A DNA stretch of 64,000 nucleotides from positions 4,000,001 to 4,064,000 of the forward strand of contig OY970067.1 in assembly GCA_963705305.1 (NCBI GenBank). Reading direction: 5' to 3'. Position 1 is the first letter of the stretch. Every line of letters starts with the position of its first letter. Made by a program: the position numbers and the translations under genes. Under the pieces are notes generated by a model, which worked only from the letters and a program-made list of their open reading frames with translations, searched no databases and was not told the origin of the DNA. This document shows, piece after piece, positions 1-64,000 of this stretch. This DNA comes from an uncultured Methylomirabilota bacterium. GTDB lineage: Bacteria; Methylomirabilota; Methylomirabilia; Methylomirabilales; 2-02-FULL-66-22.

Positions 1-732
1 ACCCCCCTGAACTCCATCCTAGGCTTTGCCCAGATCCGCTTGGAACAGATGCCGACAGTCCTCTTGGAGAAGCAGTTCGGCTACTTGACGAACAGCTACG
101 GGAGCGGCCAGCACCTCCTGCAGCGCTTCAATGACATACTGGACCTCAGCGAGGTCGAGGCGGGGAAGGTCGTCCTCCAGCCCGAACCGCACCCGGTCGC
201 AACGACCCTGGAGGACATCCTGGTCATCGCCCGTGGTCTCGCCCACAAAAAGGGCCAGACTATCCAGGCTGATCTCGGCTCGGATCTCCTACCCGTCCTG
301 ACGGATCCCGGCCACTTCACACAGATCTTGGTCAAGCTTCTGAGCACCATAATGGAATTCACCCCCGACCACGGCACCATCAGGGTACCCGCTCGCCATG
401 GCAGAGCACGTAGCGCTCAGGGGTCAGGCGACGGCTCAGGCTCTCCCTCCCATAGCCCCCAGCCCCTCACCGCCACCACAGACGGGTGGGTGGAACTCGC
501 CGTTATCGATATGGGGATCGGGATACGGGCCAAAGACCTCCCGTGCCTGTTCCAAGAGTTTGTCCAGCTCGAGGCCACTGCGACCAAGCGGTACGAGGGG
601 ACGTGCCGGGGGCTTGCCCGGACGAAGCGCCTCGTGGAACTTCATGGCGGGTGCATCGAGGCCGAGTCCCCGGGAGAGGGGAAGGGGAGCAGGTTCACCG
701 TCCTTCTGCCGGTGCGAGGTCCCCAGGTATGA
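1..732 (+). CDS. Sensor histidine kinase, C-terminal part (HisKA end + HATPase_c), 5'-partial, degenerate
   Basis: Frame open from base 1: TPLNSILGFAQ...NDILDLSEVEAGK, D.GIGI, LVELHGG.I.AESPGEGKGSRF. The N box (LVKLLSTIMEF) and G2 box (GTCRGLART) are corrupted. Confidence 0.8.
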   Translation, partial: TPLNSILGFAQIRLEQMPTVLLEKQFGYLTNSYGSGQHLLQRFNDILDLSEVEAGKVVLQPEPHPVATTLEDILVIARGLAHKKGQTIQADLGSDLLPVLTDPGHFTQILVKLLSTIMEFTPDHGTIRVPARHGRARSAQGSGDGSGSPSHSPQPLTATTDGWVELAVIDMGIGIRAKDLPCLFQEFVQLEATATKRYEGTCRGLARTKRLVELHGGCIEAESPGEGKGSRFTVLLPVRGPQV

Positions 733-3035
733 GAGATGCGAAGAACGTCCAGGCGCGCCTCGCGGCCCTGCTTCAAGCGACGCAGGCCGTGAATTCTTCA
801 CTTGATCTGGATCACGTGCTGCGGGAGATCGTCCAGCAGGCCGCCGCGCTCTCGGCCGCACCCGTCGTGCGCCTCTTCCTGCTGGATGACGAGAGCCAAC
901 TCCTCCGCTGTCGCGTCGGCGTGGGGTTCCCGCTGGAGGCGGAGCCGGACCTGGCCATTCCGGTGGGGGCGAGCCTGTCGGGGCGGGTGGCCGTCACTGG
1001 CGAGCCGCTAGCCGTGGCCGACACCCGGGAGGACCCCCGCACCTACTACCCGGCGCACGTGTCGAAGTACGGGGTGGTCTCCTACCTCGGGCTCCCGGTG
1101 AAGTTCCAGGCCCGGCTGTTCGGCGTCCTGGTCTTCAACACACCCGCCCCCCGGAGCTATACAAAAGCCGAGATCGCCTCCCTCTCCGCCTTCGTTCAGC
1201 AGGCAGCCCTTGCGATCCAGAACGCCCGCCTCTACGCGAATACCCTCTCCGAGCTTATGGATCGTCGGCGAACGGAAGAGACTCTCGCGGCGCGAACCCT
1301 GCAGCTCGATGCCATCCGGGTTCTGACCGCCGAGATCACCCGGGAGCTCGATCTTCCCACCCTGCTGGCCCTGATTCTTCGGCGGGCGATGGAGGTGTTG
1401 GGCGCGGACGGGGGCTCCGTCTACTTGTGGGATGAGGCGAGCCGGACGCTGATCCCCCGCGCCTGGCACAACCTGCCGGAAGCGGTCGCCGCGCTCTCGA
1501 TCGGGCTCGGCGAGGGGCTTTCGGGGGTGGTCGCAGAGCGGCGGACCGGCGTGATCGTCAACGATTACCGGACGTCGTCCTACACTCACCCCCGTTTTCT
1601 GGCGAAGACCACCGTCACTGCCGCCCTGGCCGAGCCCCTCGTGTACCACGACCGGCTCGTCGGGGTCATCGTCCTCAACCAGCAGCGGGCCGAGGGGGCC
1701 TTCACGGAGGCAGACCGGGAGTTGCTCGCCCTGCTTGCTCCCCATGCCGCCATTGTCGTCGAGAACGCCCGGCTCTATAGCGAAATCCGGCAGCACGCGG
1801 CCACCTTGGAGGCCCGGGTAAGGGAACGGACTGCCGAGCTGGAGGACGCGGTACGTGTGAAGTCGGAATTCCTCGCCATGATGTCCCATGAACTGCGCAC
1901 GCCATTGAACGCCGTATTGGGCTTCTCCCAGCTCTTGCTGGAACGCGGATCGGGCGACCTGACATCGAAGCAAGAGCAGTTCCTTCGGCAGGTCCACAGC
2001 AGCGGCAATCACCTCCTCGGCCTCGTCGACGACATCCTGGACCTCTCCGAGATCGAGACGAGCAAGATTCGGCTCAGCCTCGAGCCTGTTCTCCTGGAGC
2101 CGCTGGTCCGCGAGGTCGTGGAGCTGATCAGGGTGCCGGCAGACCAGAAGCGGCTGGCGATCGGGACTGCGCTGGATCCCGAATTGCCGCGGGTGGTTGC
2201 CGACCGCGGCAAGCTCAGGCGGATCCTCAGCAAGCTGCTTCAGAACGCGGTGAAATTCACGCCTGAAGCGGGGCGGATCACCGTGACCACGCGGCAGGCT
2301 TCTGGTCTCGACCGCGAAGGGACGGAGGGGCAAGGGGGCACGGGAACATCTTCTCCTCCCTTCCCCCGCTCCCCCGCCTGCCAGCAGTTCATCGAGATCG
2401 CGGTCGCGGACACCGGCATCGGCATCGCGCCCGAGGACTTGGGGCGCATTTTCTCGCTGTTCCAGCAGGCCGACAGCTCTGGTACCCGCACCCATGGCGG
2501 GGCAGGCGTCGGTCTCGCCCTGGCCCGCACGTTGGTCGAACTGCATGGTGGTCGTGTGTGGGCGGAGAGTGCGGGGCCCGGCACCGGGGCGCGGTTCGTC
2601 GTCCGACTTCCGCCGCTGCAGGCGCCGCCGCCACCCCGCATCCTGCTGGTGGAAGACGACGTGCTCATGCTGAAGGCGCTGAGCCTTTTCCTGCGGGATG
2701 TCGGCTACGCGGTCGAGGGGATGGGGACCGGCCGGGAGGCGCTTCGTGCCATCGATACGCAGCGTCCGGACCTGCTCATTCTCGACATCGGCCTGCCCGA
2801 TATGACGGGGTGGGAGATCCTCAAGCAGGTGCGCTCGAGAGATTCGACGCACGACCTCCCGGTCCTCGTCCTTACGGAGTTGGGCCAAGACCACGCCGAC
2901 CAGGCCAACGGCCTGGGGGCCGATGAGTTCCTGAGCAAGCCGGTTTCCCCGCGCGTCGTGACCAAGGTCGTGCAGGACCTGCTCACGGGGAGAAAGCGCC
3001 ACGGAATGCCGCGAATGGATGAGCCCCAGGACTGA
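729..3035 (+). CDS. Hybrid sensor histidine kinase (GAF-GAF-HisKA-HATPase-REC)
   Basis: ATG 729 overlaps the upstream TGA (ATGA). Two GAF-like repeats, MSHELRTPLN H-box, NAVKFT, DTGIGI, GAGVGL, and a C-terminal REC (LLVEDD, LILDIGLPD, FLSKP). Confidence 0.92.
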   Translation: MRDAKNVQARLAALLQATQAVNSSLDLDHVLREIVQQAAALSAAPVVRLFLLDDESQLLRCRVGVGFPLEAEPDLAIPVGASLSGRVAVTGEPLAVADTREDPRTYYPAHVSKYGVVSYLGLPVKFQARLFGVLVFNTPAPRSYTKAEIASLSAFVQQAALAIQNARLYANTLSELMDRRRTEETLAARTLQLDAIRVLTAEITRELDLPTLLALILRRAMEVLGADGGSVYLWDEASRTLIPRAWHNLPEAVAALSIGLGEGLSGVVAERRTGVIVNDYRTSSYTHPRFLAKTTVTAALAEPLVYHDRLVGVIVLNQQRAEGAFTEADRELLALLAPHAAIVVENARLYSEIRQHAATLEARVRERTAELEDAVRVKSEFLAMMSHELRTPLNAVLGFSQLLLERGSGDLTSKQEQFLRQVHSSGNHLLGLVDDILDLSEIETSKIRLSLEPVLLEPLVREVVELIRVPADQKRLAIGTALDPELPRVVADRGKLRRILSKLLQNAVKFTPEAGRITVTTRQASGLDREGTEGQGGTGTSSPPFPRSPACQQFIEIAVADTGIGIAPEDLGRIFSLFQQADSSGTRTHGGAGVGLALARTLVELHGGRVWAESAGPGTGARFVVRLPPLQAPPPPRILLVEDDVLMLKALSLFLRDVGYAVEGMGTGREALRAIDTQRPDLLILDIGLPDMTGWEILKQVRSRDSTHDLPVLVLTELGQDHADQANGLGADEFLSKPVSPRVVTKVVQDLLTGRKRHGMPRMDEPQD

Positions 3036-3277
3036 TGGCTTCACGTGAGATGCGCGATTGTCGACTTTGGATGGGGGAGACATCGTCGTTCGATCACGAT
3101 TCGCGACTTCCACACTGTTCGCCGTCCATCTGGCGAACAAGGGTTGCGGCCGATAAATCGGTTTGTTGGTACGGGAGGGCTCCGTGGGCCTTCGGAGGAT
3201 CACCGGTCCTGGGCGAACAACCGAATCTTGGAGAGGCCGAACTCCCGAACGCTCGTGGTGATTTCGGAGGGAAGTTG

Positions 3278-3676
3278 ATGACACCACGTGTTCTGGTCGG
3301 AGAAGACAACCCCCTGCGCTCGGAATTGGTAGCGGCGCTCCTCGAGAACGAGGGGTGCCATATCCTTACGGCCCAGACGCTCGAAGCGGGGCTCCGCCTC
3401 GCCACGAGGGGGCAGCCAGATCTCATTCTGACGGACGTGCAGCTCCCGGGGATGACGGGGTACGAGGCCGCGCGCCGCCTCAAGGCGGATCCGGCCACGG
3501 CGGCGATCCCTCGAATGGCGAACACTGCCCAGGCCATGCACCGCGAAGCGGCCAAGGCACACGCGGCCGGGTGTGATGCGTATCTCCCGAAGCCTCTGGA
3601 GACGCGGGTCTTCCGGGAGGTCCTGCGCCGGTTCATCGGGAACGCAGGGGGGGACAGGGAGAGGGATGGTCACTGA
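3278..3676 (+). CDS. Single-domain response regulator (DivK/CheY-like), somewhat degenerate
   Basis: GGAGG RBS; VLVGED, PDLILTDVQLPGMTG, GCDAYLPKP. Confidence 0.8.
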   Translation: MTPRVLVGEDNPLRSELVAALLENEGCHILTAQTLEAGLRLATRGQPDLILTDVQLPGMTGYEAARRLKADPATAAIPRMANTAQAMHREAAKAHAAGCDAYLPKPLETRVFREVLRRFIGNAGGDRERDGH

Positions 3677-3689
3677 AAGCGAGGCCCAC

Positions 3690-4718
3690 ATGACAGAGCG
3701 GATCCTGGTCGTGGACGACGAAGCGGTCAATCGGGAGCTCCTGGAGGCGATCCTCGCGCAGGAGGGCTTCGAGGTTGAGTTGGTTACCGACGGCCCTGCC
3801 GCCTTGGTCCAGGCAACTGCCCTGCCGCCGGACCTCGTCCTGCTCGACATCCTGATGCCCGGCATGTCCGGCCTGGAGGTGTGCCAGCGGCTGAAAGGGG
3901 AACCGGCCACCGCGGAGGTGCCCATTATCGTGGTCTCGGCCGCGGGGCAGATGGCCACCAAGGAGGCCGCCCTGATGAGCGGTGCCGATGACTTCCTGAC
4001 GAAGCCAGTCCGGCCCGATGACCTCCGCGCCCGGGTGGCCGCCATGCTCAAGGTCCGCCGCATCCGCCGGGACCTGGACCGGACCCTGGCCTACCTCCAC
4101 GAGCTGGAGGCGGTCCGTCACGTCCAGCGCCACCGAGCCTCATCGCAGCATGTCGGTGACGAGAGGCTGGGCCCCTCGCCGGTCCCGACGCCCATGCCCG
4201 TCCTGCTTGTGGACGACGAGGCCCTCACCCGTGATTTCTACGAGGCTCTGCTCACCGAGCACGGGTTCCGTGTCTTCGCCGCGGGTTCTGGCGCAGAAGG
4301 GCTCGAGCTGGCTCAACAACACCCTATTGATGCAGCGATCCTGGACATTGTGATGCCGGAGATGTCTGGGATTGAGTTCCTTGAGCACCTCCACAAACGG
4401 GATCCCGACCTCCCGGTCATCATGCTCACCGGGCACCCTACCTCGCAGAGCGCCATCGCCGCGCTGAAGCTCGGGGCCTTCGACTTCATCGTCAAAGGCC
4501 TCGATCTCAGTCTGGTCGTCCTCGCCGTCCACCGGGCGATCCGCCACCGGCGGGAGATCCGCGGCAAGAATGCCGAGCTCGAGCGGTTGCGGACACGCAT
4601 CGGGGAATTCGAGAGGAATCAACATGTACCGACCGTGGAAGCTGTCCCTTCAAACGCTCAAGCCTGGAGCTGGGGCAAAGGGAGACCAGGTAGTGCAAGA
4701 GGCACCATCCAGCACTGA
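3690..4718 (+). CDS. Response regulator with two receiver domains
   Basis: ILVVDDE...LVLLDILMPG...DDFLTKP, then VLLVDDE...ILDIVMPEMSG...FDFIVK. Confidence 0.88.
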   Translation: MTERILVVDDEAVNRELLEAILAQEGFEVELVTDGPAALVQATALPPDLVLLDILMPGMSGLEVCQRLKGEPATAEVPIIVVSAAGQMATKEAALMSGADDFLTKPVRPDDLRARVAAMLKVRRIRRDLDRTLAYLHELEAVRHVQRHRASSQHVGDERLGPSPVPTPMPVLLVDDEALTRDFYEALLTEHGFRVFAAGSGAEGLELAQQHPIDAAILDIVMPEMSGIEFLEHLHKRDPDLPVIMLTGHPTSQSAIAALKLGAFDFIVKGLDLSLVVLAVHRAIRHRREIRGKNAELERLRTRIGEFERNQHVPTVEAVPSNAQAWSWGKGRPGSARGTIQH

Positions 4719-4776
4719 TACCCCCGTTCCTGCGGGTGCGAACAGGGACGGCAGGGGGGCAGGTGAATCGGATGGA

Positions 4777-5110
4777 ATGCCTGCTTCAGGGGCCCAACGC
4801 GTGCCAGTCGTTGATGACAAGGCAGCCGCCTGCGGCCTAGTATCGGCCATGCTGGCGCCCACAGGGTACGAGATCCGGGGCGCGGAGGATGGCAGCCATG
4901 AGCTGATCCGGGCCAGCGAGGGGCCCTCCGGATCTCGCACTCCGCGACGACCGGGTGCCGGGGTTGGGCGGCTACGAGGTGCGCCGCCGCCTAATCCAGA
5001 ACCTTCACACGGACCGCATTCCGGTCGTCAGGGGGATGGCGAGCGACGATCCGGCCCTACGTCATCTGGCACACGCCGCCGGGGTCCAGACGTGTCCATC
5101 ACAGGACCGG
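4777..5110 (+). pseudogene. Degenerate, frameshifted receiver-domain gene
   Basis: RVPVVDDK...GYEIRGAEDG in one frame; PDLALRDDRVPGLGGYEVRRRL...IPVV in another after ~4925. The end is approximate. Confidence 0.6.
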
Positions 5111-5133
5111 GAATAGGGGATAGGGGCAGGAGG

Positions 5134-5859
5134 ATGGCCACACGAGATCCGGAGGCCAGGCGCTCCCTCTGGTTCCAGTACAAGTTCAGCTCACCGCAGG
5201 GCCGAGTCCGGGAATTCCACGTGCACTTGGACCCAGAGACGCTCGGCCTTATCACGAAAGGCTACGCCAGCCACCCGGACTGGACCCAGCTCACCTACCA
5301 CCAGTGTACGAACTGCCCTCTCCGGCCAGAAGATCACCCCCGCTGCCCCGTGGCGGCCAATCTGATGGAGGTGGTCGAGTGTTTCAAAGGGGACGTGTCC
5401 TGCGAACCCACCGATGTCGAGATCGCCACCGCGAACCGAACGTATAGGAACCGCGTGCCGTTGCAGGTGGGGCTGAGCGCCTTGGTCGGCATCTACATGG
5501 TCAGCAGCGGCTGCCCGCACCTCGATAAGCTCCGGCCCATGGTTCACAGCCACCTGCCCTTTGCGACCCGGGAGGAGACGACCTACCGCGCGGTCGCCAT
5601 GTACTGGCTGGCGCAATTCTTCCGGAAGCAGCACGGCGAGGAGCCGGATTGGGAGCTCGAGGGGCTGGCGAGCATCTATGAGGAAATTATTACGGTCAAT
5701 AGTTGCTTTCGCCTGCGGGTCGCGGCCCTTCACGTGGCGGATGCTGGCATGAATGCCCTGTTCCGGCTCGACTGCTATGCCCAGTTCACCAGTCGGCTGC
5801 TCCTGCGGAAGAACCTCGCGGAGATCGAGCGACTTTTCCGTCCCTACCTGGATGGCTGA
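5134..5859 (+). CDS. DUF6901-like Cys-rich hypothetical protein
   Basis: AGGAGG RBS; WTQLTYHQCTNCPL...CP, SSGCP.L..LRPM..HLPFA..EET.YR motifs recalled from that family. Confidence 0.7.
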   Translation: MATRDPEARRSLWFQYKFSSPQGRVREFHVHLDPETLGLITKGYASHPDWTQLTYHQCTNCPLRPEDHPRCPVAANLMEVVECFKGDVSCEPTDVEIATANRTYRNRVPLQVGLSALVGIYMVSSGCPHLDKLRPMVHSHLPFATREETTYRAVAMYWLAQFFRKQHGEEPDWELEGLASIYEEIITVNSCFRLRVAALHVADAGMNALFRLDCYAQFTSRLLLRKNLAEIERLFRPYLDG

Positions 5860-6067
5860 CTGCTGCGCGGCTTGGTGAATCGCTGATACCGACCTCTCGG
5901 GAGACGACGGTCGAAGGCGCCAGCTCCTCATTCGTGCGGGGTCATCTCCCAGGTCACGGGGGGACCGGCCTCCGGCGTGGGTCCGACGGCTCTTCGCGCG
6001 GTCTCGAAAGGGCGATCTGGGAGAGGCGATCCGGACGGAAAATTCCCTTGAGAAAAACACCATCGAA

Positions 6068-6625
6068 GCGGATATCCGGCTCCTCACCGCCATCAACCAA
6101 GATCTCGCCCGGGCGGTCCAGGAGGGGAGGTTCCGCGAGGATCTCTTCTACCGCCTGAACGTCTTCAGCATCCACCTGCCCCCGCTGCGTGAGCGGGGGG
6201 AGGACGTCCTGCTTTTGGCGCACCATTTCGTGCGCGAGCTGGGGGCGCGTCTGGGCAAGGGAGAGCCGGGGTTCAGCGCCGACGCCCGGGACGCCCTCCT
6301 CACCTATCGTTGGCCCGGCAACATCCGGGAGCTCGAGAACGCCATCGAGCGCGCGCTCATCATCACCGAGGGGGGCCTCCTCACGGCGAGGCACCTGGGG
6401 CTCGGTGGGGGAGAAGAGGCGCGACCGGCCGTCCCCGATGGGGGGGCGACAGAGGCGAAGGCGGCCCCCGAGCCCCTCGCCACCCTGGAGCAGCGCGCCA
6501 TCCTGGCCGCCCTGGAGTCCACCCGCGGCAACAAGACGCAGGCCGCAGCCCTCCTCGGCATCACCCGGACGCAGCTCCACACCCGGCTGAAGCGGTTCGG
6601 GCTTGCCGCAAAGCCCACCGTGTAA
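6068..6625 (+). pseudogene. 5'-truncated sigma-54 enhancer-binding protein (AAA+ C-terminal part + Fis HTH)
   Basis: DIRLL.A.NQDL...GRFREDLFYRLNVF.I.LPPLRER, WPGNIRELEN, GNKTQAA.LLGI.R. Walker A and GAFTGA are absent. Confidence 0.85.
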
Positions 6626-6747
6626 TTCTGCACGCTCCGTCCACCATTGCGCAGCCAGCCGCGCATCCATACACACCTAATTCACTCTCCATTTGTACGT
6701 ATTATCATCACATCAATCATTTCATGTAGTTGTGGAGCCATGGCAAT

Positions 6748-6763
6748 TGGCATCGGTGCTGCA
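6748..6763 (+). promoter_or_regulatory. Sigma-54 (-24/-12) promoter
   Basis: TGGCATCGGTGCTGCA has exact GG-N10-GC spacing, an AT-rich upstream tract, and lies ~85 nt before ATG 6849. Confidence 0.6.
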
Positions 6764-6848
6764 AACCTCCAGCGTGCGAGTAACCCAGTAATAGGCACGA
6801 GATCGGGCAGGCGTGCTGCTCGGAGCAAACGACAAAGGAGGACGAACC

Positions 6849-7139
6849 ATGAGGAGAGTGTTAGCTGCAGCCGTATTTGCCGCCATCCTGGCCGCCGCGA
6901 CGGCCATGGCCCTGGCGAGCGCACCCACGGTCCAGGGCACGGTTCAAAGCGTGGATCCCGCTGCCCAGACCCTGACGCTGGCGGGCGGAACGACGTTCGC
7001 GGTGCCCGCGACTGTCTCCACCGAATCGCTCCAGCCTGGCGACGAGGTGACCGTCGCCTATCACCAGGGGAAGGACGGGCAGAAGGTGGTGACCACGTTC
7101 TGGATCAACAGCCTGTACCAGTACCAGGTCTCGGACTAG
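6849..7139 (+). CDS. Small secreted beta/OB-fold protein (DUF1344/DUF5666-like)
   Basis: AAAGGAGG RBS; signal peptide MRRVLAAAV...AMALA; GTVQSVD..TLTL..G..F..P....LQPGD.VTV.Y. Confidence 0.75.
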   Translation: MRRVLAAAVFAAILAAATAMALASAPTVQGTVQSVDPAAQTLTLAGGTTFAVPATVSTESLQPGDEVTVAYHQGKDGQKVVTTFWINSLYQYQVSD

Positions 7140-7270
7140 CTCCGATCTGGCTCCCGCCGGAAGCGGCGGGAGGGCTTGGCTCCGCCGGGTGCTGATCGAC
7201 GGCCCAGAGGACGGCCTGCCTCCGAGCCCTTGATCGGTTCCTGACGGAAAGGAAACAAGGAGGATCTCAC

Positions 7271-7378
7271 ATGCGATTCCTCAAAGAGTCGAAATGGGTT
7301 GACTTGCTCACCCTGTCCTTGATGTTCATCGTCGCCGTGGCCGTCAAGCTCGGCTTGGCCTGGGAGGTCCTGCACTAG
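7271..7378 (+). CDS. 35-aa putative single-TM peptide
   Basis: AAGGAGG RBS, ATG..TAG; MRFLKESKWVDLLTLSLMFIVAVAVKLGLAWEVLH. Confidence 0.5.
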   Translation: MRFLKESKWVDLLTLSLMFIVAVAVKLGLAWEVLH

Positions 7379-7910
7379 GCACTGCCGGGGCCCAGGGAGC
7401 ACCCGCGCACTGGACGGCATCTCCCGGAGTGCGGGAGCAAACGGAAACGCGCCGGGGGACTCCAGGTCCCCGACGGGCCCGGGCAATACCTTCCAACGCA
7501 AGCGAGGGCAGGGCCGGAGAAGAGGCCCCTGAAAGCTGAGGGACCGGGAGGCGACAGATCGCCAGACGGAACGTGTCAACAAGAATGAGACACTCCCCGT
7601 ATCTTCGCCGATGTTTGGCCGGCTTGGCGTAGACAGCCACGCCTCCCAAGCGCCGAATCATCTCGAACGCGCCCGCGAGACACACCGTAATGCACACCAG
7701 CCTGCCGGCGGGGTCGGCGATGGCGAACGCGCGGCCGTGCTTGCGGATCACGTAGATGTTATTCGGCGGGGGAACTTGCGCGAGGGGGATGGAGGGCGTA
7801 CGCTCGTCCTTGCCCAGGACTCTCCTCCTTACCTGGGTGGGGTTGTGGGCCACGCCCCCGGCGAGTTGGCGCTCGCGCGGGGGCACCTTCTGCCTATGTC
7901 TTCAGTCCAT
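7344..7910 (-). pseudogene. Small hypothetical gene with an early in-frame TGA
   Basis: GGAGG RBS then ATG GAC TGA, in frame with ORF 7344..7886 (YVIRKHGRAFAIADPAGRLVCITV). The real 3' end is uncertain. Confidence 0.35.
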
Positions 7911-8334
7911 TCTCAATCACCTCCGAGCAGATCCATCGATGCGCGATCCTGAACGTGCTGACGGACCAGCCCGTCTCCTTCGTTTTCTGGTTTCCCATGC
8001 GGATGGCGCAACCGCCAGTCTTGCTCGTCTCAATGGGGCGAGATCCGTCGGATACCTGACCTAGCCCTAGCAAGTGGTCCAGGGGCTCCGTCCCCTTGGC
8101 ATGCGGCGTCCTGTGGGCATCCGTCCCCCCTTGCGCCCGGTGAAACCGGGGCCCTGGGCTTTACGCCTGCCCCGATTGGGCTCTTCCCCCGCCCAGCAGG
8201 TGACGAAAATACCGTGCCTCACGCGCTAGGCAGCCCCAGGAGGTGCGTTCCCGGCCGAGCGGCGGGGGGGGGGGGGTGGTGCCGCGAGGGCAACCGTAGA
8301 AGTCCCCATCCTCCGGAAGGCACCGCCCGGTCCA

Positions 8335-9067
8335 TTAGGCAGCCTGTTTCCGACTCGAATTGGGATGCACAGCGGCCTCCCGCTTCCGGGCGGTGAGCCA
8401 GACGCTCCGCACCGTGGCCGGGTACCATAGGCGTTTGCGCCTTTTCGTCGGAATGCGATCCGCATTGAGGTCGTACGCGATGCGCTCGTAGCTCGTGCCG
8501 CGTCGCCGCGCCTTCGCCATTTGGGCCAGCACCTTCTCCTCGGCCCGCACTGGCACGAGATGCGTTCCGTCCTTCGCGAGGGTGAAGCCGCAGGGGATAG
8601 TCCCAACGCGCTCCCCGTTCTGCCGCTTGTAGGCGAGGGCCTCACGGGTGCGCTCCCCGATGACGCCCCGCTCCCATTCACTGATGGAGGTGACGATGCT
8701 CCGGAAGAGCTGGCCGGTGGCCGTCCTGGTATCCACGGCCTTTTGGATCGAGACGAGGGCCACCTGGTGCTTGTCCGTGACGTCGGCGAGATAGACGAGG
8801 TCCCGCACGGAGCGGGTGAGCCGGTCCAGCTTGGTGACTACGATCCCCTCGAAGCGACAGGTCTTCCTCGGGATTTCCTCCAAGAGCTGCTGGGGGGCCC
8901 GGGCGTTTGAGGTCTTTCGCGCTGTGGCCGTTGTCCCGGACGACGCCGATGCATCGCCAGCCATTCCCTTTGCAGCACGCCCGGATCCTCCGTTCTTGCG
9001 CATTAAGACTGACCCCATTCTCGGCCTGCTCGTTCGTGGACACCCGGACATACCCGACGGCTCGCAC
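8335..9067 (-). pseudogene. Serine recombinase (resolvase + recombinase domain), frameshifted
   Basis: AVGYVRVST.EQ catalytic motif in one frame and KLDRLTRS...EWER..I.ERT in another; the switch is at the C6 run ~8892-8897. Confidence 0.9.
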
Positions 9068-9453
9068 GTTTGTCCCCTTCCTTGTCCCGGGCGGCTGGGA
9101 TCCTCATGCCGCCCACTGGCCCTGGAAGGGGACAATCAGTTCCGATTGCACTCGGAAAATACCGTGTGTGCCGCTCCCCCGTTCACAACCCTCACGCTCC
9201 CTCCAATTTTTCCTCCTCCTGATTGACCGGAGCCCCGGCAAGGCTCGAATGGGGCTTTGAATGCCGCCGGGCCCCGGGCCGCTCCTCGCGCCAAATTACG
9301 CATCCAGGTTTGAGGAACATCGGTCCAAGAATCACCGCGGGCAGGGAGGGATCTTCGCCCATCCTCCGGCCCTCTATACGCGGAGGAAATTCGTCATCAC
9401 CCGGAAGCACTGGCACCGAATCCCTCCTCTTGGCGTGGTTATAGATGTTCGTG

Positions 9454-10775
9454 CACTGCTGTCCCAATGTTGAGTTGCCCATCGAACGGAACCTATTGAT
9501 GATGTTGGCGTTTCTGCCCCTGGAAAGATTTATCGATTTGGACGGCCGGCTTGGGATGGGGCATACTCTCGCCCTCTCGCGAGAGGAGACCCATGAACAG
9601 CGGCCGGACACTCTTTGCACAACTGGTGGACTGCGTCTCACCGTACGAGTTCCGCAAGTGCGTGGATCGCTATCAGGGGCACTACAAAGTCCAGAGGTTC
9701 ACCTGCTGGGACCAGTTTCTCTGCATGGCATTTGCCCAACTCACGTACCGAGAGAGCTTGCGGGACATCCAGGCCTGCCTCCGGGTCGCCCCGCCCAAGC
9801 TCTACCATATCGGCTTCCGGGGGACAGTGGCCCGCAACACGCTCGCCCATGCGAACGAGGTGCGCGACTGGCGGATCTATGCCGACTTCGCGCAGAGGGT
9901 GATCACGACGGCCCGTACGCTCTACCCGGCCGAAGACTTCGGCGTCGCGCTGGAGCAGGCCGCGTACGCGCTCGACGCCACGGTCATCGACCTGTGTCTG
10001 GCCCTGTTCCCCTGGGCCAAGTTCCGCAAACACAAAGCCGCGGTGGAGCTGCCTGCGCGGCTGGACCTGCGGGGCAACATCCCCAGCGTGCTGTTCATCA
10101 CCCCGGGCCGCGTGCACGATGTGAACATCCTCGATCAGCTGACCATCGAGGCCGGCGCCTTCTATATCCTCGATCGCGGTTACCTCGACTTCGCGCAGCT
10201 CTACCGGCTGCATCGGGCCGTCGGCTTCTTCGTGACGCGTGCGAAGCGGAATTTCCGCTTCCGGTACCTCGAGTCGCGGGCAGTCGATCGGACCACGGGT
10301 GTCCGTTCGGATCAGATCATCCGACTCTACGGTTTCTACAGCAAGCGGAGCTACCCCGAGCGCTTGCGCCGCGTCCGCTACTACGAGGCCGACAAGCGGA
10401 AATGGCTCGTGTTTCTCACCAACAACTTCCCGCTCCCGGCGGTGCGGATCGCGCAGCTCTACAAGTGCCGGTGGCAAGTCGAACTGTTCTTCAAGTGGAT
10501 CAAGCAGCATCTGCGGAACAAGGCCTTCTACGGCACCTCCGAGAACGCGGTGAAGACCTAGATCTGGATCGCCATCGCCGTGTATGTCCTGGTTGCCATC
10601 GTCAGGAAGCGCCTCAACCTGGAGGCCAGTCTGTACACGATTCTCCAGATCCTCAGCGTCTCGCTATTCGAGAAAATCCCATTGATAGAGGCACTTGCGC
10701 CACCACAGGCTGCTTTGCTGGAGGCTGGTCCCAGTAACCAGCTAAATCTGTTCGACTAACGTTGGGACAGCAGTG
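9454..10775 (+). mobile_element. IS4-family insertion sequence
   Basis: Terminal IRs CACTGCTGTCCCAATGTT (9454) / AACGTTGGGACAGCAGTG (ends 10775); no target duplication seen. Confidence 0.9.
9593..10759 (+). pseudogene. IS4-family transposase with premature TAG at 10559
   Basis: ALDATVI, VHD, DRGY, Y..RWQVELFFKWIKQ. TAG replaces Q of ENAVKTQIW and the frame continues to TAA 10757-10759. Confidence 0.9.
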
Positions 10776-10860
10776 AATGGATTTATATGTTCTGGTTTCC
10801 GCTTGCGTGCCCCCGCAACCACTAAACCGAATACCTGCGCCCGGCGCAGGAGGCCTTGTG

Positions 10861-10886
10861 GGCTCGGCTGCACTAGCAGCCGAGCC
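10861..10886. terminator. 11-bp GC hairpin, probable terminator
   Basis: GGCTCGGCTGC-ACTA-GCAGCCGAGCC. Confidence 0.45.
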
Positions 10887-10985
10887 TATTTGCTGAAGCC
10901 CAGGCTCGGGTATTTCCGGTACGTCTCTGCCATCGGCAGCCCGTGCCGCTTCATGTGGTGCGGGGTGATCTTCCCCTGGGCTTCC

Positions 10986-12240
10986 CCTGTCGTCCGCAAA
11001 GACTCCATCCACTGTTAATTTCGTGCTGATAGACTCTCCCGTCGGGCGTCAGAAACTCGAGCTTTGGTTTGATCTCCAGCCTGAAGCGGGGGAGTACGCG
11101 ACTTCATGCGACAAATCGAGTCGTTCCTTCATCTTGGTCGGATGGTTACCGGGATCTGGGTCGATCTAGTGAGGTTCCTGGCCGCCAGCCTCCGGTCCTA
11201 GACGGCGCTCTTGGCCGAAAACCTCTTCCTCCGGAAGCAGTTGACACTGTATCGCGAGCGGCGGGTGAAACCTCGACGACCGTCGGATACGATTCGGCTC
11301 GGGCTGGTGCTACTCGCACGGTGTTGCAACTGGCGCGAGGCCCTCACGATTGTGCAGCCGGCGACGCTCCTCCGGTGGCACTGCGAGGCCTTCCGACTCT
11401 TCTGGCGGTGGCGGTCTCGACCCGGACGGCCCCGGCTCCCGGCGAATCTCCAGCACCTGATCGCGGCGATGGCTCGAGACAATCCGAGCTGGGGTGAGGA
11501 GCGGATCGCCGCGGAGTTGCTCCTGAAGCTCGGCCTCCGCGTCTCCCCACGCACCGTCCGCCGGTACATGGTCCGCAGAATCGGCGGGGGAGGAAGGGGG
11601 GGCGCCAATCAGCGGTGGGCCACCTTCGTCCGCAATCACTCCCGGGCTATCGTTGCGTGCGACTTCTGCGTGGCGGTGACCGCCACGTTCCGCGTCCTGT
11701 ACAGCTTCGCGGCTCTCGAGGTGGGGAGCCGACGATTGCTCCACGTCAACGTCACCAGTCACCCGACGGCGACGTGGACCCTGCAGCAGTTCCGAGAGAT
11801 CCGCGCGGAACCGCACGCCTATCGCTTTGTCCTTCATGATCGCGACAGCATCTATACGCCCTGGCTGGATGCGGCCCTCACCGCGATGGGCGTCCGTGTC
11901 CTCCGAACACCGATCCAATCGCCGATGGCGAACGCGTACTGTGAACGACTGCTCGGAAGTCTACGCCGCGACTGTCTCGATTACCTGATCCCCTTCGGCG
12001 AGGAGCATTTGCGCCGGGTCCTTTGCTTTTGGAAAATGCACTACAATCGGGGCCGCCCTCACACGAGCCTGGATCCGGGGCTCCCCGAGCCCGATGCTGA
12101 CTTGCCGGCAGCCCCAATCAGTGGTCATCGTCTCCCGAGTGGCGTTCGGGTCGTGGCGCCATCAATCCTGGATGGCTTGCATCACGAATACGAATTGGAA
12201 TTGGCGGCCTGAGCCAGCTCTATTTATTGCGCACCACAGG
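10986..12240 (+). mobile_element. IS-like element with an integrase-core (rve) transposase
   Basis: Imperfect IRs CCTGTCGTCCGCAA / TTGCGCACCACAGG around a single rve ORF. Confidence 0.7.
11142..12212 (+). pseudogene. Integrase-core transposase (IS3/IS481-related), in-frame TAG at 11199
   Basis: ENLFLRKQL, WG..RI..EL.KLG, ACDF, HDRDSIY, ANAYCER, YN..RPH, L.GLHHEY. Confidence 0.8.
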
Positions 12241-12338
12241 ACTCCCGCGCCGTGCAGCTTACGCGGCACCTCCAGTTGCTGCGGTCCCTCCCCTCGTAAG
12301 TGGTGGGAATAGGACTATACCCCTAGAAAATATTATAC

Positions 12339-12368
12339 TTGACAATGTATCTGCCTTTCGAGTATACG
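12339..12368 (+). promoter_or_regulatory. Sigma-70-type promoter of gntR
   Basis: TTGACA-N18-TATACG in an AT-rich tract that contains GTATAC motifs. Confidence 0.5.
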
Positions 12369-12497
12369 ATCGTCCCATCGAATACTGTATCCGTTTTTAT
12401 GAAAATGTGTATTTTATATGTTTCATGTTTGTATACTCTTATCAAAGTTGTGGTATGCGCCTTCTGATTGTGCACGCAGGCAATGAAGGAGGCGTTT

Positions 12498-13256
12498 ATG
12501 CCAACAAAGGGTAGTAGTCCCTCGGGCCAGCCGCTGACCTCGGTCGAACGGGTCTACGAGTTTGTCAGACAGGCCATTAAAGACTTTACAATTAAGCCCG
12601 GGGAAAGCATCGTTGACAGCGAAATCGCAAAGCAAATCGGGATCAGCCGGACACCCGTCCGAGAAGCGTTGCGGCAACTTGAGCTGGAAGGGCTGGTCGT
12701 TCATACGCCTCGCCGGGGCTGGACCGTCCGAGTGCTTCAGCTTCAAGACGTGGAGAATATTTTCGAGATCAAAGAATGCCTGGAAGGCATGCTTGTCCGG
12801 CAGGCGACCAGAAAGCTGAACCCCCAAGACAGGGTCGACTTGAAGAGGACGTTTCGCGCTATGGAGGAAGCGGCCAACGCGAGGGATCAACACGCCTGGC
12901 TCGCCGCTGATGCCCGCGTGGAAAAGGCGTTCTATGCAGCCGCCCGAAATCCCCGTGCCCAGCAGATCCTGTCGTCGGTGAATGCCCAGTGGCATTGGGT
13001 GTGGCGCGGAATCATTGCGCTCGGAGATCGGATGGAGCAGTCGACCTGCGAGCATGGAGCCATTTTGGACCGCGCGCTTGTGGGAGACGCGGATGGTGCC
13101 GCGGCACTCACTTTAGAGCATTTGGCGAGCATCAAGCGGTTGCTCCTAACCGTGCTGACCAATTTCGTGTTCCCATTAACCGAGACCGTCGGAGGGGCTG
13201 TGGTGGTTCCCGCCGCACGGAAGGGCAAGGCAAAGGCTAGTGCACTTGCCCCTTAA
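12498..13256 (+). CDS. GntR (FadR/FCD) family regulator
   Basis: AAGGAGG RBS; IGISRTPVREAL..LE.EGLV; C-terminal EH..I...L..GD. Confidence 0.92.
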   Translation: MPTKGSSPSGQPLTSVERVYEFVRQAIKDFTIKPGESIVDSEIAKQIGISRTPVREALRQLELEGLVVHTPRRGWTVRVLQLQDVENIFEIKECLEGMLVRQATRKLNPQDRVDLKRTFRAMEEAANARDQHAWLAADARVEKAFYAAARNPRAQQILSSVNAQWHWVWRGIIALGDRMEQSTCEHGAILDRALVGDADGAAALTLEHLASIKRLLLTVLTNFVFPLTETVGGAVVVPAARKGKAKASALAP

Positions 13257-13767
13257 CTGAGGTGGCAACCCGGGCAAGGATAGTAGTTCCGCAATCAAGG
13301 TTTCGCCGCAAGTCGAGATAGTCCGATAGCACCATGGCCCATCGCAGGTTCCGTGCACGAACGATTCGTCGTGAAACGGGGGCACTGATGATGGTGTGTG
13401 GTCTGTTCGAGGGGGGACTTCGGCTCTCACGGAGGGCCGAGATCGGACCGTCCAGTCGCGCGGACGGGTGTCGAGAAATGCAGCAGCCCGGGCGTGCGGC
13501 ACGGAATCTTCTCGCACCGTATGCTCGCTTCTCGGAGCCGAGTTGCCGCGCGGTCGCCTTTGGCCGCTCTCTGCACCAAACCAGTTGTCGGGCTCCTTCG
13601 CATCTCTCTCCATCCAGATCCGGCCGTGTGCACTGGTTCGGCCGTAGCTGCCTGCGACGCCTCCACGGGTGCGCTGTGTGTGTTCTCGTCCCTGCGCCAG
13701 GAAACGAGTCCGGAACGGGCGGCCCCGTGCCCGATCATGCGCGATCCAGGCCAAGCAGGTTGGAGTG

Positions 13768-14736
13768 ATGGGCATTCTGCGGTTCATCGCCCGTCGGCTT
13801 ATCTTCATGATCGTGCTCGTGATCGGGGTAAGCATCCTGATCTTCTTCATGATCAATGCCATCGGCAACCCGATCGAGATTCTGATGGCGGAACGCCCCG
13901 GTATCTCGCCCGCCGCGATTGAATCCGTGAAGCACTACTACCACATGGATCGCCCGCTGACCGAGCAGTACTTGGCCTGGCTGGGCAACGTGGTGCGGCT
14001 GGACTTCGGGACCAGCATCGTGTACAGCCAGCCGGTCGGTGAGATGCTCAGAACGTGGGGCTGGGAGACAATCAAAATCCAGGTCCCCGCCATCCTGCTC
14101 TCGCTAATTCTGGGCATCGCCATCGGAGTGCCGGCGGCCACCCGCCAGTACACAAAGACCGACTTCGGGATCATGACAGCGGCGCTACTCGGGAGATCCA
14201 TCCCCGGCTTCTTTCTGGGGATTATTCTCATTCTGGTGTTTTCGTATTGGCTCGGCATCTTCCCGAGCTATGGAGCCTATTCCACGCGCGGACTGTTCCT
14301 GAACAGCGCACCGCTTGATGCGCTCTGGCATATGGTGCTGCCGGTAGCGATGCTAGCGTATTTCGAGACCGCCACATTGACTCTCCTCATCCGCTCGAAC
14401 ATGGTCAACGTCCTGCGGCAGGATTTCATCATGGCCGCCCGCGCGAGCGGCCTCAAACCCTCCCGCGTCGTCTATCGACATGCGTTGAAGAATGCCTTCA
14501 TTCCCGCCCTCACCTATGTCGCCATCCTTTTCGGCCTAATGCTGGGAGCCGCGCCCGTCACTGAGACCGTGTTCACCTGGCCCGGACTCGGTTATCTGTA
14601 CATCACGGCTATCGTGCAGCTCGACTTTCCCGTAATCATGAGCATGAACCTCGTGATCACGCTGATGCTTGTCACAGCGAACTTGTTGACGGACATTGCC
14701 TATGTCTTCATTGATCCCCGCATTCGTCTGGAATAA
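13768..14736 (+). CDS. Peptide/nickel ABC permease (DppB-like)
   Basis: YL.WL..V.RLDFG.S, QDFIMAARASG, HALKNA, ETVFTWPGLG. Confidence 0.93.
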   Translation: MGILRFIARRLIFMIVLVIGVSILIFFMINAIGNPIEILMAERPGISPAAIESVKHYYHMDRPLTEQYLAWLGNVVRLDFGTSIVYSQPVGEMLRTWGWETIKIQVPAILLSLILGIAIGVPAATRQYTKTDFGIMTAALLGRSIPGFFLGIILILVFSYWLGIFPSYGAYSTRGLFLNSAPLDALWHMVLPVAMLAYFETATLTLLIRSNMVNVLRQDFIMAARASGLKPSRVVYRHALKNAFIPALTYVAILFGLMLGAAPVTETVFTWPGLGYLYITAIVQLDFPVIMSMNLVITLMLVTANLLTDIAYVFIDPRIRLE

Positions 14737-14747
14737 GCGAGGCCGAA

Positions 14748-15686
14748 ATGGCTAGAACGACCTCGAACCACCCAGATGCGTTGGAGCAAGATCTGCACAG
14801 GCGTGGCATGTGGTGGCAGAGCTGGCAGCGGTTCCGCCGCAACAGGGTAGGCGTGCTCGGGCTGAGCATGGTCGCGCTTGTCGTCCTCGTCGCGATCCTT
14901 TGCCCCCTGCTTGCTCCGCACGATCCGTATGATCAGTCAGCCATGCTCCAGTTTCAGGCGAAGGCGCCCCCGAGCTGGAGCCACCCGCTGGGCACGGACC
15001 GGATGGGGTACGATGTCGCCTCGCGGATAATCTACGGTGCACCGACGGCCCTGATTGTCGGCTTGGGCGCGATGCTGGTCGCGACAACGATCGGGATCAC
15101 TCTCGGGGGGATCAGTGGGTACGTCGGTGGGATGGCGGACGAACTGCTGATGCGGGTGACAGAGTTCTTTCTCGTTATCCCGATATTCATCGTGGTGCTC
15201 GTCATGGTCCGTATCTTCGGGATCTTGGTGGTCGGGACGGCAATGGAAAAGATCCCGTACCTGAACCTCTCGACCATCATCCTTGTCCTCGGGATTTTCG
15301 GGTGGCCGCCGCTGGCCCGGATGTCCCGGGCAGAGTTTCTCCGCCTCAGAGAAGCGGAATTTGTCGAGGCGGCGCGCTGCATCGGGGTCGAGCGGAGGAG
15401 CATCATCTTCCGGCACATCCTGCCGAATGCGTTCCCGTCGCTCATCGTGCTCATCGCGTTGGGCGTCGGCGGGGCGATCCTGATGGAGGCGATGGTCAGC
15501 TTCCTCGGCTTCGGCGACCCGAAGGCCATCAGCTGGGGGCAAGAGCTGTATTTCAACTACGAATTCCTAAAGATTTCCCCCTGGGCCTCGATTGCGGCGG
15601 GGACGGCTATCTTCGTGACCGTCTTGGGGTTCAACCTGCTCGCCGATGGCCTCACCGACGCCCTCAATCCACGGCTCAAGGAATAG
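14748..15686 (+). CDS. Peptide/nickel ABC permease (DppC-like)
   Basis: HPLGTD..G.D..SRIIYGA, EFVEAAR.IG, RHILPN, SFLGFG. Confidence 0.93.
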   Translation: MARTTSNHPDALEQDLHRRGMWWQSWQRFRRNRVGVLGLSMVALVVLVAILCPLLAPHDPYDQSAMLQFQAKAPPSWSHPLGTDRMGYDVASRIIYGAPTALIVGLGAMLVATTIGITLGGISGYVGGMADELLMRVTEFFLVIPIFIVVLVMVRIFGILVVGTAMEKIPYLNLSTIILVLGIFGWPPLARMSRAEFLRLREAEFVEAARCIGVERRSIIFRHILPNAFPSLIVLIALGVGGAILMEAMVSFLGFGDPKAISWGQELYFNYEFLKISPWASIAAGTAIFVTVLGFNLLADGLTDALNPRLKE

Positions 15687-15690
15687 TCCG

Positions 15691-16707
15691 ATGAGCTCGG
15701 CGACGCCGAACGGGCAACTGCTGGAGGTGAGAGATCTCCGGGTGCATTTCTTCACCGGGTCCGGTGTCGTCAAGGCGGTGGATGGCGTGAGCTACGGTCT
15801 GCTACCGGGCCAGACGCTCGGCCTGGTCGGAGAGTCGGGGAGCGGCAAGACGATCTCCAGTCTCGCCCTCCTGCGCCTAATTCCGCGACCCGGGAGGATC
15901 ATCTCCGGCGAAATATATTTCCGACATGAAGATCTGATGGCCAAGGGCGATAAGGAGATGAACGCGATCCGGGGGAAGCGGATCGCCATGATCTTCCAGA
16001 ACCCGGCGTACTCCTTGAATCCCATTTACAGCATCGGCGCGCAGCTCGGCGAGATTCTCGTGTGGCACGAGAAAGTGGACCAGCGAGCCGCCGAGGAGCG
16101 TGTGGTCGAGCTGCTCCGACTGGTCGGCATCGCCGATCCGGGCAGTCGGCTGCAGCAATTTCCGCACGAACTGAGCGGCGGCATGAAGCAGCGCGTCTGC
16201 ATCGCCCGCGCGTTGCTCTGCAATCCTGCGCTCGTCCTGGCGGACGAACCCACAACCAATCTGGATGTCACGATCCAGGCCCAAATCCTGGATCTCTTGA
16301 TCGAGCTGAAGAACCGGTTTCACATGGCCATGATCCTGGTCACGCACGACATGGGGGTAGTCGCCCGGATGGCGGACCGGATCGCGGTCATGTACGCAGG
16401 GCGCCTCTGTGAAGAGGCGGACGCATCGGTCATCTTTCGGGATCCCCGGCACCCGTACACGCAGGCCCTGATTGCGACCATGCCGCGAGTGGACCGCCGC
16501 TACTCGCGCGAAGGCGGGAGCCGGCTCGTCGTGATCCCGGGACGCATTCCCAGTCTCGTCCACCCGCCATCGGGCTGCCGGTTTCATCCCCGGTGTCCGG
16601 CGGCCATGCCGGAGTGCAGCGTCAGAATGCCCGAGCCCGCTGAGGTGTCGAGCGGCCACCGCGTGAGCTGCCTTGCCCACGGCCCCGGCGATCACCCGGG
16701 GGGATGA
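15691..16707 (+). CDS. Peptide ABC ATP-binding protein (DppD-like)
   Basis: GESGSGKT, LSGGMKQR, ADEPT, GCRFHPRC. Confidence 0.94.
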   Translation: MSSATPNGQLLEVRDLRVHFFTGSGVVKAVDGVSYGLLPGQTLGLVGESGSGKTISSLALLRLIPRPGRIISGEIYFRHEDLMAKGDKEMNAIRGKRIAMIFQNPAYSLNPIYSIGAQLGEILVWHEKVDQRAAEERVVELLRLVGIADPGSRLQQFPHELSGGMKQRVCIARALLCNPALVLADEPTTNLDVTIQAQILDLLIELKNRFHMAMILVTHDMGVVARMADRIAVMYAGRLCEEADASVIFRDPRHPYTQALIATMPRVDRRYSREGGSRLVVIPGRIPSLVHPPSGCRFHPRCPAAMPECSVRMPEPAEVSSGHRVSCLAHGPGDHPGG

Positions 16708-16973
16708 GGCTGCCGATGCACAGCCATAGAGGCAGGGGCGTCGGGCCGAGAGGCGCAATGGGTGATGTGCGGAACAGGGGTGCGTGGCTCACGGGAGGCG
16801 CGTGCGGAAACCGCCGGGGCATCGCTCCGTCGTTAACCGCGCGAGGCGGGTGGGAATGGCGGAGGGCGCTCGGTGCACCGGCATTCTGCCGGCCGGACGC
16901 GGCAGGGGGCCCGCACGGCGCAGCAGTGTCTTGGCGCACTGGGCGGGCTCGATAGATGGATGCCAGCGGGACC

Positions 16974-17960
16974 ATGGTACAACCACTCGTTCGGGTTGAG
17001 CAGCTGGTCAAGCTGTACCCGGTGCTGCGGCGGGGAGTCTTTCGGACGAAGGAAGTCGGGGCGATCCGGGCCATCGACACCGTTTCGTTCGACGTCCACC
17101 GAGGCGAAACCCTTGCGCTGGTGGGCGAGAGCGGATGCGGGAAGACGACGACCGCCCGGAGCATGCTGTACCTCACACCCCCGACCTCGGGGCGGGCTCT
17201 CTTCAACGGAACGGATATTCTCGAAATCTTCCGGCGTGGGGCCCGGGCTGAGGTTCTGAAGATCCGCCGGCAACTCCAGTACGTCTTCCAGGATCCCTAT
17301 CTGTCGCTGAACCCGCGGTGGAGCATTGCGGAAACCGTCATGGAGCCCATGCGGGTCCACCAACACCTGCCGAAGACGGCCTGGGAAGCCCGACTGATGG
17401 AGCTCCTCGAACTGGTCGGGCTCGAACGGTACCATGCCTGGCGCTACCCGCACGAATTCAGCGGCGGCCAGCGCCAGCGGGTCGGGATCGCGCGTGCGCT
17501 GGCGGTGGAGCCGCAATTCTTGATATGCGACGAGCCGGTTTCGTCCTTGGATGTGTCGGTGCGTGCGCAGATTTTGAATCTCCTGTTGGACCTCCAGGAG
17601 CGCCTCGGCCTGACGTACCTGTACATTTCCCACGATCTCAGCTCGGTCCGGTTTATCAGCAATCGGGTAGCCGTGATGTACTTGGGCAAGATCGTCGAGA
17701 TCGCGGAGGTGAACGAGTTGTTCATCCATCCGGCGCACCACTATACGCATGCGTTGCTGGCCGCTATTCCGGTCCCCGATCCTACTGCGGCGGTCCAGGC
17801 AGCGGTGTTGAAAGGCGAAGTTCCTAGCGCGATCAATCCGCCGACTGGTTGTCGCTTCCACCCCCGCTGTATTGGGGCGCTGCCGCGATGCAGTCAGGCG
17901 GAGCCGTCATTGGAGCAGACTGGGGACGGGCATCTTGTGGCGTGCCACAACCCGCGCTAG
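16974..17960 (+). CDS. Peptide ABC ATP-binding protein (DppF-like)
   Basis: GESGCGKT, FSGGQRQR, CDEPVS.LD, GCRFHPRC; alternative start at 16956. Confidence 0.94.
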   Translation: MVQPLVRVEQLVKLYPVLRRGVFRTKEVGAIRAIDTVSFDVHRGETLALVGESGCGKTTTARSMLYLTPPTSGRALFNGTDILEIFRRGARAEVLKIRRQLQYVFQDPYLSLNPRWSIAETVMEPMRVHQHLPKTAWEARLMELLELVGLERYHAWRYPHEFSGGQRQRVGIARALAVEPQFLICDEPVSSLDVSVRAQILNLLLDLQERLGLTYLYISHDLSSVRFISNRVAVMYLGKIVEIAEVNELFIHPAHHYTHALLAAIPVPDPTAAVQAAVLKGEVPSAINPPTGCRFHPRCIGALPRCSQAEPSLEQTGDGHLVACHNPR

Positions 17961-18009
17961 CGATGCCAGCGCTGTGATCGCGGTTGCAGGCAAGGGGGAA
18001 CACGAGCGC

Positions 18010-18321
18010 ATGGACAATCGACGTGTAGAGAAGGGAGTCGTCCGGGGTCGGCAGTTCGAGATCGAGGTGGACGGGCGGAAAATCCTCGCGCACGAGGGCG
18101 AGACCATCGGGGCGGTGCTGACCGCCGTCGGCGTGCGCGCATTCCGGAAGACGGCCAAGCGCCACCACCCGCGCGGCATGTACTGCGGGATCGGCCTCTG
18201 TTACGAGTGCACCATGGTAATCAACGGCGTACCCAACACGCGTGCCTGCCAAACGCTGGCCACTCCTGGTTGCCGGGTCGAAACACAGGAAGGTCTCGGG
18301 GAATGGGGAGGCTCGCGATGA
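18010..18321 (+). CDS. 2Fe-2S subunit (HcnA/opine oxidase small subunit-like)
   Basis: GETI..VL, RGMYCGIGLCYEC...RAC. Confidence 0.9.
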   Translation: MDNRRVEKGVVRGRQFEIEVDGRKILAHEGETIGAVLTAVGVRAFRKTAKRHHPRGMYCGIGLCYECTMVINGVPNTRACQTLATPGCRVETQEGLGEWGGSR

Positions 18322-19727
18322 AAGAGATCGAGGTGCTCATCGTCGGGGCCGGTCCGGCAGGCATGGCGGCAGCGATCGAGGCGACCAAAGCGGGTGCGCA
18401 GGTACTCATGTTAGACGACAGCGCCGAGCCCGGCGGGCAGATCTATCGGCAATTTCATGCCGGTTTCCGGGTCACGGATGGCAGCATGCTGGGCCATGAT
18501 TACGAGCGCGGACAAGAGTTCCTCCGAGAGTTCAGCTCTGTCGCCGACCGCGTGCGGTTTCTGGACGAGGCGCTGGTGTGGGGCATCGCGCCAGAGAACG
18601 AGGTCAATTTCATCCGGCAGGGCCAGTCATGCGGCATCCGCTACCGCCAACTCCTGATTGCGGCCGGCGCCTATGATCGGCCCGTACCGTTTCCGGGATG
18701 GACCCTCCCGGGCGTTTTCACGGCGGGTGGCGCGCAGCGGTTGATCAAGAATCAGCGGGTCCTGCCCGGCGAGCGGATCCTGCTGGCAGGCACGGGGCCG
18801 TTGCAGCTAGCCATTGCCAACCAGATCTTGGACGCCGGAGGCAGGGTGGTCGCAATTGCCGAGGCTGGCAATATCGACCGGTGGATGAGCCTGGCTCGCA
18901 GCGCCTGGGGGCAGTGGGCGCTGATCGCCGATGCCTGGCGCTACTGGTCCGGGATTCGCAAGGCAGGCATCCCCCTCTGGCGTGAACACACCATTGTGGA
19001 GGCGCGCGGGGACGGCCACGTTGAAGAGGCCGCACTGGCGCGGGTAGACGCGGAGTGGCGGCCGATTGCCGGCACGGAGCGCCGGGTCGCGGTGGATACG
19101 ATCTGTTTGGGGTACGGCTTTGTTCCGTCGGTGGAGTTGACCCGTCTGGCAGGGTGCGAACACCGCTACGACCCGCTCCTGGGCGGATGGCTCCCGGTCC
19201 GCGGGGATGACATGGAGACGACCACACCCCACGTGTACGCGGCCGGTGATTGTGGCGGTGTGGCCGGTAGCTTCGTGGCGATTGAAGAAGGGCGGATCGC
19301 CGGGATCGCTTTGGCTCGGGATGTGGGCCGACTGTCGACCGAGGAGGCCCGGAGCCGCATGGCGCCGAGCCGCGAGCGATTGGCTGGACTGCTACGGCTC
19401 CGCCAGACGCTGGACGAGATTTCCCGGCCACGCGCCGGCCTATACGAACTGGCCAAAGACGACACGATCATTTGCCGCTGTGAAGAGATTACCTTAGGCG
19501 AGGTCAAGGCGGCATTGGCAGAGGAGATCCGCGACCTCAACGAACTCAAGCGCACAACGCGCGCGGGGATGGGCAACTGCCAGGGTCGAATGTGCGGGCC
19601 GGCCCTGCAGCAGGTCGTGGCGCATGCCAAGGGCATCGCGCCGGCCGAGATTGGCCCGCTTCACCCCCGCCCCCCCATCCGGCCTGTGCCACTGACGGCG
19701 CTCGCCGGCCACACCGAGATGGTGTAG
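18318..19727 (+). CDS. FAD/NAD(P)-binding oxidoreductase with BFD-like C-terminus (HcnB/OoxA-like)
   Basis: GAGPAG, FPGWTLPGV, ICRCE, GMGNCQGRMC, RPP..P. Confidence 0.9.
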   Translation: MKEIEVLIVGAGPAGMAAAIEATKAGAQVLMLDDSAEPGGQIYRQFHAGFRVTDGSMLGHDYERGQEFLREFSSVADRVRFLDEALVWGIAPENEVNFIRQGQSCGIRYRQLLIAAGAYDRPVPFPGWTLPGVFTAGGAQRLIKNQRVLPGERILLAGTGPLQLAIANQILDAGGRVVAIAEAGNIDRWMSLARSAWGQWALIADAWRYWSGIRKAGIPLWREHTIVEARGDGHVEEAALARVDAEWRPIAGTERRVAVDTICLGYGFVPSVELTRLAGCEHRYDPLLGGWLPVRGDDMETTTPHVYAAGDCGGVAGSFVAIEEGRIAGIALARDVGRLSTEEARSRMAPSRERLAGLLRLRQTLDEISRPRAGLYELAKDDTIICRCEEITLGEVKAALAEEIRDLNELKRTTRAGMGNCQGRMCGPALQQVVAHAKGIAPAEIGPLHPRPPIRPVPLTALAGHTEMV

Positions 19728-19848
19728 GTGGAGCGACGGGGGCGCCGATCTGGGCGCGACACTGTTGATTGCTGCTAGCGGGAGTCGGACATGTCGAAGC
19801 GCGGGGGAGCGCCTGACGAGTGGCTCGAAAACGAGGGAGAATGCATCC

Positions 19849-20949
19849 ATGCCTGACGTGAAGAGTGCCGATGCTGTGGTCATCGGGGGGGGCGCCCGGG
19901 GGGGCTCGATCGCCCTGGCCCTTGCCCGTGCCGGCGTCCGGGTCGTGCTGGTAGAGCGCCGCACCATCGGGGACTTGTCCTCCACCGGCAATGGCGCGCA
20001 GGTGAATGTCACGGCGAAGGAGCCGGATCACTACACGGCCATGAGCCTTCGCAGCGCGCGCATGTATCCGGAGTTCATTGCCAGCCTCGACGCCGACGTC
20101 TTCCTGCAGCAGGAAGGCCTGCTCTTTGCCACCGCGAGTCCAGCGGAGATGGATTCCTTTCGCAAGCGCGTCGAGATCCGCAACCGGGTTCCGGGGCTGA
20201 AGGCCGAACTGCTGGACGCGAAAGCGGCGCGCGCCATTCTGCCGGCCCTGGGCCCGGAGGTCATCGGGGGATACATCGCCCGGGCCGATGGCCGGGTGGA
20301 TGTCCTCCAGTTATTGCCCGCAATCGGGCGGGCTGCCCGGAAAGCCGGCGCCGTGATCCTGCGCGGGACGGAAGTCCTAGGGATCGAAGTCGGTGGCGGG
20401 CGCGTGCAAAAGGTCCGCACGAATCGGGGGACGATCGCCACCCCCGTCGTGGTCAATGCGGCCGGCGTGCACGTGCCTCACATCGGCCGCATGGTCGGCC
20501 TCTCCATCCCGGTGGATCCGGAGCATGGGCACATGGCGATCACGCAGGCGGCTCCGCCCTTGTTGCCCATCCCGACTCAACACGTGGCGCAATGGCCCAA
20601 CGGCAGCTTTTCGATCGGCACGAGCAACAAGAATGCGGGCCTGGACAATGCCACACGGCCGGAATGGCTGCCACCCTTTCTTCAAGAGGCGCTGCGCCTG
20701 ATTCCGGCCCTCCAGATGGTGAATGTCCTCCGGGTGTTCGCGCATCTCCGGCCCATGCCGCCGGATCGCCTGCCGATCTACGATCGGGTGCCGGGTCTGG
20801 AAGGGTTCTACATCGCGGTGGGGCATAGCGGCATCACGCTGGCGCCGCTCACGGGGAAGATCTTCACGGATTGGATCGCGACCGGAAAACCAGATATGGA
20901 CTTGACACCGTACGCGCTGAGTCGGTTCGCGGCCAACCGCCAGAACTGA
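19849..20949 (+). CDS. FAD-dependent amino-acid oxidoreductase (DadA/HcnC/OoxB family)
   Basis: VVIGGGARG, VVNAAG, LRPMPPD.LP, GHSGITLAP. Confidence 0.88.
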   Translation: MPDVKSADAVVIGGGARGGSIALALARAGVRVVLVERRTIGDLSSTGNGAQVNVTAKEPDHYTAMSLRSARMYPEFIASLDADVFLQQEGLLFATASPAEMDSFRKRVEIRNRVPGLKAELLDAKAARAILPALGPEVIGGYIARADGRVDVLQLLPAIGRAARKAGAVILRGTEVLGIEVGGGRVQKVRTNRGTIATPVVVNAAGVHVPHIGRMVGLSIPVDPEHGHMAITQAAPPLLPIPTQHVAQWPNGSFSIGTSNKNAGLDNATRPEWLPPFLQEALRLIPALQMVNVLRVFAHLRPMPPDRLPIYDRVPGLEGFYIAVGHSGITLAPLTGKIFTDWIATGKPDMDLTPYALSRFAANRQN

Positions 20950-20980
20950 TTCGAAGCGCGACGGACCCGAGGAGGCACAC

Positions 20981-21595
20981 ATGTCCGAGCAGCCCTCGAT
21001 CCCCCAAGCCAACACGGCAGTCCTCTTTAACGACATGATTAATGGCAACCTGCGCACCAAGAGCAACGCCGAACACAATAAGCTGATTGAAGCGAGCGGG
21101 CTCATCAGGAACTCGGTCCGCTTGGTCGCGCGCGCGCGCGAGCGCCAGATTCCGATCGTCTGGATCCGAGTCGAGCGCCGGGCTGATTACGCAGATGTCG
21201 TGTTCCCCCTGACGGATGCGTTCCTGGCCAGCGGCCGGAAACGGCCGGCGGCAACCGTGCACGGCTCGTACGAAGCGGCCAATGTGGACGAACTGCCGGT
21301 CCGCCCGGAGGATCAGGTGATCCTGAAGCCCCGCTTCAATCCATTCATCGGGACCGATCTTGACCTGCAACTCCGGGCGCGCAAAATCACGACCATTTTG
21401 TTTGGCGGGTATTCGACGAACGTCGGGGTGGAGAGTGGTGTGCGAACGGCCCGGGACCTCGGGTATGACGTGGTCGTGGTCAGCGACTGCTGCTACAACG
21501 TCCAGCAGGACATGCATGAATGGTCGCTCAAGAAGGTCATGCCGATCTTCGCGCGCGTGCTGACGACGGACGAGGTCTTCAAGCTCCTGGCCTGA
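20981..21595 (+). CDS. Isochorismatase-family hydrolase (nucleophile Cys replaced by Gly)
   Basis: NDMIN, KPRFNPF.GTDL, G.STNVGVES..R.A.DLGY. Confidence 0.88.
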   Translation: MSEQPSIPQANTAVLFNDMINGNLRTKSNAEHNKLIEASGLIRNSVRLVARARERQIPIVWIRVERRADYADVVFPLTDAFLASGRKRPAATVHGSYEAANVDELPVRPEDQVILKPRFNPFIGTDLDLQLRARKITTILFGGYSTNVGVESGVRTARDLGYDVVVVSDCCYNVQQDMHEWSLKKVMPIFARVLTTDEVFKLLA

Positions 21596-21675
21596 GCGGG
21601 CAGGGTACTGCCCGTGCAGCTGCCCCGATCCGTTGGTCCGTCTGGGCGAGACGAGCCAAAGGCGGAAGGCGCTCC

Positions 21676-22011
21676 ATGAAGCCGTTAGCGACGAGGGCAC
21701 TGTGGTGTATCGGAAGTGCTGAAGGGCTCGGCTGTCTGAGTGCCGTCGTGATGCGCCTGCTGGGCCGTGCGTGGGAACGGTCAATCGGGGACACGCTCTT
21801 CGTAGAGGGCGCGCTTTTCCTCGTCGCTGCCGGCATGCTCGATCTCGCGCGATCCATCACGGCCCAACGGATTCGCGCCCTCTTACAGACGGGAGCGGCA
21901 CCGCCCGTTGTGGCCAAGTCGGGACATCTCGTGATTCTGGTGATCGTGGGTCTTCTCCTCTGTGGGCAGGGCATCCTCTTGGTGCACGTTCTCTCGCCAG
22001 GGGGCCGGTAG
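21676..22011 (+). CDS. Small 3-TM membrane protein
   Basis: Three hydrophobic segments; fills the operon gap. Confidence 0.55.
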   Translation: MKPLATRALWCIGSAEGLGCLSAVVMRLLGRAWERSIGDTLFVEGALFLVAAGMLDLARSITAQRIRALLQTGAAPPVVAKSGHLVILVIVGLLLCGQGILLVHVLSPGGR

Positions 22012-22044
22012 CGGTGCCGTGCCGATGACTCGAAAGGGGGTTTC

Positions 22045-23046
22045 ATGAAACCGATGACGGCCTGGGAACGGATCGCAGCCGCACTGCACGGGGCCGATGT
22101 AGATCGGATCCCCGTGGCCATGTGGAAACACTGGTTCCTGCAGGATCGGGCACCGGAGCGACTGGCCGAGCTGAACGTGGCACTCCAGCGGCAGTTCGAT
22201 ACTGACCTTATTAAGCTGACGCCCGGGAACCTGACCTACATCGAGGACTGGGGTGCCACTATCAAGTTCGGCACCCACGACGACCAAATCTCCGTGGCCG
22301 CCCGCCCTGCAGTCGCTTCGGCGAAGGAATGGCAAGATCTCCCACACTTGGAGGTGACAAGAGGGGCGCTGGGCCGGGAGCTGGAGACCATTCGGCTCAC
22401 AGCGAGCGCAGTCGGTGGTGCAGTGCCGGTGCTCATGACGATTTTCAGTCCCCTCACGATCGCGTACAAACTCTGCGGCGACAGTGTGTCCGGCGCACGC
22501 ATCGTGGAAGATCTCCGCAATGCCCCGCGCCAGGTTCACGCAGCGCTGGCACGCATCACAGACGTGCTCCGGGAGTATGTGGCGGCGTGTTTCACGGCGG
22601 GGGCGGATGGGTTCTTCTTCGCGACGCAACTCGCGACGGATGACCTGCTGAGTAGGGACGAGTACCGGGAGTTTGGAGTCCCTTACGATCTCCGCCTGCT
22701 GGAATCCATGCAGGGAAGATCGCGTCTGACGATGCTGCATCTCTGCAAAGGCCGCCGGCTGATGTTCGACCTGCTGGAGTCCTACCCGGTGGACACGATC
22801 AGCTGGGCGCATAAGACAAGCGAGCCCGGCCTGGCCGAAGCCCGGCGCTTGACAAAGAAGGCGCTGGCGACCGGGATTTCGCTCGAGACGCTCCACGGCG
22901 GTACGGAATCGGATGTGGTGGCAGAGGTGCGGGCTGCGGTGGCGGAGGCGGGGCGAAGTGGGTTCATCCTGGCGCCTGCCTGCGTGATCAAGGCCAGCGC
23001 CGCGGATCAGAATCTGCACGCCATGCGGCACGCGGTTGATCCCTGA
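22045..23046 (+). CDS. Uroporphyrinogen decarboxylase (UroD/MtaA-CmuA) family protein
   Basis: MT..ERI.AAL.G..VDR.PV..W.H, MLHLC, FILAPAC. Confidence 0.85.
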   Translation: MKPMTAWERIAAALHGADVDRIPVAMWKHWFLQDRAPERLAELNVALQRQFDTDLIKLTPGNLTYIEDWGATIKFGTHDDQISVAARPAVASAKEWQDLPHLEVTRGALGRELETIRLTASAVGGAVPVLMTIFSPLTIAYKLCGDSVSGARIVEDLRNAPRQVHAALARITDVLREYVAACFTAGADGFFFATQLATDDLLSRDEYREFGVPYDLRLLESMQGRSRLTMLHLCKGRRLMFDLLESYPVDTISWAHKTSEPGLAEARRLTKKALATGISLETLHGGTESDVVAEVRAAVAEAGRSGFILAPACVIKASAADQNLHAMRHAVDP

Positions 23047-23092
23047 GCCCTGGCGCCTTGCGCGGAGCGGGGCGGGAAAGATGGAGGTCGGA

Positions 23093-24232
23093 ATGCCTGG
23101 AGCGCAAGCGGATGTGGTAGTTATCGGTGGAGGTGTGCGGGGATGTTCCGTTGCGTACCACCTCGCCAAAAGGGGGGTGCAGGTCACGTTGGTCGAGAAA
23201 GACGGGATCGCCTCTGGCTGTTCGGGCGCGACCTTCGCCCTGATTAACATCTCGCATAAGGATCCAGCCCCATATGCGGCGCTCAGCCTGGAGAGCGCCC
23301 GACTCTTCGCCGGCCTGGAGGAAGAACTCGGAGAGGATCTCGATTTCCGGCCGGACGGCAACGTGTCCAGCTTGGTAGAGAACGAGAGCGAGCTTTCCGG
23401 ACTAGCGCAGTTCATCGAGCGGCAAAATCAAGTGCCCGGTCTGAAACTCGAACTCCTCTCGCCGGATGAGGCGCGAAGATTAGAGCCGGCGCTGACGCCG
23501 AATATCCTGGGCGCCTGCTTCTGTGCGCAGGACGGCCACATCAATCCGTACAAGCTCACCCTTGGATATGCGAGAGCGGCCCGTCGATGCGGCGCCAATA
23601 TACTCACCGGGACGAAGGTGACTGGGATCGAGCTGGACCATAACCGGGTTCGCGCCGTAGTGACCGACCGGGGCCGGATCCTCACCGACACGTTGGTCGT
23701 AGCGGCCGGCATCCACATGCCCGACATCGGCCGCATGATCGGGTTGACGATTCCCGTCGTGCCCTCGCGCGGGCAGGTGATCACGACCGAGCGCACACGG
23801 CGGGTGTTGAACCGGCCTGTCGGCTCACTGCGTCAGACCGATGACGGGACGGTGATCATTGGGGTGACGTATCAGTTCGTCGGGCCGGACCTTCGGATCG
23901 TATATGACGACATGACCCGGAACGCCCACCGGGCGTTGCGGCTCTTCCCTGGCCTAAGCCACCTGAACGTGATTCGGCTCTGGGCTGGCCTGCGCCCCTT
24001 CACGGTGGATGGGCTTCCGATTCTCGGCCCTGTGGGACATCTCCAGCGCGTTTACCTGGCAACCGGCCATAGCGGCATGACCCTCGCCCAGGTAACCGGC
24101 AAGGTCATCAGCGATCTGGTGGCTACGGGCAGCACGCCGGTGCCCATCCAAGAGTTCACGGTGGAGCGCTACAGTAGCGTCCGGTACAAGTTTGTCATGT
24201 CAGCGTATCAGCGGTGGCAGTCGGCTGCCTAG
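23093..24232 (+). CDS. FAD-dependent amino-acid oxidoreductase (DadA/HcnC/OoxB family), second copy
   Basis: VVIGGGVRG, DGHINP, WAGLRP...DGLPILG, TGHSGMTLA. Confidence 0.9.
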   Translation: MPGAQADVVVIGGGVRGCSVAYHLAKRGVQVTLVEKDGIASGCSGATFALINISHKDPAPYAALSLESARLFAGLEEELGEDLDFRPDGNVSSLVENESELSGLAQFIERQNQVPGLKLELLSPDEARRLEPALTPNILGACFCAQDGHINPYKLTLGYARAARRCGANILTGTKVTGIELDHNRVRAVVTDRGRILTDTLVVAAGIHMPDIGRMIGLTIPVVPSRGQVITTERTRRVLNRPVGSLRQTDDGTVIIGVTYQFVGPDLRIVYDDMTRNAHRALRLFPGLSHLNVIRLWAGLRPFTVDGLPILGPVGHLQRVYLATGHSGMTLAQVTGKVISDLVATGSTPVPIQEFTVERYSSVRYKFVMSAYQRWQSAA

Positions 24233-24248
24233 CGCAGAGGAGGCGGAA

Positions 24249-24542
24249 GTGAAAGGCACACCGCGGCGGTTGACGAAAAACATCGAGCGGGGCGGCACCG
24301 TGACAGTTACGGTGGACGGGCAGCCCATCGCGGCGCACCAGGGCGAGACCATTGCTGCCGTGCTGCTGGCGGCGGGGCGGCGGACGTTTCGGCATACGGT
24401 TCCCGGAGGGCACCCGCGCGGGATCTTCTGTGGGATCGGGCTGTGCTTCGACTGCCTTGTGGCGGTGGACGGTGTCCAGGTCCGTGCCTGTGTCACGCCG
24501 GTGCGCGAGGGCATGCAGGTCTCAACGGCATGCGCGCCATAA
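24249..24542 (+). CDS. 2Fe-2S subunit (HcnA-like), second copy
   Basis: GGAGG RBS, GTG start; RGIFCGIGLCFDC...RAC. Confidence 0.88.
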   Translation: MKGTPRRLTKNIERGGTVTVTVDGQPIAAHQGETIAAVLLAAGRRTFRHTVPGGHPRGIFCGIGLCFDCLVAVDGVQVRACVTPVREGMQVSTACAP

Positions 24543-24611
24543 TCGATTTTTAACGACAATGAGTGGCCGGGACAGGCTCATGGATCGTCTTTGATTCAAG
24601 GAGGCACGGAC

Positions 24612-26015
24612 GTGCGCGAAGCCGAAATCGTGATTGTTGGGGGTGGGCCGGCCGGGCTGACGGCCGCGTTAGAAGCAGCGACGGCGGGTGGCGAGGTCGT
24701 GCTCATCGATGAATACCCGACGCTCGGCGGTCAGTATTACAAACAGCTCCCGGACGACTTCCGGCTCCACAGCGCCAAAGCCGAGGGCGCCGAGCTCAGC
24801 GAAGGGGCTGCGACGATCGACCGCCTCCGGGCCAGCAAGGTCGAGACGCTCGCGGGGGTGCTGGTCTGGGGAATCTTTGAGGATCGGACGTTGGCACTGT
24901 ATCGAAGCGACGCTACGGAACGGGTCCGGGCGCGCCAACTCATTCTCGCCCCCGGCGCGCAGGAGGTCCCGGTGGCGTTTCCTGGCTGGACTCTTCCCGG
25001 GGTGATGATGGGCGGGGCTGCACAAGGTCTGCTGGTGAGCCAGCGTATCCTACCCGGCGAGCGCGTAGTGATGGCCGGTGCTGGACCGCTCCAGCTCAAG
25101 GTGGCCAGCCAGTTCGTCGAGGCCGGAGCAGAGGTGGCGGCCGTACTCGAGGCATCAAGCAAGCCGCCTATGTCGATGGAAAACGCTCTGCGCGCTTTCG
25201 GCCACTGGGGCAAGATGCGGGAGGGATTGGACTACTGGCTAAAGCTGAAGAAGGCGGGTGTGCCATACCATGCGCATCAGGTGCCGGTCCGAGCCCTGGG
25301 AACCACGCAGGTGGAAGCTGTCGTCGTAGCCGAGGTCGACGCCGAGTGGCGAGTTGTTCCTGGGACGGAGCGGACGATCGAAGCAGACACACTCTGCCTC
25401 TCCTACGGGTTTCTCCCCGCGGTCCAGCTTCCCCGGCTGGCCGGGTGCCGGATCCAGTATGAGGCCGACTCGGGGGGTTGGATGACCTGGCACGATCAGA
25501 ACCAGGAGACGAGTGTGCCTGGTGTGTATGTCGCCGGGGAAGTCGGCGGGATTGGCGGCGCGGATGTGGCCGAAGAAGAAGGGCGACTTGCCGCAATTGC
25601 CGCCCTTCGGGCCCTGAACAAAGTGCCGCTGAACGGTCTCCGCAAGGAGGAGGAAAAGAGCCGGGTACGCTTGGCGGAGGCGCGAAAGTTTGCGCAACTG
25701 ACGCGGGACATGATGCGGCTCAAGCCGGCCCTGTTTGATCTCCCGACGGGCGAGACGATCGTCTGCCGGTGCGAGGAGATCTCCGTCGATGCCGTGCGCG
25801 CAGCGATTGCCGAGGGTGAGCCTACACTCCGGGGTGTGAAGATCCGAACGCGAGCCGGGATGGGGTACTGCCAAGGGCGGATGTGCGGCTATCTGATCTC
25901 ACAGCTGATTGCACGGCAAACCGGCATCACTCTGGACCGGATTGAGCTGGACACCCCGCGCCCGCCCGTGAAACCGATTCCGCTGAGTGCCCTGGCGGCA
26001 GGCGTGGATCGATAA
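24612..26015 (+). CDS. FAD/NAD(P)-binding oxidoreductase (HcnB/OoxA-like), second copy
   Basis: GGGPAG, FPGWTLPGV, VCRCE, GMGYCQGRMC. Confidence 0.9.
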   Translation: MREAEIVIVGGGPAGLTAALEAATAGGEVVLIDEYPTLGGQYYKQLPDDFRLHSAKAEGAELSEGAATIDRLRASKVETLAGVLVWGIFEDRTLALYRSDATERVRARQLILAPGAQEVPVAFPGWTLPGVMMGGAAQGLLVSQRILPGERVVMAGAGPLQLKVASQFVEAGAEVAAVLEASSKPPMSMENALRAFGHWGKMREGLDYWLKLKKAGVPYHAHQVPVRALGTTQVEAVVVAEVDAEWRVVPGTERTIEADTLCLSYGFLPAVQLPRLAGCRIQYEADSGGWMTWHDQNQETSVPGVYVAGEVGGIGGADVAEEEGRLAAIAALRALNKVPLNGLRKEEEKSRVRLAEARKFAQLTRDMMRLKPALFDLPTGETIVCRCEEISVDAVRAAIAEGEPTLRGVKIRTRAGMGYCQGRMCGYLISQLIARQTGITLDRIELDTPRPPVKPIPLSALAAGVDR

Positions 26016-26103
26016 CTGGCCTCAGTGGCTTGGACCTCGCAATGTACGCAACGTCGGTTGTTCACCGGGAGTCTTTTACTCGAGGGAAAGAGGAGGGATG
26101 GCC

Positions 26104-27891
26104 ATGCGCAAGGACTCGCACGTAGGGCAGGGGCAAGGGGCACCGAAAGGCAAGTCGCGACGCATCTTCTTGAAAGGAGTCGGGGCCGCCGGGCTGCTGG
26201 CGGCCGCTCAGCCGCTGCGGAGCCGACCGGCCAAGGCGGCAGGAAAGGCGCCCTTCTTCAAGCTGTACATGATGATTCCCAATAATCAGCCCCCCCGCAT
26301 GGTCTGGGGGACGCTCGCCGCGCAGCAGATCCAAAAGCTCAACATCGAGGTGGTTACGAGCTTCGTGCCCTTCAGCGTGATCATCCCGCGGCGTACCGAG
26401 GGGAAGGGCAAGACCCACGTCGAAGGCGGCTGGGACTCCTACCTCGAGCGCTTTTACTACTATACCCTGCTTCCGGTTCCCAATACCCTGTTCCACAGCT
26501 CGGTCATCCCTCCGAACGGGATGAACTACTACTACATCGAGGACCCCGTGATCGACAAGGCCCTGGACGATTACGCAGGGGCGATGACGGAAGCGAAGCA
26601 CATAGATGCCATCCGGCGGTTCGAGAAGCGGTGGTACGACTACCAGCACATGCTCATCCTCTTCTACCCGCAGGATGTGATCGCAATCAATCCCAAGCTC
26701 AAGGGGTTTGACGGGACCACCTTCACGCCCGTCTACTTTCCACGGCCGGAGAACTGGACGATCGAGGGCGCCGGCGATAACGCCAGCGCCGCGTTTGCCA
26801 GCTGGCAGCCGCCCGAGCAGCTCCTCCCCATGAACGGCACCGGCTACAACCAGTCCAACGTCTATGGACCGGTGTACGACACGCTGCTGCAATACGATAG
26901 CTGGGAAAAGAAGAATCTGGTCCCGGCGCTCTGTGAGAGTTACACCATGTCAGGGAACGGGAAGCACTGGGTGCTCACGCTGCGCCAGGGGGTAAAGTGG
27001 CATAGCGGCGAGGAGTTCACGGCCCGAGACGTCAAGTGGTACTGGGATACGATCTTTGACAAGCGGTATGCAAGCGTGAACCAGGCCAACTGGCAGAACG
27101 TCTTCGGCTCCCCGGAAGCGTACAAGGTGACCGGCAAGTACGAGATCACCGTCGATCTTCCGAAATACAATATTCTCTTCCGTGATTTCATCATGGCATC
27201 GATTGCCATCATGCCCGAACACGTCTTCAAGGATGTCAAACCCGAGGCCCTCAACAGCCATCCCGCCAACACCTGGCTGGGGAGCTACACGGTCAAGACC
27301 TCGGACGGAAAGGAGTATACGGCCCACGGTGCCATCGGGACCGGCCCCTGGATCGCCACGGGCTTCGATCCGGCCAAGAAGGCCTACAAGATGGAGAAGA
27401 ACCCCAACTACTGGAAGAAGACCTCGGGCAATGTGAAGACGTTCTACGTCGTCAATATCCAAGGGACGGATGCGGTGCTGAGCGCCCTGAAGGCCGGCGA
27501 GATCGACGCCCATGATCCCATGTACGGCATCGAGAGCCTGGTGTCGACCATCGATCCCAAATGGGGGAAAGTGCTGAAGTTCGATTCCTACAAGTGGCAG
27601 CACATCTGCTTCAACCTTCGCCATCCGGTATTTGGCACCGGCAAGGAGACGCCCCTGGGCAAGAAGAATCCCGCGCGGGCGGCGGAGGCGGCCGCATACG
27701 TGCGGCAGGCGATGAGCCATGTGATGCCGCGCGAACAGATGGTGAGGGAGATCGTGGCCGGTGCCGGCGTGCCGGGTACGGTGCCCATTCCGTTCTCCTC
27801 GCGGGAATACGACAAGGACATCCTAAAGCCGATTGCCTATGATCTCGAGTTGGCCATGAAGTACATGGAAAAGGCTGGGTATAGGTACTGA
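26104..27891 (+). CDS. Tat-exported family-5 ABC substrate-binding protein, apparently circularly permuted
   Basis: SRRIFLK twin-arginine signal; family-5 signature ALCES..S.NGK.W..TLRQGVKWHSG; IGTGPW; ends YDLELAMKYMEKAGY. Confidence 0.88.
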   Translation: MRKDSHVGQGQGAPKGKSRRIFLKGVGAAGLLAAAQPLRSRPAKAAGKAPFFKLYMMIPNNQPPRMVWGTLAAQQIQKLNIEVVTSFVPFSVIIPRRTEGKGKTHVEGGWDSYLERFYYYTLLPVPNTLFHSSVIPPNGMNYYYIEDPVIDKALDDYAGAMTEAKHIDAIRRFEKRWYDYQHMLILFYPQDVIAINPKLKGFDGTTFTPVYFPRPENWTIEGAGDNASAAFASWQPPEQLLPMNGTGYNQSNVYGPVYDTLLQYDSWEKKNLVPALCESYTMSGNGKHWVLTLRQGVKWHSGEEFTARDVKWYWDTIFDKRYASVNQANWQNVFGSPEAYKVTGKYEITVDLPKYNILFRDFIMASIAIMPEHVFKDVKPEALNSHPANTWLGSYTVKTSDGKEYTAHGAIGTGPWIATGFDPAKKAYKMEKNPNYWKKTSGNVKTFYVVNIQGTDAVLSALKAGEIDAHDPMYGIESLVSTIDPKWGKVLKFDSYKWQHICFNLRHPVFGTGKETPLGKKNPARAAEAAAYVRQAMSHVMPREQMVREIVAGAGVPGTVPIPFSSREYDKDILKPIAYDLELAMKYMEKAGYRY

Positions 27892-27907
27892 GCAGTCGGC
27901 GCGAGCT

Positions 27908-29071
27908 GTGACCATTTCCGGGTGTCCCATACACACAGCGGACGTCGTCGTGATTGGCGGCGGCGTAATCGGGATGGCATGTGCCTATTCGCTGGCGCGT
28001 GCCGGCAGCAGCGTCATCCTAACCGAAAGACGAGCCATCGCGTCAGAGGCATCCGGGGGCAGCGCCGGAGGAATCCGGCAACAGAACCGTGATCCTGCGG
28101 AGCTGCCCCTGGCTATGGCCGCCAATCGGATGTGGAAGACGCTGGAGCAGGACCTGGAGGCGGACCTTGAATACCGTCGCTGCGGTCACCTCCACCTTGC
28201 GGAGAGCAGCACACAGGTCGCCGACCTCGAAGCGGCTGTGGCTCGGCAGCGGTCGCGAGGCCTGGATGTGCGAATGATGTACGGCGGCGACCTCCGCAAG
28301 CTGGTCCCCGCGGTGAGTCCTCGCGTCCTGGCGGGCAGCTATACTGCCGAGGACGGCTTTGCAAATCCCATCCTGGTCACGTCTGCGTTCGCGACTGCCG
28401 CCCGCCGGTGGGGCGCCAAGGTGCTCACCCAAACCGCCGTGACGCGGATCAGGCGGGCGGGGGCCCGGGTCGAAGGTGTGGATACCTCGAGCGGTACGAT
28501 CGCCAGCCGATGGGTCGTCAATGCAGCTGGCGCCTGGTCTGGCGGCCTTTCGCAAACCGCCGGCGTCGCTTTCCTCTTGCGCCCCGAAGCCCATCAAATG
28601 ATGGTGACGGAGAAGGTCCGTCCTATCTTAACGCCGGTGCTCACGTGCCTGGGCCGAGCATTAAGCGTCAAGCAAATGCCGCAGGGCTCTTTTGTGATCG
28701 GCGGTGGCTGGCCCGGCATCCCCGACATGGCAGAGGGCCGGGGGCGGCCCAAGATCGGTAGTCCCAGCGGGAGTGCCGCGGAGGTTACGGCAATCCTTCC
28801 GCTGACCGGACACTTGCTCACGATGCGGGTCTGGAACAGCTTGGAGGCCCACGCAATTGATGAGGTCCCGGTGATCGGGCCCGTCGACGGCTACGACGGT
28901 TATCTCCTTGCCACAGGCTTTTCGGGCCACGGCTTCGCGTTGGCACCAGCGGTCGGCAAGGCAATTGCGGAATTCGTGACGGCTGGTCGCACGTCACTTG
29001 GAATCGAACACCTGAACGTGCGCCGTTTTGGCCAGTGCGAACAGGAGAAATTACAGGCCTTCAAGCGCTGA
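27908..29071 (+). CDS. FAD-dependent oxidoreductase (SoxB/DadA family), third catalytic subunit
   Basis: VVIGGGVIG, SGGSAGGIR, VVNAAGAW, ATGFSGHGF. Confidence 0.9.
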   Translation: MTISGCPIHTADVVVIGGGVIGMACAYSLARAGSSVILTERRAIASEASGGSAGGIRQQNRDPAELPLAMAANRMWKTLEQDLEADLEYRRCGHLHLAESSTQVADLEAAVARQRSRGLDVRMMYGGDLRKLVPAVSPRVLAGSYTAEDGFANPILVTSAFATAARRWGAKVLTQTAVTRIRRAGARVEGVDTSSGTIASRWVVNAAGAWSGGLSQTAGVAFLLRPEAHQMMVTEKVRPILTPVLTCLGRALSVKQMPQGSFVIGGGWPGIPDMAEGRGRPKIGSPSGSAAEVTAILPLTGHLLTMRVWNSLEAHAIDEVPVIGPVDGYDGYLLATGFSGHGFALAPAVGKAIAEFVTAGRTSLGIEHLNVRRFGQCEQEKLQAFKR

Positions 29072-29189
29072 TTCCGGGGGATGTCTCGGATAGCCGTAAG
29101 TTCAGCGCTTGATGTTGGCGCATCCGAAGTCGAAAATGCGTCTGATTGGGCTCCTTGCGCACTGCCCGTGGGGAGTCACGGAGGCATCG

Positions 29190-29474
29190 ATGCCCGCGAA
29201 GCAATCTTACATCGTCTTGAATGACCAGGACAACGTGGCCACTGTGATCCGGAGTCTGATGGAGGGCGAAACGGTAGAGACTAACAGTGGGACCATACTC
29301 CTGCGGCAGGCGATTCCGTATGGGCACAAGTTTGCACTCCGCGAGATCCGGCAGGGGGAGTATGTGGTCAAGTACGGGGCCCAGATCGGGCGGGCAACCA
29401 TTCCCATTGCGCCCGGAGACCACGTTCATGTTCACAACGTTGAGGACATCGTGGACGAAGTGCGGAAACGGTAG
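29190..29474 (+). CDS. UxaA-family dehydratase small (SAF) subunit
   Basis: DNVA, IPYGHKFA, KYG..IG.A...I..G.HVHVHNV. Confidence 0.9.
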   Translation: MPAKQSYIVLNDQDNVATVIRSLMEGETVETNSGTILLRQAIPYGHKFALREIRQGEYVVKYGAQIGRATIPIAPGDHVHVHNVEDIVDEVRKR

Positions 29475-29484
29475 GGGGCGTCAC

Positions 29485-30630
29485 ATGGAGTTTTGCGGGT
29501 ACCGACGGGCAGACGGCCGAGTGGGTGTGCGCAATCACGTGGCGGTCGTTTCCACTGTGCTCTGTAGTTCTGAAGTCACGCGCGAGATCGCCCGCGCAAC
29601 CGGCGCCATGGGCATCACCCACGAGGCCGGCTGCGGAGAGCTTGGTTCCGAAAAAGCACACACCGAACGGATATTGCGAGGTGTGATCACGCATCCGAAC
29701 ATCGGCGCGGTGCTGATCGTCGGCTTGGGATGTGAGCAGATCGAACCGGAACGGCTGGGGAAGTCTGTGACCGACCGACCCGTTCAGAGTCTCAGCATCC
29801 AACGATTTGGTGGACCGACGGCCGCGGTGCGGCGCGGGATCACAATGGTTCGCGAGATGACTGCCGCGATCGCTGGTTCCATCCGGCAGCGTGCGGGCGT
29901 GGCAGACCTGATTCTCGCGACGCAATGTGGCGGATCGGACACCGGGTCCGGGCTTGCCTCCAATCCCGCATTGGGCGTTGTGGCGGACCTTATGGTGGCG
30001 GGCGGCGGTACGGTGGTCATGGGCGAGACCAGCGGTATGTACGGTGCGGCCGGGTTCCTCACGCGCCGTGCCTCGAGCCCGGCAGTTGCGAAGCGAATCC
30101 TGGAAATTACTGACGCTATCGAGCGGCATTCGCAGCGGCTCGGGAAGAGCATCAAGGAAGCAAATCCAACCCCCGGTAATATTGCCGGAGGGCTTACAAC
30201 CCTCGTAGAAAAAGCCCTGGGCGGCGTCCGTAAGAGTGGGACCACACCCATTCAGGGGGTGGTCTCACCCGCAGAACAGGTTGCAGGCAAGGGCGTGTGG
30301 GTCATGGACACGAGCGTGGGAATCGGGGCGTGTGCGATGTCCGATATGTTGGTTGGTGGTGCCCAGATGCTCGCATACACTACCGGCCGGGGGAATCCGC
30401 TCGGCTCTCCGATTGGGCCGGTAATCAAGATCACGGCTACTGCGGATACGGCCAAGAGCCTGCAGGAAATCATCGATTTCGACGCATCCCCAGTCTTGCG
30501 GGGCGAGGAGACAATCTCTGAGTGTGGTCAGCGTCTGCTGGATGAGGTACTTGCCGTCGCAAGTGGGAAACTTACGAAGGCCGAAAGGCTTGGCCACTAC
30601 GCGTTCGCGATCGGCCGAATCGCAACCTAA
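29485..30630 (+). CDS. UxaA/GarD-family dehydratase large subunit
   Basis: GYRRADGRVGVRN, HPNIG, GLGCE, CGGSD, GN.AGGLTT..EK, TTGRG. Confidence 0.92.
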   Translation: MEFCGYRRADGRVGVRNHVAVVSTVLCSSEVTREIARATGAMGITHEAGCGELGSEKAHTERILRGVITHPNIGAVLIVGLGCEQIEPERLGKSVTDRPVQSLSIQRFGGPTAAVRRGITMVREMTAAIAGSIRQRAGVADLILATQCGGSDTGSGLASNPALGVVADLMVAGGGTVVMGETSGMYGAAGFLTRRASSPAVAKRILEITDAIERHSQRLGKSIKEANPTPGNIAGGLTTLVEKALGGVRKSGTTPIQGVVSPAEQVAGKGVWVMDTSVGIGACAMSDMLVGGAQMLAYTTGRGNPLGSPIGPVIKITATADTAKSLQEIIDFDASPVLRGEETISECGQRLLDEVLAVASGKLTKAERLGHYAFAIGRIAT

Positions 30631-30934
30631 CGCCGATTGCATCGAGCATCGAAGATACCCATCGTGAGAAACAGAAATTTGCGCTAGCTTTTATGCTCGT
30701 TTTTCTGCGGGACGAATACCTACCCCCGGCCCTCCGAATCGGATGGGCCGGAGTGACCCAAACTGACCCAACCCCTAACAACTGGTCCAGATTGAGGTTG
30801 AGCTTTCGGCTTCGAGAGACGGTACCTCTTTGTCGACGAGGATTGCGTCTGACCCACGTCTACTAAAACGAGCTCCCGGCGATGGGGCTGCTGCACGTCC
30901 TCGCGGTGGGCGGCAGGTGGTCAATGTCTAGTAA

Positions 30935-31061
30935 GCATCCAGTAAGCAGGAGCCGCAGAAAGGGGCTAAAATGGGTAGGGTCATCCAGAAAGAGAATTCG
31001 CGTAAGTGCATGATAAACAACGTTATTCTCAAGTAGACCAGAATGGCCTGGAAACCCCGTT
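30935..31061. other. Integrative-element end with arm-type direct repeats
   Basis: AGTAAGCA twice (~30931-30949), then a stretch similar to 40752-40870; TGACCCAA twice at 30754-30771. Boundaries are approximate. Confidence 0.45.
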
Positions 31062-31111
31062 CCTGCCTTACAAGCAGGGGGTCGGTGGTTCGAAACCACC
31101 TTCGCCCACCA
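31062..31111 (+). tRNA. tRNA-Val(TAC) 3' fragment (att site, not a complete gene)
   Basis: CCTGC-CTTACAA-GCAGG anticodon arm, GGTGG-TTCGAAA-CCACC T arm, CCCACCA end; no D arm or 5' acceptor strand. Confidence 0.9.
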
Positions 31112-31116
31112 ATGAA

Positions 31117-31152
31117 ATCAGGGGGTTCCGAAAGAGCCCCCTGATCTTTTTT
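31117..31152 (+). terminator. Rho-independent terminator
   Basis: ATCAGGGGGTTC-CGAAA-GAGCCCCCTGAT followed by a T run. Confidence 0.75.
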
Positions 31153-31154
31153 CC

Positions 31155-31178
31155 AAAACGTGCCCGAAAACGTGCCCG
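31155..31178. repeat. Tandem 12-mer, probable integrase arm-type sites
   Basis: AAAACGTGCCCG twice, next to the att site. Confidence 0.6.
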
Positions 31179-31300
31179 TGAGGTCTTCTGGGCATCCCCG
31201 ACAATGAAAGGCTATAAACCGGTTGAGGGCACGGGTATACATTTCAGCTCCAGCTTGGTCGTAGTCCCGCGGGGCCGTATGACGGCTTAATTCCCCAGCG

Positions 31301-31717
31301 TTGCTTGGAACAAGATGTGTCCCCACCCTGGCGCTCCGGGCACTCGGGATTACGAGGGTCCGGCAGCATGATTTCAGACGCAGCTTCATCGCCCTCCATG
31401 TCGAAGCGGGCACCCACCCGAAGCTCATCCAGGAACGCGTGGGCCACAGCAACATCGGCCTCACGATGGACGTTTACGGGAAAATCACCGGGCGGATGGC
31501 CCTGTCTCCGGAGCAGGAGGCACGATTGGACGCGCTGGCGGCCAGGGCACTCCCGGCGCCGGTCCCGGTCAAGCCGGGGACGAATTCCGATGCGAACACC
31601 GCCGCCGACTCCGGCTGCAAACCCGCCAAGAATTCCGATCCCGAAGGAATCGCCTACCAGGATCGAGTGATGCTTGGGGAGCCAAGCACGGATCAAACGG
31701 GTCCCCAACAACAATAA
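31301..31717 (+). pseudogene. Tyrosine integrase C-terminal remnant
   Basis: RQHDFRRSF...HPKLIQERVGHSNI.LTMDVY (H-x-x-R, H, Y); N-terminal part missing. Confidence 0.85.
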
Positions 31718-31737
31718 TCGCTCACCCTCTGTTCAGT

Positions 31738-33060
31738 CTATAGCGTGTGAATGGCGCTCTCAATCCGGTCAAGTGTCTCATCAATATCCGTTGGCTTGTG
31801 AGCAGCGGAAAATCCGTGATGCCCTAGGGCCAGTCGTCCATAATTGTGGAAATAGATCCCTTGCTCAAAGCAGGACCGGATGAATCGGTAGCCCAAGTCC
31901 CCGTTAATTCGGGCGGCGTCCTGGTAGTTAGTCACTTCCGAGGTCACTCCGAAATAAATACCGAAACGGGCACCCAGCCCCTGCACCCGGGCCGGTACGC
32001 TGTGCGAGTCAAAGAGCTTAGCGAGACCGCCATAGAGGCGATCGGCATTGGCAAAGATCCGATCATAAAAGCCCGATTGGCTGATCTCCTCAAGAGATGC
32101 GAGCGCTGCCAGGACCGCAAATAAGTGGCCGGAGTATGTGCCGGAGTGGGCCGCCTGCCCGATAGGGCTGAACGCCTGCATGAAGTCTCGCCGGCCAGCC
32201 ACGACAGCCATTGGCAGCCCATTCGCCACCGCCTTAGCCAATGTGCACACGTCGGGTGTGACCCGGTAATACCCCTGGGCCCCACCGCTGGCCATCCGGA
32301 ACCCGCTCAGCACCTCGTCGAAGATTAACAGGATGCTATGCCGCGTAGCTTGCTCCCGGAGGAGCTCGAGCATGCCCGGGCGGGGGAGGATGCAGCCGGA
32401 GTTATAATTGACCGGCTCGCATATGATGGCGGCGAGTTCATCCGCATGCTCGCGCATTGCCTGGTCAAAGGCAGCGGGATCGTTCCAAGGGATGACGATC
32501 ACTAAGTCCGCGATCTGTGGCGGAACCCCCGCCGATTCGACCTGCGTCGGGACATAGGGATACGTGGGTAGCTCATCGCGCACTGGTCCATGAGCGTTCC
32601 ACATCACATAATCATGCAGACCATGAAAATGACCTTCAAATTTTAGGATCTTCTGCTTGCCGGTAACCGCACGCGCCAGGCGGATTGCGGCAAGGGTCGC
32701 CTCAGAACCGGAGTTGGCGAACCGGACCTGCTCGGCGCAGGGCACTAACGTACACAGCCGTTCGGCTAGGCGACTGTGGTACTCGGTGTCGTACGCGCAG
32801 ATCACACCCATGTCGAGGGCCTGCTCAATTGCCTTCCGGATTTTCGGATGGTTATGCCCGAGAAATGTCGCGCCATGGGAAAGGTTGTAGTCGATGTAGC
32901 TCCGACCATCCACGTCATACACCCGGCAGCCGTCGCCTCGCGTGAGATACAGAGGGTGGCCGAGGGCGGCATTGAAGCGAGCTGAACCGGATACGCCGGC
33001 CACGAGGTACCGACCAGCAAAATCAAAAAGCGCTGCGCTCTTCCCAGACGTTTGAGTCAT
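31738..33060 (-). CDS. Class-III PLP aminotransferase (GSA-aminomutase-like)
   Basis: NSGSEA, KFEGHFHG, IFDEVLSGFR, LAKAVANG.P, SGTY. Confidence 0.9.
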   Translation of the reverse strand: MTQTSGKSAALFDFAGRYLVAGVSGSARFNAALGHPLYLTRGDGCRVYDVDGRSYIDYNLSHGATFLGHNHPKIRKAIEQALDMGVICAYDTEYHSRLAERLCTLVPCAEQVRFANSGSEATLAAIRLARAVTGKQKILKFEGHFHGLHDYVMWNAHGPVRDELPTYPYVPTQVESAGVPPQIADLVIVIPWNDPAAFDQAMREHADELAAIICEPVNYNSGCILPRPGMLELLREQATRHSILLIFDEVLSGFRMASGGAQGYYRVTPDVCTLAKAVANGLPMAVVAGRRDFMQAFSPIGQAAHSGTYSGHLFAVLAALASLEEISQSGFYDRIFANADRLYGGLAKLFDSHSVPARVQGLGARFGIYFGVTSEVTNYQDAARINGDLGYRFIRSCFEQGIYFHNYGRLALGHHGFSAAHKPTDIDETLDRIESAIHTL

Positions 33061-33130
33061 CTCTCGCTCCTTTCAGAATACATGCGTGTGCCCACCACTA
33101 CAGCAACGCCTTCGTTCAAATACGAAAACA

Positions 33131-34118
33131 TCAGCACGATACCCCTACTTGCCGCGCCAAGCTTTGCAACTCGTTCCATGTCTCTTCGGGCAGCGGAATT
33201 CCCCTCAGGAGACGTTGCCGGCGGGTCCGCGTCTCCGGCTCGCCGGGCAGCATGACCTCCTCGATTCCTTCTGCGGCCGGGGTGGACTTGATCTTGGCGG
33301 CGAGGGCGGTCGCCTGGTTCGCAAATTGGTCGAACGGCACGAAACATGCGATATTCAGAGCCAGGGAAAACGTGCCGTTTCCACCCTCATACTCGGACAG
33401 GGCGGAGGGCGCCATGGCGGACAACGCGCCAGCGGTCAGCTCGATCATGATGCTCAGCGCCGAGCCCTTATGCCCGCCGAAGGGCAGCAGAGCCCCCCCG
33501 GCGAAAAAACGGCCGGGTTCAGGGAGGGGCGGCCGTCGCAGTCCAGCAACACGCCTGCTGCGACCTTTTCCCCCCGCGTCCGAGCGACGCGAAACTTACC
33601 TTCGGCCACGCTAGCCGTGGCAAAATCAAGCGACAGGGTCTCGTGCCCCGCACCGCAGGGCACCGCCCAAGCCAACGGATTTGTGCCGATTGCGGGGCGG
33701 CGTCCGCCGTGGGGCACAACAACGGCGTCCGTATTGCACATCGCCAGACCGATCATCCCAGCACCACTTAGCGTCGCCGTATACTCTCCCAGGCGCCCGA
33801 CGTGATTGCATCGGCCAATGGTGACAGCTCCCACGCCAAACCGCTCGGCCAGCTCGATCACCGTCTGAGCGGCCAGTCGCGCTGCCACTTGCCCCCACCC
33901 CCAGGCTCCGTCCACGTGCGCCGTGGCAAACTGTCGCCTTTCGATGGTGGGCTGGGCAGTCGGTTTAACCTGTCCTGTGCGAACATATGTCGCATACAGT
34001 GCAGGTTCGCTTCGATCAACGAGTCCTGGACCGCCCGCGCCGAGTCTGCAGGGGTTCCCAGGCCCTCTAGAATCCCCTGGGCGATGCAGCTCAAGTCCTC
34101 AACATGAAGAGTTGGCAT
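33131..34118 (-). pseudogene. Ldh_2-family (YiaK/AllD/ComC-like) oxidoreductase, multiply frameshifted
   Basis: Three frames: LIEANL; VDG..GWGQV, NHVGRLG.Y, GTNPLA, LDFAT; then GGHKG, EVMLPGE.E. Confidence 0.85.
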
Positions 34119-34283
34119 GAACACAGATCCTGTCTCGGCGCGAATCTCTATGACTTTCACACACTGGAGCAGACCGGGACGACACAACGAAGCTTCGATC
34201 GGGCGACCCTAGTAACGTCCCTTCTCCTCTTGCTCTCGGTGGGCGGAAACGGGTAGCTACCGAGCCGGGATTGCGCATTGAAT

Positions 34284-34949
34284 TCAGAGGATGCCGTATT
34301 CTGCAAATACCTGACGAATGCTGGTCCCCCGCGCCAGAATGCCCCGGACCTTGTTCTCGCCCGAGACCTTTTGCAGGGCGCGCGAGATTGCCTCATTTTC
34401 AACTGCTGCTGGGATCGCGACACTGCCATCTCCGTCAGCCACGACGAGGTCCCCGTCCTTCACGAGGACGCCGCCCACCTCGATCGGACAACGGATGGCG
34501 GTGACGTGAGCGCGGCCCTTCGAATCCGCGGCCCCACAGCCGGTGGTGAAGACCGGAAACCGCATGGCGGTGATCCCGGCCACGTCACGAGTCAATCCAT
34601 CGAAGATCGCCCCCCGCCCACCTCTAGCCCGGGCGTGGGTGCTCAGCAATTCCCCCCAAATGGAGCAGCGCCGGGAGCCGTGCGTGGTGCAGACAATGAC
34701 TTCCCCGGATCTCAACTCATCCAGCAGCGCGAGTTCGAGTTCGTACGGGTTCGCCAGGATCTCGTCCACGTTGGTCGCCAACATCGTGGCAGCGCGACCA
34801 ACGATTTTGGCCTCTGAATAGACCGGCCGAATGTCATACCGCATGACTTGATTCCGGTACCCAAGGTCGTCCAGGACGTCGGCCACCACGGCCGTATAGA
34901 GCTTCGTCGCGATCTCGTCGAAGTAGGATTCGGTCCAGTTCGTTTCCAC
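34284..34949 (-). CDS. RraA/HMG-aldolase family protein
   Basis: GGAGG RBS, GTG start; TAVVADVLD, WGELL, DG.TRD, GDLVVAD.DG. Confidence 0.88.
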   Translation of the reverse strand: METNWTESYFDEIATKLYTAVVADVLDDLGYRNQVMRYDIRPVYSEAKIVGRAATMLATNVDEILANPYELELALLDELRSGEVIVCTTHGSRRCSIWGELLSTHARARGGRGAIFDGLTRDVAGITAMRFPVFTTGCGAADSKGRAHVTAIRCPIEVGGVLVKDGDLVVADGDGSVAIPAAVENEAISRALQKVSGENKVRGILARGTSIRQVFAEYGIL

Positions 34950-35050
34950 GCTATCCTCCCTCACATCCCGAGCGACTGTCGGACCGATGTTCCGAAACGC
35001 GTCCCAAGGTTTTGCACCAAGCCTTATTCGCCTTATTCCTGCCACGCGGA

Positions 35051-36250
35051 TCAGAAAAGGGGTACCGCGGGAATCCACTCGGGCCGGTGCGGATCATAGA
35101 ATTCGTTGACGGCCCCTGCCTCTTGGTATGCCCGGTGATACTTCTCGACTTTCGTTGGGTCCAGCGTCACTCCGAGACCGGCGCCAGTGGGAACGGTAAA
35201 ATGACCATCCTCATACGCAAAGGGCTGCGTGATCACGTCATCTGCCTGATCATGGTAATGACTATCAATGGCATAGCGCAGATACGGACTCGCCGCCGCG
35301 AGATGCAGCATGGCCGCCGTGGAGATGCCGAGCTCCCGATCGCTGTGCATGCCCACACCGAGCTGGAACGCTTCCGCCACTGCCATCATGCGCTGATTCT
35401 GACGGAACCCTCCCCAGAAATGAATGTCGCTTAAGATCACGTCCACGCTCCGGGCGCGAATGCCCGGGGCGAGTTGTTCCCACGCCACGAGACACATGTT
35501 CGTGGCCAGGGGAATCGGCACAGCCTTGCGAACTTGGCTCATCCCCTCCATGTTTAGCGTCGGGTCCTCTAGATACTCCAAATCTATCCCTTCCGCGAGG
35601 AGGCGATGCCCGACGCGAATGGAAGTCTCCACCGACCACGCTGCGTTGGGGTCCCACCGGAGCGGGGAGGCAGGGAATTCTTTGCGGAGGAGCCGGACGA
35701 CGCGGAGCTCCTCATCGGGGGGAAGGACCCCCCCCTTAAACTTGATGACCCGAAAGCCGTACTCGTCGACAAGCTGCCGGGCACGGTCCACCATGGCTTC
35801 CGGGGTGGACTCGCCCCCGACAGTCCCGGTCGCATCCCAGTAGCGGTAGAAGAGATAGGCACTCGCCTCGATGCAGTGGCGCGTGGCCCCGCCCAGCAGC
35901 TTGTACAGAGGAAGGTTGAGGGCTTTCCCGGCCGCATCCAAGCAGGCCATTTCGATTCCTGCCCGAGTGACCGCCGGTACGGTGGTTTCATAACTCGTGA
36001 AAAATACGCTCAACCGGTGGTGCATCACCCCCGTGTCCAAGGGGTCGAGCCCGACGAGATACGGTCGCGCAACGTCGATCGCGTGTTCCGTCCCTGGCCC
36101 CCCGTACGTTTCGCCGATGCCGATAATCCCGTCGTCGGTATGGAGTTCGATGAGACTCCGGGTGGTCCCGACCTCGACCCCGAGGCTCCACCGCAAAGGC
36201 GCCTTCATGGGGACCGTGACCGAGATCGCCTTCACATCCGTGATTTTCAT
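35051..36250 (-). CDS. Enolase-superfamily acid-sugar dehydratase (glucarate dehydratase-like)
   Basis: KFKGG, DPNAAWS, YLEDP, LATNM, D.HFWGG, GMHS. Confidence 0.9.
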   Translation of the reverse strand: MKITDVKAISVTVPMKAPLRWSLGVEVGTTRSLIELHTDDGIIGIGETYGGPGTEHAIDVARPYLVGLDPLDTGVMHHRLSVFFTSYETTVPAVTRAGIEMACLDAAGKALNLPLYKLLGGATRHCIEASAYLFYRYWDATGTVGGESTPEAMVDRARQLVDEYGFRVIKFKGGVLPPDEELRVVRLLRKEFPASPLRWDPNAAWSVETSIRVGHRLLAEGIDLEYLEDPTLNMEGMSQVRKAVPIPLATNMCLVAWEQLAPGIRARSVDVILSDIHFWGGFRQNQRMMAVAEAFQLGVGMHSDRELGISTAAMLHLAAASPYLRYAIDSHYHDQADDVITQPFAYEDGHFTVPTGAGLGVTLDPTKVEKYHRAYQEAGAVNEFYDPHRPEWIPAVPLF

Positions 36251-36278
36251 GTGTCATTCCTTCGCCCGTCAGGGCGCT

Positions 36279-37061
36279 TCAGGGATGCAGAATGGCCTGG
36301 AGGAAGGTCCGGGTCCGCTCGTTCCGGGGACTGTCAAAGACTTGCTCGGGCGAGCCCTCTTCCACCACCTTGCCCCCCGCCATTAGAACCACCCGGTTCG
36401 CCACGTAGCGGGCAAATCCCATCTCGTGGGTAACCACCACCATCGTCATCCCATCCTTCGCGAGCGTACGGATCACGTCGAGCACCTCGGCGGTCATCTC
36501 CGGATCGAGTGCGGAGGTGACTTCATCGAACAACATGAGATCCGGGTTCATGGCGAGCGCGCGCGCAATGGCCACGCGTTGCTGCTGCCCCCCCGAGAGT
36601 TGAATCGGGAGGTACAGGGCCTTGTCCTCAAGACCAACCTTCGCCAGGAGGTTCATCGCCTGGGATTCCGCCTCCCCTCGTGGAACTCGGCGGACGTTGA
36701 TCGGCGCCAAGGCGATGTTGTCCAGGGCGGAAAGATGGGGGAACAGGTTGTATTGCTGGAACACGATCCCGATCTCCATCCGCAGGCGGCGCAGCGGCTC
36801 CCCCGCCAACTCAAACCCCGGCTGGCCCGGCAGCTTCCGCGCCAGAGTTTGCCCTTTGAATAGGATCTCCCCAGCGGTGATCGACTCCAGCCGGTTCAGG
36901 CATCGCAGAAACGTGGTCTTCCCAGACCCGCTCGGGCCAATGACCGCGACGACCTCGCCGCGCGTAATATTCAGACTGACCCCGGTTAAAACGTGCACAC
37001 GGCCAAAGGACTTGTAGATGTCCCGGGTCTGCACGACCGTCGCGTCACTCTGCTCACTCAT
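36279..37061 (-). CDS. Polar amino-acid ABC ATP-binding protein
   Basis: [34 protein letters not shown]. Confidence 0.94.
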
Positions 37062-37065
37062 GTGC

Positions 37066-37785
37066 TTACGCCTCCGTCCCCGACCGCGCGAATAGCTGGG
37101 CTCTCTTCGCCTGCCTTGGCTCCGGAATAGCCTTCATTTTTCGCTCCACCCATGTCGCGAGGAGCGCCCACGGATAGCAGATGATGAAATAGAGCACGGC
37201 CACCTCAGTGAAAATGGTCAAATACTTGTACGTGGTCGCTCCAAGCAAGATGCCTGCGAACATCAGTTCCTGAATGGTGATTACCGACAGGAGTGAAGTG
37301 TCCTTAAAGAGTCCGAGGAGATAGTTCACGGTGGGCGGGAGGGAAACGCGCGCGGCCTGCGGCAGAATGACCAAGCGCATGGTCTGCCAGTACGAGAGTC
37401 CCAGAGATTCGGCCGCCTCCGTCTGGGTTTTCGGCACGGAATTTATTCCGGCGCGATATACCTCCGAGAGATAGGCCGTGTAGTTAACGCTCATCCCGAT
37501 AATACCGGCAACGATGGCGGGGAGCGTGACCCCGAAAAACGGAAACACGTAGAAGATGTAGTAGAGCTGCATCAACGCCGGCGTGCCTCGGATGAATTCC
37601 ACGTAGGCGATCATCGGCACCCGCAGCATCCGGAACCGGGAGATCCGGGCCAAGGCCACGAGCACTCCCGCGACGATTGAAATCGTCATGATGACAAAGG
37701 TCAGAATAATCGTGTACTCCGCCCCCTTCAGAAGCGTGGGGAGATACTCCATGAGGTCTACCCATCGAATGGCCGGAACGTGCAT
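37066..37785 (-). CDS. Polar amino-acid ABC permease
   Basis: [30 protein letters not shown]. Confidence 0.93.
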
Positions 37786-37871
37786 GATTCACTCCCGAGC
37801 AGTCGTTGGTCGATTTGTGAGCGCGAGCCCGAGGCCGGCAGTGTCCGGCCTCGGGCAGCTCGCCTTTTCGA

Positions 37872-38705
37872 CTACTTGATGAGATTCACCTCGGACAACC
37901 CGTACTTCTGTAAGATGGCCAATAGGGTGCCATCGGCCTTCATCTTGTTGAGCTCCGCGTCAAAGGCCGCCTTGAGCGTTACGTCCTCCTTTCGGAACCC
38001 GATGCCGGAGGGTCGGGGCGCCTTGCCGGCCCAGACCCGCAGGATCTCAAGGTCGGGCTCGGGGTTGACGACGAACGCATAGCCCGTTGTGGTCTCATCC
38101 GCGAGGGCGCCATCAATCCTCCCCGCCTTCACGTCCGCGAACATGTCCCCATGCTCCTTGTAGGGGACAGCTATCGCACCCGGCACCGCCTTAATTTCGT
38201 CGAGATTCGTCGCGCCCAGGATGCCTCCCATCCTCTTGCCGACCCAGTCAGCCTTTCCTTTGATGTTCTTGGGGTTGCCCTTGCGGACGACGATCGCATC
38301 CCCATACTGGTAAATCGGCTCGGAGAAGAGGATCTCCTCTTTCCGCTTATCCGTGATGCTCATTCCGACCGACATCAGGTCCCATCGACCTGCCTGCAGC
38401 CCCGGGATCAGCCCCGACCAATCCGCGACGATGAAATTCCATTTTTCGACGCCGATCTTTTTCAAGATGTACTCGACGATGTCGTTGTCAATGCCTTTCC
38501 ACTTGCCGTCGCTCGGGTCGAACCAGTCATGGGGAGGTTCATTGTACGAGGCAAGCAGGGCGTACTTCGTGGTCTTGAGCTTGGTGAGCGTGTCTGCGGC
38601 ATTGGCTGGGGCACACTGAACGGCCAAGAACACGCCCACGATGGAGACTGCCAGCAACCAGAAGAGGAGCGCGAATGGGGAATGCTTTTCTCGTCGCTTC
38701 ATCAC
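37872..38705 (-). CDS. Family-3 amino-acid ABC substrate-binding protein
   Basis: Signal peptide; G.D.D, LIPGLQAGRWD, FSEP.Y, DGTL..I..KYG. Confidence 0.92.
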   Translation of the reverse strand: MMKRREKHSPFALLFWLLAVSIVGVFLAVQCAPANAADTLTKLKTTKYALLASYNEPPHDWFDPSDGKWKGIDNDIVEYILKKIGVEKWNFIVADWSGLIPGLQAGRWDLMSVGMSITDKRKEEILFSEPIYQYGDAIVVRKGNPKNIKGKADWVGKRMGGILGATNLDEIKAVPGAIAVPYKEHGDMFADVKAGRIDGALADETTTGYAFVVNPEPDLEILRVWAGKAPRPSGIGFRKEDVTLKAAFDAELNKMKADGTLLAILQKYGLSEVNLIK

Positions 38706-38917
38706 AGACTCCCTCCTTCGAAAGCAACAGTACCCTCAGGGCCAAAAAGGTCCGTCCTCCCTTCGCTTTGCCACCTCCTTTCAAGTCACGGGGCTGAATC
38801 TCTTCACGTTAAGCAAGCTGCGACCAGAATGAATCCGGCCGCCGCCCACGTGAACTAGTATCTCCCTTAGAAGAACTCGTAAATCGGATAGCTCTCCAAA
38901 TCTCTGAACCCGAAGGA

Positions 38918-39709
38918 TCAGGATCTCCGGGCGCACGGTGCAGAGTGCAAACCGCCTTCTCCTCGCTGCCATGCCTCTAGGCGCTCTTGAAACGCCCTCG
39001 AGACATCCTGCGCTGTCGGCGATCCGTGACGGACCCCCGAATGCCGGCTATCTCGCTGCTCATCCTGCGGGAAAAACCGCATCGGCAACACGGTGAGGTC
39101 CTTCTGTAGCCACTCGATCATTCGTCCAGCGTTCTTGGCGGCCCAGGCGTTGTACATGCCTTCGTGGAATTGTTGAACATCAGAGAGATTCACTTCCCTC
39201 TGCAAGTGCATGTAATAGATGTAGGGACTCACCCGGGCCCAGAGGAGATCTATGTGACGCATCAACACAGCTGATGCCCCATACGAGTAGATCAGATGAT
39301 GAAAGGCGAAATTGGCTCGGACATATTTCGCTGCTGACTTCTGGAGGTGGATCGCCGTTTGGTCCAACAAAACCCTCGCCTTGGCCAAGGCGGTGTCCGG
39401 CCGCAACTTACATGAGCGTTGAGCCGTTAAGGACTCCAGCAGAAGTCGGATCTGGAAGATCTCCTGCATCTCCGGAACCGACAGGGTGTTCACTCGGATC
39501 CGGCGATTGGTCTCGATGATCACGACTCGTTCCGATTCGAGTTGCCAAACCGCCTCCCGAACAGGCATGAGGCTGACGCCGAACTCTCGTGCCAGCCCGC
39601 GCAGGCTTAGTGTCTCGCCGGGGAGAACACCAGCGAAAGCGATTTTCTCTCGCAGTTGGTCGTAAACCTGCTGGCGCAGGGTTATTGTGGAGAGTTTCGT
39701 GAAACGCAT
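38918..39709 (-). CDS. GntR (FadR/FCD) family regulator
   Basis: LA.EFGVS.MPVREA, N.AFH. Confidence 0.88.
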   Translation of the reverse strand: MRFTKLSTITLRQQVYDQLREKIAFAGVLPGETLSLRGLAREFGVSLMPVREAVWQLESERVVIIETNRRIRVNTLSVPEMQEIFQIRLLLESLTAQRSCKLRPDTALAKARVLLDQTAIHLQKSAAKYVRANFAFHHLIYSYGASAVLMRHIDLLWARVSPYIYYMHLQREVNLSDVQQFHEGMYNAWAAKNAGRMIEWLQKDLTVLPMRFFPQDEQRDSRHSGVRHGSPTAQDVSRAFQERLEAWQRGEGGLHSAPCARRS

Positions 39710-40033
39710 TGGTCCACCCCGGGATCACCCATATCAATGGTGTCGCATTTCAGTCCGCGCAAGAAACGCGTGGGGCCGCGCTGAGATGGTTCTCGTTTGG
39801 CAGCAAGGCTTCGGCTCCAGGTCCGCGGTGCGAGTGTGCTCACGCGTGGATGCCGGCCCTTTGAGACTCGGTTGGGCAGAGTGCCAGGTATGTTTCCCAT
39901 GATACCGAGCGGCCGGCTCCCGCTCTGCGACTCGCGTGACCTCGGTCATCGCGACGCTCCGAACGCTCTGATGCCAAGACCTGAAGGCAATGGCTCGCTT
40001 GGGCCGGTGATAGTCGGCACGTCGAATTCTAAC

Positions 40034-40068
40034 TGTGATCACATATATCATTCCTGAGCTGTTGTCAA
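40034..40068 (-). promoter_or_regulatory. Promoter with palindromic operator for the leftward gntR operon
   Basis: TTGACA on the minus strand (40068-40063), a TATATG-like -10, and palindrome TGTGATCACA at 40034-40043. Confidence 0.55.
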
Positions 40069-40211
40069 CACGAAAATGAGGTCGTTTGACCAAACGGAGG
40101 CTGAAGGAGCACTTCCACTTCCGGACCCGCACTCGAGTTGTTTGTGGATTCGCGACCAAGTTGAGTGGCGCCTTTGGCCAGGCACGCCCCCCGTGCTTCA
40201 GCATAATTCCT

Positions 40212-40709
40212 GGCACTATGCCGGGCAAAGCAAGGAGAGGACGTCCAAGTGCTCGTGAATCAAGGATGCCGCCCATATCCGTCCGCACTGTCGCCCGGCA
40301 TAGGTTTCTTGGGATTACGGCTGGTTGAGGAGCGCCGGCAACTCGTCGCAAGCCCCATAGCGACTGGGCGTTCCGTCGGGTGGCGTGGTCTTGGCGAGGA
40401 TTTCCTCCTTGAGTGCGGGGTTGGCCTCGAGGTAGATCTGCGTGGTTTCGACCGATTCACCGTCTGCTGGGAGGAGCCTTCGGCGTGTATCTCAACCGCA
40501 AAGGCATCACTGTACGGACCCAGCGGGCCCTCATGCAGGCGCTGAACTGTTGGGGCATGTCTGGAGAGTGATGGGTCATGTGCCTCCGCCTTGTGGAATG
40601 GGTTACTCAGAGGAGACACCGAACTATGCCGGGCGTGCAACTCTGAAGCACGCCATGGATGGGACAACGCTCGCTCTACCCGGCATAGTCCGGAGGTCGG
40701 CATAGTGCC
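40212..40709 (-). mobile_element. Internally deleted RIT (recombinase-in-trio) element
   Basis: 12-bp IR GGCACTATGCCG/CGGCATAGTGCC, several CTATGCCG repeats; RitA-like N-terminus joined to a RitC-like C-terminus. Confidence 0.75.
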
Positions 40710-40876
40710 GGCTATGCTGGGGCCGGCATAGCAGGCAAACATTTGGCAAACAGGAGCCCCCAGAACAAGGCAAAATAGGCTTGGGCGGGCTGAAAGGCGA
40801 AATGCTTAACTCCTTGACAACAAAAGCCATTCTGAAATAGCCAGGAACGGAATTACTGTTTTGGCCTTGCCTTCTT

Positions 40877-42260
40877 TCAAGAAACTGTGCTACCGGCCGG
40901 AGTGGCCGGCACGAGCTGAAACCCGAGGGCCCGGGCCTGGGCGCGGAGCCGGGATTCGGTCCGGCGCCGGTGGTCGGATTCCGCAGCCGCCAGGCGGCTC
41001 TCGTCATAGGGCTCGTGGGTGGTCAGTAAGTGATAAATGATCCGCGCGAGCTTGTGGGCGGTGGCGGTGATCGCCTTGGGGGCCCCGAGCTTGGCGCGCA
41101 TCCGGCGGAAGAACACCCCGAGCACCGACGGGCTGCGGGACAGGCTCTGGGCGGCGAGCCGCAAGGCCTGCGCCACCCGGTGCTTGACGTGGCGCGTTTT
41201 CACGGACAGGATCTTCCCGCCGGAGATCCGATTATCGGGACAGAGGCCGAGCCACGAGGTGAAGTGGTCATTGGCAGGGAACGGGGACAGGTCGGCCCCG
41301 AGCTCCGTGAACAGGGTGGAGACCGTGGAGGTCTGCAGGCCGGGCACCTGCGTGAGGTCGGTCCCCAGGATCCGGTAGAGCTCGGTGCGGAGATCGAAGC
41401 CCGGAGGGACGGGGATGCCGCGCGGTGTGCGGCGAGACCCTTTGGAGGGTGGGAGCGGGTGCGTGGCGGGATCGATGGTGGAGGCGAACGTGCCGAGCCG
41501 CCGCTGGATCTCCGTCTCGCACTCCCCGATCAGGTGCTGGGCATGGCGGTAGGAGGCCAGCGCCTGGCGGAGCGTGAAGCGGGGCTCCGACCGGGAGTCC
41601 CCCACGAGCGCTTTCGCGATGGTTTCCGCGGAGGCCTTGACGCGGTGGTCGCGGTGGCCGGCCAGCACCTGGGGATCCCGCTCCCCCGCCAGGAGGGCGT
41701 CCAGGATGGCCAGGCCGGTGACGCCGGTGAGATCCGTGAGGACGTGGTGGAGCTGGAGGTTCATCTGGGTGAGCGCCTTCTGCATGTGCTGGGTGGGGGC
41801 CGCGGCGGCCTGCACCAGCCCGTCGCGGTGCCGGAGCAGGGTGCGCACAGCGCAGACCGCCTCGGGCGGCCGGAAGGAGGCGCGGAGGAGACCCACGGAG
41901 TGCAGGTACTGGAGCCACTGGCAGTCCTGGACGTCGCTCTTCCGCCCGGGGACGTGCTTGACGTGGCGCGCGTTCACCAGGCAGACCTCGAAGCCGCGGG
42001 TCTCCAGGATCTGGGAGAGCGGGATCCAGGACCACGCCCGTGGCCTCCATCGCGACCGCGGTGATCCCGCACTGCCGGAGCCAGTCCGCGAGGGCGTGCA
42101 GGTCCTCCGTGAAGGTCCCGAAGCGCCGGATGGGCTCGGGGTTCCGGTCGAGGGGCACGCAGGCGTAGATCTCGGTGGCCCCGAGGTCGATGCCCGCGGC
42201 GTGCGGCTGCAGGATCGGCATGGTGACGGGGCGGGTGGTGCGGGGCAGGCGTCTGGCCAT
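40877..42260 (-). pseudogene. IS110 DEDD recombinase, frameshifted near 42032
   Basis: AAGIDLG, AMEATGV in one frame; WIPL, KSDVQD, F.SWLGLCP...SGGK, TA.AHKLARI in the next. Confidence 0.92.
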
Positions 42261-42289
42261 GGGGGCTCCTCCAGGTGGGGGGTGAAGGC

Positions 42290-42500
42290 CAGAACCGGCA
42301 GGCGGCCCAGGTCGTGCCGAACGGCAGGTACTCTTTCAATCGGGATCACCACCCGACGGCGGACCCCCATCGGGGGCGTAACCAGTGACTTGCGCACGCG
42401 ACCTGGCACCACGCTTACAAACGGGCTGAACTCCTCGGCACCAGTCGTATCGGTCGGTGTATTGCTTGCCTCGGCCAGCCATGGTGCCGGTACGATACAG
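42290..42500 (-). ncRNA. Putative IS110 bridge RNA
   Basis: ~300-nt non-coding leader with two homologous ACTGGT...CCCG-N-TTG(T/A)AAG-N-GT units matching the two junctions; ends approximate. Confidence 0.65.
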
Positions 42501-42567
42501 GAGACGCACGCGCCAGGAAAGTCAGTTTCTTTTGTCATTGCCCCGGCCCACGCGGGCAGGGTCGCGG

Positions 42568-42612
42568 CTTACAAGCAGGGGGTCGGTGGTTCGAAACCAC
42601 CTTCGCCCACCA
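42568..42612 (+). tRNA. tRNA-Val(TAC) 3' fragment, second att copy
   Basis: Identical to 31067-31111. Confidence 0.9.
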
Positions 42613-42623
42613 CGGAACTCTGC

Positions 42624-42670
42624 GGAAACACACACCTCCAGAGAAGGTCACCCTGGAGGTGTGTGTTTCC
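42624..42670. terminator. 18-bp perfect hairpin after the tRNA-Val fragment
   Basis: GGAAACACACACCTCCAG-N11-CTGGAGGTGTGTGTTTCC. Confidence 0.7.
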
Positions 42671-42734
42671 AGATCGCTCCCAGTAAGCACGAGACTCCGA
42701 AATAGACGGCACTGCCCGAGATGAGGGCGAACGT

Positions 42735-43433
42735 ATGATGAACGTCCACGTCCTCCAGCACGTGCCCTTCGAGGGGCTCGGCAGCATCGCCCCGTGGCTC
42801 GAGGCGCGGTACGCTAGGATCACGATGACGTCGTTCTATGCCGATCCCAGCCTTCCGACCATGAGCGGACTTGATCTCGTCATCGCGCTGGGGGGACCGA
42901 TGAGCGTGAATGACGAGGCGGCCCTGCCCTGGCTCCGGGCCGAGAAGGCGTTTCTGCTCGAGGCGATCCGGCGCGGCGTCGCCGTCCTGGGCGTGTGCCT
43001 CGGGGCCCAGCTCATCGCGAGCGCCCTCGGCGCCCGCGTGTACCGGAACCCGGTCAAGGAGATCGGCTGGTTCCCGATCGAGCGCACCACCGGGGCCTCC
43101 GATGTCGTGCCACTTCCCTCCGGCCATCCCGTGTTCCACTGGCACGGCGAGACGTTCGACCTGCCCGCCGGCGCAGTGCACCTGGCGCGGACCGCGGCCT
43201 GCGCACACCAGGCGTTTCAGCTGGGGGCCAAGGTGGTCGCGTTGCAGTTCCACCTGGAGACGACCCCGGAGAGTGCGCGCGCGTTGGTCCACCACTGCCC
43301 GGAGGATCTCACCTCCGGTCCCTGCGTCCAATCCGGCACGGAGCTGCTGGCGGTTCCCCCGGACGTTTTTCGCCAAATCCACGCCGGCATGGATCAGGTG
43401 CTGGCCTATCTCGCCAAGCGATGGCAGCTGTAG
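42735..43433 (+). CDS. Type-1 glutamine amidotransferase
   Basis: QHVPFEG.G, LGGPMSV, LGVCLGAQ, WHGETF, QFHLE. Confidence 0.92.
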   Translation: MMNVHVLQHVPFEGLGSIAPWLEARYARITMTSFYADPSLPTMSGLDLVIALGGPMSVNDEAALPWLRAEKAFLLEAIRRGVAVLGVCLGAQLIASALGARVYRNPVKEIGWFPIERTTGASDVVPLPSGHPVFHWHGETFDLPAGAVHLARTAACAHQAFQLGAKVVALQFHLETTPESARALVHHCPEDLTSGPCVQSGTELLAVPPDVFRQIHAGMDQVLAYLAKRWQL

Positions 43434-43462
43434 GGGCGGGACAAGTGCAGAAGGGAGGTACC

Positions 43463-44161
43463 ATGACTGCAATCGCCTTGATCACGGGTGCGAACCACGG
43501 CATCAGGCTGGAGACTGCCCGCCAGTTAGCCGGGCGCGGCATCCACGTCGTCCTGGGGACGCGCAGGCGAGCGGAGGGTGAGCAGGCGGCGGCGCGGATC
43601 AAGCAGGAGGGCAGCACGGCGAGCGTGCTCACCATAGATGTGCAGGATTCGGCCAGCATCCACAGGGCGGCCCAGGCCTTCACGCGAATCGGAGAGCGCC
43701 TGGACGTCCTCGTGAATAATGCCGGCATCTACCCAGATAAGGGCGTCTCGATCCTGACGGTCTCCCGGGAACAGGTGACCACCACGCTCCAGACCAACAC
43801 GGTCGGTCCATTGATGGTCACCCAGGCGTTCGTGCCCCTCCTGAAGAAGGCCGCCCCGGCGCGGGTCATCAACGTCTCCAGCAGCTACGGGCAGCTCAGG
43901 GACCTCTCCCCGGAGGTCCCCAGCTACTGCCTGTCGAAGCTCGCGCTCAACGGGGTGACGATCCTGCTCGCGAAGGCCTTGGCAGGGGAGCGCATCGCCG
44001 TGAACTCCATGTGCCCCGGGTGGGTCCGCACGGACATGGGCGGGCCCACCGCGCCGCGCTCGGTGGCCGAGGGAGCGGACACGGCCGTCTGGCTGGCAAC
44101 CGAGGCATCCCAGGAGCTCACCGGTAAGTTCTTTCGCGATCGCCAGGAGATCCCCTGGTGA
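43463..44161 (+). CDS. Short-chain dehydrogenase/reductase (carbonyl reductase-like)
   Basis: TGANHGIR (last Gly changed to Arg), VNNAG, NVSS, YCLSK, CPGWVRTDMGG. Confidence 0.9.
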   Translation: MTAIALITGANHGIRLETARQLAGRGIHVVLGTRRRAEGEQAAARIKQEGSTASVLTIDVQDSASIHRAAQAFTRIGERLDVLVNNAGIYPDKGVSILTVSREQVTTTLQTNTVGPLMVTQAFVPLLKKAAPARVINVSSSYGQLRDLSPEVPSYCLSKLALNGVTILLAKALAGERIAVNSMCPGWVRTDMGGPTAPRSVAEGADTAVWLATEASQELTGKFFRDRQEIPW

Positions 44162-44190
44162 ATGCAGAGGTCGTGCGAGCACGTGATATA

Positions 44191-44249
44191 CGGGACTCAA
44201 AATCCCGCGAGGGTAACCTCATGAGGGTTCGATTCCCTCCCCCGGCACC
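44191..44249 (+). tRNA. tRNA-Leu(CAA) 3' fragment / pseudo-tRNA
   Basis: CGGGA-CTCAAAA-TCCCG, long variable arm, GAGGG-TTCGATT-CCCTC, CCCCGGCACC; no recognisable D arm. Confidence 0.8.
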
Positions 44250-44308
44250 CTAATTGTGCAATGGATGTCTGGGGTCAGAGGAGCCGAAGGGGCAAGCGGA
44301 AAATGCGC

Positions 44309-44348
44309 TTGACAAGGCCATCTAGGAAGAGTTAAAAGTGTCGACATT
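44309..44348 (+). promoter_or_regulatory. Sigma-70-type promoter with TGTCGACA palindrome
   Basis: TTGACA-N18-TAAAAG directly followed by TGTCGACA, upstream of gntR. Confidence 0.5.
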
Positions 44349-44389
44349 CATCAGTCGGAATCACACCTGTTGTTGCCGGGGGGTACCGG

Positions 44390-45244
44390 ATGAACGCCGT
44401 CACGAATCCTCCGAGGACAGCCTCTCGCGCAACAACCACGTCCCGGGCCTCTGACCCACCGATCCCGTATCGCACGATCGCCGAGCGCGTGGCCGACTGG
44501 ATGCGCCAGCGCATCCTCGGTCGAGAGCTTACGCCTGGCACGCTCCTGCGCGAGGCGCGGATCGCGCGGGAGTTGCAGACGAGCCGGGCACCAGTCCGCG
44601 AGGCGATCGGCCAACTCGTGCAAGAGGGGTGGGCGACCAAGCGGCCAAACCAGAGCGCCCGCATCATTGCTCCCAATGAAACCATGCTCCGAGAGGCGGC
44701 GACGCTGCGCAATGTGCTGGAAGGGTATGCGGCCACGCTGGCTCTAGACCGGCTCGACGAGGAAGCGTATCGCGCGCTCGCGGACATCGTGAACGGCATG
44801 CAACGCGCCATGGCAAAGGGGCAGTTTTCGCGCGCATTCGAGTTGGATTATGCCTTCCATGATGCCGTGATGCGCGCAGCTGGACACCGGATGCTCTACG
44901 AGATGTGGGCGCGGATGGGGATGCATGTCCGGCTCCTGATCTCGGGGACGAACGTCTTGGACCGCGACCTGCGCAGGACCGTGAATCTGCACCGGCGCCT
45001 TCTCACCGCATTTCGACGGCGAGATGTCGTGAGCGCGCGGCAGTTGATGGGGACCCCTCCCCAAGACTTCGAGGAGTTGGTGGCTCGCGTCGCCCCGGTC
45101 GCCGCGGGGCGGTGCAACGCCGGAAGGACGTCAGGTCGGGGTAATGCCGATGCGAGGAAAGGTGGACCGCAGGACGTGGCGGTGGCGGGCGCGCGGTACG
45201 CACGCTCCTCGCAAGGACCCGGGCGGAGGTGGCGGTCCCGCTAA
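44390..45244 (+). CDS. GntR (FadR/FCD) family regulator
   Basis: IARELQTSRAPVREAI, D.AFH. Confidence 0.85.
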   Translation: MNAVTNPPRTASRATTTSRASDPPIPYRTIAERVADWMRQRILGRELTPGTLLREARIARELQTSRAPVREAIGQLVQEGWATKRPNQSARIIAPNETMLREAATLRNVLEGYAATLALDRLDEEAYRALADIVNGMQRAMAKGQFSRAFELDYAFHDAVMRAAGHRMLYEMWARMGMHVRLLISGTNVLDRDLRRTVNLHRRLLTAFRRRDVVSARQLMGTPPQDFEELVARVAPVAAGRCNAGRTSGRGNADARKGGPQDVAVAGARYARSSQGPGRRWRSR

Positions 45245-45313
45245 ATCGGGAGCGCGAGGTGGACCACTTTCCATTTCCCGGGCCTTTGGACAACATTCGC
45301 AAGGAGACTGGCC

Positions 45314-46666
45314 GTGAATATCAGCGATGCCAAGTACGCCACCGAGCAATACCTCCGCCACATCATGCTGGATTACATGCAAATGACGGAGTTCGTGAAG
45401 GAGCCCTTCGTCGTCGCGAAGGCCGACGGCATTCGCTTCTGGGATGTCCACGGGAAGGAGTACCTGGACGGACTGGCCGGCATCTTCGTGGTGAATGTCG
45501 GGTACAATAACCCCCGAGTGCTCGAAGCGGTCCGGCGGCAACTCGAGACGTTACCGTTCAACCCCCCGATGCACGGCACGAACCCCCGGGCCATCGAGCT
45601 GGCCAACCTCCTGGCCGAGATCACGCCCGGCGACCTCCACACCGCGCGCCTGGTGGACAGTGGCTCCGAGGCGAACGAGGCCGCCTTCAAGATCGCCCGG
45701 CAGTACCATCGGCAGACGGGGAACCCCGGAAAATTCAAGATCCTCTCCCGTTACCTGAGTTACCATGGGGCCACCGGCTCCACGATGAGCGCCGGCGGGG
45801 TCGGCTATCGCAAGACCCTCTACGAGCCCGCGGCCATCGGCCACCTCCACACCTACCCGCCCTACTGCTACCGGTGCCCCTACGAGAAGACGTACCCCGC
45901 CTGCGAGGTCTTTTGCGCCCGCACGGTTCGGCAGCTGATCGAGTGGGAGGACCCCCGGTCGATCGCGGCGATCATCGTCGAGCCCATCAGCAACACTGGC
46001 GGGATCATCACCCCACCCTCGGAGTACCTGAAGATTCTCCGGCAGCTCTGCGACGAGCACCAGATCCTCCTCATCTTCGACGAGATCATCACCGGCTTCG
46101 GCCGGACGGGGGCTCTCTTCGCCGCCAACACCTTCGACGTGGTGCCGGACATCCTCTGCTGCGGGAAGGGTATGAGTAGCGGCTACGCCCCCTTGGCCGC
46201 CGCTATCCTCCGGGAGCCTGTGGCAGCGGCCTTCTGGGGGAAACCGGGAACCGAATTCGCCCACGGCCACACCTATGCGGGCAATCCGGTGGCCTGTGCC
46301 GCCGGCCTGGCCAGCATTCGGGAGATCCTCGAACGCAAGCTCCCGGAGAACGCGAAGCAGGTAGGGGCTCACCTCGTGCAGCGACTCGAAAAGCTCCGGC
46401 CCCTCGGGGTCGTCGGCGACATCCGAGGCAAGGGGCTCATGATCGGGGCGGAGCTGGTCAAGGATCCCGTGACGCGGACCCCCTTTGGAACCGAGGTGAA
46501 GTTCGGCCTGCGGGTGGGGCGGCGCTGCCTCGAGCGCGGCCTCCTGCTCCGCTACGATCCGCACTGGATCGCCTTCGGTCCGGCCCTCATCGTGACCGAG
46601 GCGGACATCGACCAGATGGTCGACATCCTGGAACAGAGCATTAAGGAGGTGCTGCGGGAGCTGTAA
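45314..46666 (+). CDS. Class-III PLP aminotransferase (omega-amino acid type)
   Basis: SGSEANE, SYHG, IFDEIITGFGRTG, GKGMSSGY.P, HGHTY. Confidence 0.93.
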   Translation: MNISDAKYATEQYLRHIMLDYMQMTEFVKEPFVVAKADGIRFWDVHGKEYLDGLAGIFVVNVGYNNPRVLEAVRRQLETLPFNPPMHGTNPRAIELANLLAEITPGDLHTARLVDSGSEANEAAFKIARQYHRQTGNPGKFKILSRYLSYHGATGSTMSAGGVGYRKTLYEPAAIGHLHTYPPYCYRCPYEKTYPACEVFCARTVRQLIEWEDPRSIAAIIVEPISNTGGIITPPSEYLKILRQLCDEHQILLIFDEIITGFGRTGALFAANTFDVVPDILCCGKGMSSGYAPLAAAILREPVAAAFWGKPGTEFAHGHTYAGNPVACAAGLASIREILERKLPENAKQVGAHLVQRLEKLRPLGVVGDIRGKGLMIGAELVKDPVTRTPFGTEVKFGLRVGRRCLERGLLLRYDPHWIAFGPALIVTEADIDQMVDILEQSIKEVLREL

Positions 46667-46696
46667 GAACCCCAGAGCGGAAAGGAGGAGCAGAGA

Positions 46697-47159
46697 ATGC
46701 CAGCCAATCGCGAGCGTGCCCTGGCCATCATGCGGGAGCACAACCTCGATGCCATCGTCACGATGATGCCGGAAAACATGACCTATCTGACAGATTTCCC
46801 GATGCTGCACGGCTGCCTGGCGGAGACGAAGGTCTATGTAGTCTTTCCGGCCGCCCTGGATCAGAAACCGAGTATCGTGATCCCGCGGAATTCAGTGGAC
46901 ATGCTGACGTCCTCCAGCTCCACCGTGGACGACATCTGGCTTCACGGGAATTTTTTCCTGTTCGAGTCCGAGGGAATGGATCCGACGACCCTGACCGAGG
47001 AGGAGCGGCGCCTGCGCGCAGCGCTCCGCAGCCCGCACACCCCGTCCGATCTGGATGCGCTGCGGGCCTGCCTGAAGGCCAAGGGTTTGGAGGCCGCGCG
47101 CATCGGGTTCGACGAGAAGTCGCTCCAGAGTCCGGATGTCTTTGAGCAGATCGCGGGCC
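46697..47159 (+). pseudogene. M24 peptidase/creatinase N-terminal domain truncated by IS3
   Basis: AAGGAGG RBS; R....M....LDAIV...PENM.YL.D, RIGFDE; runs into the IS left end. Confidence 0.7.
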
Positions 47160-47231
47160 TGACCTGCCCCCCGGAAATTGGTCCAGGGTTGATGTAGGAT
47201 AGGACCGATTTTCCAAGAGAGGAGGCAGGGC

Positions 47232-47510
47232 ATGCCACAGAAGCGCTTCACCCCAGAAGAGATCATCGGCAAGCTCCGCCACGCCGATGTCCTGCTTGGC
47301 CAGGGGAAGAAGCTGGCCGAGGTCGTCAAGGCCCTCGGCGTCAGCGACGTCACCGACTCCCGCTGGCGCCAGGAGTTCGGCGGCCTGTCCACCGCCCAGG
47401 CGAAGCGCCTGAAGGAGCTGGAGCGGGAGAACGGGCAGCTCCGGAAGGTGGTCGCCGATCTCACCCTTGACAAGCTGATCCTCCAGGAGGCCGCCACGGG
47501 AACCTGCTGA
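47232..47510 (+). CDS. IS3 transposase OrfA (degenerate)
   Basis: KRFTPEEII.KL, KRLKELEREN..L.K.VADL.LD. Confidence 0.85.
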   Translation: MPQKRFTPEEIIGKLRHADVLLGQGKKLAEVVKALGVSDVTDSRWRQEFGGLSTAQAKRLKELERENGQLRKVVADLTLDKLILQEAATGTC

Positions 47511-47515
47511 GCCCC

Positions 47516-48385
47516 TTGCGGCGGCGCCGGTGTGTCGCGGCGGTGTGCGGGGGGCTGGGGGTCTCCGAACGACGGGCCTGCCGCGTCCTGGGTCAGCACC
47601 GGGCGACGCAGCGGCATCAGCCGGTGCTGCGCCCCGACGAGGCCCCACTGACCGCCGCGATCGTGCAGCTGGCGACCCAGTACGGCCGGTACGGCTACCG
47701 GCGGATCACGGCGCTCTTGCGACAGGACGGGTGGACAGTGAATCCCAAGCGGGTGGAACGGCTCGGGCGGCTTGAGGGGTTGAAGGTGCCGCCCCGGCAA
47801 CCCAAGCGGGGCCGCCTGTGGCTCACCGACGGCTCGTGCGTGCGGCTCCGGCCCATGCACCGGAATCACGTCTGGGCGTATGACTTCCTGACGGACCGGA
47901 CCCACGCTGGAAAAGCGTTCCGGCTCCTCACGGTGCTGGACGAGTTCACCCGGGAGTGCCTGGCGATCGTGGTCGCCCGCCGGCTTACGGCGGGTGACGT
48001 CCTGGCCACTTTAACGCGGCTCTTCGTCGAGCGCGGGGTCCCGGAGCACCTCCGGTCGGATAACGGCCCGGCGCTCTGTGCCAAGGTGGTCCGAGGTTGG
48101 TTACATTGGCTGGGCGTACACACTCTGGTTCTCGAGCCGGGGAGCCCCTGGGAGCACGGTTACAACGAGTCCTTCAACGGGAAGCTCCGGGACGAGCTCC
48201 TGAATCGGGAGATCTTCTCCACGCTACAGGAGGCGCAGGTCCTGATCGAGCGATGGCGGCAGCACTACAACCGGATCCGGCCCCACAGCGCGCTGGGCTA
48301 CCGACCCCCAGCTCCCGAGACGCGGGCCTTCCCCACGCTGTCCCCGCCGCCAGTCCCCGGGCTGGCATTAGGAGCTTTGAACTAA
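47516..48385 (+). CDS. IS3 transposase OrfB (rve, degenerate)
   Basis: YGYRRI, VWAYDF, DEFTRE, RSDNG, ESFNGKLRDE, YN..RPHSALGY. Confidence 0.88.
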   Translation: MRRRRCVAAVCGGLGVSERRACRVLGQHRATQRHQPVLRPDEAPLTAAIVQLATQYGRYGYRRITALLRQDGWTVNPKRVERLGRLEGLKVPPRQPKRGRLWLTDGSCVRLRPMHRNHVWAYDFLTDRTHAGKAFRLLTVLDEFTRECLAIVVARRLTAGDVLATLTRLFVERGVPEHLRSDNGPALCAKVVRGWLHWLGVHTLVLEPGSPWEHGYNESFNGKLRDELLNREIFSTLQEAQVLIERWRQHYNRIRPHSALGYRPPAPETRAFPTLSPPPVPGLALGALN

Positions 48386-49025
48386 CATGCGGGTGGACCA
48401 ATCAGTGGGGGCAGGCCAAGGTATGGGGATGACCTCGCGTGAACGTATGCTGGCGGCTTTATCCCATCGGCAGCCCGATCGGGCTCCGCTGGACCTCGGC
48501 GGGACAAGAAACTCCACGATGGTATTGGAAGGCTACGAGCGGATTAAGGCACATTTCCTCATCTCGGCGCCGTCCGTGATAACCGAGCGGATGATGCAGG
48601 TGGTGGAGATCGATGAGGGGGTCCTCACTCTCCTGGGGATCGATACCCGGGCGGTTTTCCCGAGCGGGACGACGCGGGGGCTAGCGGCCGACCTTGGACC
48701 ATGCCGGTATCGCGACATGTGGGGCGTAGAACGAGTCCAGCCCGAAGGAAGCCACTATTGCGATCTGGTGCTCTCACCCCTCTCGGGAGACGTGACGGAC
48801 GACGGCATCCTGAAATACCCCTGGCCGGATCCCGACGACCCCGGATTCACTGCCGGCCCGAAGGATCGCGTGGGCTGGATCCGGGAGCACACACAGGCTG
48901 CGTCGGTCCTGGCGCTCCCATCCGCCTTCGTTCACATCAGCCAGTACCTGCGCAGCTTCGAGGACTGGTTTTGCGATTTCGTCGCGAACCCGAAACGGCT
49001 GAATATCCTCTTTGACGCCATCCTA

Positions 49026-50193
49026 GTCTACCGTGTCACACAGATGCCATCTTATGCAGCACTGCTCGAGCCCGCTCGACTTTCGCCAGGATGTCCTCCA
49101 CCTTGGCCGTCCAGGTGAACGACCGGGGGTGGCGGTTGTGGTGTGCGATGAAGGCCTCAATGGCGGCGATGAGGTCGGCGACGCTCTTGAAGACGCCCCG
49201 GCGGAGCCGCTTGGTCGTGAGCTCCCGGAACCACCGCTCGATGAGATTCAACCACGAGCTGCTGGTCGGAATGAAGTGCATGTGGAAGCGTGGGTGGCGG
49301 GCGAGCCAGCGCTGGACCGCAGGGTGTTTATGGGTGGCGTAGTTGTCCACGATCAGGTGGAGGTCCAGGTCGGGCGGGGTCTGCGCGTCGATCAGCCGGA
49401 GGAACCGGAGCCACTCCTGGTGCCGATGCTTGGGCAGGCACGTGCCGATGAGCTGGCCCGTCACGAGCCCCAGGGCGGCGAAGAGCGTGGTCGTGCCGTT
49501 CCGCTTGTAGTCGTGGGTCAGGGTGCCGCACCGGCCCTTCTTCAGCGGGAGGCCGGGTTGGGTGCGGTCGAGCGCTTGGATCTGGCTCTTCTCGTCGGCG
49601 CACAGCACCAACGCGTGCTCAGGGGGATTCAGGTACAGCCCCACCACATCGGTCAGCTTCTCGAGGAACCGCCGGTCGCGGCTCACCTTGAACGGGCGGA
49701 CCCGATGCGGCTTCAGGCCGTGGGCCTGCCAGACCCGGTGCACGGTCTTCGGGCTCACGCCGACCGCGGCCGCCAGGGTCCGCGTGCTCCAGTGGGTGGC
49801 GGCGGGCGGCGCGCTGGTTGTCGTCAGGGTGACGATGCGCTGCAGGACCGCCGGGGCGATGGCGGGCGTCCGGCCGGGGCGCGGGGCATCCCGCTCGATC
49901 CCGGCCAGCCGCTGCTGGGCGAAGCGAGTCCGCCACCGACCCACACACTCGCGATCCGTGTCCAGGGCCCGGGCGACCTCGTCGTTCCGCTGCCCCGCCG
50001 CCGCGCGCAGGACGATCTGCGCCCGGCGCACGAGGCGCGCGGGGGTGCGCCGCCCCCGTGCCCAGCGTTCCAAGATGGTGCGTTCCTGCGGGCTCAGCAC
50101 AATCGGCACCGCCACACGCATGGCTTGCTCCTCCTCACCGAGGAGCATACCAGAGTACGTACTATAAGTCACCGTATTTATGACACACTAGAC
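49026..50193 (-). mobile_element. IS630-family element, TA target duplicated within CTAG
   Basis: CTAGTCTACCGTGTCACA / TATGACACACTAGACTAG ends. Confidence 0.92.
49036..50121 (-). CDS. IS630 transposase (apparently intact)
   Basis: [44 protein letters not shown]. Confidence 0.94.
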
Positions 50194-50815
50194 TAGATGT
50201 CACGATGGCCATCGCCAGGCGCCAACTCCAGGAGGTCGGCCACGAGGTGGACGTGGTACTCACCTCGGATGATCTGGGCTCCCAGAATGATTTCCTAGTG
50301 AGCCGCGAGCACTATCTCAGGTACATCAAGCCGAGGCAACAGCGCCTCTTCCGGCAAATCAAAGATCTCACGCCGGCCAAGGAGGTCTTCCACTCCTGCG
50401 GCGCGGTGGCTTCGATCATCGATGACCTGATCGAGATGGGTGTGGACGGGCTGAATCCCGTTCAGGCCCAGGCTACTGGGATGCAGCCGGCCGAGTTGAA
50501 GCGGAAGTACCGGGGGCGGATGGCTTTCTGGGGCGGGACGGATGCGCAGGGCATTGTCCCGCGTGGCGGCGTGGCCGAGGTGAAGCGGATGGTCGAGGAG
50601 TTGATCGAGGCCATGGGTGAAGGGGGCGGGTACGTTTTCTCCAACTGTCACAACATCCAGCCGGACGTTCCCCTGGAAAACGTACTGGCCATGTTCGAAC
50701 ACGCCCGGGAGTACGTTCCTTCGTTTGCACACTAGCGTACGTCTAACAAGCCCCTGTTAAACAGGGCAAACAGGGCATCTGAATCCAGAATACCCACAGG
50801 ACACCGGAGGACCCC

Positions 50816-51550
50816 ATGTTCCAGGATGTATTTGCGCTGTTTAATTTTCGAAATACACTTGAGTATCTCCCGGATCTCCTCTGGGCAGCACTGATCAGCG
50901 TCGAACTCACCTTTGCGGTCATGGCGCTCAGCCTCGTATTCGGGTTAATTGTGGCGCTGGCGCGGATGTCCCGTCTTCGGGCCATCCGAACTATCGCGGC
51001 GACCTACGTAGAAATCATGCGCGGAACGCCCTGCCTGCTGCAACTCTTTTATATCTATTTCGTTTTCCCAGCGTTTGGGATCCGGCTCCCTCCGTTTACA
51101 GCGGCCGTGATCGGGCTAACGATGAATTATTCGGCGTACCTATCCGAGGTGTACAGGGCCGGCATTCAAGCGGTTGCGAAGGGGCAACTCGAAGCCGCCC
51201 AGGCCCTCGGGATGTCTCGGGTTCTGATGATGCGATTGATCATTTTGCCGCAAGCAATCCGAATTGTAGTGCCTCCCCTGGGGAACTATTTCATCTCTCT
51301 CTTCAAGGACACATCGCTCGCCTCCACGATTACCCTTCGGGAGTTGATCTTCACCGGACAAATTATGTCGGCGACGAATTTCCAGTATTTCACGATTTTC
51401 ACGATCATCGGAGGCATATACCTCGCGCTCTCGTATCCCGGCGCGCTGGTGGTCCAGGCGCTCGAACGGCGCATGAAGATTGGTTACCGTCCACGCCAAG
51501 CCGCGCGGTTTTCAGGGGGAATCCAAAAAGTATCACAGAGTGCCGTCTAG
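50816..51550 (+). CDS. Polar amino-acid ABC permease
   Basis: [28 protein letters not shown]. Confidence 0.93.
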   Translation: MFQDVFALFNFRNTLEYLPDLLWAALISVELTFAVMALSLVFGLIVALARMSRLRAIRTIAATYVEIMRGTPCLLQLFYIYFVFPAFGIRLPPFTAAVIGLTMNYSAYLSEVYRAGIQAVAKGQLEAAQALGMSRVLMMRLIILPQAIRIVVPPLGNYFISLFKDTSLASTITLRELIFTGQIMSATNFQYFTIFTIIGGIYLALSYPGALVVQALERRMKIGYRPRQAARFSGGIQKVSQSAV

Positions 51551-51561
51551 GAGAGTGAGCA

Positions 51562-52359
51562 ATGATCCGCCTTGAACACGTTCACAAGTCGTTCGGACAC
51601 TTGCAGGTACTGCGCGATGTCTCGCTAGACGTGCAGAAGGGGGAGGTTGTCTGCATCATCGGCCCCTCGGGAGCTGGGAAATCCACCCTGCTGCGGTGCA
51701 TCAACCATCTGGAGCGGATTGATAGCGGGACCATCTATTTCGAGGGCACGCCCATTTACCGTTTCACGAGTCACGGTAAGCTGGTGGTTGATTCGGACCG
51801 CCGGATCGAACAGGTTCGAGCCCAAATCGGGATGGTGTTCCAGTCGTTTAACCTTTTCCCCCATTTCTCCGTGCTGGAGAACATCATGGTGGCCCCGATC
51901 CATGTCCGTGGCGATGCGCGGGATGAGGTGCGGCAGATCGCCCTGGCGCTCCTGACGAAGGTGGGACTGTCCGACAAAGTCGAAGCCTACCCTCATGAGT
52001 TGAGCGGAGGTCAGCAGCAGCGGGTGGCCATAGCCCGGGCGCTGGCGATGCAGCCAAAGGCCATGTTATTTGACGAGGTGACCTCGGCCCTTGACCCGGA
52101 ACTGATCGGTGAAGTGTTGCGTGTCATGCGACAACTCGCGGCCGAGGGTATGACGATGCTCGTCGTGACGCATGAAATGGGGTTCGCCCGCGATATAGCC
52201 GACCGGATCGTGTTCATGGCGGACGGGAGTGTATTGGAAGAAGGCACATCACAACAGATCTTCACCGCCCCGACGAACGAGCGCACCAAGCAGTTTCTCC
52301 AGTCGATCCTGGAGCGCAATGGGGAGCTTGAAGCTGGACCGCAGAGGTCTTCTCCGTAG
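51562..52359 (+). CDS. Polar amino-acid ABC ATP-binding protein
   Basis: [27 protein letters not shown]. Confidence 0.94.
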   Translation: MIRLEHVHKSFGHLQVLRDVSLDVQKGEVVCIIGPSGAGKSTLLRCINHLERIDSGTIYFEGTPIYRFTSHGKLVVDSDRRIEQVRAQIGMVFQSFNLFPHFSVLENIMVAPIHVRGDARDEVRQIALALLTKVGLSDKVEAYPHELSGGQQQRVAIARALAMQPKAMLFDEVTSALDPELIGEVLRVMRQLAAEGMTMLVVTHEMGFARDIADRIVFMADGSVLEEGTSQQIFTAPTNERTKQFLQSILERNGELEAGPQRSSP

Positions 52360-52617
52360 TATGAGGGCACTTAGGCCGCGTCGGGCTGGAACGCGGCGGC
52401 GAAGCCTGTCACCTGACAAGCAGAGGAGTCCTGCTGGTTTGATCGAGCGTTTGTAATCGGGTAGCCCTCGGTCCAGGTCGCACCATGTCAGAAAGGAGGT
52501 GAAACCGAGCTTCCGAGTAGCTAGGATGGGCCGGTCGCATGGCGGACCGACCCGAGAAGCGAGAACGGATCGATTGCTTCATCCCAGTTCTTGTAAGCAG
52601 TAAGGAGGAGTGAGGCC

Positions 52618-53490
52618 ATGCATCCACAATTGCGGGGAATCCTCTGGATAATTCTTACGGTACTATTGTTGGTGGGCACATCAGTTCCAGCATTTGCCGC
52701 TGGCGGAATACCGGGGATCAGCTCATTCAAGGGAGGAGATGGGTCCTTCGATCGCGTCGTCCGCGAAGGGATCGTCATCGCCATCTCCAACGACCCCCCG
52801 TATACTTACCAGGATGAAAAGACAAAAGAGTTCGATGGCGTAGACGTTCGCATCCTGCGGATGGTAACGAAACTCCTCGGGATTCAGAAGGTCCGTTGGG
52901 AGATCGTCCAGTTTGATACCATGATTCCGGGACTCATAGCAAAGCGTTGGGATGTTGTTGGGGACAATATCCATGAGAATGAGAAACGGCTTCCCGTGAT
53001 CGACTTCACGAGCCCGTCTTTCTGGTACGGTACCGCCTTGGCCGTGCAGAAAGGGAACCCGAAGAACATCCATACCTCGGCCGACCTCGCGGGTAAGGTC
53101 GTCGGCGTGGTCCGTGGGGCCTTTCAACACGGCCTTCTTGAAAAGCGTACTGACATCAAAGAACTCAAAATGTACACGTCCACTGAGACAGAGTTAGCCG
53201 ACCTAATGGCCGGCCGTATCGACGTAACCATGGATGATGACATCAAGATCAGCCTGTTCTTGAAGAACCATCCGAACGTTCCGATCGAGTTCGCATCCGG
53301 GTATTCCCCGGCCCTCGAGGAGTATGGCTATGCGCGGTACGGTCTCCGAAAGCAGGATGTTGACCTGAACCACGCCATATCCCGAGCGCTCGAGGAACTG
53401 CGGGCTAATCGCGATGGCATTCCCAAGCTCCTTGAAGAGGCTGGCTTCTCGCTCCGCAACATGTGGTACTGGCCAGCTTGCGGCAAGTAG
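52618..53490 (+). CDS. Family-3 amino-acid ABC substrate-binding protein
   Basis: AAGGAGG RBS, signal peptide, PPY, G.DV, IPGL.AKRWD, DFTSP. Confidence 0.92.
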   Translation: MHPQLRGILWIILTVLLLVGTSVPAFAAGGIPGISSFKGGDGSFDRVVREGIVIAISNDPPYTYQDEKTKEFDGVDVRILRMVTKLLGIQKVRWEIVQFDTMIPGLIAKRWDVVGDNIHENEKRLPVIDFTSPSFWYGTALAVQKGNPKNIHTSADLAGKVVGVVRGAFQHGLLEKRTDIKELKMYTSTETELADLMAGRIDVTMDDDIKISLFLKNHPNVPIEFASGYSPALEEYGYARYGLRKQDVDLNHAISRALEELRANRDGIPKLLEEAGFSLRNMWYWPACGK

Positions 53491-53499
53491 CGCTGCTGC

Positions 53500-53529
53500 A
53501 GCAGGGGCGGGGAGACACCCGCCCCTGCT
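53500..53529 (+). terminator. 12-bp hairpin after the SBP gene
   Basis: AGCAGGGGCGGG-GAGACA-CCCGCCCCTGCT. Confidence 0.6.
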
Positions 53530-53860
53530 CTATGTATTGTGGACACAATCCCGGGCCAACGCATTTTTGAATGGATGGTACTGGCCATCGTGATGAGATA
53601 AACAAAAGCACCCCAGCTCGCGACTTCCCGTTTGAGATCACGCGGAACCCCGCTTGTACAGCATCATGGAGGCCACCCGCTGAGAATCGTAATAACCACT
53701 GGGGCTACCCAGCGTCCATGCTGCTGGGGCGCTGATATATTGTTTTGGCACGGAGTCACGGGAAACGGATTCGTGCACGGCGTAGTCCTCAGACCGTTGC
53801 TGAGTTGGGGTTCGAAATCAAGAAGGATGATGGTACGTGGTAACCATAGGAGAGTCACAC

Positions 53861-54922
53861 ATGCAAGGCGGTGACAACCTAAGAGGCAATGTGCAGACCG
53901 TACTCGGTCCCATTCCTCCTGAGAAACTCGGCGTCACCCTGCCTCACGAGCATGTTCTCATCGATGAGCGATGTATGTTCAGAACGAGAGGTGTAACGGA
54001 CGCGCCTCACGCGGTGGAAGAAGTTATCGCTTCCAATTTATACGAGCTGACATGTGACTGGAAATCTAGTCTGGACAATCTGGTCCTAGACGAGAAGTGT
54101 GTGACGGCCGACCTCGACCTGTTCCGAGTCGAGGGCGGCCAGGCGATCGTCGATGTGACGCCTCGCAATCTCGGACGGGATCCGCTTGGGCTCCAAAGAA
54201 TCGCAAGGTCGACCGGACTGAATATCATTATGGGAGCCGGATACTACGGGGGGGATACTCGGCCAGCTGACATCGAATCTAAGTCGGAGGAGGAGATCGC
54301 TGAGGACCTCGTGCGCGAGGTAAGGATGGGGGTCGGCGATACCGGCGTTCGGCCCGGCGTCATTGGCGAGATCGGTTGTTCCTGGCCGATCCGGACCGGA
54401 GAACGCAAGGTACTCCGAGGAGCCGCGCAGGCGGCCAAGCATACTGGGGCATGCCTGATGGTTCACCCCGGTCTCGATTCGAGTGCGCCCTTTGCCCACT
54501 TGAACGAGGTCGAGAAGGTCGGGCTGGATCCTGAGCGCGTGGTTATGGCGCACGTCGATCACATTCATCCTAGTCGATGTGACAAGGATTGGCTGGCCTC
54601 ACTTGCGGGGGCGGGATGTTTCCTTGCCTTCGATCATTTCGGGAAAGAAGTTTCGTATTATCCTGAGGAAAGCGAGTACGAGATGATCTCGGATGCGGAG
54701 CGCATTCGACGCATCCTGTGGCTGATGGAACGCGGACACGGGAAGCAGATTCATCTGTCTCACGATATTGCCCTGAAAGTTAAGCTGGTTCAATTCGGTG
54801 GATTTGGATACCGACACATTTTGAGACGAGTTGTGCCGAGGTTGAGGAGGCTGGGATTGTCAGACACGGATGTGAAACTGCTGATTGTAGAGAATCCCAT
54901 GAGAGCAATTACGTTTGGATGA
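53861..54922 (+). CDS. Phosphotriesterase-family (PTE/Php-like) metallohydrolase
   Basis: VQTVLG.I, TLPHEH, GRDP, IGEIG, VHPG, AHVD, LSHD. Confidence 0.92.
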   Translation: MQGGDNLRGNVQTVLGPIPPEKLGVTLPHEHVLIDERCMFRTRGVTDAPHAVEEVIASNLYELTCDWKSSLDNLVLDEKCVTADLDLFRVEGGQAIVDVTPRNLGRDPLGLQRIARSTGLNIIMGAGYYGGDTRPADIESKSEEEIAEDLVREVRMGVGDTGVRPGVIGEIGCSWPIRTGERKVLRGAAQAAKHTGACLMVHPGLDSSAPFAHLNEVEKVGLDPERVVMAHVDHIHPSRCDKDWLASLAGAGCFLAFDHFGKEVSYYPEESEYEMISDAERIRRILWLMERGHGKQIHLSHDIALKVKLVQFGGFGYRHILRRVVPRLRRLGLSDTDVKLLIVENPMRAITFG

Positions 54923-55252
54923 GCAGGGCGGTATAGGGGCTTCTCAGGGTTTGGCGGCGGAGACGGTCTGGGTCGTCAGGGTTAGGACCTGTAGAGGAAG
55001 TGCGAATGACCCATCCCGCGATTTTGTGGGGCGATACCCTTACAAACGTAGAGGTCCACACTCCAACCGAAGTCCGGAGACTACCCCATCACCATCGAGC
55101 TATAGCTTGGCATTCGGGCCGTACCGAGTCGCCTGATTTGCGTTTTCGGGATCGACAGCCACATATATGCCAGAGCTCGCTCCGGACGTAGTACCGTTTT
55201 ATCGAACCCGCAGCGCGCCTTCTGAAGCGAACGAATTTGGTGCACATCGGAA

Positions 55253-55608
55253 ATGACGACGCCCCCGAAACTTCAACTCCGGTCGATCTTCGACCTCCTG
55301 AAGGAGCGGTTCTTGGTTCCGTCGTACCAGCGGGGCTATAGGCGGCCCGCGCGGCAGGTCGAGGCGTTGCTCGACGATCTGGCGGCGTTTCAGTTGTCGT
55401 CGCGACAGAGCAACCCCAACACCTTCTACTGCCTGCAGCCGGTCGTCGTCCGTCGGCGCCCCGAGAACGAATGGGAACTTGTCGACGGGCAGCAGCGATT
55501 GACCACGATCTTCTTGATCCTGCGTGCGCTGCGCGATGTGGCGAAGATGCTCAGCCGAGACTGCTACGAGATTGCCTACCAGACGCGCGAAGGAAGCGCA
55601 GAGTTTCT
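55253..55608 (+). pseudogene. DUF262 (GmrSD-like) protein N-terminus, truncated by transposon
   Basis: VPSYQRGY, YCLQPVVV, ELVDGQQRLTT. Confidence 0.88.
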
Positions 55609-55704
55609 TGGGCTAACAACCAGATCATGAGCAAAAGTCCGTGAGGAAAATGGGTGACACTCCGACACCGAGGTTCCCCGGGGGAACCGAAAGGAGTGTG
55701 ACCC

Positions 55705-57591
55705 ATGGAGAGGATCGGCAAGGCAGGAGGGAGGCGGAAGCAGAGCCGGGGGCCGCGGAAGGCAACGCGGCGGGCGGGTGGGGCGCACCCCCACGTCCAC
55801 CCGTTCGAGGTCCGGCGCAAAGCGGTGCAGCTCTGCCTGGAGGAAGGGTTCCCCCCCAAGCAGGTCGCCCGCGAACTCGGCGTCGGCTTCAGTACGCTCG
55901 GGGCGTGGGTGCGCCGGTATCGCGCCGAGGGGGAAGCGGGCCTGCAGGCGAAGCCGACACGGCCGCACCGGCAGCGCCCGAAAGTGGCCCCGGCGGTGAA
56001 GGCGGAGGTCGTCGCCCTCAAGCGGCGCCACCCCGAGGCGGGGATCCAGAAGATCAGCCAGTTCCTGCGGCGCGTGCTGTGCCTGCCGGTGAGCCGGGAG
56101 ACGGTGCGCCGCACCCTGCACGCGCACCAGCTCCTCAAGAAGCCACGCCCCAAACCCCAGCGGAACCCGGCCCGACCGCGCTTCTTCGAGCGCGCCACGC
56201 CGAACCAGCTCTGGCAGACCGACATCTTCACCTTCCGCCTGGGCGGCAAGAACGCTTACCTGATCGGCTTCCTCGACGACCACTCCCGCTACGTGGTGGG
56301 GCTGGACGTCTTCCGCAGCCAGACGGCGGAGCACGTCCTGGAAGTGTACCGCCGGGCGGTGGCGGAGTACGGGGTCCCCAAGGAGCTGCTCTCCGACCAG
56401 GGCCGGCAGTTCTCCAGCTGGCGCGGGACCACCCGGTTCGAGGCGGAGCTCCGGAAGGATCGGGTGCACCACATCAAGAGCCGCCCGCACCACCCCATGA
56501 CCCTGGGCAAGCTGGAGCGCTTCTGGAAGACGATCTGGGAGGAGTTCCTGGCGCGCGCCCAGTTCGAGAGCTTCGAGGCGGCCGGCGAGCGGATCCGGCT
56601 CTGGGGGACGCACGACAACCACCGGCGGCCCCACCAGGCCCTGGAGGGGCTCTGCCCGGCGGATCGCTTCTTCGGCATCGCCCAGGAGCTCCGGCAGGTG
56701 ATCGAGCGGGGCATCCAGGAGAACGTGCTCGAGCTCGCGCTCCGCGGGCAGCCCCAGAGCCCCTTCTACATGGTGGGCCGGCTGGGCGAGCAGTCGGTGG
56801 TGATCCGGGCGGAGAAGGGCCGCGTGAAGATGCTCGTCGATGGCGAGGAATCGCGACCACAGCAGGAGGTGACCTACGACCTGGAAGGAGGGGCCCGTGA
56901 GCACGGAAATCCCAGCCAAACCGGACCCGCTGCGATACAATGCCCAGCAGCGCGTGCAGGCGGTGCTGTCGCTCTGGACCGAGCGGCGGCGCCCGGGGGA
57001 GGTCTGCCAGGAGCTGGCGATCAGCCCGAAGGTGCTCGCCCAGTGGGAACAGCGGGCGCTAGCAGCGATGCTCCAGGCGCTGGCGGCGCCGACGCGCCGC
57101 GACCCGGGCCCCGCGCTGAGCCCGAAGCTGGAGCGCCTGCTCGCGCGGCAAGCCCTGCAGCAGCAGAGCCGCCTGGCCCGACTGGAGCAGCGGCTCACCA
57201 AGCTCCAGGAATCGAAAGCCCCACCGCCGCCCACCAAGTAGAGAAGGCCCGCGGGGCGGGAGGACGCGATGCGCGAGCCGACGGCCAGTCCCCACCAGCA
57301 AGCCCTGGCCCGGCAACGGGCGCAGCTGATCATGCAGGCGCGGAGCGGGGTGGTGAGTGCCCAGGAAGCCGCCCGGCAGCTGGGGGTCTCCCGCAAGACG
57401 GACTCCAAGTGGGAGCGCCGGGCCCTGGCGGCGATGGTCGCGGCCCTGGGCAACCGGGGCCAGGGGCGGTCGGCGCAGCCGCACGACCTGGAGAAGGCGG
57501 CCCTCCGACGCCAGACCCAGGAGCTGCAGGCCCAGCTCACCGTCCTGCAGCAGACGGAGCGGCTCCGGCAGGTGCTCGCGCAGCCGGATAA
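55705..57591 (+). CDS. IS481-like transposase with a long low-complexity tail overlapping the next ORFs
   Basis: HTH, PNQLWQTD, DDHSRY, SDQGRQ, GKLERF, RPHQAL. Confidence 0.85.
   Translation: MERIGKAGGRRKQSRGPRKATRRAGGAHPHVHPFEVRRKAVQLCLEEGFPPKQVARELGVGFSTLGAWVRRYRAEGEAGLQAKPTRPHRQRPKVAPAVKAEVVALKRRHPEAGIQKISQFLRRVLCLPVSRETVRRTLHAHQLLKKPRPKPQRNPARPRFFERATPNQLWQTDIFTFRLGGKNAYLIGFLDDHSRYVVGLDVFRSQTAEHVLEVYRRAVAEYGVPKELLSDQGRQFSSWRGTTRFEAELRKDRVHHIKSRPHHPMTLGKLERFWKTIWEEFLARAQFESFEAAGERIRLWGTHDNHRRPHQALEGLCPADRFFGIAQELRQVIERGIQENVLELALRGQPQSPFYMVGRLGEQSVVIRAEKGRVKMLVDGEESRPQQEVTYDLEGGAREHGNPSQTGPAAIQCPAARAGGAVALDRAAAPGGGLPGAGDQPEGARPVGTAGASSDAPGAGGADAPRPGPRAEPEAGAPARAASPAAAEPPGPTGAAAHQAPGIESPTAAHQVEKARGAGGRDARADGQSPPASPGPATGAADHAGAERGGECPGSRPAAGGLPQDGLQVGAPGPGGDGRGPGQPGPGAVGAAARPGEGGPPTPDPGAAGPAHRPAADGAAPAGARAAG
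56897..57241 (+). CDS. Small HTH/coiled-coil protein of the element
   Basis: AAGGAGG RBS, GTG start; AVLSLW.ERR....VCQEL.I......QW. Confidence 0.7.
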   Translation: MSTEIPAKPDPLRYNAQQRVQAVLSLWTERRRPGEVCQELAISPKVLAQWEQRALAAMLQALAAPTRRDPGPALSPKLERLLARQALQQQSRLARLEQRLTKLQESKAPPPPTK

Positions 57592-57604
57592 AAAAAACCC
57601 CTGA
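57269..57604 (+). CDS. Small HTH protein of the element
   Basis: GGAGG RBS; SAQEAARQLGVSRKT..KWE. Confidence 0.75.
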   Translation: MREPTASPHQQALARQRAQLIMQARSGVVSAQEAARQLGVSRKTDSKWERRALAAMVAALGNRGQGRSAQPHDLEKAALRRQTQELQAQLTVLQQTERLRQVLAQPDKKNP

Positions 57605-57614
57605 GGTGGCCGCG

Positions 57615-58679
57615 ATGCTGATCCCGACCTTCACCCAGCTGAAGCACGACGTGCGCTGGCCCTACGAGCGCCTCTGCCGGGTCCTGGGGGTGCCCTATGG
57701 GACCGTCCGGCGGTGGAAGCAGCGCCTGGCGCAGGGCCAGCCAGCCCGGTTCCCGCCGGGGCCCAAGAAGGTGGCGCCGCTGCGCCTGGACGAACTGCGC
57801 GGGACCGTGGCCCGCCTGGACCACGGCCGCCGGCGCAGCCGAGGCGTCGGGGCGGTGTACCGGCAGTTCCACCCGCAGGTCTCCCGCCGCACGCTGCAGG
57901 CGCTGACCGAGACGCTGCGGCGGCAGCGGGCCCAGCAGTGCCAGGCGGCACTCTGCCACATCACCTGGCAGGTGCCCGGGTTAGTCTGGTCGCTGGACGA
58001 CGCGGAGCTGGCGCGAGGGAGTTCGCCTCTCCTGCGCCTCCATCAAGCGCAGGATCTCGCCTCGCGCTATAAGTTCACACCCTGGGTGGGAGAGCGAATC
58101 TTCGGAGAATCCGTGGCTGCTCGGCTGGAACACCTGTTCTTGCAGTATGGACCGCCGCTGGTGCTCAAGCGCGACAACGGCTCCAATCTCAATCAGCACG
58201 CGGTCGAGGAGGTGCTGGCCCGGTACGGGGTCCTGCCGCTGAACTCGCCTCCCCATTACCCGCCCGACACCGGCGGGATGGAGCGCGCGGTGCGGGAACT
58301 CAAGACGCCGCTGGTGGCGAAGCTCCGCGCCAGCGGTCCGATCCCGGAGTCCCAAGTGCAGAGCTGGGCGGCCCTCTTGGCGCATGACCTGAACCATCGC
58401 CGCCGTCGCTCTCTCCAGGGGGACGTGGCCTGCCGGGTGTTTCAGGATGCCAGGCCAGCCCTGCAGGCGTATACTCGTCGCAAGCGACGGGAGGTCTTCG
58501 AGGAGATCAACGAACTGACCCGGACGCTCATGGAGGCCCAGACGGATTGCACCCCCCGTCACGCCGGAACGGCCCGGCGGCTGGCGGTGGAAGCCTGGTT
58601 ACAAAAACACGGGGTCATAAGCATCACTCAGAACCACAGAGTGTTACCCATTTCCCTCGAAGAAATCGCTCATAATTAG
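57615..58679 (+). CDS. Second integrase-core (DDE) transposase
   Basis: VWSLDD, QDLASRY, KRDNGS, SPP.YP...GGMER; start could be GTG 57606. Confidence 0.8.
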   Translation: MLIPTFTQLKHDVRWPYERLCRVLGVPYGTVRRWKQRLAQGQPARFPPGPKKVAPLRLDELRGTVARLDHGRRRSRGVGAVYRQFHPQVSRRTLQALTETLRRQRAQQCQAALCHITWQVPGLVWSLDDAELARGSSPLLRLHQAQDLASRYKFTPWVGERIFGESVAARLEHLFLQYGPPLVLKRDNGSNLNQHAVEEVLARYGVLPLNSPPHYPPDTGGMERAVRELKTPLVAKLRASGPIPESQVQSWAALLAHDLNHRRRRSLQGDVACRVFQDARPALQAYTRRKRREVFEEINELTRTLMEAQTDCTPRHAGTARRLAVEAWLQKHGVISITQNHRVLPISLEEIAHN

Positions 58680-58741
58680 GTTGGCCCCACACACCCCTCG
58701 GCGAGCGGGAACGCGACCCGCTCGTGTGCTATATCTCGGAA

Positions 58742-59074
58742 ATGCCTGGCCTGGTAGCCGCCCGGGAGATACTCGGTCCCAACCGTGGCCCGGTGGTGTG
58801 GGGGTGCCCAGAGGACTTCGCCGGTTTTCCGACCGCCGATAGTGAGCTCGTCTACCATGTGGAGCTGCGTTCGATGTTTGTGGATGTCGCCGTGAAGACC
58901 GAATCCCAGGACATGGTCACGAAACATCCCATCAGTTCCAACGAGAGGTACCTGCTTCACCACGATGAGACCATAATGGGGCCGCTGTTTGCCCGTGGGG
59001 CCCGACACCAGTGGAAGTGGGATGGTGAGCGCCTCTCGTTACTGGAGGAGGGGTGGTCGACATGGGTGTCGTGA
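58742..59074 (+). CDS. Hypothetical protein, probably a 5'-truncated remnant
   Basis: Protein-like ORF directly after the element's right end; no family recognised. Confidence 0.35.
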   Translation: MPGLVAAREILGPNRGPVVWGCPEDFAGFPTADSELVYHVELRSMFVDVAVKTESQDMVTKHPISSNERYLLHHDETIMGPLFARGARHQWKWDGERLSLLEEGWSTWVS

Positions 59075-59563
59075 GGGTCGCCGAACCGATGGGCAGGGCG
59101 GCGTAAACAACCGTCCCGGTCAAAGTGGGCATAAACAACCGAGGAGTTGTTTATGGGGAAGACGAGGGTCCGAATCCCCACGGGGTCTGAATCCTGGTAG
59201 GACAGGGCCCCACTTTTGAGATTCGGGGCAAGACTCTCGCTGCATAGACTGGTAGGAGGACCCCTTGGGGGGAATTTCTAAGCATGGCGCGCGTCAGCGT
59301 GAGGGTTGGTATGGGGGGGCGCACCGCGCATTGAGGAAAATTCATTTACGGACGGCCGCTTCAGTAATTGATAGCAATGAAAGCGATCAACAGAGCCATA
59401 TCCCGCAGTCCCCAGAACTGCTCTCGGAGAAAGCTGCTTGCATTTGGCTCTTACGACAAACTCCCCCGATGATGTTTGCTTACACTTCGATCTGTTTGCA
59501 CATGAGGACGAAACTGTGTGCGCGAAACCTCGACGTGGATTTCGTGGGAGCATGAAGGTACAG

Positions 59564-60889
59564 TCATTCCGCACCTTTCAGCCCGTTGCGAATTTCGGCC
59601 ACAGCTTGCCGAATTGCCGCCCTGAGGTCACCACGGTCTTTGTCTGTAAGTTCCTGGAACGGCACGTACTGTTGTGTCTCCGTATTGGGGATGCCATCTA
59701 GCGCAAATCGCTTGTTGATCCTGTGCAGAGCTTGCCAGAAGTTCGAGGCGATGTGGGCCGCGGTAGTCTGGTCCATTTTCATGTTCGCAAGCCTGGTCGG
59801 AAGATACCGCGCGTTGAAGACCCCGCCGTCCTTCCCAAATCCGAGCAGGCTGGCACTTCTCGCTTCCTCTGCTGGATCGGGAAACTTGAGCATCAACGAC
59901 GCGGTAGCGAAGGTGGTTTCGAGACCGAGTTCTTGGCGGAGGTCAGTGTAGAGCGTCCGGATTGCCTTTGTATTGTCGTCTCCAATAGCTCCTTTGAGGG
60001 CGGCAAGGAAGACTTCTTCAGTCAAGGCCTGTTTCGATACCCCAGGTCCGGTTGGAGAAACCATGGATTTCGATTCCACACGCAACTGCTCCTGCAAGCC
60101 CGTCGCATACTCGATTCGGATATACGCACGCTGGACGGGTTCGACCTCCTGCACGATCTCTGGAACGACGAGGAGTCCTTTCTGGCCGGGCATGTTGTAG
60201 CAGCGAAGTGCGACTAGCCCGATCGAGTAACGCAGGTGAGAGGAATTCTCGCACAAGTAATCAACCAACTGCTGCAGCTGGGTCGTGATACCATCCCCCA
60301 CGATTATTGAGATGATGTCCCCCACATGCAAGGCCGCATTGACGGTATCTGTAAGGTCATCTTCCGCGATCTCATCACCAGCCAGGTCTGCGATCGCTGC
60401 CGCTAGAGAGAGGCCCCGCTTTTTCTCGGCCAAGAAGCACTTTTCGGACTTTACAAAGTCACGCCACGTCGTTTCAAGCCACGCAAAATCCAACGTGGCA
60501 AGCTCTCTCGTGTACTCGACGACCTGGCCAAACACATATCGACGGGCCTCGGCATTGCGCCAGAGCTTTGCCTCGACCACGACGGGATACCCGCTGGTGC
60601 TGAGGTAGAGATTGTCGATTGCATTGCCGCTCGGCAGCGGCACCTCCCGGCCAATGCAGAGCAGGTCCTCGGCATCGGCGCGCAGGAACTTTACCGGGAG
60701 CAGGGCGGGGTGCACCGCGAGCAATTCCTTGATGAAGGATTCATCGAATTGATCGTGGGCCTTGGGAACCCGGGTTAGCAGATGCCGAGTATATTGCTCG
60801 AACCTCGCTCCGGTCGATGCGGCGTTGGCCCCCGTCTTGGCATTATCATCAAGCGTGAGGAGTACAGGGTCTGCGGCCTGCCTGGGCAT
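59564..60889 (-). CDS. PD-(D/E)XK nuclease-domain protein (NucS/DUF91-like N-terminus)
   Basis: AGGAG RBS; IGREV....G.IDNL......VVVEAKLWRN.EARR....Q..EY; lower GC than neighbours. Confidence 0.75.
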   Translation of the reverse strand: MPRQAADPVLLTLDDNAKTGANAASTGARFEQYTRHLLTRVPKAHDQFDESFIKELLAVHPALLPVKFLRADAEDLLCIGREVPLPSGNAIDNLYLSTSGYPVVVEAKLWRNAEARRYVFGQVVEYTRELATLDFAWLETTWRDFVKSEKCFLAEKKRGLSLAAAIADLAGDEIAEDDLTDTVNAALHVGDIISIIVGDGITTQLQQLVDYLCENSSHLRYSIGLVALRCYNMPGQKGLLVVPEIVQEVEPVQRAYIRIEYATGLQEQLRVESKSMVSPTGPGVSKQALTEEVFLAALKGAIGDDNTKAIRTLYTDLRQELGLETTFATASLMLKFPDPAEEARSASLLGFGKDGGVFNARYLPTRLANMKMDQTTAAHIASNFWQALHRINKRFALDGIPNTETQQYVPFQELTDKDRGDLRAAIRQAVAEIRNGLKGAE

Positions 60890-60975
60890 TGGTGTCTCCT
60901 AATAATGTTGGACTCACCACGTAGCGGCCCCCTTCAAACTTCAAGGAATCGGGTCCTCGCCCAGATTTGAAGCGC

Positions 60976-63900
60976 CTATTCCTCTATTAGATTCCGTGTG
61001 CATTGGCCTGCCCGGACCGAAAAGAGGCCGGCATACTTCACCGGGGCCCCGGTGAGCGCTGCCCACTGCTTGGCATACTGGCGGACCTGATTCCCGTAGA
61101 GCGCGACGAGCGTCACGGCATCCACCTGATCCGTCTTGTAGTCCACCAACCCCCAGCCATCGGCGGACCGGAACGCGAGGTCAATGACCCCGTGGAGGAT
61201 GGACGGCGGTCCATCGCCATTGGATACCTTCACGGCGAAAGGCACCTCGACCAGGCGCTCCTCGGCGGCCATGGCGCGGCGCCAGAGATCGGAGGCCATC
61301 ACGCGCTCCTCGGTGTCGAGCGCCTCGGGGATCACCGGCTGCAGCTCCGCTTGCTCCACGGTAAACCAACGCGCAAGGCGCTCCAGGTGAGCGCGGTCGC
61401 AGTGCGGACCTCGGAGGGCCTGCTCCAGGAGGGCGTGGACCAGGTGGCCCCAGGCCATGCCGGTATCCGGCTCGCGACTGTGCCCCGCCTCCGGGGGCTG
61501 CGCAGGTCTGGCCCCCCGATGAGCAGTCCCGGTGACCGATTCGACTCGCCAGGACGGCGTAGCCGCCTGTCTCAGTCCTTCCTCACGGGCGGTCTGGGCA
61601 GCCATTCGAGCCTGGGGGCCGAGATCGCCCACCTGTGCGGGCGGCGCAGCGACCGCACCAGGGATCGCAAGGAGCGTGGCGTCCTTGAGGTACGGGGCCA
61701 GCGGCTCCCAGGGACACGTGGCCCGCCCGCCCGCGCTCCCGTAGCGGCTGATGACCAAGAGTTCCTTGGCTCGCGTCGCGGCAACGTAGAGGAGGCGGTG
61801 CTCCTCGGCGGTCACGTAGGCAAGCTCCGCGGCCTCATGCTCGGCCCAGCCTTTCGGGACAGCCAGCAACTTACGCCGCCAGTCGCCGACCGGTCGCGTG
61901 ATCGGGAGGAAGCCCACCGCCCGGATGCCATCCCGGAGGATCCGGGCGTCGGCCCGGGCCTTCACACCGCCGAGGGGGTCGGCCAGGAAGACAGTAGAGG
62001 CTTCCAGTCCCTTGGCCTTGTGGAGGTTCATGATCCGGACCACGTTCCGCCGTCCGGGTTCGAGCGGCACGGCATCGATGTCGGTGGATTCGATGTCCTC
62101 CTCCAGGGCGAGGGCGGCGTCGGCGAGGCTGCCCCCGGTCTCGGTGATCTGGCGCACGCGGTCCACCGCGTGGAGGAGGTTCCCCGTCGCCCCGCCGCCC
62201 AAAGTCGCCGTGGCGGCCTTGGCCAGGAGGCCGGTCTCCTCCAGCGCGCGCTCGACCGCGGCAGGCGCGGGCAGGCTTCGGGTCCACCGGAACATCGCCT
62301 GGAGGGCCCGGAGCGCCTCGGCCACCGGACCGGTCGCCCCCTCCGGCAGGGGTGCAGTCAGCAGCAAGCTTAATCCCACATCGCGGTGGCGGAAAAGCGC
62401 CTCGTCGCTCAGACCGAAGAGCGCCCCCCGAAGCACGCCGACCAGGGCCGTCGCGTCCCCCGCATCGCTCAGGGCCTGGAGGAGATTGGCGAGCACCCGC
62501 ACGCCTGGGGACTCCGCAAAGGCGGCCCCGCCGCTCACCTCCACGGGGACCTGCAGCGCCTCCAGGGCCCGGGCGTAGACGGGGAGCTGCTGCTTCTTCC
62601 GGGTCAGGATGAGAAAGTCCCCCCACTGGCCCTTGCCGCCCAGCACTGCCTTGTGGATGAACCGGGCGATCGCCTTCGCCTCGGCAAGGACCATATCCGC
62701 CCGGGGGCCGGTCCCTGGAATGTCCAGGATGCGGAGGCCAGTGGTCGCTGGATCGCCCTTGGCTCGATTGGGATCGGGATCCAGGCCGCCGAAGGCCGGC
62801 TGCTCCTGGGTCGCGGTGTCCGGGAAGAAGTTGGGGAAGACCCCGTTGCCCCACGTGCAGAGGGCGGGATCGGCCCTGAAGGAGGTCGTCAGGGGGATCA
62901 CCTGCCCGCCGGAGTCCTCGATGAGCTGGCGGACGCGGGTGTAGGTGTCGATGTCGGCCCGGCGGAACCGGTAGATGGACTGCTTCGGGTCCCCCACGAT
63001 GAAGAGGGCTCCCGGGCGAAGCGGGACGCGGGTCCAGTCGCGCTCCGCCGCCCCGGCGGCCGCTAGGAAGAAGATGACCTCGGCCTGGATCGGATCGGTG
63101 TCCTGGAACTCGTCCACGAAGAGCCACCGGTACTTCTGCTGGAGCGCGGTGCGGACCTCGGGCTTCTCCCGCAAGAGGTGGGCGGCCCGCTCCAGGAGAT
63201 CCCCGTAGTTCAGGGCAACGGCCCGCGCCCGCGCCTGTGCTGCGAACTCCCGACCCCCGCAGAGCAAGGTCATGGCCAGCCGATACACATACTGGCGCCA
63301 GTTCGCCAGGAACGGGGTGACGGTCTCCACCTGGAAGCGCTGAACGAGTGTCGCGACCTTCTCCGCCGCCGCCTTCTTCTGCTTGGGATCGGGATGCCAC
63401 CACTTCTGCGTGGCCTTGAATCCCCCCTCCCAGTCGGCGAGCAGATCCGCTAGGCCGCCCGGCCGGGAGCGGTCGGCCACCCGGAGCCGGCCACTGAATC
63501 CCTGCATGGTCTGCTGGATCGGGCAGGTGGTCTCTGGTTCGATTGGCCCGGGAAGGCAGCCATTGAGCGCCGTCCAGAACCGATCAAGGGCCTGCCACGC
63601 CGGGGCCGGATCCGGCGCCGTCCCCTCGCCCGGCGGGAACTCGATCTCCGCATAGGTGCACACGATCCGGAAGGCGCCATCCAGGTCCGGCGGCCTGACG
63701 CCCGCGTCGAGGAGATCACGGAGGGTGGGCGAGCCTGCCGCGCGCTCGCGGTCGAGATACAGGCGCCAGGCGCGCTCGCGCTGCTCCTGGTCGGCCGTCT
63801 CGTCCAGCTCCGTGAAGCCGGGCGCGACGCCGGCCTCCACGGGGCGTTCCCGGAGCAGGTGGGCGCAGAAGGCGTGGATCGTGCCGGCAAACAGCCGCTC

Positions 63901-63999
63901 CAGGCGGGAGAGCGCCTGCCGGATCCGGTCCTGGCGGGCCGTGCCTGTCTCTTCGGCGAGCCGCTTCTCCAGCGCGATCTGGAACCGGCCACGCAGCTC
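60976..63999 (-). CDS. addA: UvrD-type helicase/nuclease (AddA-like), 5'-partial
   Basis: TIHAFC, VDEFQDTD, VGDPKQSIYRFR, LHKAKGLE, LLYVAATRA, C-terminal GVIDL...VDYKTD; frame open to the window end. Confidence 0.9.
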   Translation of the reverse strand, partial: ELRGRFQIALEKRLAEETGTARQDRIRQALSRLERLFAGTIHAFCAHLLRERPVEAGVAPGFTELDETADQEQRERAWRLYLDRERAAGSPTLRDLLDAGVRPPDLDGAFRIVCTYAEIEFPPGEGTAPDPAPAWQALDRFWTALNGCLPGPIEPETTCPIQQTMQGFSGRLRVADRSRPGGLADLLADWEGGFKATQKWWHPDPKQKKAAAEKVATLVQRFQVETVTPFLANWRQYVYRLAMTLLCGGREFAAQARARAVALNYGDLLERAAHLLREKPEVRTALQQKYRWLFVDEFQDTDPIQAEVIFFLAAAGAAERDWTRVPLRPGALFIVGDPKQSIYRFRRADIDTYTRVRQLIEDSGGQVIPLTTSFRADPALCTWGNGVFPNFFPDTATQEQPAFGGLDPDPNRAKGDPATTGLRILDIPGTGPRADMVLAEAKAIARFIHKAVLGGKGQWGDFLILTRKKQQLPVYARALEALQVPVEVSGGAAFAESPGVRVLANLLQALSDAGDATALVGVLRGALFGLSDEALFRHRDVGLSLLLTAPLPEGATGPVAEALRALQAMFRWTRSLPAPAAVERALEETGLLAKAATATLGGGATGNLLHAVDRVRQITETGGSLADAALALEEDIESTDIDAVPLEPGRRNVVRIMNLHKAKGLEASTVFLADPLGGVKARADARILRDGIRAVGFLPITRPVGDWRRKLLAVPKGWAEHEAAELAYVTAEEHRLLYVAATRAKELLVISRYGSAGGRATCPWEPLAPYLKDATLLAIPGAVAAPPAQVGDLGPQARMAAQTAREEGLRQAATPSWRVESVTGTAHRGARPAQPPEAGHSREPDTGMAWGHLVHALLEQALRGPHCDRAHLERLARWFTVEQAELQPVIPEALDTEERVMASDLWRRAMAAEERLVEVPFAVKVSNGDGPPSILHGVIDLAFRSADGWGLVDYKTDQVDAVTLVALYGNQVRQYAKQWAALTGAPVKYAGLFSVRAGQCTRNLIEE

Positions 64000-64000
64000 T

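Follow-up and report, generated by a model that had tools for sequence, protein, structure and literature searches.

Can a transposable element that is guided by RNA be addressed to the anticodon loop of a tRNA, the place at which integrases commonly cross over? Most of the natural targets described for bridge RNAs to date are REP-like repeats, attC sites or transposon ends. The question is raised by a stretch of 64,000 nt (here called the window) from the genome of an uncultured Methylomirabilota bacterium, in which an IS110-group element divides the arm of a genomic island from a 45-bp 3' half of tRNA-Val(UAC). The original prediction, made from the sequence alone, was that the leader of this element contains a target guide and a donor guide and that the former is programmed for the tRNA-Val loop. 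The features of the locus, in window coordinates, are as follows.

31063 to 31111, plus strand: the other att copy, a tRNA-Val 3' half that is unoccupied and whose left side is tRNA-like (CCTGC-CT-TACAAGC)
40780 to 40873, plus strand: right arm of the genomic island, which abutted the tRNA half before the IS arrived, recognized by homology to the arms described below
40874 to 40875, plus strand: the core dinucleotide at the IS right end, CT here and AG on the IS strand; the donor guides and right ends of the family all end in AG
40876 to 42567, minus strand: body of the IS110-group element, identified by its Pfam domains and delimited by the junction rule of the family and by same-genus elements that share its ends
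40877 to 42260, minus strand: transposase pseudogene, which changes to the next frame after ~93 codons and continues there for ~376 more
42261 to 42567, minus strand: non-coding left end of 307 nt, encoding the putative bridge RNA (leader HMM, consensus fold)
42568 to 42569, plus strand: the core CT again, here as C32 and U33, with which the tRNA-derived block begins
42568 to 42612, plus strand: tRNA-Val(UAC) 3' half from the anticodon loop to CCA, an att remnant with the same sequence as 31067-31111 and as the intact tRNA in its 3' half

The element measures 1,692 bp, lies on the minus strand and, when its genomic copies were mapped by BLAST, proved to be present once in the 5.65-Mb genome. 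Its assignment to the IS110 group holds: the domains DEDD_Tnp_IS110 (PF01548, E 8.4e-12, on the downstream frame of the transposase) and Transposase_20 (PF02371, the C-terminal transposase domain, E 6.2e-10) were detected, and the translation contains GIDLG, AMEATG and KSDVQD, which we take to be the catalytic D/E/D/D. The 307 non-coding nucleotides before the start codon are a further trait of the group. The right end is very short, with the stop codon TGA ending 1 nt before the core, and a repeat search detected no terminal inverted repeat of the IS. The frameshift reported for the transposase was also found. Alignment by tblastn with intact orthologues gave two collinear pieces in adjacent frames, the N-terminal 93 aa aligning in the adjacent frame, with one shift near 42025-42035 and otherwise no stop. 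A metagenome contig identical over 41851-42081, which may derive from the source sample, has the same letters at the frameshift. Because its transposase is frameshifted, this copy of the IS is dead.

Across the family the right end consists, on the IS strand, of GTTTC and 7 nt ending in AG, and two same-genus elements that share the end ...CAGTTTCTTGAAAG with the window IS continue into unrelated DNA (L082 and L083, right end ...TTTCTTGAAAG). The family rule and these ends together place the IS body at 40876-42567 and make the core CT, not CTT. The core had been proposed to be CTT/AAG; it is the dinucleotide CT/AG, duplicated at both junctions, and every guide in the family ends in AG. It follows from this register that the pre-insertion site is ...GGCCTTGCCTT-CT-TACAAGCAGG, the break falling directly after C32-U33 of the anticodon loop.

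The 8-mers, CTGCCTTACAAGCAGG and att copies on which the original prediction was built were all recovered in place. The 45-mer CTTACAAG...CCACCA has exactly two copies, 31067-31111 and 42568-42612 (0 expected), and CTGCCTTACAAGCAGG occurs once, at 31063-31078 (0.01 expected by chance). ARAGORN found no intact tRNA at either att copy; the intact tRNA-Val(TAC) is encoded on the complementary strand at genome positions 1744941-1745013, at a distance of 2.3 Mb. Within the tRNA half of the window, 42568-42576 (CTTACAAGC, C32 to C40 of tRNA-Val(UAC)) is the stretch predicted to pair with the guide RNA, and the intact gene carries the same 9-mer. The att remnants of this genome begin their tRNA identity at or near CTTACAAG. 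The site was correctly placed at the anticodon loop from the outset, but the left flank TTGCCTT is not the rest of the anticodon stem. Its GCCTT is island arm and not collinear tRNA sequence; related junctions have differing arms (TTTAC, CTTAC, GCTGC). The segment 40780-40873 is homologous to the arms that precede other tRNA-Val halves in the genome and to the right flanks of two metagenomic relatives, L137 and L145. The island itself spans 9.8 kb (31112-40873) and carries metabolic and transport genes; no integrase domain was found in any of its ORFs of at least 110 aa.

The extra AAG in the window and a GTAAG in L137 had been considered as anomalous target duplications of 3 and 5 nt, an idea that was dropped after comparison with genome position 843273. 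The uninterrupted arm there reads TTTAC-CT-TACAAG, so L137 fits an ordinary duplication of the 2-nt core, and by analogy the AAG of the window is probably arm sequence. In 20 same-genus genomes we found neither an uninterrupted homologue of the window's own arm nor an empty site in which a close arm homologue was joined to a tRNA half. The sequencing runs listed for this stretch include none of RNA; the contigs of four metagenome runs contained fragments of related IS copies and two identical pieces, and none of them joined across the IS.

The argument for guides rests on two positions of the leader, in which GCTTACAA at 42413-42420 recurs at 42567-42574 and TCTTTCAA at 42332-42339 recurs at 40873-40880. 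The parts of the leader concerned are the following.

42444 to 42454, minus strand: loop ACCGAUACGAC on the 5' side of the target module, where a short second target guide would lie
42422 to 42443, minus strand: hairpin H1 of the target module (UGGUGC...GCCCG), from the consensus fold
42414 to 42421, minus strand: long target guide UUUGUAAG, made up of 6 nt and the AG that pairs with the core, after the invariant CCCG of H1; hypervariable and covarying with the left junction
42412 to 42413, minus strand: two handshake-like nucleotides CG, directly 3' of the target guide
42333 to 42340, minus strand: donor guide AUUGAAAG, identical in sequence to the right end of the IS together with its core (CTTGAAAG, plus strand 40874-40881)

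In a first alignment with four homologues, the 8-mer after the conserved CCCG changed together with the left flank in all five sequences. The larger set comprised 63 complete rows from 79 loci and the window, of which 55 had at least 170 nt of upstream flank. A match was counted if the guide 7-mer recurred 100-170 nt upstream. The last 7 nt of the target guide recurred at the left IS junction in 43 of these 55 rows; 200 control trials, with each locus given the guide of another, averaged 0.26 and never exceeded 3. The 43 matches span 26 of the 35 distinct target guides; in the other 12 rows an exact 7-mer match was absent. For the donor guide, the 7-mer was found again at the IS right end in 46 of 52 rows, compared with 3.4 on average and at most 9 in the controls. 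A matrix of leader columns against flank positions recovered the long guide alone, a result that is partly circular because the boundaries were set using the guide. These data support the reading of the two leader 8-mers as the target and donor guides of a putative bridge RNA, and the covariation with the insertion site that this reading called for was observed across homologues. With 35 distinct target guides, the 7-mers are variable and not an invariant scaffold. The limits of the 8-mers had to be corrected, since the extra base on each is not part of the guide; in the target 8-mer it is the handshake-like position that matches the first IS base.

The leader HMM built from homologues recognizes this copy with an E of 7.9e-62. 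The consensus fold of 46 sequences has five helices with 96.9% of cells paired, and compensatory changes on both sides were observed in 15 of 22 pairs; none of 500 shuffles came as high. The covariation score was 0.514, compared with 0.207 for shuffles and 0.06-0.12 for slid partners. The non-coding end thereby has the predicted fold of a structured non-coding RNA with two internal-loop modules. Minimum free energy folding of the leader alone was no better than that of shuffled sequences (z = +1.2), and Rfam contained no matching family for it, whether judged by the gathering score or with E values of up to 10 allowed. The handshake-like bases equal base 1 of the IS in 32 of 32 unique elements and base 2 in 25 of 32 (shuffles for base 2: mean 9.8, maximum 19). 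The window copy matches at base 1 only; its IS starts with CC and those of its relatives with CG.

If the target guide is set to tRNA-Val, relatives with the same guide would be expected at tRNA-Val sequences. In a metagenome scan for the guide within its scaffold, 80 of at least 119 stretches were examined and eight were true leaders by HMM. In three independent contigs (L157, L164 and L137) the left junction reads ...GGTTT[CT]GAACCACCGACCCCCTGCTTGTAAG up to the IS, which is the identical position of tRNA-Val, and in a fourth (L145) it lies in a diverged tRNA-like sequence. The elements at these tRNA-Val-type sites are 78-83% identical to the window IS; L137 and L145 have intact transposases of 458 aa and are the only ones with readable right flanks, both of which are island-arm junctions homologous to those of this genome. 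The remaining four leaders do not support the pattern: the contig of L153 lacks a left flank, L167 matches only by way of one rG:dT wobble and beside IS-end-like sequence, L106 lies downstream of a transposase 3' end, and L166 has a weak HMM match and no target match. Among 251 genomes of the phylum, the guide-in-scaffold pattern CCCGTTTGTAAGYNTGG was found in the window's own and in no other. In viral contigs, none of eight stretches was a convincing leader, one being marginal (E 0.0033). Since the closest relatives (84%, same genus) carry other guides, the shared guide may be convergent and not inherited. We conclude that the tRNA-Val anticodon loop is supported as the address of the target guide.

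How the other side of the target is recognized is less clear. Over the family, positions 2-6 of the 5'-side loop have 2.16 complementary matches of 5 to the first five right-flank nucleotides (controls 1.38 +/- 0.14). This complementarity is clear in some subgroups and absent in the window lineage; where the subgroup is cyanobacterial or REP-targeting, the right flank opens with 3-4 conserved bases to which the loop is complementary. The loop ACCGAUACGAC of the window copy matches neither AAGGC nor any tRNA sequence, and the right flanks that are known for this guide, four in all, start with AAGG, GTAA, GCAG and CGAT; target recognition therefore looks one-sided. The register of the loop is itself uncertain, because it has 11 nt here and 9 in most of the family. 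A search for a canonical right-flank guide, as the reverse complement of the core plus 4 nt, gave no consistent leader position, and an unbiased 5-mer scan of the leader detected no strong right-flank guide. A weak signal in the scan (7 versus 0.95), owed to one cyanobacterial subgroup, came from a segment that lies ~20 nt beyond the donor guide and is complementary to the start of the IS. GGUCGCG, complementary to bases 2-8 of the window IS, was rejected as a programmable guide, being conserved scaffold in relatives with different IS starts. No second guide on the donor side was identified with confidence in these leader scans.

One-sided recognition invites the question of whether the association with tRNA-Val is anything more than a by-product. 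The IS might enter any CTTACAAG, an AT-rich word that is mostly tRNA-Val-derived in a GC-rich genome, with no specialization for island junctions. CTTACAAGC occurs eight times in this 66% GC genome and five of the eight sites are tRNA-Val-derived, in keeping with such an origin. This explanation shares the mechanism of our main reading and differs from it on the word 'specialization' alone. The window IS and both relatives with a known right flank nevertheless occupy island-arm junctions and none of them an intact tRNA, a pattern that survivorship could also produce. We regard the by-product explanation as possible, if on the doubtful side.

It is rather unlikely that the insertion in the window is a half-matched or off-target event, with a match to the long guide alone, and that the preferred site also includes the right flank, with UAC of the 5' loop pairing to GTA (arms ending in ...TTAC). 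L137 would fit, as its right flank GTAAGG and its loop ...GAUACGAC allow UAC to pair with GTA; the loop complementarity of the cyanobacterial and REP-targeting subgroups points in the same direction, and half-match insertion is reported for IS621 in the accessible text of a preprint (bioRxiv 10.64898/2026.08.31.748434). However, only one right flank of four fits, no IS occupies the site at 843273 that matches in full (arm TTTAC), and both the uncertain register of the longer loop and the outcome of the unbiased 5-mer scan speak against it.

The position of the IS exactly between the arm and the tRNA-derived block could suggest an adaptive insertion, one that serves the island or the host by parting the arm from the att core and so fixing the island in place. 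The intact tRNA, which the original prediction saw as spared, carries the same 9-mer target. We consider this improbable, as an island of 9.8 kb without an integrase domain in its ORFs of at least 110 aa was probably immobile already. Arrival of the IS on the island, already inside its attP, is very improbable: an attP split by 1.7 kb would be a poor integration substrate, the same IS lineage is found in junctions with different arms, and the left junction obeys the guide rule. Finally, the suggestion that the 7-8-nt matches are chance or invariant scaffold in an ordinary 5' UTR can draw on the ease with which single 7-mers recur and on the folding and Rfam results, but it is refuted almost beyond doubt by hypervariable positions that track the flanks far above the controls (43/55 versus 0.26, 46/52 versus 3.4) within a scaffold conserved by compensatory pairs.

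The anatomy of the element, the covariation of guide and flank and the recurrence at tRNA-Val in independent contigs are, taken as a whole, very probably best explained by a bridge-RNA IS110 element addressed to the tRNA-Val anticodon loop. According to this model, the 307-nt left end would encode a bridge RNA of two modules, each predicted to comprise an outer stem around a 5' loop, a hairpin UGGUG...CCCG and a guide of 8 nt whose last bases are AG. Together with the G before it, the target guide UUUGUAAG could form nine consecutive pairs (one of them U.G) with the strand reading CTTACAAGC. The donor guide AUUGAAAG would recognize the joined ends of a circular form, because it has the same sequence as the IS right end plus core. 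A DEDD/serine recombinase would then exchange strands at the shared CT core, placing the IS immediately 5' of the anticodon; this chemistry is proposed by homology with IS621. The RNA would presumably be expressed. The lineage appears to keep its tRNA-Val address across ~20% DNA divergence and is found in redundant tRNA 3' halves at the right junctions of tRNA-integrating islands, where no working tRNA is destroyed. Survival in such pseudo-tRNA copies may reflect selection.

A bolder version can be offered only tentatively: that the lineage converged on the tRNA site of tyrosine recombinases using essentially one guide of 8-9 nt against the anticodon loop of tRNA-Val(UAC), living as a parasite of island junctions in which the duplicated tRNA half serves as a natural safe harbour, with a guide order mirrored relative to IS621. 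If true, this would suggest that natural targeting can do with one long guide and the core, and that the polarity of the modules can change in evolution. A reversed guide order and a second target guide that is often undetectable make the subfamily relevant to the pairing that a bridge recombinase needs, and the 35 natural guide/target pairs constitute a ready test set. For annotation, tRNA halves beside IS110 ends should be read as junctions, because such elements can split the att junctions of islands. The literature that we searched contained no report of a tRNA anticodon loop as a natural bridge-RNA target; it is a new natural target class for a known kind of bridge RNA.

The mechanistic frame is that of IS621 and the IS110-group bridge-RNA recombinases, as given in the accessible text of Durrant et al. 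2024 (PMC11208160) and Hiraizumi et al. 2024 (PMC11208158), from which the following comparison is drawn. Like IS621, the window IS has a DEDD and Transposase_20 recombinase, a left end that is long, non-coding and upstream of the gene, a right end of hardly any length, two pseudo-symmetric RNA modules for target and donor, a long guide carrying left flank and core sequence, two handshake-like bases after a guide, and a CT core when read on the guide-paired strand. Unlike IS621, its core on the transposase strand is AG. The order in IS621 runs from a stem through the LTG and a stem-loop to the RTG (PMC11208158), whereas in the window IS the long left-flank guide lies 3' of H1 and is followed by the handshake-like pair, with the short-guide loop 5'; the two orders coincide once the opposite DNA strand is read (CT as core, a guide that ends in AG). 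The long guide has 8 nt here and 9 in IS621, in several lineages, that of the window among them, the second guide is weak or goes unused, and the natural target is a tRNA anticodon loop instead of a REP-type repeat.

A second comparison is with the seekRNAs of IS1111-type and IS110-type elements, in which short stretches of the non-coding region match both target strands (Siddiquee et al. 2024, PMC11187229). The accessible text of that paper also reports natural reprogramming among relatives and a reverse order of the target-matching regions between IS1111-type and IS110-type seekRNAs, and does not mention tRNA. The window RNA, upstream of the transposase, has the position of an IS110-type seekRNA, yet its order is reversed relative to IS621. 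As far as the accessible text of a further preprint goes (bioRxiv 10.64898/2026.03.19.712850), ISPpu10 and the REP- or hairpin-targeting IS110 elements likewise have conserved, repeated and hairpin-forming targets. The anticodon stem-loop is such a DNA hairpin; in the window, unlike in ISPpu10-type targets, the 5' strand of the stem is replaced by the island arm.

The closest parallel in terms of the site is provided by the tyrosine integrases of islands and phages that use tRNA genes: the DNA site is the same and a duplicated tRNA 3' half is the landmark in both cases. Those integrases recognize the site by protein and employ a different chemistry, whereas the window IS is predicted to reach the same tRNA loop through RNA-DNA pairing.

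The insertion sequence (IS) in the window belongs to the IS110 group, lies on the minus strand and occupies the junction between an island arm and a tRNA-Val 3' half. It is an ordinary, dead copy of a bridge-RNA IS, found once in the 5.65-Mb genome. Its features are as follows.

40877-42260, minus strand: transposase gene (Pfam DEDD_Tnp_IS110 and Transposase_20)
42261-42567, minus strand: non-coding leader of 307 nt, upstream of the transposase gene
40876-42567, minus strand: IS body, from the family right-end rule and same-genus elements
40874-75 and 42568-69: duplicated core CT (plus strand; AG on the IS strand)

The transposase stop codon ends 1 base short of the element end. A tblastn comparison with intact orthologues gave two collinear pieces in adjacent frames, indicating a single frameshift near 42025-42035 and no further stop. 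The sequence letters on which the original prediction was built were all found in place, but its CTT/AAG core has to be shortened to CT/AG. Across the family the right end reads GTT[TC][CA] plus a 7-mer ending in AG, and AG terminates every guide; the window's right end, CAGTTTCTTGAAAG, also occurs in two same-genus elements, where it abuts unrelated DNA. These observations define the IS body and the core. The reconstructed pre-insertion site would be ...GGCCTTGCCTT-CT-TACAAGCAGG. In tRNA numbering the core is C32-U33, and the IS sits directly 5' of the anticodon U34-A35-C36. The left flank TTGCCTT, previously read as tRNA sequence, does resemble tRNA CTGCCTT in part; however, the arms at related junctions vary at these bases (TTTAC, CTTAC or GCTGC) before a common CT-TACAA.

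Two leader 8-mers had been proposed as the target and donor guides of a bridge RNA. The comparison covered 79 loci with transposase relatives (48-79% amino-acid identity). When the leaders of four of these were first aligned to that of the window, the scaffold was conserved, and the 8 nt after CCCG differed in each sequence and equalled the DNA directly outside the element's left end in 5/5. A leader HMM recovered 66 rows in the 79 loci; with the window, 63 rows were complete for both 8-mers. The target 8-mer has the form N6+AG and 35 distinct versions. An upstream flank of 170 nt or more is available for 55 rows; in 43 of these the final seven letters of the 8-mer are found again 100-170 nt upstream, and the matching rows include 26 of the 35 guides. 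With guides swapped in from other loci, 200 trials gave on average 0.26 such rows and never more than 3. At the right end, the second 8-mer, which follows AUCCCG, reappears in 46/52 rows (control mean 3.4, maximum 9). The 8-mers are thus neither invariant scaffold nor associated with unrelated targets, outcomes that we looked for, and the guide interpretation stands.

At least two family members, L081 and L167, match their guide through a single rG:dT wobble: their left junctions show one mismatch, with RNA G facing DNA T (TTGT.AG vs TTAT.AG). The accessible text of Durrant 2024 reports that IS621 tolerates this wobble. In several family members (L052, L064, L082 and L013, the last with two head-to-tail copies) the target guide, UUUAGAAG, is the family's own right end plus core. 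Each of these follows a further IS copy, or a sequence resembling an IS end, without a gap, and this is therefore self-targeting that builds tandem arrays.

The leader fold was obtained with RNAalifold from 46 non-redundant leaders, and pairs were counted on the resulting structure. It comprises five helices, with 96.9% of cells paired and changes on both sides in 15/22 pairs; the covariation score was 0.514, whereas shuffles scored 0.207 (none of 500 reached the observed value) and slid partners 0.06-0.12. The target module runs from its outer stem S1 through a loop of 9 nt (of 11 nt in the window copy), a hairpin, H1 (UGGUGC...GCCCG), the 8-nt target guide and two nucleotides to the S1 return. 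The donor module has the same build inside its own stem, S2, in which 6/6 pairs covary. The two nucleotides past the target guide equal IS bases 1 and 2 in 32/32 and 25/32 unique elements, respectively (for base 2, shuffle mean 9.8, maximum 19); the pair is handshake-like. At base 2 the window copy is an exception, with CG on the guide side and an IS start of CC; same-guide relatives start with CG. A comparison with 42385-42397 (minus strand) shows the first IS bases (CCGCGACCCTG, 42560-42567) to be nearly complementary to the S2 5' strand (CCAGGUCGCG); they also resemble the 3' strand of S2. The RNA segment complementary to the IS start is conserved scaffold even in relatives with other IS starts, and is therefore of uncertain value as a donor-side second guide.

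A scan of metagenome contigs for the window's guide within its scaffold gave at least 119 stretches; 80 were fetched, among which the HMM recognized eight true leaders. In L157, L164 and L137 the left junction is a 30-46 nt antisense tRNA-Val 3' half ending ...CCCCCTGCTTGTAAG|, at the position seen in the window. L145 follows a diverged tRNA-like sequence (...GACCCCTTGTTTGTAAG|), and island arms akin to the ones in this genome form the right flanks of L137 and L145, which encode intact 458-aa transposases. L153 lacks a left flank, L167 fits its junction by way of the wobble described above, and L166 is a weak HMM hit in which no guide-flank match was found. In L106 the same-guide leader-like sequence (~860-1140, IS orientation) directly follows the 3' end of a gene for an IS110-type transposase, an arrangement that is either IS1111-like or two abutting elements.

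The supporting same-guide elements share 78-83% identity with the window IS and differ in flanks and first IS bases, and therefore represent separate insertion events. Other guides are found in the closest relatives (84%, same genus), which keep the rule at other sites; in one genome, for example, four copies have the guide GCUGUUAG, with left junctions ending CTGTTAG in 3/3 readable cases. Family covariation and same-guide relatives at the identical position thus support the main interpretation, a target guide set to the tRNA-Val anticodon loop, and the lineage of the window IS has a notable natural address. CTTACAAGC has eight occurrences in this genome (66% GC), five of them derived from tRNA-Val; among these five are the intact gene and three unoccupied remnants. 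Loss of hits in the one intact gene may plausibly explain why insertions are met in redundant tRNA halves alone (survivorship).

ARAGORN called no tRNA-Val within the window; the sole intact tRNA-Val(TAC) lies at genome positions 1744941-1745013, complementary strand. The 42568-42612 segment is identical to its 3' half and to 31067-31111. Further 3' halves occur near genome positions 843,230, 1,630,054 and 1,634,533, and a shorter remnant (loop and following stem) at 4,089,215. DNA preceding the 3' halves is related to 40780-40873, left of the IS, with a common motif of the type ATTCTG..A.TA..CC.G.AA; the IS junction is therefore of the 'island right arm + tRNA 3' half' type. An empty site, with arm joined to tRNA half, was not found in the genomes and contigs searched. 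The copy at 31063-31111 is unoccupied; its left side is tRNA-like (CCTGC-CT-TACAAGC), it carries the full 9-mer target, and the terminator-like sequence after it is the same as after the intact gene. The 1.63-Mb halves are found downstream of the intact tRNA, at distances of 110 kb and 115 kb, resembling a tandem island array. The window's two halves have no intact tRNA nearby, which suggests a rearrangement behind their placement. Just past the remnant, 42624-42670 is an inverted repeat with perfect 18-bp arms separated by 11 nt, terminator-like but without a T run. At 44163-44250 ARAGORN called a tRNA-Leu(CAA), which passes the Rfam tRNA model only narrowly (29.8 bits vs threshold 29).

The 9.8-kb island between the att copies encodes a class-III aminotransferase, an RraA-like aldolase, an enolase-superfamily enzyme, an ABC transporter and a GntR regulator. 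The earlier idea that the IS locks the island in place is weakened, as no integrase domain was found in it. The ~1.1 kb from the GntR gene to the island arm (39734-40870) holds only ORFs without Pfam hits and could contain remains of the island's integration module.

A second target guide was sought in the target-module loop. In 44 unique pairs (the window, with its 11-nt loop, was left out), loop positions 2-6 gave 2.16 and 2.11 complementary matches of 5 to the first five right-flank bases in two registers, above the controls (1.38 +/- 0.14 and 1.21 +/- 0.13). The signal is clear in some subgroups, for example with CCC facing GGG in cyanobacterial elements and GUUCG facing CGAAC at a REP-like target, and absent in others, including multi-copy sets with unrelated right flanks. 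An unbiased scan gave no better candidate. The window loop, ACCGAUACGAC, matches neither its own right flank (AAGGC...) nor the tRNA, so recognition at this site would rest on the long guide, which with its preceding G could form nine consecutive pairs with 42568-42576, one of them U.G. The guide order of this subfamily and its weak second guide merit experimental attention.

Literature searches brought up no report of an IS110 element that targets the anticodon loop of a tRNA, although supplementary natural-target tables could hold cases; in the accessible text of Durrant 2024, tRNA serves as an analogy only. RNA expression, the circular intermediate and the chemistry would follow by homology with IS621. 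The IS621 module, as described in the accessible parts of Durrant 2024 and Hiraizumi 2024, comprises a stem, the LTG guide (9 nt), a stem-loop, the RTG guide (4 nt), the handshake and a stem; the LTG equals left flank plus core, and the RTG ends in AG opposite the CT core. The long guide here likewise equals left flank plus core. Unlike the LTG, it is found 3' of the hairpin, with AG as its last letters and the handshake-like pair after it, and therefore occupies the RTG's place in RNA order. Reading the DNA on its other strand (core CT) makes the two pictures coincide; sequence does not decide between the names LTG and RTG. Since the accessible text of Siddiquee 2024 already describes the two target-matching regions of IS1111-type seekRNAs as reversed in order relative to those of the IS110 type, the reversed guide order is taken here as known diversity.
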